NCBI GenBank assembly: GCA_001643675.2 | Contig: LSRY02000007.1 | Span: 558,001 to 622,000, forward strand | DNA from: Monocercomonoides exilis PA203 | Lineage: Eukaryota; Protista; Preaxostyla | DNA length: 64,000 nt | Direction of reading: 5' to 3' | Shown here: positions 1 through 64,000 of the stretch, one piece after another | Numbering within the stretch: position 1 is the stretch's first letter | How the letters are laid out: each line of letters begins with the position of its first letter | Position numbers and translations under genes: made by a program | The notes under the pieces: model-generated | What the model saw: the letters and a program-made list of their open reading frames with translations, nothing else | The model's database searches: none | Told to the model about the DNA's origin: nothing

Positions 1-435
1 GTGAAATTGGACTAAACGATGTTCACATATGACAAATATATGCTGTATAATGCTCCACCAGCATAATCGCCTGTGATCGAACAATTGTTGAATGAACACG
101 AAGTGATTGTGAGGTTGGCATTTGTACAGTTGACTTTTAGAGCACCTCCATAATCATTTTGTCCATTTGAGTTATTCCATTCACACCATTCAAAGAGATA
201 ACTGTTCAAAGAAGTGAAGGACAATCTGCTTTGTACCTTTTTTTGAGTTTCGGATCCGTTATATTTCACAGGATCATTTTATGAAGAGCATGTTTGATGA
301 AGGAAAGAGGTGTTGAAGGCAGAGAGAGAAGTGGATGGACTGTTGAGGTTGAGGTTGTTGGGATTAATGGATTGAGTGAATGTGAATAACGGGATGGAAG
401 AGAAAAACGAGACGAGAAAGAAATGGAAGAATGAA
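1..435 (-). pseudogene. 5' part of a surface/receptor-family gene (paralog of the 18.9-21.6 kb locus), running off the window's left edge; in-frame TAA
   Basis: ORF 12..269 (FEWCEWN...DYGGAL.V.C..ANLTITSCSF.NCS...GGALYS) is colinear with 20761..21060. Upstream the frame reads SS*NDPVKY where the paralog reads SSPNDAMVH. Confidence 0.6.
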
Positions 436-779
436 TTAGATGCTTTGTATATGCTCACTTTTGTTGAAAGTTCGCAATAGAGCGAATCTATGAACGCAAG
501 GAGCAGGTTTGCTCCTCAATAATGAGCATTGATCACGATTTATGGGCGGTTTCAGATCAAACTTCGCCAACAATTTTATTTCTATTACATACCATTGTCC
601 GCAGTGTAGATGACACAAGATACTGTTATTATAAAACACAGAGACGGAGATGGAAAAGAATTAGATCTATTTTTGAAACTGAAAAGAGTGAAAATTATTA
701 TCGAAGAATTTCCAGGATCTGAACATGTTAGACATCATTCGGAATAGAAGATAGTGCACAGCCGAAAGAATTGAACAGA

Positions 780-2290
780 GAGCCGCGCATTTTGAAGAGA
801 TAATATCAATAACAGAAGCTGCAAAACATAGTGAGATAATTATTTAAATTAGTAAAGCGTTGTGCCACATGACAATTTCAGAAACTGAAATCACGAGAAA
901 TCGTGAGATATTTAAACAAAATGAAGATATGATATTTTATAGACTTTAAAAAAGAAAAAAACTACATAATATTTTGTTTATTTGAAAGGAATAAGAACAG
1001 CATATTGAAGCGAGATATAGTTAAATTAAGGAATCACTTGAAACATCAAGAATCAAAAAAGATAGATCCATTAATTGCAAAGAGATTATTTTTAAGAAAG
1101 AACTAGTTTTCAATTGAAAGATAATTTATTGAAGTGAAGCTGTGCATTCTCAGAAGATTATTCCAAAGAATAAAAATACAAAATAGAGAAAATATTAATG
1201 AAGACAAAATGGGAAAAAGAGCCGCGCTTTGCCGCGAGATATAGATAAATGGAGAATCTACAAAATATCGAAGAAATTTATGAGGGAAAAAGAGCCGCGC
1301 TTTGCCGCGAGATCATGATTTGATTAGAAGAATGAAGACCCGCGTATTGAAGCGAGATAGGGATAAGAAGAGTATCAACGAAAAACTGAATGAAGATTAG
1401 GGAAAAGAGATGCGCAGTACTGCGAGAAATAGATTAATACAGTAACAAGATATACATTTACATATATATATAACAATTATTTATGCGAAAATCGATACAC
1501 ACGTTGCAGCGAGATATTAATAGAGGGATAATTTTATTACAAAAAATATATATATAATTGAAATGAAGCTGCGCATATTCAAGAGATTGTAACAAAGAAC
1601 AAAGCAACGTTAAGTTTTGTGATCATGAGAATGGAGATAGAAAATAGAGCCGCGCTCTGCCACCAGACCAAGAGATGAAAGAGAGAAACCGCGTTTTATC
1701 GCGAGATCATGTGAGGAGATAGAGCAGAGAACCGCGCTTCGCAGCGAGATGATAATAGAGATAGAAAGCGCAGTAAATCGATAGGCTTTGCAAAGGAGAT
1801 ATTGACAAGCTGTATTACGAAACAATATCAAAACAAAAGAAGTGAAATATCATTAATTTATAATAAGAAATGAAACGATTCATTATTAAAGAAATTTTCA
1901 CATAAGTGAAACCGCGAAATATAACGGGACTGAGAGATATAAGAGAGCCGTGTATTGTCGCGAGATTATTATTGAGTGACAAATTGCTTTTGATCGAAAG
2001 GGTTTGAGGGAAGAGAAAGCTGAGTTTGCTGTGAAAAAAGGTTAGAGAAAGAAATTGAGAGAAATTACGAATCGATAATAGGATAAGAAACAGTGCAGTT
2101 TCGAAAGATAGGTGCAGATACAGTACCCGCGAAACTTTTCGAAAAATTGAAGAGGTGTAATCCGCGAAGAATCGCGAGGAGAATATAGAGCATGAGACCG
2201 CGGAAGACCGCGAGAGGCGGATACAGAAAGAAGCCGCATAGTGCGGCGGAAATCTATCAAAGAAGACTCCGCATATCTCAGCTTAAATGC
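780..2290 (+). repeat. Degenerate tandem array with ~36-bp period; core consensus (G/A)AGCCGCG-N6-CGCGAGAT
   Basis: Core starts at 780, 816, 852, 888; 1065, 1101, 1137; 1219, 1292, 1337, 1407, 1494, 1566, 1647, 1686, 1729; 1909, 1945, 1981, 2017; 2088, 2124, 2159, 2195, 2231. Identical GAGCCGCGCTTTGCCGCGAGAT at 1219 and 1292. Confidence 0.8.
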
Positions 2291-2689
2291 TGATAGACGC
2301 ACTCAGCCGGACTTAGAAGAAGCGGGACTATGCACTGAGAGTGTAAAAAGTCGCAGAGATATTTCAAACAATCGCACCGAGAAGACTTGATACAATTTCA
2401 GAACCGATTGCTCCGGTGCACTGCGGATGTACTTGGAGACTATCCTCTCTGAAAAGGAAGAGAAAGAAAGAATTGTTTAAAAACGAGATTGTGCTGGTCC
2501 GTTATTGAGAAACATCGGATTGATCTCTAAAGAGGTGAGAAATGATGACTTGAAGTTACCCCCATGAGATGTCATTAGTGTTAGACTGGAGAGGAGAATG
2601 TCGAAGAAGGGACCTTTTTCAAACATGGGGAGAAGACGTTGGAGTGAAGGATATATCAGCAGCAATATTGACTAATCAAAAGAACGAAA

Positions 2690-3480
2690 CGGATACGTGG
2701 AGATCGCTGAGAAAATTTAAACAATTTTTGGATAGAAAAAGAATAGATGAAACAGACCCCTCATAGAGAAAGATGCCAAGTGAATTATAGCAAGATTTAT
2801 TGAGAACCTATCGAATGCTAATCTTTCAAGTGGAGCGATTCGTCTGACGATTGATGTGAAAGATACAGATATATTTTTAAAAACTTATGTGAGAGAGAAG
2901 CCGAGTTAGGGCAAATGATGAAAACCAATGTGGGATTTTGCAATTATAACAAAATGGGAAGAAGCCACAAAGAATTATATAGACCCACAAATACTCCAGA
3001 GGAGAGCCCTCATCCTTTTAATGATTTTTGGAGCATTTAGACCAGCGGAGCTGGAGAGAATGTGGATGGAATGTTCTACACTTTGAAATAATACAGAACT
3101 GACACAGGTTCAAACCAAGTCGTCAGGAGGGGAGACTATAAAATTCGTTATTAATAACTATTTTTGCCCACGTATCAATGTTGTTTGAGCACTCCAACGA
3201 TGTATTAATTAGTCAAAAACGAATTTTAGAGATGAACTCGCGTTAGATGATGTAAGAGAGAAGCAATCTACAATTTTGCAAAGAATGGAAGAAGAGTTTG
3301 TGGCTATGATGAGAGAGAACGAATACCAGACATATCTTCTGCGTTCTCGATCAGATATGCAGTGATATCGCACTTAGCAAAACGAGAGAGAGTATATAAG
3401 AAAGCAATCAATGCGTGCGCGAGATGTGCTCCAGGTTCAAGATTTGCCCAGGAATGCTTTTCAGTTTTCCGGTTTAAAAT
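2690..3480 (+). pseudogene. Tyrosine recombinase (phage-integrase fold) pseudogene
   Basis: Catalytic R motif (FRPAEL), K (QTK), xSIR motif and a degenerate W/Y region occur in the expected order, interrupted by stops and frameshifts. Confidence 0.7.
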
Positions 3481-4530
3481 ACAAAATAAATCCTGGAGGC
3501 AACCGGCAGCCCAGGACCCCTTTGCGGAGAAGTGGAAAAGTCGGAGAAGGACAGAGAAAGGAAGGTAATGAAAACCGAGAAAGTAAAATTAGAGATGAAA
3601 GATTTCACCAAAAATACTTCGGAAGTTGGAGGAGATGAAGATTTGAGTAAAGGAAAGAAGTAAAAGAGACTCGACTTACCGAGTTGAGAAGAGAGAAAGT
3701 TAAGAGAAAGAACTCAATCACAACACAACTTATCCCGACCACCCTAGTGTCGGAGAACACCCCTCATAATTCCCAGCAGCGTTAGCGAGCTGACTGGAAG
3801 CAAACACACTGCCTCACAGAGAAAGAAGGGCACAGACCGGAGGAAGCGTGGTATGAGAAGAAAAGGACGGATGATAAAGAACTCAAAAGAATCGAATTCC
3901 CGGTCGAGAATGTTTCAGAAAGCACCCAAAAAAAAGATGGAGTAGAGACTGTGCCCGCACCTTCATCCGCAGGCTCTCTGAACATCTGCCGCACAATATC
4001 GTGATAGCCAAGAAGGTTTAAGATCACTATGGCAGAAATAGAGAGGGTTTTCAAGACTCATTATTAAGGAGCAAACCTGCACATTGCGTTCGTAGATTCG
4101 CTCTATTGCGAATTGATAGAACGCAGTGAGACAGGTTTGCTCCGAGATAATACGAATGCGGATGGAGAGACGATAGGCGGCTGGGTGCGAAAATGAGAAA
4201 CATATTGGAAGGAAGATGACGAGAAAAAGGGCGAGATATCAGAGGAGAGACGAAAAGAGTAACAGCCCAGAAAGATTTAGCGCTCCTATAACCTGTATTG
4301 AGAAACATGGAATGAATAAAAAGTTTTAAGAATAATCCTATTCCTTTAATTGTTACCGAACAAGTTGCGAAGAGAAGAGTCAGACTAGCCCACACAGTGT
4401 GTGATGATTGGGGTTGCTCTGCTGATGCAGCAGAAGAGCGGGAGGCAGAGCGCATCACATGCAGTTTTCTTTTCCACGCCTCGCGAAAGCGAATGTGGTT
4501 TTTCTTTCTGCTCCGAACAGAACACTCGCC

Positions 4531-5354
4531 TCACCGGATCCCTGCACGGTCTGCAGGAGAGAGCTCCGAGGGGCGGTGTCCCCTGCCCTCTGGTCTTCGT
4601 GACCAAGGCAAAAAGGCGAAGTCGGCGGTGAAGTGAAGCGGACAATTCATAGTACACTTTTTATTATTTAACATGTTATTGTCTATATTTTCATCTCGCC
4701 CTTTTTTCCACGTCATATTTGGGAGGGCGAAGTTCTCACTTAAACCGCCCATAAATCGTGAACAATACTCATTTTCTCGGAGCAAACCTGTCTCACTGAG
4801 TTCTATCAAAATATCATTTTCAAATGCAATTTTTGCAACCAAGCGCTGTGTGCCTGTTGAAAGATAAAATGAATCTTTATCTTTTTTTGAGGAATAGCAT
4901 TTGGTTTGTCCTTCATAAGAAGAGAAAAGCTGCATCTTTTTGGTACACCAAATTCATCAAGGATTGGCGCAATAAAGCTTTTTTTCCATGGTTTTGATGC
5001 CAATATGTCGTAAATTAGATTCGGTTAATCAAACGCTCTTTTTTTTTCCATTTTAATAATGCTCTCATTATCTTTTTCTGCTTCCTTTTCATTGAGTGAA
5101 GGAAAAAATTCCTTTTCTGGAAAAGAAGGAAAATGATTTGCGCAGCTGGAATTCATGCTCATTTTTGCAATTATTTTAAAAAATTGAGCTTTATCAGTAT
5201 CACTTAATGATGTTGCGAACAATTCTAACTCATCGGACTGTGGAAAACCTTTCAAACAATTGGAAAATAATTCTTTGCACTTAGTCTTTAAAACTTCATC
5301 CAATTTAACAATCAACTTTTGTGAAATATCTGAAAATGTTTCGATTGAATCCAT
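4531..5354 (-). pseudogene. Decayed hypothetical gene of a repeated family (GLLxxNExCSRFMGG motif)
   Basis: ORFs 5025..5354 and 4806..5003 share a frame across one TAA; a frameshift leads to 4531..4935. Segment 4726-4790 matches 504-568 in inverted orientation (54/65). Confidence 0.45.
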
Positions 5355-5402
5355 ATTAAAAATTTTTACTCTTTAAAATTTGCGACTCTCCAATTCAAAT
5401 AG

Positions 5403-6907
5403 GGCATATGGTACTTGTACGCCACCTTGCCAAATTAAAGATAAACTTTAGATCATATGTTTAAAGCACATTTGAAAAGATTATTCAATCGTTAATTAGT
5501 GGAAAAATCAGATTATACATAGAAAAAAATTTTGATCAACCCATAAAAAATTCAAAATATTTGTGCACAAAATTATCGGTTTATTTATTGATGAGTATAT
5601 ATATAATTCCAATACATTATCGAATGACAAATATTTAATCATTTGATGGAGGAAAAACATAATTTATTGAAGATTTTTAGCGATAATGGAGAAACCATGC
5701 AATGGCTTCACGACAATGTGATTAACACTGTCAGAAGATGCCCAATAGCAACATGTCGTTCATTAATGATTTTGATTAGAAGAAGCGAAGGAAAATGGTT
5801 CTTCAGATGCCGCAAATGCAGAAAAGAAGTCTCTTATAGAACAGGAACTTCGTTTTCAAAATCAAGGCTTTCAATTTCAAATCTTATACTGATCCTTTAC
5901 TTCTTTTACCATCATCTCAATATAAAACAAACATCATCACTAACTTCATGCGAAAGACACAGTGTTTCTTATTATTATTGCATTTACCGGAGAACATGCG
6001 CTCGGATGATAGGAGGAACCCAAACTCCCATAGGAGGTCCTGTCTGCATTGTGGAAATTGACGAAGCTGTTTGGAGAAGGCGAAAATACAAGAGAGGTTT
6101 TAATTCTTTATCTTTTGAAACTCAATTATCAATTGAACTTTTTTTTATTAGGACGTGCTAAGAAGCAAATTTGGATTTTCGGTGCTCAGGAACGTGGAGG
6201 AAAAGCATTTGTTTACCCAGTGGCAAACAGATCTGCTTCAGAATTAATTCCGTTAATAAAAAAATATATTCGTCCCGGAACAGAAATTCACTCTGATCAA
6301 TGGAAAGCATATTCTTCTTTGAGTGAGAATGGATTCACACACAAGACCGTCAATCATTCCGAGCATTTCGTAGGTTTTTATTTTCTCTTTTTATTGTCTT
6401 TTTTTCATGAAATGTTATTCCTCACTTATTCAGATCCAATTACCGGTGCTTGCACAAATCATATTGAAGCATTGTGGACTGCGCTTCGTAAGTTCATGCC
6501 TTCACATGGAGTGAGAATTAATAGAATGCAAGAATTTATCTATTCATTTTTGTTTTTCAGAAATCGATATGTAGATTTTTCCATTTTTGTGTTGAATGTG
6601 ATGAAATACAGTAATGAAGAATACAAAGCTCTTGAGGATGAAGATTTTGGTCCAAAAGAAGAGGAAGAAGAGGCTGGAGCTGAAATGCTACACGAAGAAG
6701 AATCTTCAGAATCAGATAATGAACTTGAAACAGATACATCATCAGATGGGGCTGGGGATGGAGCTGATGCCTCTGAATGGGAGGCTGATAAATAAATACC
6801 GATTTTTCCACACATCATTCTTCTAAAAATAAAAAAACAACATGCTCTCTTTGATTATTTCTTTGTTTAATGAAGATTTGTGAGATGGCTTATAAGTACC
6901 ATTTGCC
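5403..6907 (+). mobile_element. Complete Merlin (IS1016/IS1595-like) DNA transposon, 1505 bp
   Basis: TIRs GGCATATGGTACTTGTACGCCACCT (5403-5427) and AGATGGCTTATAAGTACCATTTGCC (6883-6907) match 21/25. Perfect 8-bp TSD TCAAATAG at 5395-5402 and 6908-6915. Confidence 0.95.
5646..6795 (+). CDS. Merlin/ISXO2-type DDE transposase, 344 aa; exons 5646-6096, 6152-6373, 6434-6795
   Basis: Splicing GT-AG introns of 55 and 60 nt restores KYKRGR and HFVDPITG.TN.IE. Zn ribbon CPIATC...CRKC, catalytic VEIDE, HSDQW and NHIE are present, with an acidic tail. Confidence 0.92.
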
Positions 6908-9235
6908 TCAAATAGAATTGAAAATGTAATCACAATTATAAATTATATATTTTTTTTTTCTTGCAAAAAATAGCAGCCATTTTTGCATTCACATTGAAAG
7001 TTCACATGTTTGGACAGAAGAAATAGATGAAAAATAAAAACTCACAAAAAATGAAAGAAATATATATTCATTCAAGCCATTTTATCTTTCGATAACATCT
7101 ACAATTGCTATTTCAGAGTTAAAGAACGCTTTGTTTTTTCTGTTTGCTGTTATGGATGTTTTGATCAATTAGGATATTTTGATTTAAAATATCAATTTGC
7201 AAGTTGAGAAATTTGCGAGAAAACATATTCTGAAGAACCGAAAATATTTTTTTCCTGTAGAGACAGCGGACAATGATGGAAATGCATCTATTTTGAAATC
7301 AAATCTGATTATTATGGAGATTGAATGACCAATGAAATACAACAATATTATTATTAACACAAAAGACATTGCGTTTGCAATTTATATTGTTCTATATGTT
7401 GTGAAGATATTTCCATCTGTAACCTTTCCAAAATCCAGGAATCTTTCTTGTTGTTTAAATGGCCAATCTCCTCTTTTCAGAGTCATACGATGAGAATGAA
7501 GCTGATGATTGTATAGCAATTGGGAAATAAAGGAATATATGAAAGTTTCGTGCTCATTTGTTTGATTTGGAACAAAAGGTGAAAACAAATTCAACTTATT
7601 TATATTATTTGATTAGATAAAAGAGGAAGGAGTTCAATGAAAAATAAAACCTGCACAAAATTATGAAGTATTTTAGTATGCAAGACAGTGGAGCTGTTTG
7701 AGAGGTTTTTAGGCAAAGAACGTGGTTGGCCATTCCAAGTGAAGGATATTAATCACATAATCCATCAAGAAAAGAATGGAAAATGAGTTCTTCGATATAA
7801 CTGAGAAAATAATCAATAGAATTTGACGATTGGAGAAAGGACTAATGTTTTGTGGAATAATTGTTGAACAATCAAGGAGATAATCCATTTCTTTTTAGAT
7901 CTGAATGTGAATAATACCAGTTCGTTCTTCCTCAATGAAGCATTTGATTAGATTCTCAAATAATTTACACATGATGTTAAATAATATTGTTTTCTTATTT
8001 CTTGGAGGGAGGGTGGAAGGTTGGTATGTTCAACACGGATGAGTTACAGCATCATCCTTTCATGTTCATATTTTAATCTTCATCGAGATTTATGGAACAT
8101 AAATTACACACATCCTTGTTTTTCTTTTTCAAATAGTGAAACATTCAAATTGAGAATATTTCGATGATCAGCTAGACTTCTTATTCAGCTGCAAGCGCTT
8201 TGTGCTGTAGTCGTTGCTATTTGTTCTCTCCTTCGATTTCCTCTTAACAAGTGCAAAGTGAACAAGAGACTTATTCAAAAAGAAGCAATCAATATAAAAT
8301 GCTTTAGGATGGAGCTGATGCATTATGAAGCAGATAATTTCTGATTTGAATTGACTGGTTGTTTCATTTCTGTTTCCCTGTTTTTATCGATGCAAATTCT
8401 TTGGTAGCCTTCTGAATGAGCACTTTTTCGCACTCATGCAACATTTTGATTATACTAAAACATGCGTCTCATTTGCATTTCTAATCGATGCCTTCAAATC
8501 AATCAACATGCTTTTCGCAGTTAACTCTTCAATTCTTTTTATCAGACAAAAGCACGGAAAGGAAAACATTGATTGACTTCTGGTTGAACTTTCATTTTTT
8601 TCTTTTTGAATCTTATATTTTGAATCATATCCTGGCTTTTTAATTGATAATTGCTGATTTCAAAAAGAGATGATCATTTGCCTTTTTTCCCCTGTTATTA
8701 TAAACACTTATAACAAAAAATTATTATTAATGTGTTTTTTTGAAAAGAATAATAATTATTAAAAATAAATATATAAAATAAAATAAAAATGAAAGCCAAT
8801 TTGTGTAATTAGAAATTGTGAACCACGTCATTTTTAATCAAAACAAGAAAGTAAGAGAATAACTTTCTTTGTATTAAAAGAGCTGGTAAAATAGAAAATT
8901 TCTTAAAAGTGCTAAAAACAATAAATAACTCAAACATAAACGAAAAGATAACAAAAAGTTAACAAAGTGAAATGAATAATGAAGTGAAAATAACATTTTG
9001 ATAAAATTTCTAAAAGTTATCAAATGGTTGCAAAAATTTGCATGAAATTAATCAACAATACAGCTACTCTATCATTTAAGATATTGAGACTATCAGTAAT
9101 TAGAATTTGTCAAGCAACAATCTTATTACGTTTAAGAAATTATTGTTAATTTATTCATAGAAAATTAACTTTAAGAAAGATCTAGAAAATTGAAGATTAA
9201 TTTGAACAAACTTTATTTAAAAGAAACCACAGCTT

Positions 9236-10127
9236 TTATTGTCCCTCAACCATCATTTCCTGCATTGGAATAAGCTGCCCTGATTGCATTTGCTCAAGTT
9301 GCATCGCAATCTCTTCTTCATTATATCCAAGCTCTGCGTCCATCATTGCTTGCACCTCTTCCATCTGCTGATCTCTTTCTTTCATTTGTCTCAAGACACT
9401 TGGATGCTTTAACATTAAAGTGCGATATTCATCAAAATTAATTCTTCCATCGCAATTCTCATCAGCTTCACGAAACATTGCACCCACAGACTGCTTAACT
9501 TCTTCCTAAAATTATGATACAAAAATTTTGTTTTTTGAAGTCAAATCATTATCTTTAGTTATAAATACCTCACTCATATTCTCGTCAGCTAAAGATGCAA
9601 TTAATATACGGCAAAGCTCATCCTCATCAATCGTTCCATCTCCATCAAAGTCATAGATTTTAAAAGAAACTACCAAACAAACACAACAATTGAATGAACA
9701 AAAAAATATTCCGCACACATCGAAGTTTCTCGTCAATTGTTCCTCTGTTTGAAAATGTACTCAATCCAAGAAGAAATTCACCAAAGTCCAAATATCCATC
9801 GCGATTTCGATCAAAAACCAGGAATATCCTATCTGCAAAAAGCCCAGGCTAATTTTGCGAAACATTATAAAATTATCAAATGAGATAAAAAAGACGCACT
9901 TGCAAGCTTAAAATCTGTTGGAAAATTTCTTTGGTAATTGTTCTCCCATCTGGAGATACTGTTAAAAACACTTCGTTTAAATGTTTCGCCTCGGCCTGAG
10001 AAACTTAATCATTTGGAAAAAGAATAAAGAAGAAAAGAAAGTTGCATATCGTACAATGTGTGTGCTTGATGTATTCTTTAAAGTTAGCGATATCTCCAGA
10101 TGCCGTATCAGAAGGAGCTGGCCCCAT
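9236..10127 (-). CDS. Calcineurin B-like / NCS-type EF-hand calcium sensor, 5 exons
   Basis: Spliced product: MGPAPS...HTHFSQAEAKHL...PGLFADRIFLVFDRNRDGYLDFGEFLLGLS...DEKLRFSFKIYDFDGDGTIDEDEL...READENCDGRINFDEY. Three canonical EF loops; MGxxxS N-terminus. Confidence 0.9.
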
Positions 10128-10777
10128 CCAATAATCTTAACTCTTTGATCGTGATGAACCATTGTAAAAAAAATCAGAATTAACAATTTCAAAAACAATC
10201 AACCTTTAAAATTTAAAGATAAGTGTTTTATTGCACATAACATAAAAGTTGAAATGAATCAAAATAAGAGTTTTAGTGAAGGTTTTTACAGAAAATTATT
10301 GTTGATGAAATTTTCGATTCTTTTATTTTTTATTTGTTTTTTTTTTAAAAAAAAAATAGTTCTTTATTTTTGCAACAGAAAACTATTATTGATCTATCTT
10401 TTTTTTATTATTAAAGAATGAACTCATTGGTTTATTATTGATTTTCTTTGAAGTGTTTATGTTAGGATATTTTAAAAGTTTTCATTATAATTATTATTTA
10501 TATATTTATTTATCAATTTATTTTCTAAATTCTTCAGTCCCATTGCGCAGTAGTCTATATTCTTCGTTTTCATTTGAATTCGAAAAAAAAATTATTCTGT
10601 TTAACTTTTTATTTTCATCATCCGAAACTGAGACAAATCAATTAATTCAAAAATATAATTTCACAATTTACCAAAAAATTGCTTTGAAAGAATAATGTTG
10701 TTGGTAGATATAAATTTTCTTGAATAATTAAAAAATTTCACAAAAAATTGATTCCCACAATACACAAAATTTCAACA

Positions 10778-13700
10778 ATGCCCCCCACAGTTCTTATGGT
10801 GTGTGAGAAGCCATCAATCGCCGAGTCTATTTCCAAGGCGCTTTCTCATGGAAAATATGAAACTCGACGTTCTCGAAACTTGATCGTTCATGAATTCTCT
10901 GGACCATTTCGACAATATAGCAATTGCCTTTTCAAAGTTACAGGACTTTTTGGCCATATTTTTTCAACTGACTTTCCATCACATTTTAATTCATGGACTG
11001 CTGTTAAACCCGCTGAATTATTTGATGCGCCAGTTTTAAAGGTTGAAGAAAAAGGAAAATCAGTTTCTGGTGCTTTGGAGTTCGAAGCTCACCAAGCAGA
11101 TTTTGTTGTTTTATGCTTGGATTGTGATAGAGAAGGTGAAAATATTTGCTTTGAAGTGCTAAGTATTATAGAGCACAAACTCACAAAGAGCAACGAACAA
11201 AGAATATTTCGAGCAAAATTTTCAGCTGTGACGGAGCAGGATATGCGTCACGCAATGAGCACATTGACAACGCCAAATCTTAATGAATCTCTTGCAGTTG
11301 ATGCAAGACAAGAGCTGGATTTGAAAGTTGGCGTTGCATTTACTAGATTTCAAACAATGTATTTTCAAGACAAATATGGAGATTTAAATTCTCAATTACT
11401 GTCATACGGACCATGTCAAGTTTGCATATTACAAAATGATATTTATTAAAACAATAATATATTTTTCAATAATTAATGCCTTTTTTTTAAATTTAAAACA
11501 TTTTTATCAAAAACGCACAGACGCCAACATTAGGATTTTGCGTTGATAGGCATGACGCCATCCAAAAGTTTGTTCCAGAGAAGTTTTATGTGATCACTCC
11601 AACTTTTGTGAAGCTGTCTGCAAGTGCCGCAGCAAGTGCATCAGCTTATCTGTCGATGGGGTCTTCTTCCACATCTGCGCCGCAGGATCCGCAGCGCTTC
11701 ATCCAAGGCGAAGAGCTGACGGCTCCAGCCGAGTGGGAGCGCGGGCGCCTGTTTGACGAAGATGTGACGAAGATGCTGATGGGGCGGATGGCAGATGCGG
11801 GGAAGATCGGCGTGGTGAGCGACTACGAGGTGAAAAACGAAAAGACGCCGAGGCCTGTCCCGCTGAACACGGTTGCCTTCCTCCGCGCAGCGTCTTCGCA
11901 GCTGGGCCTGTCCTCGTACGAGGCGCTAAATGTGGCTGAGTCGATCTACACGCGGGGCTACATGTCGTATCCGAGAACAGAGTCAACAATGTACCCTGCC
12001 TCGTTCGATGTTCGGGGCATTGTCAACCAGTTTCTGAAGAATCCTTATTGGTTTGCTGAGAGATTTGTAATTGCTGTGAATGAAGTCGTGATTTTATTAA
12101 CGCATTTTTTTTTACTTCTTTTTTTCATACATTCATTGATCGTAATTAATTTTCAATTTGTTTGTTAAAAATTATTAATCCATTCTTTTCTTTCTTTTTC
12201 TTTTCTTTATCTCTTTTTTTATTGCGCCCCAGGGAATCAGCCGCCCGTGTAGCACTAGCAGGCCCTTTGCATGGGCGAGGAGGAGTGGATGCTGGCGACC
12301 ATCCACCGCTCACGCCCACACAGCCCATCGATCGGAACGGACCTCTCTCAGGCATCCATTGGCGGGTGTATGAGATGGTCACACGGCATTTCCTCGCGTC
12401 GCTGGCGCCTGACCAGGAAGTGCGGAAGCAGGTGCTGACAATCGACGTGGCTGGGGAGAAGTTCAAGATGCGCGCGAAGAAGGTGATCAGAGCAGGCTAC
12501 ACAGAGATCCAGCCGTGGCTGCAGACGAAAGACACGTCGATCCCTGCGATGGAGAGGGGGCAGCTGGTTGGGGTGAAAACGCTGAAGATCACGACAGGCA
12601 CAACATCTCCTCCGGACTATCTGACAGAGTCTGATCTGATCGGCCTGATGGAGAAGAACGGGATTGGGACAGATGCGTCTATTCCGACGCACATCCAGTC
12701 GATCTGCGAGAGAAACTATGTGGAAGTGCAGGGCAGCCAGCGGTCGATGGTGCCGACGAAGCTGGGCATTGCGCTGGTGCACGGGTACCACCGCATCGAC
12801 CCGGACTTGGTGCTGCCGAAGGTGCGGAGCCAGATCGAGTCGCTGATCACGCTCATCGCCGAAGGGAAGGCGAGGAAAGAGGAGGTGCTGGTGCACTCCA
12901 TCTCAAACTTCAAGCTGAAGTTTGAGTTTTTTGAGAAGAACGTGCAGATTATGGACGAGCTGTTTGAGAATTCCTTTGCGAAGATGGCTGACTGCGGGAA
13001 GCCGTTCACCCAGTGCGGGCGGTGCCATCGGTACATGAACCTCATTCTCACACGGCCAGCCAGACTGTATTGTGCAACATGCGATCTTATCTGCAAGCTG
13101 CCAGATGACACACAGATTAAGCAGTTTAAACAGGAGAAGTGCCCATTGGTGTGTGGAAGAGTGGTTTTTTCTTTTTCTTTTTTTTCAAAGAGGATTGAAA
13201 GTGAATGTGGATTTTCTTTTGCTTCTTTCCAATTTTTTTCTTTCTTTCATTCTTTTTTTTTTTTTAATGTTGATTGAAATGATAATATTTTTGAATATGA
13301 AAACTTAATTTCTCATTCATTAATTCATTTTTTTATGAAAAAAACTTCATTTCTCCAATCACCTTCACACCTTCACATCTTCATTCACTCACTCACTCAC
13401 TCATTCATTCATTCATTCAAACAGGACAACTTCTCTCTTCTTCAATGCACATACAAGCGCCCCGCCACACGCGAGGCAGCAGCAGTCACGATGTCATACA
13501 CCATCTGCCCGCTATGCTACACAAACCCTCCTTCAGATGTTGTCCTCACGCCGATGGCATCGCTGGGAGAGAAAGGAATGCGCTGCCAGAGATGCCCAGA
13601 CAAATCGTGCCAATATGCACTCGCTGCAAATACGGTGTGTATTTTTTTGTGTGTTTTTGTGTTTGTGTGTTACATTGAGTGAGGATTATTTGAGGATGGA

Positions 13701-14078
13701 TATTTTTGTGGGATGGTTTTGGAATGAGATGGGTGATATTTTTGTGATTTTTGCTTAGTTTTTTTTTAAAGTTGGTTCAAAATGATTGAATTATTTTTGA
13801 TCGTAATGTTATGTTATAATGCTTAATGCCCTTTTCTTTTCTTTTATATTTTCTTTTCTATTCAATTTTTCCAACAAATATTTCAAAATTATTTTTTTTT
13901 TAATTTAATTTTGAAACACACAAAGATTGGTCCCTGCTTTATGGACAACTGCACAGGGGTTATGGTGCTTGACAGGACATCCTCTCCCAATTGGAGGATC
14001 AACTGCTCTTTGTGCTCGTTCTCTACCATCTTCGACCCTCGTGTCACAAACGTATGCTATTTAAATGAAATAATGTTT

Positions 14079-14122
<44 letters not shown>

Positions 14123-14772
14123 TTTTCGTTTTTTCGTTTTTTCGTTTTCACATAGTTTTTGCAAATTATTTTATGAGAACTTGGAAAAAATCAAATATAT
14201 AAATATTCACCCTCTTTTACTCACTTACAATACCATTTATTCTATTGCTTTCTTGTTTATTTCTGCTTTTCGTTTAATATGTTGAAAATTTTTATTACAT
14301 ACATGTCTTAATATTTCTCTTTATTCATCCATTTTTGATTCAGATTTCATTAAACACGGGGCATATATGCGAAGAGTGCGGACTTCTCACAGAAATGACG
14401 CTGATGGTCAAGCCACCAGCAGCTGACCCATCTGCAGGCATAGCATCATCATCATCAACTCCATCATCATCAACATCTTCTTCTTCTTCATCTTCTTCAT
14501 CAAAAGAACAATATCCCATCATTGGCTGTCTGTCTTGCACGGACGAGCTGAGAGATTTGTGCACGATGTCTTCGACAAGTCTTGCCGTGTTTAGAAGCAG
14601 ATTTGGAAGAGGAGGAGGGAGAGGAAGAGGAAGAGGAAGAGGAAGAGGAAGAGGAAGAGGAAGGGGAAGAGGGAGAAGGGGAGGAAGAGGAAGAGGACGA
14701 GGAAGATTTGGAGGGTCAAGCGATGGCTATGAAACAGTTGATGGAAAAAGAATTTTCAATCCATTTGCATAG
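10778..14772 (+). CDS. TOP3B: DNA/RNA topoisomerase III beta, multi-exon
   Basis: Toprim VLMVCEKPSIA and DCDREGENI, SYGPCQ|TPTLG, active site GYMSYPRTES, GIGTDAS, C-terminal CxxC Zn-binding repeats and an RG/RGG tail typical of Top3beta. Confidence 0.95.
14606..14706 (+). repeat. (GGAAGA)n encoding the RG/RGG tail of TOP3B
   Basis: Visible hexamer repeat translating to GRGRGRG... Confidence 0.9.
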
Positions 14773-15046
14773 CCTTCGATTTGTTTTTTCAATTAAAAGA
14801 TAAAAATTCAGATTTCTATGAAAAAAAAAAATGGTTTTGTCTGAATAGTCCAAATTTAATACATTCGGAAAAATGTTATGAATTCGACTGTGCGAAAAAG
14901 AATATGTCAAATCATAGCTAAAAGCCTTTGCAATGACATTTACTATAAAAAATTTTTTTCCTGATGGAGTTATGAACAAAAAAGTTTTTTCGTTTTTTGT
15001 TTGCTTGATCTTTCATTAATAAAAATATAATATTTTTTATATAATA

Positions 15047-15916
15047 ATGAGTTCGAATTATCAATCAATTGATGCAAATGGAAAGCCAAAAATAGGTTTT
15101 ATTCAAAGGCTTGGAATCGTTTGGCTTGTCCTCAGTTGTATCTTTTTTGTTGTTGCACTTGCTTTGGCAATTGTTCTTATTGTTATGATGGATAAATATG
15201 GAGACCAATCAATCCCTGAAGCATCAATACTCCCGAGAGTTAGAGCTGTTGATGATATCGTTTCTGCATCAGCGGAATACAACGGGCATTTCAATAGAGA
15301 TGGAGCAACTTATCGTTACTATCGAAGATCGAATTTTTATAACAAAAAACCAACAAAGACAATAAAGTTATTACCAGAATTTAAAACATATCAACAAACA
15401 AATGGTTGGGGATGCGGAGCCGCTGCTTCATTAATGGCATTATCATATCTTGGAGAACAAAACATCAATGAGCATATTTTGGCAACAGAAACGGGACATG
15501 CAGAGCCGGGTGCACAACCTTCAGATGTCATAAAAGTATTTAAAAATCGTGGATATACCGTTGTATCTTCATTAGATGATCCAAAAAATAATAAACGTTA
15601 TTTTCCTGAAACGAAAGATTTCGTTGGTAATTTAACATCTTGGCTCGATAAGAAAATTCCAATGTTGGTAAAATTAGGAGGACACTGGAGCGTAATAATT
15701 GGATACGATGATGTTGGCATGCCAGGTGAATACCAAAATCATGTTTTGATTTTGGCAGATTCGTGGGATACTCATGATTTTCATCAAGATGGATACATTG
15801 TGTATACTTTTGATTATTTCTGGAATTTATGGACAAACTGCGCAACAGAAACAGAACTTAAAAATGCAAAAACAGGCGAGAAATATCAGCAATTTGTTGT
15901 TGGATACAAATCATAA
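15047..15916 (+). CDS. Membrane-anchored papain-like C39-family peptidase, intronless
   Basis: N-terminal TM helix, then YQQTNGWGCG (Gln, catalytic Cys), GHWSVIIGYD (His) and LADSWD (Asp). Confidence 0.8.
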   Translation: MSSNYQSIDANGKPKIGFIQRLGIVWLVLSCIFFVVALALAIVLIVMMDKYGDQSIPEASILPRVRAVDDIVSASAEYNGHFNRDGATYRYYRRSNFYNKKPTKTIKLLPEFKTYQQTNGWGCGAAASLMALSYLGEQNINEHILATETGHAEPGAQPSDVIKVFKNRGYTVVSSLDDPKNNKRYFPETKDFVGNLTSWLDKKIPMLVKLGGHWSVIIGYDDVGMPGEYQNHVLILADSWDTHDFHQDGYIVYTFDYFWNLWTNCATETELKNAKTGEKYQQFVVGYKS

Positions 15917-16459
15917 ATTTTCGTTTTTTTATTTCAAAAAAAAAAAATTAACTAAATTAAATAATTTTAATTTATTTTATTTTTGCTATTTTCGTTTCAC
16001 TTTTCGCAGGGTTAGTTTTATTTATATTATTTTACCAAGAGCTTTCATATCTTTTTTCATTAGATGAAATTTGAATAAGAAATTTCAATTCGAATAACTT
16101 CATTTTATTCGAATAAAGCATAACTTTATTTGAATTATAGATATTTTACCATAACTATGAATTGTTTCGTAAAAAATTATAAATACTGAATACAAACAAG
16201 TTATTACGAATAGTTCAACTTGTTAGACGAAACATCTATGTTGTTCCTGTAATTACTCATTCTTTCGATAAATATAATTTTTTTACTGATAAACCATGAA
16301 AAACCCGTAACAAGTCTGTCTTTCTCGTAAAAGCTTTATCAAACTCGGAAAAAGGATAAAAAATTTAATCCTGGGTCGCAAGCTATTGTGAAAAAAGTTA
16401 AAAAAAGTGTTTTTGAAAACAATTCGAAACATGATCGTAAATTATAATTATTATTTTTC

Positions 16460-17914
16460 TATTGATTCAAATAGAAAGATTTTTTCAGCAAAGAAGAATG
16501 CAAACAAAAACAGCATCCGGGATAAATAGCAGAAATTTTTTTATTGATAAAGGAAGTGGATACAACATTGAAAATTAAGTTATTATTGGTAAAATAGTGT
16601 GACGAAGAAAGAAACACTGCGAAGCAGTGAAAATGGATATTGACAGCATCAGTGATTGAACAATCTTCTGCATTTGCGAAAAAGATGGCAGGTGTGTTCT
16701 TTTGAGGAGTTTTTATAATCAACGCAAAACTAATTATTTTTATGTATTTTTTAAATCATTTTTCCATTCCAGCAAACAGCATTTTTTATGTTGAGCGTCA
16801 TTCTCAGAGACAATCCATTTCAAACAGCATTTTTGTGGGCAGTGAGTTTTCTTCTCCTTCTCCTTCGATCTCTTCATTGACAATATTCTTGTTTGGTTGA
16901 TGTGAAGAACGCGTTTTTCGTTTTTGAGAATTTACTGTTTGGACAGTCATCATACTCTCATGTTACAACATATAATAAATCTGCCTTCTCTTGCTGCTAT
17001 TGGCTGTAATGAAATTGGAACCTGTCCATTATATCTGCATTTTCTTCAGATGATTCTTGCTCGCCTTTGTCGCCCAGTTCGTCCAAAGAGCACCATCAGA
17101 TTCAATTCACATTATTTCTCTCTCAGATGCCCCTTCTTCTTTTTCTTCTTTCGTTTTCTTTTTCATATCTGCTACTTCGAGAATTTTGTTTGCGAAAGCA
17201 GTCATTGTGTTGAAATCTGATCATTCAGCATTAACTTCATAATCACCTTCTTCTTCTTCTTCTTCTTCTTCTTCTTCTTCAGTCTTTGATGAATTGCCTG
17301 AACTCTCAGCCAATCAACAAGAACAACAGCTGCAACAACAACTGGGACAGCTGAATGTGTATTCACTTCCTGTTCCGTCTGTTGCAAGAACATCTTCTCT
17401 GAAGGAAAAAAGAAATTCTTCATTGAATTCATAAGAATCATCTTCTAAGTCAGATGATTATGATAATGATAATAATGGTGTTAATGATAATGATTATGCT
17501 TCTTCTTCTTCTTCTTCTTCTTCTTCTTCTTCTTCTTCTTCTTCTTCTTCTTCTTCTTCTTCTTCTTCTTCTTTTGTTCAGTCATCTTCTTCGCCGGTCA
17601 TTCAGATTGCACAAGTTTCGCCTTCTTCTCTTTCGTCAAATCATCTTTCACTTCCACCTTCACCTTCACAACCACTTCCTTCTTCAACATCATTCTCTTT
17701 TTCTTCTTCTTCTTTGAACAGTTCAACTCTTCCAATTGATTCACTTGCCTCTTTGCCTTCCACTCCTGTTGCTTCATCTGAATCATCTGCTCACAATTCA
17801 CTCAGCAGCCCTTCTGCAAAAGATTCTTCTCCTTCTCTTCCTATCAATAATCTGTCGCCTTTTTCTTCTTCTTCTTCTTCTTCTTCTTCTTCTTCTTCTT
17901 CTTCTTCTTCTTCT

Positions 17915-17953
<39 letters not shown>

Positions 17954-20900
17954 TCTTCTTCCTCTTCTTCTTCAACCTCTTCACCTTCTTATTCACTTCT
18001 TCCCCTTCTCCTCCTCCTCCTCCTCTTCCTCCTCTTCCTCTTCCTCTTCCTCTTCCTCCTCCTCCTCCTCCTCCTCCTCCTCCTCCTCATCATCATCATC
18101 ATCATCCTTCCTTTTTCTTCTTCTTCTTCTTCTTCTTCGTTGTCTTCTTCCGCTTCCTCTTAACTGTATATTTTCCACTTGCGTTGGATCAGTCCATGGA
18201 CATTCTGATGCATTTATTCCATTCAATTCTTCAGCACATATAAACTGAACAAAATATAAATCATTCTCATTCATTCGCCTCAATATGTCAACGTTGAATG
18301 ATTGATGTTTTCATTCATATTATTAGATATAAAATGACATCAAGATGGATTCATTTCATTTTATTTCTTCTTCTTCAACGCTTTCTTCGATGATCAACAA
18401 AAATATTAATATTTCCATTTCATTCGACTCTAGCCAAATTCAGCACCATACCTCGTCTTTCATTTCAATCCAGAACCACAGATAATTATAAATACTATCA
18501 CAGAATATTAGCTGAAATTATGAGACAACGAAATGGAAGTAACTTTTTGCGGAGAAAATCGATGAGCATGGCAAAATAAAAAAAAGGAGGGCAGTTCTGA
18601 CTCTTTATATTTAGAAACCGAAGCATTTGCAATGAAAACAGAAAATGCATTGAAGCAATTCTTTTATGAAATGAATGAGCTCAAAAATAGCGTTCGGCAG
18701 GTTACACAACGTCACACGTCTTCAAATAATCGTGGAAAATGAAACGATGAGGGAAAGCGATTTCGAGGAAATTCTTATTTGAAGAAAAATTCTATGAAAG
18801 AAGAGAATAAATGCCCGACAAGCAATGTTGATTTCATCAAATGCATATATGAGATGTTTTCTTCTATTTTGTGTTCCATCTCCCCATCTTTCTTCGACTT
18901 TGCCTTCTTTTGCACATATTTTCACCGACAAGTCAGCTGATGAAATGATTTCTGCCTTATGATCTGCACCTTCTTCAGAAGCCCCGTCGCATTGCGTGTG
19001 CACTTGCAGGGCATCTTTGATAGCCAGCAATACATTTCTTTGATGCCAAGTATGTTTTCCACGTATTCATTGTCAGCTGAATGCCCGTTGAGAAATATAA
19101 ACAAATCAACATCCCAATCACCGAATGCTTCTATTCTGTCATGTCCAACAACCGAGTTGTCTTTCTGAGTGATGCTTCTCATGAAGGCGAACAAGGGTTC
19201 CTTCACAGAAGCGACAAATGATTCGCACACAAAATACACATCTCTTCCGACGCTGGCTTTGTTGGATGAAAACACGATATTGGTGATGGAAAAGGAGGAT
19301 TCTGACACTTGTGAGCCTTGGTTGAACTCGATCATGAGAGCACCGCCTCTTCCTCCAGAACTTGTATCCTCGCTCACACAGCAGGTGGAGAAGGTGGTGT
19401 TGTTCACTGAAAATGTGTTGGCAGGGGCAGATGAAGCGAATGAGATGCATCCTTCATTGGTGGCAGTCTGTTGGCTCAACTGTTCTGAATTGATGCTGGT
19501 CATGGTGCAGTTGGCGAGGGAGAGGGAGAGGGCAGGGGAGGTGGCAGAGGAGAGGACACAGCTGGTGGGGGTGGCAGTGGAGGTGATGTGGGTGATGTTG
19601 GAGGAGTTGAGGGTGAGGGGTGCTGTGAGGGAGGTGAGGTGGAAGATGCTTTGGCTGTTGAGGGCGAGACTGGTGATTGCTGTGTGGTTGAGGGCGAGGG
19701 AACCAGCAGTGAGGAAGAAGAGGGGGGTTTTTATTGTTATTGAGGTTGTTCCGGTGATGGTGGTTGTGTTGAGGTTGAGGGAAGGGGAGTTACCGGAGAG
19801 GTGGAAGAGGATGGGGGTGATTTGATTTGTGGAGTTGTGAGCGATGGCGAGAGCAGAGACTGTGAGGGAGCCCTGTGTTTGCTGGAAGAGGGTAGACGAG
19901 GCAGATGGATCTTGTGAAGAAGATGTTGATAATGATGAGGATGATGATGAAAATGATGATGTTGATTGTGATGACTGTGAATGTGGGTTTTGTGGTTGGG
20001 GAATGCCACTGGAGGCAATGGTGGTGGCAGTTGTGCCATTTCCAGTGATTTTTATATTAAAAGCAAGGAAGATAAGTGCCTGGATGGGAGCAAAGGTGGA
20101 TTTAAGAAGGATGAGGGAGGCATCTCGGAGGAGGGCGAAGCTGCTGAGGGAATATTCGATGGTGGCACATGGGCTTTGATGTGTTTTGCCACATGCATCA
20201 ATGTCTGATCCTCCATTTGCAACGAATTTATTTCGGGCAATGAGAGGGAGCCAACTGTTGAATGTCTCGTTATCTGCAGTTCCACAATTCCAAACTCTTT
20301 TTGATAGGGTTGTTGATCTGCAATTCTCGAATGGAGATTGTGTGATGATGTTTCCACTGAAGTACACATGATTCACCTTGCCATTAGAAGCGATGTTGTC
20401 ATCGAAGAAACAGAAAGTGATGTATTTCATTCCATTCATCCAGGAATATGTGTCTCTGAAAAACATTGCAGCACCTCCACAATTGGTATAAGAAGATGTC
20501 AATTTATTGTTTATGAACTGGCAATCGTTTATTAAAAATTGACTTGGCTTGTTGCTTGGAGGGTAATGAAATGTGAGAGAACCAGTGGAGTCTCCATCAG
20601 AATTTGTGATACACTTGCATTTGGTGAACAGGAATTGACCGTTTGAAGGAAAATCACCAATATAGAAATACCATCCAGTACCGCACCAATCTGTTATTGA
20701 ACAATTTTCCACTCTGTTTTCTGAGTATGTCCAAACAGAAATGGATTGTGGATAAGCAATTCAATTTGCTCCTCCATGAGGAGCAGAACAGTTTGTGAAA
20801 TTGGATTTTGCAATATTCTCATTCTGTAAACTGTTGCTATATAACGCTCCGCCATTTGTTCCATCTGTGGAACAATTGAAGAATGAGCAAGATGTGATTG

Positions 20901-21598
20901 TGAGATTTGCACTCAAGCAAGCAACATAAAGTGCTCCACCCCAATCACTTTCGCTTTTTGAATCATTCCATTCACACCATTCAAATTTATGGATGTTCAA
21001 ATCAGTTAAGGGCAATCTTCTTAATTCCTTTCTTTGAGATTCAGTTCCAACATGCACCATAGCATCATTTGGAGAAGATCGAGTTTGGTGGAGGAAAGAT
21101 GCATTGAAGGTAGAGAGAGAAGTTGCAGGGCTGTTGAGGGAAGGGAGGATGGCACCATCGATGGGGTTGTGCGTGTGGAGGAAGATGGTTGAGTGGATGG
21201 AGAGGGATGAATGAAGAGAGAAGGAGGGGATTGTATTGGTGTTGGTGTTGGTGTTGGCGAAAGAAGAGGAAGAAGTGGTTGAGGTGAAAGGATTGAGTGA
21301 GTGTGAGGGAAGGGATGGAAGAGAAAGAGGGGATTTGGGAGAGGAGATGTTTGAGAAGAGGGTGTTTGAGAGATGGAGATTGAGGTGAATTTGGAGGTAG
21401 GAATGAGATTTGCAATAAATATGGAGAGGGGAAGAAGAAAAAAGGAAAGGCTGGATAAGGGAGATGAATGAGGAGAAAGAGGAGTGGGAGATGGAAAAAG
21501 AGGCAGGGATTTGGGGATTTGCATCTAGGAGGAGATAATATTGGATAAAGAAGAGGGGGAAGGAGAGGAAGAAGAAAAAAGAAAATCAAGTTTGTCAA
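16460..21598 (-). pseudogene. Decayed receptor-like surface protein gene (GGA-motif beta-helix-like ectodomain, TM remnant, low-complexity tail)
   Basis: ORFs 20761..21060 and 18922..20712 are in frame across a TGA (HGGAN*IAY). Contains the D.CG....PC.TI hinge shared with the 23.3-32.6 kb protein. Frameshifts near 19.0 and 21.1 kb; possible TM end IFVDHRRKR near 18.4 kb. Lower boundary uncertain. Confidence 0.65.
17247..18138. repeat. Cluster of (TTC)n, (CCT)n and (CAT)n microsatellites
   Basis: Runs at ~17247-17280, 17499-17573, 17865-17972, 18009-18105 and 18115-18138; read as poly-Glu/Asp on the minus strand. Confidence 0.95.
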
Positions 21599-22358
21599 CT
21601 TCCACGCTTCATTTCGTACACTTTTGCAGTTATTTGTGTTTCATGAAATGAAACTGTTCGGAGCATTTCACTTTTCCTCTCAACATTTTTATCCTGTTGA
21701 AAATCGTATCATCTGTGTTTTTTCCTAAATAAACGTAAAATCATTAGTGAAATAAACTTTAACTCTCGGTTTTTTTCTTTTTTTTGTCTTTGAAGCTCAT
21801 TTTGTTGGAATTTTGTCATATTTCCAATTAAAAACTAAAAGATCAAAATTGTTTTAAAAATTGAATAATTTATTCTTTAAAAAAACAACACCAAATGTAC
21901 CATTTAGCAATTTTGAAAGATAAAATATAATTTTTTAAGTACATTTTCAAGATGGATTTCAGCGTTAATTTGAATAAATTATCTTCATTTAAAATATACC
22001 AACTTCATTTAAAATAAACTAACTTTATTTGAATTAAATTGATTTATTTGAATTGAACAAGTCTATTCAAATTTCATCTATTGTTTGTCAAATGTACAGT
22101 AAAGTTTTATTGTTAGTACGTATACCAATATAATTTATTTATATTGTTGCTCCATGTCAAAATTCAATCTTTTTTTTTTTTTGGCTTATTTTTTTTTACC
22201 TTTTCCCAATAAAAATATTTAATTGTTTGGAGTGAAAAATGTTCATCGCGAATTTAACTTTAAAAAAATGATGTCCGATTTCATAAATCTCTTTGACAAA
22301 AAAATAAAAAATTAAAATAAAAGAAAAAATTAAAAAAAAAAAAGAACAAAACAAAATT

Positions 22359-22562
22359 TGGCTGATCCATTTAGAAATCAAACTTTCGTTCGAGTTTTGA
22401 TCAAAATTATAATCTCAATGCAATTTGTATCAAAATTTGTTTCCGCAATAACATCATGAACAACATGTATAAAAAGTTAAAGTTCATTTTTTCAAAATCC
22501 CATTGAGATAATAATTTTGATCAAAACTCGAACGAAAGTTTGATTTCAATAAGGATCAGCCA
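22359..22562. repeat. Inverted repeat, 62-bp arms with 80-bp loop (MITE/foldback-like)
   Basis: 22374-22420 versus the reverse complement of 22501-22547 match 46/47; arms extend with a few mismatches to TGGCTGATCC / GGATCAGCCA. Confidence 0.9.
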
Positions 22563-23343
22563 TATAAAAGAAAAGAAAAGAAAAGAAAAAACGAAATTCA
22601 GTGAAACTAAGTTATTTTCAAACAATTCGTTCTGCTCGATTTATTGCTGGAAAATATATGAAAATTTAATATTTATCAAAAAACATCATTTAGAATTTAT
22701 ATTTCAATTTATTGTGTTTCAATCAACGTTATTGCTTCAATTGAAGCAAAAAACATAAAACTTCATTAATAAGTAAATTTGAAAATAGATAGAATAATTC
22801 ATATCATTTTCCAAAAAATGAGATTGTTCACAATTTTAATACAAGCAAGGATATCAGAACTGAGTTTAACTGAAATTGATATTTTGCATTTGTCACAGAA
22901 ATGATATCTCAAAACTTCTGCAAATCAATTCATTTTTTCACCACAATTTTCTTCAAACTTGACAATTCTTTTCTCATTATGAAAGGCACTTTATGTTCAT
23001 TTTTTAAAAAAAAACTTAACAATATTTTATCAACAAAGAAAATCATTTCGAACTCCATATTTTTTTGTTTTCAATCTCATTGAAATGCATTCAAAACGAA
23101 AATCACAACATGAGCAATAATTTAATAGAAATCGAAGAGCTCGCGTTCACATCCTCAAAAAACAATTCTTTAAACAAGAAATTGCATCAAAAAGCCAAAT
23201 AAAACCGTAGCAAGCACGCCACAAACAGAAAACACCAAATGATGCACTTTTGAAAAAAAAAACACTCATTTCATTTACAGAATAACGAAAAATCAAAACA
23301 ATCTCCCTCTCATTCTTTTCCTTTCTCAACCTTCTCTTCTTCT

Positions 23344-26300
23344 TCATTTGTTCATGCTTTCAATCAGCTTTCTTGCCTCTGCTGACACGCTCAGCTCCTC
23401 ATCCTCTGACAACTCTTTGTATCCAATCGCATCTGACATCGTAACCATCACTGTGCCGGGAGGGAAGTGCTGGATAAACTCTCTCTTCAGCACATTCAGC
23501 TCCACACGCTCGCACCCTCTCTCCGACAGGCAGCTCTTCACAACTGCCTCAAATGTGTTCCCTCCAACCCCCTTCATGTCTGGCCTCTCCCCATTCACAA
23601 TCTTCTGCCCTGCCACCACTGCCTCATACTCTCCAAATGGGATCTGGAGTGTCAGGCACTCCCACAGCATCATCCCAATCGAGAATGAAACTGACTCCTT
23701 TGTTGCTCCCATCTTCTTGTTCATCTGCAGCTCGGGTGCCTTCCACCTCAGGCACTCCTTCCTGTTGTCATCCTCATTCTCAAAGGCTGATGAGGGTGGT
23801 GGTGAACCTCGACCATTCCTGTTGGCAGATGAGAAGTCAGAGGAAGATGTGATGATGGTGGAGGCGGAGGAGATGGATGAGGAATCTGAATCATCTGAAG
23901 AGAAGTCGGAATGTTTGGCAATGCAGATGATCATGTGCTCTGAGAACAACACAATGTGAGGACTCAGATTGGCAAGGGAGGTCAGCTCGTCTTCTTCATT
24001 CTCAAATGAGTGGAGTGCCCCATTCGCCACCCAGAACAACACCTGCGCAGCTGTGTGTTCTCTCTCCTGCAGAGTGCCTATCGCCATCTCCTTCTTCTCA
24101 TTTCTCCCATGAAGCAGCATGAACAGCGAATCTCTCAGATCCACAATCAGCTTTTCAAACACTGATGAACAGGCAATTGCATCCACCAGATTCGACATGG
24201 ATGAGGTGGTTGGACACAGACTCTCCGATCGAACAAATGTTGAATCTGAATCAGTTGTTGAAGTGGATGAAATGGAAGGTGAAGGAGTTCTCTTTCTTGT
24301 CTCTTCCTCGACCTCCTTCTCATCCACTTTTTCCAATGCCCATTCAGGAATCTTGTCTGAATCTCTGCACAAGATGTATTCAGTGGAGCCACTCTCAGAT
24401 AGAAGATGCTCTGATGACTCTGAATGTTCCAAATTCGTATCATATGCTCTTTTCTTGATCCTCTCATCATTCTTCTTCTCTGCCTCCCTTTCTGCTCTCC
24501 TCCACTGCTCCTCAGGAGACATCTCCATCGTCACCATCTCAAATGCCTTTGGATCCTTTTTGATGTTGTCATTCACAATCTCTCTCAAATTTCTGTTTTC
24601 ATTCTTTGCCTTTCTCCATCGAACTGTCACAATTATGGACACAATTAACAATACAACAACAATTGCCACACAAACAATCAATATCCATGACAACTTTCCT
24701 TCCTTTCCTCCTTCAACAATCATTTCATCTCCTTTTGATTCTGAGACACTCTTGTTCTTCAGAATGAATGACTCAGTTGTGGATGGCAAATTTGCTTTTC
24801 CAAACAGAATGCACACTCTCACTTCCACAGCATTTGCCACTCCTTCAATTGTTTCCACAGGAACAAATCCATGAACCTCTTCTTCTGATATGAAACCTCT
24901 TTCATCAAACAAATGCTTCTCAACCACCTCTTCATCTCCTTCTGCTGCAACTGTTTCGAATGAGAGATTGCAAGGGAGGAGCAGTGATCCTCTGAACACA
25001 AGATTCACCTTCTCCCCTGACTTTTCAGCTGACACATCCTCCACCTTCGGAATGAAAAAGGGAGATGCCCTTTCTCCTGCAATCCCTTCCAGTGTGCATC
25101 CTTCGTCCAATATCCACAGTGAGGTGTTTTTCTCCAATCCATCACCTCCCTTCAAACTCACAACACTCAATTTTGAAGAGCCTTCACACAGGATGTTCCT
25201 TCTTGCTGATGGATAATTCTGAATCGATGGATTGTTTCCCTCAAATTTTCCTTCAGATATCTCAACACATCCACCTGATAATGAAAGCCCCCCTTTCTTC
25301 GAGTTGCTGATTGTGGTGTCTTTCATTGTCACATTGCTTGACTTCACATCCACAACTGATCCATTCCAACCACACAATGGATAATGCTCTTTGTCATTTT
25401 CTTCTTCATCTTCTCCCGAATCGTTATTCTTCTGATGGCTGACTGGCTCATCCATTGCTTTGCCATCAAACAAACACGAAACAACAGACACATCTGAACT
25501 GTCTGAAACCGACAACTGGCTTCCTTTCTCAGCTGAAAGCAGACAATAAGAAAATGAACAATTAATCAGATTCACACTTGTCTTGCTCCTCTCAATCCTC
25601 ACAACACTTTTGTTGTTATTGTTGTTCTCATTTGATGAAATATTCTCAAACATTGCTGCAGATATTCTGAGACTCCCCATTTCTTCATCATTATTTCTTC
25701 CATTTCCATTCATGTTCAGTTCTTCCTTGTTCGTTGAGATCAGACAGCCATTGCTCAATGAGATGTTGGAACAGTTCATTTTTTCAATCGAGACACTTGC
25801 ATTCGATCCAATTGCAACAACATCAGCTTTCGATGTGAGAGACTCCAGAGTCGTTTGGAACAACACAATTTCCGACTCATCTGAAAACAAAAGCAAGGGC
25901 TTTGCAAAAGACAGCCAGCTGAATGATGTCTCGCTCATCTTCAGAACTCCTCCCCAAACAGCCATCACATGTGAATCCAGCTCCAACGAGGCATCGGCTG
26001 CTGTGAATGTGCATTGAGATACTTCCAACGATCCATATGATTCAGCGAATACTGCTGAGTGTGTTGCCTCAAACGAAGAGGCAAATGATATCAGGCAGTT
26101 GCGAACTGTGCAATCCTCCTCAAACAGAACCACACTCTGGGCATCTCCAGTGTGTGGAATGGTTGTGCTCAGCTGGATTGTTGCCTGCTGCTTTGTTGAA
26201 GGCAGGATGGACAGCCCATACACAGTTGTCTCTGAGAGGAAGGTGGATGAGGTGTTGATAAAAATGGTGTTGAGCAGTCCTGGCTGGATGTGGTGAACAG

Positions 26301-29300
26301 CAGATGAGATGCTCTGGCAGGGGTTTGTTGGCAATCCACACTGGCGAGTGTCTGCCGAATCGAGACACACAAAGATCTGGGGTGCATAGAAGAAGGTGAT
26401 CAAGGGGATCAAGTCCACATCCTGCTCATCAGCATCACTCGCACAGATGGACTTGTTCGATTGGAGCGACTCCTGGGAGAAGTCGAGGGCAAAGAGTGTT
26501 TCGTTGATCTGCTGCTCGATCGACTGGCAGCTGATGAATATATCCTTCCCCACCAGTGCATCATTCATTGTGAATCGGATCTCTGAAATCTTCAGTGGGA
26601 GAAAAGATGAGCCATCCGGTGCTGGTGTTGGTGAAGGTGCTGGTGATGAGAGATCCACACAATCAAACATCATTCCTCCTCCTCTCCCAACCACAGTCGA
26701 GCACCTGCAGAGTGTGAATGAGCATTGCCTCACCTCCACCGATGACTCCTCGCTCTTCACACACATCATCAGTGCCCCTCCCCTTTCACTCGCCTCACTC
26801 ACACACCGGCTGAATGTGCACTTCTCAACAACACTCTCCACAGCATCGAACACTCCGAGACAAAGAATGGTTGCACTGTCACCAGAGCATGTGTTGTTGA
26901 CAAATGAGGATGACTGGATTTGGAGAGAGCAACAAGACTTGTCTGACGCTTCATTGTGAGCAGATGAATTCACAGGCAGATGAGATGGTGTTCTTTCGAA
27001 TGACACAAGAGAGCACGAAGATATCGAGACATTCGAGACTGTCATGTTGGAAAGGGTGATTGACTGAGAAGGAAGTGAAACAAGGAGAAATGGGTGAGTG
27101 GATGAAAATGAGGACAGTGAACAGTTATCAATCAGCAGATTTCCCTCTGAAACACTCAGCAAAGTGAATGAGACAGGCTCACTTGAACTTTGAGGGGTGA
27201 AAGAGCAGTGCTTCATTTGGAGAAGCGATGAGGAAGTTGAGGATCTGATGAATGTTCTGCGATGGGCAAATGCTGTTGGGATGTGGAAGGAGAGAACCTC
27301 AAATGAAAGATGGATTGTTGAATGGATCATCCATTCTTCATTTCCAACCGGATCATCAACCACACCAATCCCTGACTCATTGTCTTTCCCAATGAATTTC
27401 ATTGAGATTTGTTCTGATTCAACAGAAGATGAAAGGGAAAGGGATGAGGTGAGTGAGGAAATGTGAGACACTGAGATGGACAATCCATCTTCATCATCAT
27501 CATCAGAAGCACTTCCAGGGAGTGGGGTGAATTTGAGGGAGATGAGATGGGAGATGGATCTGCATGGAGCAACAGCATATCCACATCCACTGAAGTCTCC
27601 TCCTTCCTCCCCATCGACAAATCCACTCACGCTGAAGTTGCTCCACAGATACACCACAAGCGGAATCACAAACCCAACCCCTGTGCTGCCTCTCTCCCAC
27701 CCACACAGCTCATCCATCGATGACTTCTCCTTCTCACTCATCTCCCAGCAGAAATGCGCGGAATCCACAACCTCATCCAGAGAGCTCCCATTCACAAACA
27801 CATTCTTCCCTTTCCAGGCACAGCACCCCACAAACTTCATATCCAGGAGAACAAACTGAGTTGCTTCATCCTCCAATGATAGAAATATACCCCCACCAAG
27901 TCCTCTCCCACCGATCTCTCTTTCTCTTTCTCTTTCTGTTTCAATGTCTTCTTCAGGAACTCCACAACCAATCATTTCTGTGTTGTTGTCCTTCAACTCA
28001 CATTCCTTTGCCAGCTCAATCAGCATTCCTCCTCCCTTGAGGTTGTTTCCCTGGACACACGATGAATTCACTGTGCAATTATCAACTGTTATCCACCTGG
28101 CTCCTTCATCCATCCCAGTCACACTCAGCCATCCTCCATCACCACCTGAGTGCTTGATCCCAAGGATCTCAGATTTCTTGATTGTGATGTTTTTTCCATT
28201 GGTTATTGAGATTGGAGAAGAAACTGAAAACTCAACTTCTGAATACATTGAGAATTCATTAAGTGTCAGATCCCCCCTTTCCACCAAAATAACAGAAATG
28301 GCAATTCCCTCAGAATCTGGTTCTTCGACAAAGGTGATAGAACAGATTGAAAGGCTGAGTGCAGATGAAGATTGAAAGAACGCTTTTCTGCTCTGGTGGA
28401 ATGCTCTTGGAAGAACAAAGCTGAGTCCTGATATGGACAGACTGTTGCTGCACTGAAACATTCCGTCTTGTGTTGCATCTCCATTGTCACTCACACTCAT
28501 AGTTATTTCATTTTCTTTTGAAAAGGATGAAGATGATGAGAGAAGAAGAGGGAACAAAGCCACTGAGATTTGGGTGCTGATTGAAGAAGAAGAGGAGATT
28601 TCAATCTCATTGATTGTTTGTGAAACCCTCTTGTTGGCACAGAAATCAATCGATCTGCAACAGAACAAAGGAAATCCACACTTCGTGTGATCTGCTCCTT
28701 TTGTTCCATCAACCATCACTGGACTTGGCATGGGGCACAAATATACATGCAGAGGAATAATTGGATCATCCTCTCCATTTTCACATCCACTCAGCCTTGC
28801 TCTATCTGATGGGAGAATTGAATGATCAAAAAACCCGAATGAAGATGTATTGATCAACAATTCCAACTGGACTCCATTCCCACACCGGACAAACACATCT
28901 TTCCCATCTCTCGCAATGTTCGCCTTCTCACTCGAAAACTGCACTCCTTGTTCAATCATCAACAAACACTCTGCATCTCCCACTTGAACAAACACTCCTC
29001 CTCCACATCCATCCTCTTCTCCTTCTTCTCTCTTTCCTGCACAGCACCCTTCTAACTTCGATGATCCATTCACAACCATTTCATCATTGCCTCTCAGACG
29101 CACATGCATCCCTCCCCCTTTTGCTCTGTTTCCCTTTGCCCAACATCCATTCAATGTGCAGTTATCAATTATCAGTTGATTCTTTTCTGATTCATGGGCA
29201 TTTGTCTCATCCTCAACACAAACACAAATACAAGCTCCATCCCCATTCTCTTTTGTGATTCCCTCAAAAACACACTCAACACAATTCATAACAAAACCAC

Positions 29301-32300
29301 TTCCCTTCCCTTCAATCAACGAATGGGATGAAAACACCATTGCTCCTTTTGTCTCAAACATTTCCATCTTCAACTCCCCTCCAACCACACTCACAAAGCA
29401 GAATCCAATCACACTCCCCGAATCAGATGCTGAATTCATTGATGAACAGTTTGAGAGAGTGAGAGAGGAAGTGGAAGTGGGGAGTGTGATGAAAGAGTGG
29501 GCATTTGAAAGAGAAGAAGGAAGGGAGAAGCAGATGTTGTATATTGAACATTCTGTGGAAACACTCATCAGCCATTGATTGGAGAGCTCTGCTTGTGGTG
29601 CATGCACACCAACAACCATTCCCCTTTCCTCACACGAGATGTTCCAAACTGGTCCGTCCATCACCATCTCCTCATCCAGCTCATATCCCTCTCCAACAAC
29701 AATCTGCCTTTGTGATGAACCAAATCTGAGCTGAGCTGCATGCATTATCGTCTGACATGGGTAATTGCTGAATCCACAAAAATTCGAATCAAAAACCCAG
29801 TTTCCTTCAGTTCCTCCAACATGTGCTGGTGGTTGGAATGACTCCCAAAACACATTCAAAGGAAACATTCCCATCTCACTCCGACTTCTATCAAAACCCA
29901 TCAACTCTTCAAATCCCAGCCCATTCAGTGAAACACAAATCTTCTCCAAATTGATTGTCTCGCCATTCATGTTGCTCCCATTTACAAAGATATCTCTCCC
30001 TCCCTCTCTTGCCTCACAATCCACAAAACTCACTGATGAAATCACAAAGTCTGCTGCCCCATCCCCCAGCCAAAGATACAATCCTCCTCCACACTTGCTG
30101 CATGAACATGAATCGAGTGTGGTCGGAAACGAAGAAGATCCCATTCTGAAGGTGCTGGTGGATGATGCCATGTCAACTCTGATCCCTCCTCCATTCCCAC
30201 TCGAACACTCACAGTTCTCGATTGTTGTGTTCCACAGACAAAATGACTCTCCCTCACTGATTGCTTTTGACACCACCGCTCCATCCCCTTCTGTTTTTGT
30301 CACATGTGAAAAGTTGGAGTTAGCAACAAAACACTCATCACTGTTTGGAAGAAGAGAAGATGAAGACGATACAAACAATGAAGCAGAAGAGGTTTCTTGA
30401 AAGAGACTGGCCTTGGACAACACATTCTCGACAATGCAATCAGTCATTCGAAAGTTGGCAAAATTCACTTCAAACAAACTGTTCAAATATTCTTTTGAGG
30501 GATGACCTTCCTGATTCAATGGGGTGCTGATTGCAAGCTCTTGGAGAAACAATTGAGAATTCGAGGAGCTCATTCGGAACAATCTTGAACTTTCATGTGA
30601 GTTAAACACAATGCTCAAAGATGACAGTTTGCATATCCCGTCATCAACACTCAAAAACACTTGATCTACCTCAACACGAACTGGATTCAATTGTGTTTCA
30701 TCCTTTCCTCTCCCTTGAATAGAAATTCTCTTTCGCTCCACAACGTATCCATTTTGTTCAGCCATCTCATAAGTTCCCTCGATCAGCATGATTCTGCATC
30801 TGCTCTTTGTTAATGTGTCTTCCAATGTGAATTTCAATGAGCTGCAGCCATCCTCAACTGTCAGCCCACAGAGCGCATTGTTGTTTCCTCCATCTGGAAT
30901 GACATATCTCACAAGAAATCCATTTGGAAGCCACTCATTCTTTGGACCTAATGAGGAGCTCGCACATCTGCTCTCTCCATCTGTCAATGAATAACATTCA
31001 ACAAAAGGATTTTCTATGATTATTTGTGATGTGTCATTCAGATAAACATCTGATGCCTGTGAGGCAGAATTATTGAAGAAGAAGCAATAGAAGCAAAACT
31101 TAGAATTCATTTCAAGAGTTATAACATTAATCCATATTCCTCCTCCATTTGAAGTATTCGCAGAACAATTCTGAAAAATGCATTCGCTCATAATGAAAAA
31201 GTTTGGAGCATTCTTCCCAATATAAAATCCTCCTCCATAAGAACTGTCTGATGTTTCATTTGCAAAAGTGACATTTAATAAAAGGATTGGTGATCCATTT
31301 TCCAAAGAATTCAAATTGCATTCAGTTGATATGGATGTGCTCCTATAATTTAAGAAAATACCACTTCCATATTCAGTTGTGTATCCATTTTTTGCAATTG
31401 AATGAACGATATCATAACACTCGGCATTACAAACAAAGATTGCCCCTCCATGAGAGCCTCCGTTTTCGTTATTTCTTTTTCCAATGCAATGATCGAATGT
31501 GCAGTTTTCAATTCTTGTGCTCAAAGAATCAAAAACACAAATTCCTCCTCCCCATCTGCTGCAGGAACAGTTCTTTGTTCAAAAAAAAAAGAGAGAGAGA
31601 AAGTTTCCAATAATTAAAACAAAAAATCAAAAATGACTCAAACCATGAAAATACAGCTATGAACATTCAATGAAGATGATGAGCTATTGAACAAGATGGC
31701 CCCTCCACAAGTGTGAAATCCAATATCTGTTGCCGAATAATCAGTGACATGCTGATTGACAAATTCGGTGTATTCAAAACTTTGATCGTCATTGACCTCC
31801 ACTCTCGAGCCATTGTTCATTGTTCTGGCACAATGCATCACACTTGTGTTGAAAACATGCAATTCATGATTTCTGTCTCCAATTCCTCCACAAAACACAT
31901 TTTCAACACCACGCAATTCACATCCAGAAATGATGAATGCCCCATTTCCACTCTGAAGCTCTGATGTCTCTGAACAAAATGGATCCTTCTTTTGAGTGGA
32001 AGAAATGTTTGAGAAGACACATTTGGCAATGGACAAAGAAGACGAATGTGAGGATTCAATAATCGGAGCCTTTTCAAATACAAGATCATTAAATGTCGAA
32101 GATGACAATATGATTGCTTCAAAATCTTTCACAATCAATCTCTTGTTGGCTGAATGCTCAGAAACCAATAATTGTGGAATTTGATTTCTTTGGAACTTTA
32201 TGTTCATTGATATGTTGTTGAACAGTGCTCTTCCATGGGCAATTCTGAAAAGACCATTTGTCTTTTCATCGTTGCACAATATCATGCACCCAAGAACAAC

Positions 32301-32630
32301 AACATTTGACGAAGTGCCATCAACTATATTTGTTCCTCCTCTTGTTTGCAGCATTTGCTTCGAGAACGTTATGGATGTGTTCATCAATAAAAATGAAGTT
32401 TTCAAACATGAAAACTCATATATTCTGTTATCTCGAAATTGCACTGATTGATCTTCACTGTTATTATTTTGTGAATAATTCGATTTTGGATTGGATAATG
32501 AATATTCATCGTTTTTGGAGAATCCGAAAAGGAATGATTCTCCATTTGCACATCCCAAAGAATTGACTTCAAAAGCATTGATATTCAAGTGAAAACTCAG
32601 AGTTGCAACAAGATGAATGATTGGCAGCAT
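23344..32630 (-). CDS. Giant single-pass receptor-like protein (~3071 aa) with C-terminal pseudokinase; intron 31573-31643
   Basis: A 71-nt GT-AG intron joins the 330-aa and 2726-aa ORFs in frame (IFM|NCSCSRWGGGI). Hydrophobic N-terminus, many GGG/GGA motifs, five CG....C.S/TI hinges, TM WILIVCVAIVVVLLIVSIIVTV-RWRK, and kinase subdomains VIII-XI (RWKAPE, FSIGMMLWE, IPF, ERP). Confidence 0.9.
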
Positions 32631-34574
32631 GCAGGAATGAATTTTGATTTTTCCTGCACTTTTGTTTTTCTTAAATATGGGTGTTAATAACCAGAACGAT
32701 TTTGAAAATGATTAGTTGCTTTGATTGGCAATTGATGTTTGCAACACACTTTCAACTGAAAATAAAAACAAATAGTTGACTTTGAAATATAAATTCGAAA
32801 ATTGTTTCGATTCAATTACAAAAAATATCTTTTGTCTTATTTGATTGTTTTTTCTGTTGCAATTATTTCAAGCATGAATCAAAATGTCTGTTCTCATATG
32901 TTTATTTGTGCGCTTCATTTCAATGATATTTGAATCTCCTTGTTCTTGTTGAGTCATTCATTATACCAAATACTGCTGTTATAATTTCAAAGAAATGCAA
33001 AAAGCACATATTTCACATTCTATCTAGTTTGGATTCCAAAATAAAGTGACATGCTTGCCACATTCGTAAAATAAACTTTCCAAAGCTGAGTCAATGAATA
33101 AATTTATTATTAAAGAATTGAAAATGAAAAATGAAAACGATATCTTTCAAATCGATGAGGAAATAATAAACGCAATTTTTCAGGTTTTAATCGAGTAATT
33201 CCTTTGACAATTTATTTGTCAATTTTTTTTCCGTTCAATTGACATGCAAGTGTGAATTTGTAATTTTTTTATCAAGCGGAATTAGAAGAGGATAATTGCT
33301 AAAGCTCAATATGATGAGGTTTGGATAGTTTTGAGTTTGCACTCCCAAATAGAGATCTAGGTGTGTGAATGGTTATGGTGAATGAATATTGTTTTCATTT
33401 TTTGAAAATGTTGACTTTCTGAAGACTTATGGTTTTTGTGAATATTTATCTGAATGGATCAAAGAAAGAGACGAACAAAAAGAATAAAATTATTAATCTT
33501 TGCAACTTTGGGAAAATAGTGAAGGAAGACTAATGATTTTTGATAATTACGCATTATTTCGAATTAATATGGATTATCCAATTCTTGAGAATGGTGAAGG
33601 AGTCTGTCTCAAAATGAAAAAGGTGCAGTCAGTTATTGATAATTTCAAAATTTCCAAAATCGACTTTTGAGTTAAAAGGTGTAAAGAAATTGGAAAAATA
33701 GCAAAGCATCAAAAAATTACGCGACAATATTTTCATTATTGAGTGAAATATCTCCAGAAAAGAAGAAAAATGGGAAATAAAAGACCACAGAAACCGAAAT
33801 TGAACATCCCTCGTCAGAAAAGAAGACTAATTGACAATATATAATTTTGTTTGAATTTTATGAGCAGGAAATTTTGATTGATAATTATTCAACTGAGTGT
33901 TTTTAACAGAAAAAGTATATTAGACTGTAGAATATGATGTGTTGAACCCAAAAGCTCTAATCTCACAAACAAAAGATGAATCTATATTTTTGCCCAATCA
34001 AATGCAATATGGACTCATTTTTTGTTTCACTTCTTCTATCTCAGAAGCTCTGTGACTAACATTTTGACTGTTATCTCTTTAATGTTGCTAATTCAAAGAT
34101 TATAGATCTTCACTTCAAATTCTTCAAATTTATCTGTTTCTTAAAATGATTGAAAAATACAATCTTGATTTTTTGTTGATCAATTGATAATCATCTCTAT
34201 AAATATAAGCTGCTTTGAATGAATGCAACCAACAATAACAAATTTCACCAATGAAAACTTTCCAAGAAATATTCAATCTCATGTCAAAAACATAAAAACA
34301 GGTCAAGTGTATTTATTTAATGGTATTTACAGTCACTTGTGCACAGCAATGAAATATTGCTTATCTTCCAAAGTTTTATTTAAGAAAATTGATCACGAAT
34401 TAATAAAAATTTTAATCAATAATTTTTTGAATATACTGTTAAATACAGAAAAATTTGCATATATATAACGAATAAATTGTTTTAAATATGTTTGCTATTC
34501 ATTTTCTTTGGGATACTTTATGAAAAAAGTTACGTTAAGTTTCAATATTTATTATTTCGAAATATTTCTGAAGA

Positions 34575-37012
34575 ATGATTTCTGAAGGATGGTTTAATTT
34601 CAAGGTTAGCAATGAAAAGGATTTTTCTATGGTTTCAACAAAAGTTTTTCATCCAGGGGATGTTATTTGCAAAGAAAAAGCGTTTTGCTCAACTTTATTT
34701 GATTTCGAATCCATTCAGAGATGTCATGGATGTTTTAAGCGTATAAATGAATCCGAAATGATGAGGTGCTCTCAATGCAAATTAGCTTTCTATTGTTCAA
34801 AAGAGTGTCAATTAAAACATTGGAAAGGTGGATTACACAAACTTGAATGCAAAGCTTTCTCTCGTTTGAAACAAAGCAATATTAGCCATGAAATTATTCA
34901 CAATGTTCGTCTGATTGCGAGGTACTTTGAATTTGCAAAAAGAACAGAACCGAATGAAAAAGATCAACTTTTAAGCAAAAGGATTGATCAACTTAGAAAT
35001 ATGCCACAATTTTGTTTGGAAAAGCTGAACAGAAAAGAACAGCCTGCAGTTCGTGAGATACTACTATGCGATTTTATGAGATTAGACGATCACTACATGC
35101 AAATAGATTCAAACTTTAAAGAGTATATCAAACAGGAATCAAAGAAAGTTATGGAAGCATTTGATGAAAATGAAACAAATAGCGCAAAATATATTTCTGA
35201 CTGCAATATCTTGAATGAGATTGAACGAATTTTGCTCAAGAATATGATGAACTCTGTTGTAACTATGCCGTGCATGACTGAGGATTGTGCTGTTATGGAA
35301 GTTTTGCTTGTTCATCTGTCAATGATGAACCATTCGTGCCATCCAAATTGCACGTGGTATTGGCATCACGATGGAAGCGTGGAAGTGAAAGCAATAACGA
35401 ACATATCTTGTGGGGATGAGTTAACTGTGAATTATAACTCAAAAGAATGCTTACTTGAGAAGGTTAGAAGAATACAACAAGAGAATAAGCAAATTTCTTC
35501 AGATGAAATGTTTGGGTTGAGAAGAAATATAATGACTTACGATGTATGGAAAAGGCAGCAAATGCTATTAGACTCTCATATGTTTTTCTGCCGATGTGAA
35601 AGATGCAGTAGTGAACTTTTAAAAAAAAGGATTTTTTCTGAAAAGGTTACTCAAGAAAAAGAATCCACAAAAGGAACTGATTTAAGCATTGAGGTCAATC
35701 AACCATCTTTATTAGATGCTTTTGAATGCACATGTGGGGGAGCTATGTTTACTGTTTTAGGAAGTTTTACTTCAATAGAAGAACCGAAAGCATTTCCTTA
35801 CATTGCAGATGGAACCTTATCATCAGTTTCTTCCTCTGATGACGAGGCTCCTTGTCTTCCTAAAGGCGATTCTTCATTTTCCCAGCATTGCATGTCGTCA
35901 ATGCCAGTGGAGTTACTGGGCATAAAAGAATCATCTCTTTCCGACGATTGCGATGAGCTAATAAAAACATTTGTTCCTCTTGAAAAAGGACCTCTATGTT
36001 GTGCAGTGTGCCATCGATGTCTTTTCAAAGATGAAAGCGAGCAAAAGGCATTCAGAGACTATCAAATGTCTATTCGCTGTGAAGTTGAAAGAATCACAGG
36101 TGAGCTTAATGAACAAAAGGAAGAAAATGCTTCAAAGATAATTCAACAGGTTGAAGATATCATTAAATCCATGGAACGTGAGCACTCAATAGAGGTGCCA
36201 CATATTTTGCCTTTCAATGATGAAAAGAAGCAGCTTGAAGGCCAACTTGAAAAATCAGCTCAAAAGTCTTTAGTTGTACCAAAGTTCCATAAGATGAATG
36301 CATTTTATAGAGAAGTTAAGAAGCTCTTCTTTTCGATGCTTGCCTATGATCCTTCACGCCTGGAGCAGAGATACGCAGTTGGAACAGAGCTTGGAGAAGC
36401 AATACAATGTATGTTTGATAGTTAGGATGACTTGTTGTGACTGAAACAACAAATTTGAGTGAAATTATATGAACAATAGTAAGCGATTGAATTTTTAAAT
36501 AAACTATATCTGAATTCGATTAAAATTTATGACTTGACAACCGTATTTTTTAAAACAAAAATTTTCTAAAACATTGCAATTTACATTTTTCAATATTGAT
36601 TATCATTGCTTTTAATTTTTCTTTTTGACAGATGGATATGATTTTCTTCCTTCGTCAGAAATTGCAGATTTTTACACTGAACTATCTCAACTTGCAACAA
36701 GATTGCAAAAGCAGCAGGATGCGCTGAAGTTTATGAAAATAGTATGAATATTTATTTATTTATTTATTTGTTTGTTTGTTTGTTTGTTTGTTTGTTTGTT
36801 TGTTTGTTTGTTTTGTACGTTTTTAATACCTTAAATCTGTTCTTCTTTTCTGTCCAATCGATTTCTCGTTATTTTCCCTTTTGTTTTCGTTGAATGTGAA
36901 ATTTTAGGCGCTTCATTCGCTTTCGATTTGCGAGGATGCTTCTTCACCTTCTCTTGTAGGGCTTCGTCGCTTCATTGAAGCTCAAACATCAAAGGGAGAC
37001 GCAGAATGCTAA
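34575..37012 (+). CDS. SET and MYND domain (SMYD-type) lysine methyltransferase; exons 34575-36408, 36632-36741, 36908-37012
   Basis: Split SET domain with MYND finger (CHGC..CSQCKLAFYCSKECQLKHW..HKLEC), NHSCHPN, GDELTVNY and post-SET FFCRCERC. Two GT-AG introns keep the frame to TAA at 37012. Confidence 0.92.
36750..36812. repeat. (TTTA)n(TTTG)n intronic microsatellite
   Basis: Visible tetramer runs in SMYD intron 2. Confidence 0.9.
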
Positions 37013-37415
37013 AATAACAATTATTGTTTTAACTGACTGACATTTTAATTGACACTGCCCAATTTTTGTTTTTCAAAAGCTTTCTTTTCAACCCTTTTCA
37101 GTAATTCGTTCGTTCGTACATAAAAATTCAACAAATATCGTTGAATTTAAAAAAAAAATCAACATGTTTTGAATACCACAAATTATATCTTTACGAAGAA
37201 AAATAAAAAATGAATAAACTGGCAAACGAAAAGACACAAAAATGTAAAGCATAAACGCAAATAGAAAGAACTTAAACTCAAATGGTTCATCTTAGTCATT
37301 AAAAAACAAAATATTTTTCGCTAATTAATCCAAAAATGGAGACAAAGATAAAAGAACAATTTAACCTGTTTCTCTTTTGCAAAACTGGTAAAAAATATCA
37401 CACGCTCAGTTTATT

Positions 37416-40400
37416 TCATCCACAGGCGATCTTCAATAAAAACATCAAGCTCCATTCAGCGCATCTTTCCGCCACTGAATTTGTAAAGCGAATGATGCAA
37501 TGTTCTTTTTTTTTGCCTTTCAGCTTCTGTTTTAATTGAGGCAATGAGTCCAATTTGTTCATTTCATTTTCTACGTTATTCTCAAATTTTGCAGCATCCT
37601 CGGTTGGATAAGACTGTGGGATGTATTCAGTATCATCGAAAAAATCTCCTTTCTTCTCCAAAGACAAACATTTTGAATGCAGAGCAATTTTCTCATCGAA
37701 CGGAGGAAGAGACATCAGATAGACAAAAAGCAAAAAGCCTAAAAATTGGTTAGAATATTGGTATTTTTTATTAAAAAAAGTTTTATCATTTTCGAAAAAT
37801 GGAAGAAAAAAATTATGAAAAAAATATTCATAAAAAAAATTTCAAACCATCGTAAATTGTGACTGCTCTACTTTTGCCAACATCAGAAAGAGAATTGATA
37901 CAATTGATTATGTATGAATGGAGTGCAGTTGATTGATAAAATGCCGTCGCATCCGATGCAAGTGGATAAATGCTTTGTGAAGAAAAAGATGATGATTCAG
38001 AAGACATTGAAGATAAAGAAGTTTTATGTTGATCTGGTGGTGAATAGCACAGCTCGGAATCGCGTGTGAAAGATTGTTCGCAGGATTGATCGATTTCTTT
38101 TGCCTCGCTTATGTTTTGTTCTTTGTCCATTTTTTCTGCTGGCTGAGGTGATCGTTTGCCCGACCACCATCCAAAGTTCCCAACAGCAGATTGAAGCTGC
38201 GACCAACTAAAGAAATTATGCTTTTTCTTTTCGCTTTCTTGTGAGGATAAAATATGAGAATATTGAGGATTATGGCACTGGACCAAAGGTCGAATAGGCT
38301 TATTTGCTTGTGTTTGACAATTTGAAGATAAAGAAGTCGTTGGAGGAGTATCTGAAGATTTCAAACCAGAGGTATTTGAAACAAAAGTTTGACAGTCGTT
38401 CGTGATCCCAAGTGAAGAAAGCACATTACTTCGATCCCATTCACCGCAAACATATTTAATTCCTCCTCTTCGGAGAATCAGCAAATCAATGGAGCACAGC
38501 AGCCTTCTTTTCTGTCTCATCATTTTTCTGAACAATTTATCCAAATTTGTATTCTTCTGTTTTGAATTTGTTGGAATAGGAAGAAAAGATGCATTCCCGT
38601 CATTATTAAAAGAAGAGTTTTCTGAACTTTCAACATGGCTTTCATTTGACTGAGCCTTTTCAGAAGAGCTCATTTCATCTTTAACATTTTCTCTTTCGAC
38701 TGGATTTTGAAGCATATTGTTCTGTTTTGAGGAATCCAAACATTCTGCAACGTCCAAAAGTGAAATGCATTCACCTTTCTTTTCAGGCTTTTCTGCAATG
38801 ACATCTTTTTTTGCTTGAAGTGCGTTTTCGCTTTCCCATTGCTTTTCAATCTGGCAAATTTCTTTATAACGCCAGCACTGCGTCTGTAACAGGGCAAAAT
38901 AAAAGAGAAGTGGAATTGGTTTTGTGGATTTGTGAATGTGTTGAGAAAGTGAAGAAATCAAAGATGAGTGTTCCGTCAATAAGGACGATGGAAACTCAGA
39001 GCTTTGCAAACGTTGACAAGTTGGATCGTCCTTTGTGTGTTCAAGTTCACTCCTAACATTCCTTGTATTGGATCTATCATTGTCCAAACATTCATGCTCT
39101 GTGGTTGTATCTTCCTTTCCATCAGAGTCACATCCAGTCAGTGGAGTCGATTGTGCTAACGAAACAGATGACGCGTCAGATGCCAACAATTCATAATGAA
39201 GCGAAAAAATACTATTTGGCATTTGATTTTTGATTTTTTCTTTCTTTTCTTTTTGAGATCTGCCATCCGCAACTTCTTTGCCTTCCTCCATTATTTTTCC
39301 GAGTGTTTCTTCGTTATTGATAAGTGCTTTGTTTTCTCTGGTTTTTTCTTCTTTGAGCACGCTATCTGCAACAAACAATGACTGATAAAGAGACTCTTCA
39401 CATGAGCCTTCATCGTCTACAAGAAAAGTTGAGCGAGCCTCAGCCAGTTTTGTTGTTGGATTCACCAGCACAACATGAGATGCTCCAGTGCAATTGGAAT
39501 TTCTGTTGGAAGACTCTTCTTCCATTGATGACTGCAGTTGGGAATCTGGTGACGAAAATGGCGTGTCAGATTGAAAAGAGCAGATGGATTGGGTTCCAAA
39601 CGGAGAGCTTATCGTTTTCACTTTATCTTTCTCATGGGAATTGCCTTTTTTCGCTTCCTCAGTATATTTGTCTCCAAAGCCTTGCATTCCAATTTCACTT
39701 TCTTTCTCCATCTCTTCTCCTCCGCTTCTCAATGGTACATTTGAGTATTCCCGCTGCGCATCTTTGATGAGCATGGGAAGCGGCGACTCGATGCCGTCTG
39801 CTAGAACTTGGTCGCCTCTGCGGATGAAGTGGGGTTCAGACACATCGCGCGATGAAGAAAAAGTGAAGCCAGAAAACGGGAAGCGAGAAAAGTAGGTGTG
39901 AGAGAACGAGCGTGCTGGAGAAGATGTGGAATTGGCAGCTGAAGACGAGTGTTCTGAAGAGGAAGAGGAAGGAGAGGAAGGAGAGAATGGAAGAAACTGG
40001 CGAAGTGGAATCCAGCCGATGAGTGCAGCGAGGCCAGACGTTGCAGCAGAAAAAAGCGAAGGAAAAAAACTCGAAGTTGGAGAGGAAGTTGACGTGGCTA
40101 AGGAAGGCGAAGGAGGAGAAGTGTGTGTGTTTGGTGAAGAATCTGATGATGAAGGCATCGACGGAGCTGTTGAAGTGATTTCAAATGGGGTTTTTGAGCG
40201 AAAACTTGGCTGAACAGTTAAATATTTGGTGGACGATATTACAATTGCGTGAATTTTTTTAAATAGTGATAATTCAACTTTCTTTTCATTTAAGCTCAGC
40301 TGAGAATTTTTATTAGGCTGCATTTGTTCTTCTTCATCATGATCTTTTGTATTTTCAATTAATTCGCATTTCTCTTCGTTGCAATCATTTTTCGATTTTT

Positions 40401-43400
40401 GTACCAGTTTATTCTTTTGATCTCTTCTTATCTCGTTCATCAAAGGGCAAAGCAGAGGAGCCAATGCCAGAATGTCTGTGTAGAATGAAGAGTGCTGCAG
40501 AAAGTGAAGAAGACGAAGAAGAGACGATAGAGGAAGCGAAGGATGGTTGGACACGAAGCTCAGAAAAGACAAAAGAGGTTGCTTTGATAACAATTGATTA
40601 GCCGCATCACCTGGAAGAGGCATATCATCAAACGAACACGGAAAATGAAGCTGAGTTTCTGGAGAACGAACTGAAGATGAATGGAGCATTAAAGAAGCAG
40701 GCGCTAAATGCGTATTGCGTTCGATGAAGACAAAGCCGTCTTCGTTGTCTTCATCCAAGGCTCCTTCTGTTGCATCGTCGGAGAAGAATTCAATGACCTC
40801 ACTTGACAAATCCAGCTCGCTGTCAATGTCAGACTCTGAATCGATTGGTTGTTCTATCTCATCATATTTGGTGTTTCTTATTGCTCCATCATTTTTATCT
40901 GCTGCAACGTTGCCTGCTTCCTCCTCTGGCTGCATTTGGGTGGACGGAGGAATGTTCCACGTGTCAATACGCTCAAAGGACACATCTGTCGATGTAAGTT
41001 TATCGCTTCCAAATGCTTTTGAAGCAGATTGCGAAGAATCAACTGAAGATGATTGAGATGATTGGATTTCACTTTGCTCTGCATTTCTCAATGGACTAGG
41101 CGCTGTAATTAGCTCTTGTTTAATTTCTTGTTCTTGCCCTTTTGTTTCTTTTCTTGATGAAAAATCTACGCGAAGCTGACTTCCAATCGGTTGTTCAAAT
41201 TTTAAGTTATCCATTGCGGGTGTCATTTTGTTGTCTGACTGCTCTGCCTCATTCCCATTCTCGAATGTCTGGAAAAATAAGTCCATTGAAGATTCAGGTG
41301 TGTCCTTCTGTGCCACATAAGGTGATTCAACAGCTGGAAATGGACTTCCATAGACGTTGTTGTGGTTGTTTTGCTTTGAAAAGTTGTCTCTGCTTTTTGC
41401 ATTTTCATTCTCATTTTCTGACTCGTTTGTAAATCTGCCAGTGTGTTCATTATATATTTTTACACTTTTTGTTGTTTCGCTTCTGGTTTTCTCTTCTTCC
41501 TCTTTCTTTTCCTCAATCTCCCTCAATTTTATTGACAACGAAATGCGCTGTGCAATTTCGTGGCTGTGGTCTGTGAGTTGCTTCATCTCTTTGTTTCTCT
41601 GTTTCTCTTCTTCTCCCTTTGCGAATCTTGCTTCACTTTTGATATATTGATTCGCATTTTGTTTGGTGTCCAAAGTCGAAAAAGAAGAAAATGATGAGGC
41701 AGCAGATGAAGGAGTTGCAGAAGCAGAAGCAGAAGACGAGTCAGCTTCGATAAAAGATTGCCTCATTTCTCCTCTTTCTGCGACTTTCAATCTCGAAATG
41801 CCGTCCAACTGAGCATTTGCAAGAAAATCTACACTGAAAAAAGGATGTCGCAATGCTTCTTCAGCAGACGGGCGGAGAGAAGGCTGTGGATTCATCAGCG
41901 CCTGAAGCAGCGAGAGAGTGTGAGGGTGAGGGATAAGAGGAGGGGAAGAGGCAGGAAAACGAGTGGATGGAGGGGGATGAATCGTTCGGAGTTGTTTTCT
42001 GCGTGGAAGTATGGGATATCACAGAAAGGGTAATGATATCATTTTGGTTATAGGAAGATTTTTTTTGTGAATTGGTCGATAAAGAACAAGAGAAAAGAAA
42101 GGAAAAATGTAAAAAAGTTGTTCGTTTCTTTTTCAAAGAGAATAGTAAAATCAGCAAACTTTCGTAGATTTTGGGGAACTGCATCTTCATACGGATGGCT
42201 ATATGCAAATGATACAGCGAAGCAGAGAAAAAAGATGGATATTGTCGAAAATAAATAAAATGAAGAAAAAAGAAAACAATCGGAAATTTAATGCAAAAGA
42301 AGTACTTTTTAAAGAATGAGCAAAAAAAGATATCCAAATTGCATTAATTTGTATTCATTCAGAAAAATCATTTGCTCTTTTCCAAAAGTTACATTCACAA
42401 TTTGAACACACCATTTCCAGAGCATCTGATAGAAACACACTCCAACACTCCAAATGTCACCTTTTCTGGTGAATAGATATGGCCACTTGTGCGACTCTGG
42501 AGGCTGTTTTCAGAAAAAAATTTAAATGAAACAATACAAATAAAATATGAAAGAAAACAAAAATTATGATAAAAGGAATTAAAAAAGGCTCTTTCTTTAA
42601 TTCAAAATTTTGAGAAAATAAATAAATATCATATAAATAACATTTTTATGTTGAATATTTTCTTATAGCTATTTTTAAAACTATTTCTCTTTCGATTTCT
42701 ATCTTTTTATTCAAAAAATTACTTCCTTCAAAAATATAAATTCCTTTCATCTCCTCTCAAACAAATTTTTTTTTCTGTTTGCTTGCTTATTTCTTATGCA
42801 AATTATTATACCTTATTTAGTGGTGTTCCGCATTTCGTCATTGTCAGGTCTTTCTTCTTTGGAGCCCGCCTTGCTGTTCCAAAATCAGTAATTTTGAGAA
42901 TTGGTGGAATCAGCACATTCTGGACAGATTGACTGCCCCCAGGAAAAAATGATCCAGTGCTTTTGCTTTCATTAAATGAACGCATTTTATGTGCTGCAGG
43001 GGAAGGAACATGCAGAAGAACGTTTTCCAATTTCATATCTCTGAGAACGTTCAAGAACAAATAAACCTTCACAATAAAATATAGCTAGCAAACCTGTGTA
43101 TGTACCCTCGCTCATGAATAACTTTTAAACCTTCCACTTTTTGTTATGAATGAAAATGGAACATTAATAAATAATTTTTTGTAAAGATTCATGATAAAAA
43201 GCAACTGAACCACACGTAATTGCCTGAGAAAATATTGAGCAACTGCTTCAGAAGGTTTATTTTTTGGATAATACACATATTCATGAAGCGTCTTGAAATG
43301 CAATTTTATGAAGGAATGTCATCAAAAATTGAAAAGAAAAGAAAAGAAAACGCACCTTTCCATTTGCATATTCCAAAAAAATGCAAACAAATGGGGGATG

Positions 43401-43891
43401 AGAATACATCCAATTAACCTTTATAATATATGGACAATTACTTCTGTGTTGATAATTGTTAAAGAATTGATAATTTGTTTCAGCAAAAAAAATACCCTTT
43501 AAGATCTTGAGCAGCTTGAAATTCCTGGGGTTTAAAATCATCCTGGTCGATTATTTTAATCGCAATTATACTCTTTTCCTTTGTTGTTGCTGCATATACC
43601 CTGAAAAACATGAATTAAGAAAAAACAAAAAATTTAATAAACCGGCCAAAAGACCCAGCACCTATAAAATATCAAAAATAATTAAATTTTAATGGCTATT
43701 AAAATAGTTGTGAAAAACCTATAAAGGTCAAATTCTGAGCGTGTATAATAATAAGAGAAAATAATCAAAAAAGCCAAAATTTTTCAAACAGAAAATCCAA
43801 GATGCTCCAAATCATTAAATAGATCATTCCATATGTCTTCCGTATATGAATGTGAATCGTCCATTTGGCCTGGAAATTGATTAAAGTCCAT
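37416..43891 (-). CDS. Large Ser/Thr protein kinase (N-terminal kinase domain, possibly ULK/Atg1-like), about 12 exons
   Basis: Spliced motifs IGAGSFGRVY, IAIK, LEYANG, IHRDMKLENVLL, KITDFG, CGTPLNKPPE, DIWSVG and RPSAEEALRHPFF, followed by the 1355-aa ORF and a last exon 37416-~37738. Confidence 0.88.
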
Positions 43892-44188
43892 TTGTAAAAA
43901 AAGAAAAAAATGTTATGGCATTATCAATTGAAGTTCTCTGTTGATTTTGTCAATTGTTTTCGTTGCAAGAATGAATATATTGTTAAGAAAAAGAAAACTA
44001 TTCAATTTAATTTTTCATTTCTTGATTTTCTGAAATATTTTGAATATTTTATTTTAATCACTCAATTCTTTATTCAGATATTTTCAAAATAAGCTTAATG
44101 AAATAAAATATAAAAAACAAAACTATTTCATATAATACAGTTTAAAAAATCTACAAATGACCGATAAATAAAATATCAAAATTCACTC

Positions 44189-44864
44189 TCAGGTTCGCTT
44201 CCCCTTTTTCTGATGCTTTTTGTTTCTTTTTGATTGACCTTCTTGTCCATTCTTTGCTGGTGATATCGTTTCTGATGTTTCCTTATGATGTTCGTTTTCT
44301 TCATTGTTAGAATTTGTTTTTAAATAATTCTTTTCTTTTTCTTTTTCTTTTTCCTGTTCCAGTTTGAGTTCTTTTACATTTTCTTTTGTTTCAGTTTTAT
44401 CATTTTCTTGTTCTTGTTCTTTCTCTTTCTCTTTCTCTTTCTCTTTCTCCACCTCTTTCTCTTTCTCTTTCTCTTTCTCCTCCATTCCCCCATCTTTCTT
44501 CTGCACTCCTTCCTGTTGCTCTTTATTTTGCAGTTGTTTCGTCAATCTCTTCAATTTGCTCTTCAAAGTAGCAATCACTGCATCTTTTGTGTGGTATTCC
44601 TTCATCAAATTTCGAGTGAATTTCAACAGAGAAACCATCGAAGACGAACCGGAAATGATTGAGGAAGAAAGAGAAGAGCCAAGAAAAGCACTCGAAGACG
44701 ATGCAACAGATACATTGGAAGGGGATTGAAGTGAATCAACACAATTATGTTGAGATGGAAGAAAAGAGGGAGAAAATGGAGAAGAGAATGAGGAAGAAGG
44801 TGAAGAGAAAGGAAAAGAGGAAGGAAAAGAAGAAGAAGAAGAAGAAGAAGAAGAAGAAGAAGAA

Positions 44865-44912
<48 letters not shown>

Positions 44913-46913
44913 AATTGTTCTGCGGATGCAGAAGATGGTGAAGGAGAAGAAAGAGAAGAAGAATGAAAAGTTGAGGATAAATTCTGAGGTGAAGTGAGTT
45001 TGTTTGGTGTTTGTGACTGCTGCATAACAGTCTGTGAATGAAGCGGTGAGCTGTCTCTTTGTGGTTCAGGAGGAATTGGCATTGACTGGGTGGAGCAGAA
45101 CTCTGCAAAAAAGAAAAGAAAAGAAAAAGAAATCAAAGATTCATAAATATCATTTATTATTATTAATATAAAATATTTAATAAAGCAATAAAGAGAGTGA
45201 AAAATAATACACAGTCCACACCTGGTTCTAAATTTCTTTCCTGCACATTTCTTTCTGCTTCTGCTGTATCATCACGATCATCACTATTATCTCCACTTCC
45301 TCTTCCTCTTCCATTTCCCCTTCCTTCTTCCCCCTCCTTCTGATCCTCTCTTTCATCTCCAATCTTCTCCTTTTGCCGCCCACGTGCCCCTTCAATCGCT
45401 GCTGACAGGGTGTTTCTGATGACCTCCTGCCACTTCTCCTCCACAATCAGCGCATCCATCTGCCGCTCCTCCAGCAGCCGCTCGTATTTCTCTCTGAGCA
45501 GCTCGTTCTCCTCTCTCAAGCTGGCGATATCGGAGGATGAATACTTTGCGTCTTCAGAAGAAGAAATGGCTGAGGCTGAGGCTGGTGATACTGATGGTGC
45601 TGGGGCTGGTTCTTCTTTCTTTTCTGCTTTGTTCTCTTCTGTTTGTGTGAATTTTTCTGCTTCTTCATATTTTTTTTCGTCTATTTTTTCTTCAACAGTT
45701 TGCGTGCTCATTTCTTTTTCTAACCGATTCCTGTGGTAATTATCATTATTTCTAAGCGTATCATCTGAATGAATATCTTTCTCTTCCATTGAAATTCCTT
45801 CGCATCTGTTTTCTTTCTCTTCTCTCACAACATCTGCATTTGCTTTAGTTGAGCCATAAGTCAAGCCAAATGACGAACCCTCTTTTGCCTCCAGCATCCG
45901 CCTTCCTTCTTTCGCCCTGAAAATCTCCTCTTCCAAAAGCTCATCGCGCAGCTTGGTTGCCCACAGCTCGTAGTTCAGCTGCAGATTTTCTGCTGTCACT
46001 GCTTTGATCCTCCGCCTCAGCTGCTCAATGGACATAGAATTAATATGCGCACTATTCAGTTTGTAATTGTCTTCGTCGCTTTCTGAGCCAAATCCATCAT
46101 CGTCAAAATAATCTTCTTCGTCTTCTTCAAATCCATAAATGTCTTCAGCTTTATCTTCATTCAAAAAATCACTTTTACATTTCTGAGTGGTTGAGGATAC
46201 AATATTTTCTTTTGAATTCTGTTTTACACAATTGCATGGTACTTCTGCGGTTGGAATCAAACTTTGCTTTTTGATCATTATAATTTTTTCACCTAAGTTA
46301 GATAAGTAATTGAGAACTTTTTCTCTATTTCTTCGCTCGTTTTCACTGAACTTTCTGCTTTGATTTTTCTCATAAAAATGTTCGTCGCCTTGCTTTAAAC
46401 AAGCTGCAAATAAGGACAATGAAAATAACAATGACTCATCAGCAGTCCTTGGCTCGATAATCCTTTGATCAAATGTCTTTTCATTCGCTGTTCCGCTCTG
46501 AACAATAGTTAATAAATACATGTGTTTCGTTGAATATGGAAAGGAAATAAATATGCATAAAAATTCATACTTCAAATTTGCACAGTAAATATGTAAGCAT
46601 CTGTAAACTCACAACACTCAATCCAGGAAGAGTTGAATTTGTTAGACAGAATTCTGGAAAAAAGGAATTATCCAAAGAACTAAAGGTTGCAAAATTAAAG
46701 TTGTGATAAATAAACAATTTCTTACTCAAAAATATTTATTGGATACCTCTTACGTAAAACGCTTGAGATTACTGAGCCATCAAGAAGATCATCTGATGTT
46801 TTTACTCTTTTTGGAAGTTGCTCCAGCGAATCCAACCAAGGAATAATTGATGAAAAAACATCTTTTATTTCTTTCGAATCAGGGTATATTTTTTGAATTT
46901 TTTCTTTCTGCAT
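44189..46913 (-). CDS. Coiled-coil protein with possible Hook/Girdin-type N-terminal CH-like domain, multi-exon
   Basis: N-terminal WLDSLEQLP....DDLLDGSVISSVL resembles Hook-domain starts; coiled-coil segments follow. ORFs 45163..46575 and 44189..45136 join by a GT-AG intron (EP|EFCST). Confidence 0.6.
44826..44910. repeat. (GAA)n(GAT)n encoding poly-Ser
   Basis: Visible trimer runs within the minus-strand CDS. Confidence 0.9.
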
Positions 46914-47727
46914 CAAAAATAAAAATCAAAAGATAAATTTTAAAAAATATATTAGAAGATTGAACAAAAGTTTTTTGTCTCTTTAAATTATTTTGCGCAT
47001 GTGTAAGTTTGCATTGTCTAAGTGTTATTTTTCCACTTTTGCATTATTTTGCCATTATTTTCCACATCTAACCCTTATTTATGAATAACCAAAACTCATT
47101 TTGTTCATGGGAAGCTACCAACAGATTTTTTCGATTTATTTGGACTGGGAGCTTACCTAATCGTCCAATAAAAGTTTATAAAATCTTGTGCAGAACTTCT
47201 TTATACTTTTATTGTATGAGAATTTTAGTTATAAATAAACTTCAATTTTCCTGTTTTGTAGTAACTTTTTGTTTAATTGGATGGGCGGCGTCACTTTACT
47301 TTTATATGCGATATCTTGGAGAAATTAAGTGTGACTGATATAGATTTTTTAAAAACATTATAGTAATTATAAAACTTAGAGGCGATTGGATTCCAATGCA
47401 ATGCGAACTTATTTCTTACACCAATCTTTCAATGCCAGCGCCAATGTCAGGTTGTTTATTTATAATTGTGACCGTTGGTTATGTTTGTTTTGTATTTTCT
47501 GAAATACTTTGTAGAATCATTTCGAGGTTTATGCATTCACATTTTTGATGTGACAATTTCAAAAACAATGTCCAAAGCTAGAATTTTAGAATTGACGTTT
47601 GTTCAAATGATTTTTTCTTGGACTTTTTGAACTTCTCTTTTTTCATAGAGGAGGAACTTGTTCAATTAATTCACGACAGAAAACTCATTGGCCTGTCCTT
47701 GAATTCAATGTTAGCGATTCCATAAAT

Positions 47728-48501
47728 ATGGCTCCCAACAAATCTGGAAATTCTTTTCGAAATTTGCCAAAGTTAGAAAGTTCCATTGTTTCATCGATAT
47801 CAGGTTATGGTGAATTTGTTCAAAAACGTCAGGTATTTCATCGTGTGAGAAAATGGATTATTCAAACAACTAAGAGGAATCCACTTATAGGTTTTCGTTA
47901 TGCAGCACAAATGGTCAAAGATTTTGTGATCGAAAGAAGCAAGCAAAAATCCATTTCCACCGATTTTTACAGAAATAGGAAAACTGAAATTGAAAATTAT
48001 ATAGGCAATGATAATTTTAAGAAAGCTTCGGAATTTAATGATGATAAGCATCACGCTTGCTTTGCTCCGATCACTCTCTTTGCTCCTCATCTTCTTTCAC
48101 CCTCTCAAAGACACCTTTCTGGCCAATCACACTTTTCACTTCTTAATCAGATTTCGCCTTTGGTTCATTCTTCATCATCATTTGCTTCGCTTAATTCACC
48201 GCACGTTCACCCAACTCAATTCACTCATTCACTTCCTTCTGTTACTGACTATCAGTCATCTTTTATTCATGCCAATCTGCCTTCGTATATTACTCTTGTT
48301 CAGCCCGAAGAAGTTTCTTCCCCGTCTTCTGTTTTGGTTTTGGTTTTACCTGTCTTAATGTTTTATGTTGCAAGTATTTTTTGGTTTATGTTTGTATTTA
48401 CAAATTGGATAAAATCAATTTTACATCGATTCAAGCTAAGACCTCGCCAAGATCCGACTGCTATTGAAGAGCAAATTCAAGATATGCAGCAACAACAATA
48501 A
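47728..48501 (+). CDS. Hypothetical protein with C-terminal TM helix, 257 aa
   Basis: ATG-started ORF in an AT-rich context with hydrophobic VLVLVLPVLMFYVASIFWFMFVF; no family recognised. Confidence 0.55.
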   Translation: MAPNKSGNSFRNLPKLESSIVSSISGYGEFVQKRQVFHRVRKWIIQTTKRNPLIGFRYAAQMVKDFVIERSKQKSISTDFYRNRKTEIENYIGNDNFKKASEFNDDKHHACFAPITLFAPHLLSPSQRHLSGQSHFSLLNQISPLVHSSSSFASLNSPHVHPTQFTHSLPSVTDYQSSFIHANLPSYITLVQPEEVSSPSSVLVLVLPVLMFYVASIFWFMFVFTNWIKSILHRFKLRPRQDPTAIEEQIQDMQQQQ

Positions 48502-48789
48502 AAAGGAATTAGATTCAAAAATGAAACTCATTTCATCCACCGTCAATGTTTCTTATCCTTTTCATTTTTATTTATATTTTTATTTTTATTTTTGAAGTTT
48601 TATTGAAATATTATATTAAGCAAAAGTTGGATATTTTTTATTATTCAATTTTTTTATTAATTTTCGTCTGCGTTGAAATGTTTTAGAATTAATGTTTTGT
48701 CCAATTGGAAAAAATGATGGGTACAAAAAACCAAAACTTAAAGGATTTATCATTTAAGTATGGGTATATAAAAACATTTTTATCAGTAA

Positions 48790-50694
48790 ATGTCAATTAA
48801 ATCACAACAATCAACTCTTCAAACTCCTGTCGCAACTATAGAATGCGTGAAAAATTTATATGCTGTACCATCCGATATCTCTGAACCGATTTATGCATAT
48901 GCAGAGATTCGAACTCGAAAAAGTGAAATCAGCAATAAAGAAAAAAATCCAATGTCTATTGCATTGGTTATAGATTGTTCAGGATCAATGGAGCATGTTG
49001 GGAAGTTTAATTTTGCGATTGATGCGGCAAAGATGGCCGTTGAAAAGTTAAGTTCAAAGGATCAAGTTTCCGTAATTGCTTTTGAAACAGATGTAGCAAT
49101 TGTTGTTCCTCTTAAAAATGTTCTTGATAAAAATGACTTGGTTCATGAGATTGATAAAATAAGAATTGGTTCCTGTACAAACATTTCAGGAGCCTTAACA
49201 GTAGCGTTTGATGAACTTTCAAAAGCTCCAAAAGAAAATGTTAAACGAGTTATTTTATTAACTGATGGATACGCAAACGTTGGACTTACTAATACAGCCG
49301 ATTTGGTGGAGCTTGCTAAGTCAAAAAGGGATGTTGGAATAACTGTTAGCACGATAGGCTTTGGACTGGAATACAATGGTGATTTAATGCAAAGCATGGC
49401 ACAACAAGGAGGAGGAGCTTTTTTTGCTGTGCGATACGGTGAAACATTAGATCAAGTTATCGAGAATGAAGTCTGTGCGGTTGAAAATATCTTGACAAAT
49501 CACACGTCTCTTAAAGTTATTTCATCTCCATTTGTAGAGAAAGTTTCAATTATGGGGTATCCAGTTGAGTCTCAAAGACGCCTTGCAAATGATGATCTAT
49601 CAACAAACATCTCATTCCCTGACTTGCTGACGGAAGAAGTTAGAGAGATTGTGATTCGATTTGATGTTCGCAAAAATTCAATTGTTTTACCTGGAGCATC
49701 GAAAGCATCGTCTTCAACTGTTCCTCCAGCAGATGGAGCAGAGCAATCTTCAGCTGGAATAGACAAAGTCAAACTCGGACAGTTGGTTTTAAGTTACGTT
49801 AACAAAAAAGCAAGCAATTCATCAAAAAGTGATGAAGCAAGTTGTTGTTCAGCTACTCCTGAAGGAGAAAAGAAGGACGAAGCAAAATCAAAAGTCGAAC
49901 AGGACAAAAAAACGAAAGTTGAGCAAGAGGAAGTGGTGGAAAGCGAAATTTCTGTACAAGTAATCAATGATGCGAATGAAAGAGATCAGATTAACAGACA
50001 GCATTGTGAGTCTACAGTGAAGACTGCGCTGAAAGTGATGATCCGACAGGCTTCCGCAGAAAACGAAGAGGCAATGGAATGTTTGTCAAATCGTCAGTCA
50101 AATGAAACAATTGTGGCTCATCTCGACAAGGTGAATGAGATCACAGACAAGTTTCTCGTGTTCCTTAAGGAGAAAAGCGGACTGAGCAGTTCGATCGATC
50201 TGTATGAAAAGGCTCTGAAAGCTGTGGCAGACGAAAAGGCTCGTGTTGAATCTGTTCGCAAGCGTCTTAACGAGGCAAAATCAAACAACCATTTGCGGAA
50301 GAGGATGGTGCAAGGCACGCGACAGCGGGCGTATCTGGTGAACCAAGGCTCGATGTCTTCAGCTGCGTATGCGCTGCCTGAGAAAGAGTTGTACTCTGAC
50401 GCAGAGGATCTGTCTTGCTCGTCTGAAAGTGAAGATCATTACAAACATGTGAGGGGCTCAAGGTCGCCTACACGAAAGCGGAGCGTTTCCAGATCTGTTT
50501 CGAGATCACTTTCAGGATCTGTCTCAAGATCGCCATCTCCAGACACTGGCAGCGATTCTGGTTCCAGTGATGAATCATCATCTGCCTCTGATGGAGCTAA
50601 ATGGAATGTGCTTTCGATGTTCAAACCGAAGAAAGTTTGCGGCAAATGCAGAAGAAAAAGCAGGTCTTCTCGGAAAAGAAGTGGATCAATGTAA
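48790..50694 (+). CDS. von Willebrand factor A domain protein with Ser/Arg-rich tail, intronless
   Basis: MIDAS motif VIDCSGSM, TNISGAL, ILLTDGYAN and STIGFG..YN..LM. Confidence 0.9.
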   Translation: MSIKSQQSTLQTPVATIECVKNLYAVPSDISEPIYAYAEIRTRKSEISNKEKNPMSIALVIDCSGSMEHVGKFNFAIDAAKMAVEKLSSKDQVSVIAFETDVAIVVPLKNVLDKNDLVHEIDKIRIGSCTNISGALTVAFDELSKAPKENVKRVILLTDGYANVGLTNTADLVELAKSKRDVGITVSTIGFGLEYNGDLMQSMAQQGGGAFFAVRYGETLDQVIENEVCAVENILTNHTSLKVISSPFVEKVSIMGYPVESQRRLANDDLSTNISFPDLLTEEVREIVIRFDVRKNSIVLPGASKASSSTVPPADGAEQSSAGIDKVKLGQLVLSYVNKKASNSSKSDEASCCSATPEGEKKDEAKSKVEQDKKTKVEQEEVVESEISVQVINDANERDQINRQHCESTVKTALKVMIRQASAENEEAMECLSNRQSNETIVAHLDKVNEITDKFLVFLKEKSGLSSSIDLYEKALKAVADEKARVESVRKRLNEAKSNNHLRKRMVQGTRQRAYLVNQGSMSSAAYALPEKELYSDAEDLSCSSESEDHYKHVRGSRSPTRKRSVSRSVSRSLSGSVSRSPSPDTGSDSGSSDESSSASDGAKWNVLSMFKPKKVCGKCRRKSRSSRKRSGSM

Positions 50695-51960
50695 AATAGA
50701 GAGGTCACTGGTTCTTTGAGTGAATTAAACAGCGCATCATTTTGAAATTCTTTCAAATAAAAGAAGAAATGGTGATGAATGATTTGATGCGAAATTGAAG
50801 AGAAATTTTCAATGGAAAGCGCTCCAAAGAATGAAATGTAAAGTTTTAATTTATTTTATAAAGTATTTTTTCGAAGTTAAAAAGGAAATTTTTCATTGTG
50901 GTATATTTTTTTCTCTGAAATTTTGTTGTATTCTCTTCTCGTTGAGACTATTTTTTAGTTGATTACAATTATTTTAATAATCTTTTATTTCACTTTGATT
51001 GTTGATGTTAAGGATGCAAAAATTCATTTACAATTGAAAAAATATTCCATTGATTGAATATTTTCTTCAAATGAACGGCATCTTTAGCTCATTTCGAAGC
51101 TTCTCCGAAGAACAAGACGTGTTGATAGTTTTGTTTAACTCTTCTGAAGTTTCATTGCAATCAAAATTTTCCCTTCTTGATTTTTAATTTTTTATTATTT
51201 TCTTATTTTTATTAAAAAAATGATAAATAATTATAATGTTTCATACATGTTTCACTTTTTTTAAATGAAAGGTCAAAGAGATGTTTATGTTAGAACTACA
51301 TATATCCTTTAAATTGTGAATGAATGAATAAATAAATCTAATAGAAAATTATTCAAGTTTATTTGACTTAAAACAATATTCTCGAAAATAGTCACAAAAT
51401 CTTCTTTTCTTTAATTTTTTTAAAATGAAAAACATATTCAGCCTTTTGAATACCAACATTTGTGTTACGTATTACAACGCAAGTGCATCCTTTAAATAAA
51501 AACTTATCCAAATATTTGGAGATGCTGCAATGTTGATGTGAAACATTTGTGCGAAGTGTAAAAAAAATCACAAATGAAAATATTACAAATAAAAATATAA
51601 AAAAAAAAAAAAGAAAAAAAGAAGAAAAGAAGCGATTATTAATATTTTGATAAAAGCAAACGATAAACGATAACAATAGTCGCAAAATAAACTATTAAAA
51701 AAAGTTGCAGTGTTCAAAATAATGGATAACGTTCATAACTTGGTACAAACCATTATCATGAAAAATCTTTTGAAAATCAATTCGAAAAATTGAAGAACTT
51801 ATTTTTCAAAATAAGAAACACAAAAAGACTTAATATACAAGTTCTGATATGTGCAATATCATTTATATATAAAAGCATTGAAGAATAATAACCTAATTGT
51901 CAAGTTAAAATGTATCTCGTCCTTCATTTGCTCGAAAATATTTTTTTTTTCAAATATGGC

Positions 51961-52798
51961 TTAAATTTGATTCATTGGTGGATCAATGATCCTAAATGAT
52001 GCTTGATGAAGCAACTGATCATTGATAAACAGACGAAGCTCGTATTCACCAACTGGCCAAGCTCTTTAAGAAATAATATATAAAATTGTCAAAAAAAGAA
52101 GCAAAAAAATTTAAACAAACCTTGGAAGTTCAGCATGAGTATCAATAATGTTCATCAACAAGCTAGTCAGATTACATGCGACAATTTCATAATTTGGTGG
52201 CTAAAAAATTATTTGAAGTATTGTTAAAAATATGCGGATCGATAAAAAAGACATACAGCTGTAATGATCAAATTTTATCCATAAATGAAAAAATAAGATT
52301 TTAGTGCTTTAAAAACAATTGCTCTGAAATCCAAACCTACACCGCGAGAATCACTATTAAATGAATCAACAATGAATTATAAAATCTTACAAAAATAAAT
52401 TGAAAACACACTTGCAGACCCAAACGACCCTTCCGTATGAGCCAACCTAAAGCAAATAACATTTTAAAATAGAAATAAATTAACAGAAATCATACCAGAA
52501 CGTGCGATAAAACTATTCTTGCGTGAATCTTTGAGTCTATAAATTTTTGAGAATTAAGCCATCAAATAACAAAATAAGCAATACCAGTTGTATAAAATAC
52601 TCCATCAACTGGCTCGCTCGGAGCGCCAGTGTCATCGGATCTGAATGTCATTTACAAAAATACATTTAATGAAAATAAAGCAAATAGCAAATGTTGCTTT
52701 GGGGCAAACCTATAAAAAGTGACTGATTCGACTTTGATTGGCTTTGAATTATCGGAATCTCCTCCTTTATCTTTATCCTTACTTCCACCACAGCCCAT
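51961..52798 (-). CDS. 140-aa predicted dually acylated protein; exons 52798-52710, 52640-52585, 52536-52496, 52446-52412, 52353-52337, 52258-52257, 52200-52121, 52063-51961
   Basis: Seven GT-AG introns give 423 nt open from ATG to TAA: MGCGGSKDKDKGG...FYRSDDTGAPSEPVDGVFYTTDSKIHARIVLSHVLVGSYGRVVWVCNDSRGVAPPNYEIVACNL...ELPRAWPVGEYELRLFINDQLLHQASFRII... Confidence 0.85.
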
Positions 52799-53029
52799 TT
52801 CTTAAATTATGGTTGTTAATAATAAATCATTCAAAATTTATTTCAAAAACATTTTAAAATTTGCGCTTGATTAAAATTTCACATATTTCATTCAATTTTT
52901 GTTTGATATACCATTATTCAGTATTAAAAATATTTTTTTGCGAACTTTTGCAAAATGATTGATGTAGAATAAATCGTAAAAACAATTGGGAGGATTATAT
53001 TTTCCTTTGACATATCTTTTTGAACGCAA

Positions 53030-53929
53030 ATGATTATTGGAATTATATTTCTTTGTTTGCAAAACTCTTTTGCTGGACGTGGTTGCTTCCAATATCAACC
53101 CCCGGACATTGATTCATGTGCTCCTCCTGAACCTCAAAAAGTGAAAGAAATACCTGTACCTCCTCCAGCTCCTGTGGAACATTGCAAATCTGAAGCACCA
53201 AGTCAATCAAAAGAATCTTCTTCAAAAAAATCGACTCCATTTTCTTTTTGCCAACCAGGAGGTGGGGCTAATTCTCCTTTTGGTTCGTCAACAATGGACA
53301 TAACTAATTTCGCTGCAAAGCCAAGTTTAGATAGCCTTCCTTTGGAAGATTGGTATGTCTCACGATTCATTATTTATGATTGTGTGATTCATTAATGCTT
53401 TTTATTTTTCAGTTTTTCTATGTTCAAGGTACCATTTGGAAATTCCGCTACGAACAAACCAACTTGTGCATGCGTGACGAATATTGGACTTTCAGCTCCT
53501 CCAAACAATCGGTTTGCTGATTGTACATCTCCACGCTCAAGATCATCACGAGGAGCATCTTCTGCTGCACCAAAAAGTGTTGAATGCGTACAGCCACCTG
53601 TTAAGCAGCAAGCAGATCAGTGTTCGAAGCCACAACAAGAACAGCAAGCCGCACAGCCTCAAGGACAAAAAGAGATGACAGAAGAAGAAAAATTCAAAAG
53701 TGTGCATGTTTTTTTTTAATTATAAAGATGGATTTTGTTTTTATTTAATGTGTATGTTTGAATTCTTTTTCTGTTCATCATTGTTAAATACAATTTTAAA
53801 TGCTCAGTGGTAAACAAAGTCTGCGAGACGATACCTAATCTCTTTTCATCAATGTCACCAGAGGACTTGTTCAATCCAGTTGGGAAGATTGAAAGCCTCG
53901 GAATTCCCGTTCAAAAATATCAATGCTAG
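53030..53929 (+). CDS. Secreted Cys/Pro/Gln-rich hypothetical protein, 3 exons
   Basis: Signal-peptide-like MIIGIIFLCLQNSFA; two GT-AG introns link ORFs 53030.. and 53420.. to a last exon ending QKYQC-TAG. Confidence 0.7.
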
Positions 53930-54213
53930 ATTATTTTAAAAAATAATTTCATGATAAAATGTTCCGCACTTCGCAAATAATTTTTATTTGTTTTCTTTTC
54001 TTCCAAACTAAACGCTTGATCGCAAAAAATGAAGATTCACTTATCTACAAGAATTCGTTTTTTAAAAAAAAAAATCGATTTTTTTTTTTTTGATTATTGG
54101 AAAAGATTATTATTAGTTGATTCGAATAAACAAAAAGAAACCTTGAAACAACAAAAGAAAAAAAATTAACTATTATCTAACTTTATTGCAATATATATAT
54201 ATATATGCAGCAT

Positions 54214-54846
54214 TTAATGTTTGACGGCTCTCATAACGCTTCTCCCTGCGACAGCAGCTTCAACACGATGAGCAACAACATCCCAGTCAATATGTTTCAA
54301 AATTGCTTTCACGTATGGGCCGCGACCTGTAGTCTTGTAATCAAGAACAAATGCATGCTCCCAACAGTCGATAAGAAGCAAAGGTTCAACATTCACCAGC
54401 ATTCCCAAATGATGTTCTTCAACCCATGTCACTGTACAAAGGTCAGCGCTGTGATCATAAAGAACAGCAACCCAACCAACTCCACGGGTAGAACCAGCAT
54501 TTTCAACCTCTGCAACAAATTTTTCAAATGAGCCGAAATATTTGACAAAGAAGTTCTGAACGGCTGATGGTGCAGTTGTGTTTGCGGGTGTCAAATTCTC
54601 GAAGAAAAGTTCATGCATATAAACGCCATCCACTTCAAATCCAAGTCTGCGTCTACGATCAATCAAAGCAGCTCCAGTGTGAGCACCGCTTTTGATCTCA
54701 CCAAGAAGGGCATTCGCATTTGTGACATATCCTTTGTACAGATCAAAGTGTTGGTTAATTGCATTTGCGGAAATGCCTTCCATGGGGGAAGCAAGAAGCT
54801 TAGCGAGCAATTCTTCATTAACTTTAAATGGACCTGGTGCAGACAT
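54214..54846 (-). CDS. sod: Fe/Mn superoxide dismutase, intronless
   Basis: Metal ligands in QHFDLY, MHELFF and IDCWEHA; GVGW motif; 210 aa. Confidence 0.95.
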   Translation of the reverse strand: MSAPGPFKVNEELLAKLLASPMEGISANAINQHFDLYKGYVTNANALLGEIKSGAHTGAALIDRRRRLGFEVDGVYMHELFFENLTPANTTAPSAVQNFFVKYFGSFEKFVAEVENAGSTRGVGWVAVLYDHSADLCTVTWVEEHHLGMLVNVEPLLLIDCWEHAFVLDYKTTGRGPYVKAILKHIDWDVVAHRVEAAVAGRSVMRAVKH

Positions 54847-56786
54847 ATTTCTCCGAAAAATATTATCAATTCGATCTTAACCTTTCATTGAATAATCAAT
54901 GTAACTTTTTTTTTGAAATAGTTGACAGTTTAAAAACAAGATTTTTAAGCGAAATCTTATGAAGATTAATAAAGTGTTAAATTTTCTTCTTTTTGATACA
55001 TAGTTAAGTTTGTTCAAATCATTGAGAATTCAATAAAAACAATTGAATGAAGTGGGAAATGTTTGGGTTCAAAAAATAAATTCTTAAAAAAAAAAAAAGA
55101 AAAAGAAAAAGAAATATACAAGAAACAAGCAAGCAAAATGCTATGAAATCTTCGAAATTAACAATAAAAACATGCAAATTGAATAAATTAATATCAGAAC
55201 ATCAAAGAAAAAGTTAAAGTCAATGCAATTCTTATAAATATGCAAAAAAAATTGGCTCAAACAAAATAAAATATTTTTTATCAAGTGCCGGAAGAAATCT
55301 GGGACCAATAACTATTTTAAATAAATTGATAAAAGGGAAAGTTGTTGCACAAACGCACAAAACGAAGTGAATTCAAAATCTGAGATTGTCAGCTTAGAAT
55401 TCATCAATACTTTTAGATAAATCATTGAGACACATCATCAGCAAAGGATGATTTGAGCTTTAAAAAACGAATTTGAAAGAGGCTTTAAAGAAAGAGAGAA
55501 AGAGAAAGAAAGAGGGAGAGAGGGAGAGAGAGAGAAAGAGAAAGAGAGAAAGAGAAAGAGAGAAGAACAAAATATACTGCGAGGCAGCAAGAACAATGAA
55601 AAAAAGAATGTTGCTCTATGTGAGTTAACCTCAAACTTGTTCGGAAGAAAACATAATTTACACACAGGCAGCCAACATAAAAACAAAAATGATATTATTT
55701 TTAATAATAACAACAACAAAGATTTTCAAGAAGGCATGATAACGAAAAAAAAAAACTGCCTTTGTATCATCTCCAATGAGATTTCAAGAAAAAGATAAAA
55801 AAAATACTTTTTAAACAAAAATTGAAATAGAAAAGAAAACCTAAAAAAAAAAAGGATATTCAACATAAAAATGATATAAAAGGTAAGTGTACTTTTTTAT
55901 TTGGTATATGAAAGCAAAGTGTTCTGCTAGCCAGCATACAAAGGAAGAATTGAGATCAAAAAAATAACAAAAGTTGCAAGGAAGTGCAAAAGGCGATATA
56001 CAGACTTCAAAAAAACAATATAGAGAAAAATTATATAAAAATTAAATTAAATAAAATAAAATAAAATATAAAATATCTTCATATTTCGTCAGTAATGACG
56101 ACAAGACTTACAAAAATTGTGTTTAAAAACTTATCTTTGTAAATTGTAAATATAAAGAACAACCTAAATCTTGCTTAACGTTCATTAAAAAAAGAAAGAA
56201 AATAAGAAGAAGAAGAAGCATGACTTCTAACAATTCGAAGATAACTTACTTTGCTTGCGAACTCAAACTAATTTCAAAACTTATTTTTCAAAAAATGTCA
56301 AAAAAACAAAAAAAATTAACATAAAACAGAGAGAAAAATAAATAGAAAAGAAAAACTAGAAAAAAAAAATGATAACATTCATCATCGAACATATCTTGAA
56401 GTGGGGGGGATAAAAGAATAAGAAGCTTCGAATTGTGTTAAGAGCAAAAGCGTTTTAAGCGCCTTGCAAAGACAAGAAGAGAAAGTGTTATCACTAAATG
56501 CATACAACCAGAGATGATGTGAAGTGGAGACGATAAAATAAACAGCTTTTGATTACAACGGTCCGATATGTCAGAAAGACAACCAAGAAAGCTAAGAATG
56601 CGAAAGTGAGAGAAATGACAAGATTATTTTAAAAAATCAATAAATGAATGAATGAAAATAAACATTTAGAAACAAATGGTTTTTATGTTATAGTGAATGA
56701 ACGCTTAGATTAGAACAAGAAGAATAGGAAAAGGGAAAAGAATATCAACATCAGAGAGTTATAAATGAGGAACTCAGTGAAAAAAG

Positions 56787-60947
<4,161 letters not shown>

Positions 60948-61879
60948 CGGGGGTCGTTTTTCGAGAAATTCACTTATGGGGGATTTTTTTTTTTTTTGCA
61001 AATTTTGCTGTTTTTTAAATAAATAATTTTTAAAAAATCAGGTGAATCGAAATAAACGATTATTCAGATATTTGATTCGAAAAAACTGTATGCGTAAAAA
61101 AATGTGCATCCGAACAAAAAACATTTCTATTTCCAATAATGAAAAAAAAAAGTCAAAGAATTCCTCTTAAAATGAAATAGATAATTCTCCATGTATAATT
61201 TGTTTTTGAAAAGTCATTTGTTCTTTTCCATTGTGAAATAAAAATAAGATTACTGTTTTTTGTTTTAGAAAAATAACAGAAATAAATACGTTTTTTGAAA
61301 ATGATCGTATAAAATATGAAAATATCCCATTTTATCTGTTAAATGAATGTGTTTTTCTTTCACCTGTGTTATGGAAAAATAAAATAATTTTTCTTCAAGT
61401 CCTTCAATTATATGGGACAAAATATTTTGGTTTATGAATTTTGTTCCATTCTTCTCTAACAAATATTTTTCTCAATTTTTGAATTTTTTGTGATTATTTG
61501 CTCAGTTACGGTTGATTTATAATGAAATTATTGCAGAAAAAGTTTGGAACAAATCTCAGTTTTTTTCATAAAAGCAAAAATTTTGTCCCATATTTTTTAA
61601 ATCAAAAAAAAACTTATTTAAAGAGATATATTTTTGCAAAAACATTTTTCAACAGTAACTTTTGTTTTTAATTTTCTGGAAAAACTGGAGATTATTTTTC
61701 ACAATATTATTTCACTTTTCACTTTCAAAACTTCACTAAATTGCATTAATAAACATTGTTAAGCATTTGAAAACAAATTGATGAAGTTTCAATAGTGGGA
61801 ATAGGAATTTGATCAAATTATTTAATGTTTTTTAATTTGAAAAATTTACAAAAGGAACTATTCAAAAAATAATGCAGAC

Positions 61880-62790
61880 ATATGTGGGAAATGTATAGAC
61901 TTTCAAGCTTTTTCTGCACAAAGCATGAAAAAATGGTTTCACTAATAACATTATTATTCAAAATCAGATTTTATAATAAATTTGATTTTCATATCCGCAT
62001 ACAAACGTAAACGATATAACAACATTATGTTTTGTGACCAAAAAAGTTATTCAAAAAATGAACCAATTTTGTTGAAAATTATTATTCATAGAAAGTCAAT
62101 CTGAAGTGACAATTTTTCGACAAAAATGCGTGAAGTCAAATATTTTGTATCATATTTCATTTATGAATTAGTCAAATCAAATGCACACAGTTCCAAATCT
62201 TTGACAATTCAAAAATGAAGTAACATGCAATGAAAAATTGACATATAAAATATTCTTATAGATGGTTCAAATATATACAATTTTTTATGAATGGCTGATG
62301 AACATAATTTAAATATTTCTATTCAAAGATAAACTGCTTATGTTGAATCGCAAAATAAATAGTTTGTGATATAAACAATGATACAATAAAGAATCGTTTC
62401 TGGTTTTATTTCCTCTCAAAAGAAAATGGATAATTATTTCTGAAATACTATTTTCTCTGTCAAAAATTTTCTGTTTGACAGTTTTGTTTAAAAATTATGT
62501 TAATGAACACATGGGACAAAATATTTGTCTTTCAGGCATTTTCATTGAAAAATTGTGCATCCGAGATGATCTTTTTGTGATATAAAAATTTTGAAAAATA
62601 TGGTTTTATTTTTTAAAATACATGTAATGTCACACAACATTATGTAATCATATCAATGATGCATGTTTACAGGAATGAAAATCAAATTTATTTGAAATCT
62701 GGTTAAGTTTCAAAATGAAATAAGAGAAACATTTTTTTCTTGCTTTGTGCATAAAAAGCTTGAAAGTCCGTTTTTTTTCCCACATAATAG
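61880..62790. repeat. Diverged long inverted repeat (arms ~61880-62165 and ~62500-62790)
   Basis: For example ATGTGGGAAA..GACTTTCAAGCTTTTTCTGCACAAAGCA versus the reverse complement of TGCTTTGTGCATAAAAAGCTTGAAAGTC..TTCCCACAT; further colinear blocks lie inward. Confidence 0.75.
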
Positions 62791-63411
62791 AGATAACGTC
62801 AATCAAAAACGTCTCAATCAAAATTTTCATCAACTTTTGACTTAAAAAAATAATTGAAAAACAATTTATATTATGAAGCTAATAACAAGGCAAATGACAA
62901 TGAATTTTCATTTCAATTAACACCTCGAAGAAAGTTATGTTTTCGAAAATTATCACGCATATTTTATTTATCATTCACTATAATGATGGAAGAAATATTT
63001 CGTTTTTCATCGAATAAACAAACATATGTTTTTTTCTTCATCTAATTCTTCACTCATCTTCAAAGGCACTTTTTGTTCAATTCAAATAAAAACTTTTTTT
63101 TATTTTCAAGAAATACATTTCGAACTCTGTTTTTAGTTTTCAATCTCTTTGAAATACATTCAAAACGAAAAACACAACACGAGCAATAATCTTATAGAAA
63201 TCAAAGAGTTCGCGTTCACATCCTCAAAAAAACAATTCAATAAGCAAGAAATTGCATCAAAAAGCCAAATAAAATCGTAGCAAGCACGCCACAAACAGAA
63301 AACAACAAATGATGCACTTTTGAAAAAAAAAAAAAACACTCATTTCATTTGCTGATAAAACACAAAACTTTTCACACAACATTAATTCCAAATTCCTCCA
63401 TCTCTTCTTCT

Positions 63412-64000
63412 TCATTTGTTCATGCTTTCAATCAACTTTCTTGCCTCTGCTGACACACTCGACTCCTCTTCCTCTGACATCTCGTTGTATCCAATCGCAT
63501 CTGACATCGTCACCATCACTGTGCCGGGAGGAAAGTGCTGGATGAACTCTCTCTTCAGCACATTCAGCTCCACACGCTCGCACCCTCTTTCCGACAGGCA
63601 GCTCTTCACAACTGCCTCAAATGTGTTCCCTCCAACCCCCTTCATGTCTGGCCTCTCCCCATTCACAATCTTCTGCCCTGCCACCACTGCCTCATACTCC
63701 CCAAATGGGATCTGGAGTGTCAGGCACTCCCACAGCATCATCCCAATCGAGAATGAAACTGACTCCTTTGTCGCTCCCATCTTCTTGTTCATCTGCAGCT
63801 CTGGCGCCTTCCACCTCAGACACTCCTTCCTGTTGTCATCCTCATCCTCAAACGCTGATGAGGGTGGTGGTGAACCTCGACCATTCCTGTTGGCAGATGA
63901 GAAGTCAGAGGAAGATGTGATGATGGTGGAGGCGGAGGAGATGGATGAGGAATCTGAATCATCATCTGAAGAGAAGTCGGAATGCTTGGCAATGCAGATG
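63412..64000 (-). CDS. 3' end of a close paralog of the receptor-pseudokinase (partial; continues past the window)
   Basis: Near-identical to 23344-~23929 in nucleotide and protein sequence (…ARKLIESMNK*). Confidence 0.9.
   Translation of the reverse strand, partial: ICIAKHSDFSSDDDSDSSSISSASTIITSSSDFSSANRNGRGSPPPSSAFEDEDDNRKECLRWKAPELQMNKKMGATKESVSFSIGMMLWECLTLQIPFGEYEAVVAGQKIVNGERPDMKGVGGNTFEAVVKSCLSERGCERVELNVLKREFIQHFPPGTVMVTMSDAIGYNEMSEEEESSVSAEARKLIESMNK

Follow-up and report, generated by a model that had tools for sequence, protein, structure and literature searches.

The locus considered here raises a simple question: can an exon of two nucleotides be spliced and translated, or does the sequence merely imitate one? 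On the minus strand of the window (the whole 64,000-nt stretch of Monocercomonoides exilis DNA that was analysed), an acceptor CAG (52261–52259) and a donor GTATGT (52256–52251) enclose nothing but CT (52258–52257). The original prediction placed these two bases between introns of 78 and 56 nt, and re-reading of the coordinates matched it exactly. Recomputation likewise reproduced its statement that inclusion of CT gives an open frame, while skipping it from the same upstream donor leads to a stop after four codons. Between the preceding 17-nt exon and exon 7, which begins at 52200, there is no canonical 2-nt candidate other than CT. Such an arrangement (ag-NN-gt with both introns of at least 30 nt) arises in 8% of shuffles of the window interval, so that the motif at this locus alone proves little. 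Transcripts and related loci were therefore brought to bear on the question.

Gene structure

The gene, MONOS_3254, was reconstructed as follows.

52710–52798, minus strand: exon 1, 89 nt, ATG at 52798; an RNA contig of run X3 spans 52710–52781 and joins 52710 to 52640
52641–52709, minus strand: intron 1, 69 nt, GT..AG; joint 52640/52710 in one contig
52585–52640, minus strand: exon 2, 56 nt; contig pieces from runs X3 and X4
52537–52584, minus strand: intron 2, 48 nt; joint 52536/52585 in two runs
52496–52536, minus strand: exon 3, 41 nt; contig pieces from three runs
52447–52495, minus strand: intron 3, 49 nt; joint 52444/52494 with the cut moved by two places, three runs
52412–52446, minus strand: exon 4, 35 nt, followed by the donor GTGTGT at 52411; contig pieces stop at 52412 in three runs
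52354–52411, minus strand: intron 4, 58 nt; deduced from the 19 letters found between 52412 and 52200, together with the sequence
52337–52353, minus strand: exon 5, a 17-nt microexon whose last base, G, opens the split codon; accounts for letters 1–17 of the 19 (X1, X3, X4)
52259–52336, minus strand: intron 5, 78 nt, GTTTGG...CAG, preceding exon 6; read from the sequence, missing from spliced contigs
52257–52258, minus strand: exon 6, the 2-nt microexon CT, the second and third bases of a codon for Ala (G+CT); last two of the 19 letters, three runs
52201–52256, minus strand: intron 6, 56 nt, GTATGT...TAG, following exon 6; read from the sequence, missing from spliced contigs
52121–52200, minus strand: exon 7, 80 nt, the best-conserved part of the family; contig pieces from three runs, translation and alignment A4
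52064–52120, minus strand: intron 7, 57 nt; joint 52063/52121 in three runs
51650–52063, minus strand: exon 8, end of the coding sequence (stop codon 51961–51963) and 3' UTR; contig pieces without mismatch, translation

The coding parts of the exons measure 89, 56, 41, 35, 17, 2, 80 and 103 nt, or 423 nt in all, corresponding to 140 residues and a stop codon. The other introns of the gene confirmed by RNA are 48–69 nt long. An in-frame GTAAGA donor at 52390, 21 nt beyond the donor of exon 4, is unused in the contigs. Taking together the evidence set out below, MONOS_3254 almost certainly encodes some 140 residues in eight minus-strand coding exons, of which the sixth is the dinucleotide CT at 52258–52257, constitutively included, translated and needed to keep the frame.

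Transcript evidence

The RNA evidence consists of assembled contigs from a single study, four runs of which contain part of the stretch; contigs of three runs (X1, X3 and X4) were compared with positions 51650–52850. Spliced contigs from all three match the locus with zero mismatches across 560–720 nt, including 414 nt in the piece 51650–52063, which reaches into the 3' UTR, and they extend some 50–60 nt past 51650 on the exon 8 side. All but the 5' 17 nt of the coding sequence is covered. The joints at 52710/52640, 52585/52536, 52496/52446 and 52121/52063 are all of the GT-AG type. All spliced contigs have the same 19 letters between 52412 and 52200, namely the 17-nt exon followed by CT as read on the minus strand, and this CT-bearing form reaches a contig depth of 100–260 in the three runs. 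Mature mRNA contains CT, with another exon on either side. This is the outcome of a check set beforehand by the original prediction: the spliced contigs contain the junction with the microexon included (17-nt exon, CT, next exon) and not the one expected from an alternative donor. The contigs cannot have been simulated from the annotation, given that these exons are missing from the public model.

No form skipping CT was found among the contigs of the same runs. One unspliced contig of depth 8 occurs in run X1; its loose end matches C48, another copy of the gene and the source of this contig. A search of the 82.3-Mb genome assembly, with up to two mismatches allowed, found no contiguous copy of the CT-bearing junction, and all gene copies inspected in the M. 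exilis genome are interrupted at this junction.

Conservation in the oxymonad gene family

Twelve loci of the family were compared: six copies from M. exilis, two from Streblomastix strix, one from Blattamonas nauphoetae and three from further contigs. Exactly one canonical ag-NN-gt was present at the same place in each of the 12. The enclosed dinucleotides are CT, CT, CA, CT, AA, TG, CG, CG, CT, CT, CT and CG, and the split codon specifies Ala in 10 loci (GCT, GCA or GCG), Glu in one and Val in one. In these 10 loci the dinucleotide varies between CT, CA and CG and Ala is preserved, as would be expected of a third codon position that is translated. The flanking introns, 41–98 nt and 39–80 nt long in the 12 loci, are otherwise diverged and unalignable; in an alignment of the 42-nt context (A3) only the AG, the GT, the donor's +4 position (T) and a single T farther downstream are invariant.

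The chance of finding such an arrangement in shuffled sequence lies between 0.01 and 0.29 for each further locus, and the product over 11 lineages, with the near-identical C48 copy left out, is about 2e-12, a value that serves only as a guide because the loci share descent. The same layout in 11 further diverged loci, together with the RNA contigs, puts the 2-nt exon beyond chance.

The surrounding architecture is less constant than the dinucleotide itself. The 17-nt exon with the same layout is found in 11 of the 12 loci, the exception being S. strix copy B, where it is fused to the upstream exons. This copy lacks introns 1, 3 and 4, and contig L016 lacks introns 1 and 3; both retain the two introns around the dinucleotide. 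In M. exilis copy C19, alternatives of 8, 11 and 47 nt would keep the frame besides the 2-nt candidate, and here family conservation favours the 2-nt reading of the sequence. Frame and conservation point to use of the 2-nt exon in the other 11 loci.

Several features of individual copies may be added. The C48 copy (L002, C48:447498-448326) is 91% identical to the window gene over its whole length, introns included, and its microexon context differs by one intron base in 42 nt. The paralogue MONOS_8606 (contig C10, L004:900-1740) is expressed, as its spliced exon 7/exon 8 junction occurs in two low-depth RNA contigs. S. strix uses a variant genetic code; its copy B (L012:2001-2659) contains in-frame TAA codons, rendered as Gln in the public model, which fits such a code.

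Alternative explanations

The most direct competitor to a 2-nt exon would be a single 140-nt intron starting at an in-frame donor 4 nt upstream, in which case ag-CT-gt would be coincidental and the protein would lack the Val-Ala pair. This donor, raised as a caveat in the original prediction, does exist, keeps the frame and looks the stronger one by metazoan standards. Its proposed use is another matter: direct joining of this donor to 52200 is seen in no contig of the three runs, in which the CT-bearing form has the depth of 100–260 given above. Only 6 of the 12 family loci have GT at the start of this donor, which in the window gene has G at +4, whereas all seven RNA-confirmed donors of MONOS_3254 read GT, then A, T or G, then T at +4. 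Because all seven share this T, the supposedly weak donor upstream of CT is typical here and the alternative atypical; the earlier caveat on donor strength leaned on a metazoan view of donors. As the sole or main form the single intron is refuted by the RNA contigs, and the probability that it accounts for the locus is very low. Minor isoforms, using the alternative donor or skipping CT, may occur, and rare ones could escape notice because contigs drop rare variants. It is also highly improbable that the CT transcripts stem from another locus, allele, processed copy or strain, or from an assembly error, with no 2-nt exon being spliced here. The RNA runs are labelled ‘synthetic metagenome’, and the genome does hold the 91%-identical C48 copy and more distant paralogues. 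However, the contigs match the window copy, 3' UTR included, without a single mismatch, whereas C48 is only 91% identical; C48 itself has the same interrupted layout, the junction has no contiguous genomic counterpart at up to two mismatches, and the same split recurs in eleven other loci from four assemblies and three further contigs.

One could also accept the exon as real and regard it as a regulated switch, skipping of which would lead to a premature stop and mRNA decay while inclusion tunes expression. Coupling of exon skipping to mRNA decay is known for other exons of a length not divisible by three, and skipping of CT does bring an early stop. Against this stand the contigs, where the inclusion form is alone and where run X1 yields an unspliced contig but no skipped one, and the flanks, which are unconserved apart from the splice sites. 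We consider such a switch unlikely, and prefer constitutive inclusion of the 2-nt exon.

Consequences for gene annotation

Models of the family were found with a profile of the last exon (A2) and then named by a second search, which identified the window gene as MONOS_3254, annotated with 121 aa. This model jumps from exon 4 to the middle of exon 7; exons 5 (17 nt) and 6 (2 nt) are left out along with 37 nt at the start of exon 7, at a cost of 19 residues. In the models of four other M. exilis copies, both S. strix copies and B. nauphoetae, the region is skipped, read through or frameshifted. Each of the models from M. exilis (five), S. strix (both) and B. nauphoetae thereby loses or garbles the part of the protein around the 2-nt exon. 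The expectation that standard annotation would miss this exon is borne out by all ten public or automatic models inspected, none of which contains it. The word ‘microexon’ is absent from the three genome papers, PMC8767320 and PMC6759080 among them. The error is systematic and argues for a microexon-aware re-annotation of Preaxostyla genomes, on which conclusions about gene loss in amitochondriate eukaryotes are based.

Comparison with other very small exons

Recursive splice sites, or zero-length exons, occur in long introns of Drosophila and vertebrates. They resemble the exon of MONOS_3254 in that acceptor and donor are juxtaposed and removal must be stepwise. They differ in leaving nothing in the mRNA and in lying within very long introns, whereas here two bases are kept and the introns are short. 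A recursive splice site at the window locus is ruled out, as the two bases stay in the mRNA.

In plants, 1-nt microexons in APC11 and VPS55 have been validated and had been missed by annotation, in the account given by PMC8831610 (and Guo and Liu 2015 as cited there). As described in that account, they share with the present exon a sub-codon coding length, GT-AG flanks, a requirement for the reading frame, long conservation and absence from annotation. The exon of MONOS_3254 has 2 nt rather than 1, belongs to a different gene family of a metamonad protist with introns of about 40–100 nt, and is found in every paralogue examined. Neuronal microexons of animals, of 3–27 nt and dependent on SRRM4 or PRP-40/PRPF40A (PMC8378409, PMC11648925), are likewise very small internal exons that strain the pairing of splice sites. 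Those are mostly multiples of three, alternatively included and regulated by tissue through intronic enhancers (PMC8378409, PMC11648925), whereas the length of the exon described here is not divisible by three, its inclusion appears constitutive and its flanks show no conservation beyond the splice sites. The 4-bp microexon of human MPC1 is also constitutive, not a multiple of three and needed for the frame; it differs in its length of 4 nt, its long vertebrate introns and its need for defined exon-definition regions (PMC9929638).

A full-text search for the phrase ‘2-nt microexon’ applied to a natural gene returned no paper, which is weak evidence of absence. The exon of MONOS_3254 is a well-supported addition to the rare class of ultra-short exons, within which it stands out by its family-wide and cross-genus conservation. 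An exon could hardly be smaller; it is constitutive, supported by RNA and kept in at least three oxymonad genera and many paralogues. It therefore offers a clean natural system for asking how a spliceosome copes with a donor that follows an acceptor after only 2 nt.

Splicing mechanism and origin

M. exilis has major-type GT-AG introns only and no minor spliceosome (PMC6759080), and the introns flanking CT are ordinary U2-type GT-AG introns. Each short intron is likely recognised as a unit, in which case the length of the exon between two of them would barely matter. The two flanking introns are probably removed one after the other, because a spacing of 2 nt leaves no room for the factors of the acceptor and those of the donor to be bound at once. 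No special helper element was found, either as RNA structure or as a conserved flank beyond the splice sites: the predicted fold of the 173-nt region was no better than that of shuffles (z = +1.6), and the 72-nt contexts of 11 loci gave z values from -1.35 to +1.58 and no common hairpin. A 10-nt inverted repeat around CT in the window was considered as a helper and rejected, as it is not present in other loci.

The arrangement is older than the split between Monocercomonoides, Blattamonas and Streblomastix and older than the duplications within the family. An origin of the flanking introns by duplication was discarded, there being no direct repeats between them. A wider and more speculative reading joins these points. 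Intron-by-intron recognition in oxymonads might be so strict that exon length has no lower limit; their genomes might hold a population of conserved coding exons of 1–4 nt missed by annotation; and the 2-nt exon of this family might have arisen from two introns gained 2 nt apart. The last step would imply intron gain after a bacterial transfer, because the only non-oxymonad relatives detected are intronless bacterial proteins, such as the lipoprotein L019 described below. We put this combined reading forward tentatively, and regard it as rather less probable than otherwise.

Encoded protein, relatives and neighbouring genes

The protein encoded by MONOS_3254 starts with MGCGGS. Acylation signals follow the rule M-G-x-x-x-S/T, and this N-terminus is likely a signal for N-myristoylation and palmitoylation (dual acylation). 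It is followed by one domain of about 110 residues, probably rich in beta-strand. The split Ala codon falls in a poorly conserved stretch between a conserved Trp block and the conserved exon 7. Pfam searches with single exons and public models gave nothing significant, DUF3859 appearing only below the threshold, and an Rfam search of the window gave no match.

A metagenome scan with exon 7 for further oxymonad loci and for spliced or intronless relatives confirmed none, and a scan with the family alignment detected only bacterial relatives of the domain. Among these, the metagenome contig L019 (L019:30-485) encodes an intronless lipoprotein of 151 aa with one copy of the whole domain, while P0001 and P0003 are intronless repeat proteins with 3–4 domain copies. 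Signal peptides and lipoboxes make the relatives outside oxymonads look bacterial, and the oxymonad family may have come from bacteria. Lipid anchoring is predicted in both the oxymonad and the bacterial group, with different chemistry.

M. exilis is an anaerobe without a mitochondrion. The gene is adjoined by a gene for an Fe/Mn superoxide dismutase (54214–54846, minus strand), intronless and encoding 210 aa with the Pfam domains Sod_Fe_C and Sod_Fe_N. On the plus strand, positions 48790–50694 encode a single-exon protein of 634 aa with a von Willebrand A domain and a Ser/Arg-rich tail.
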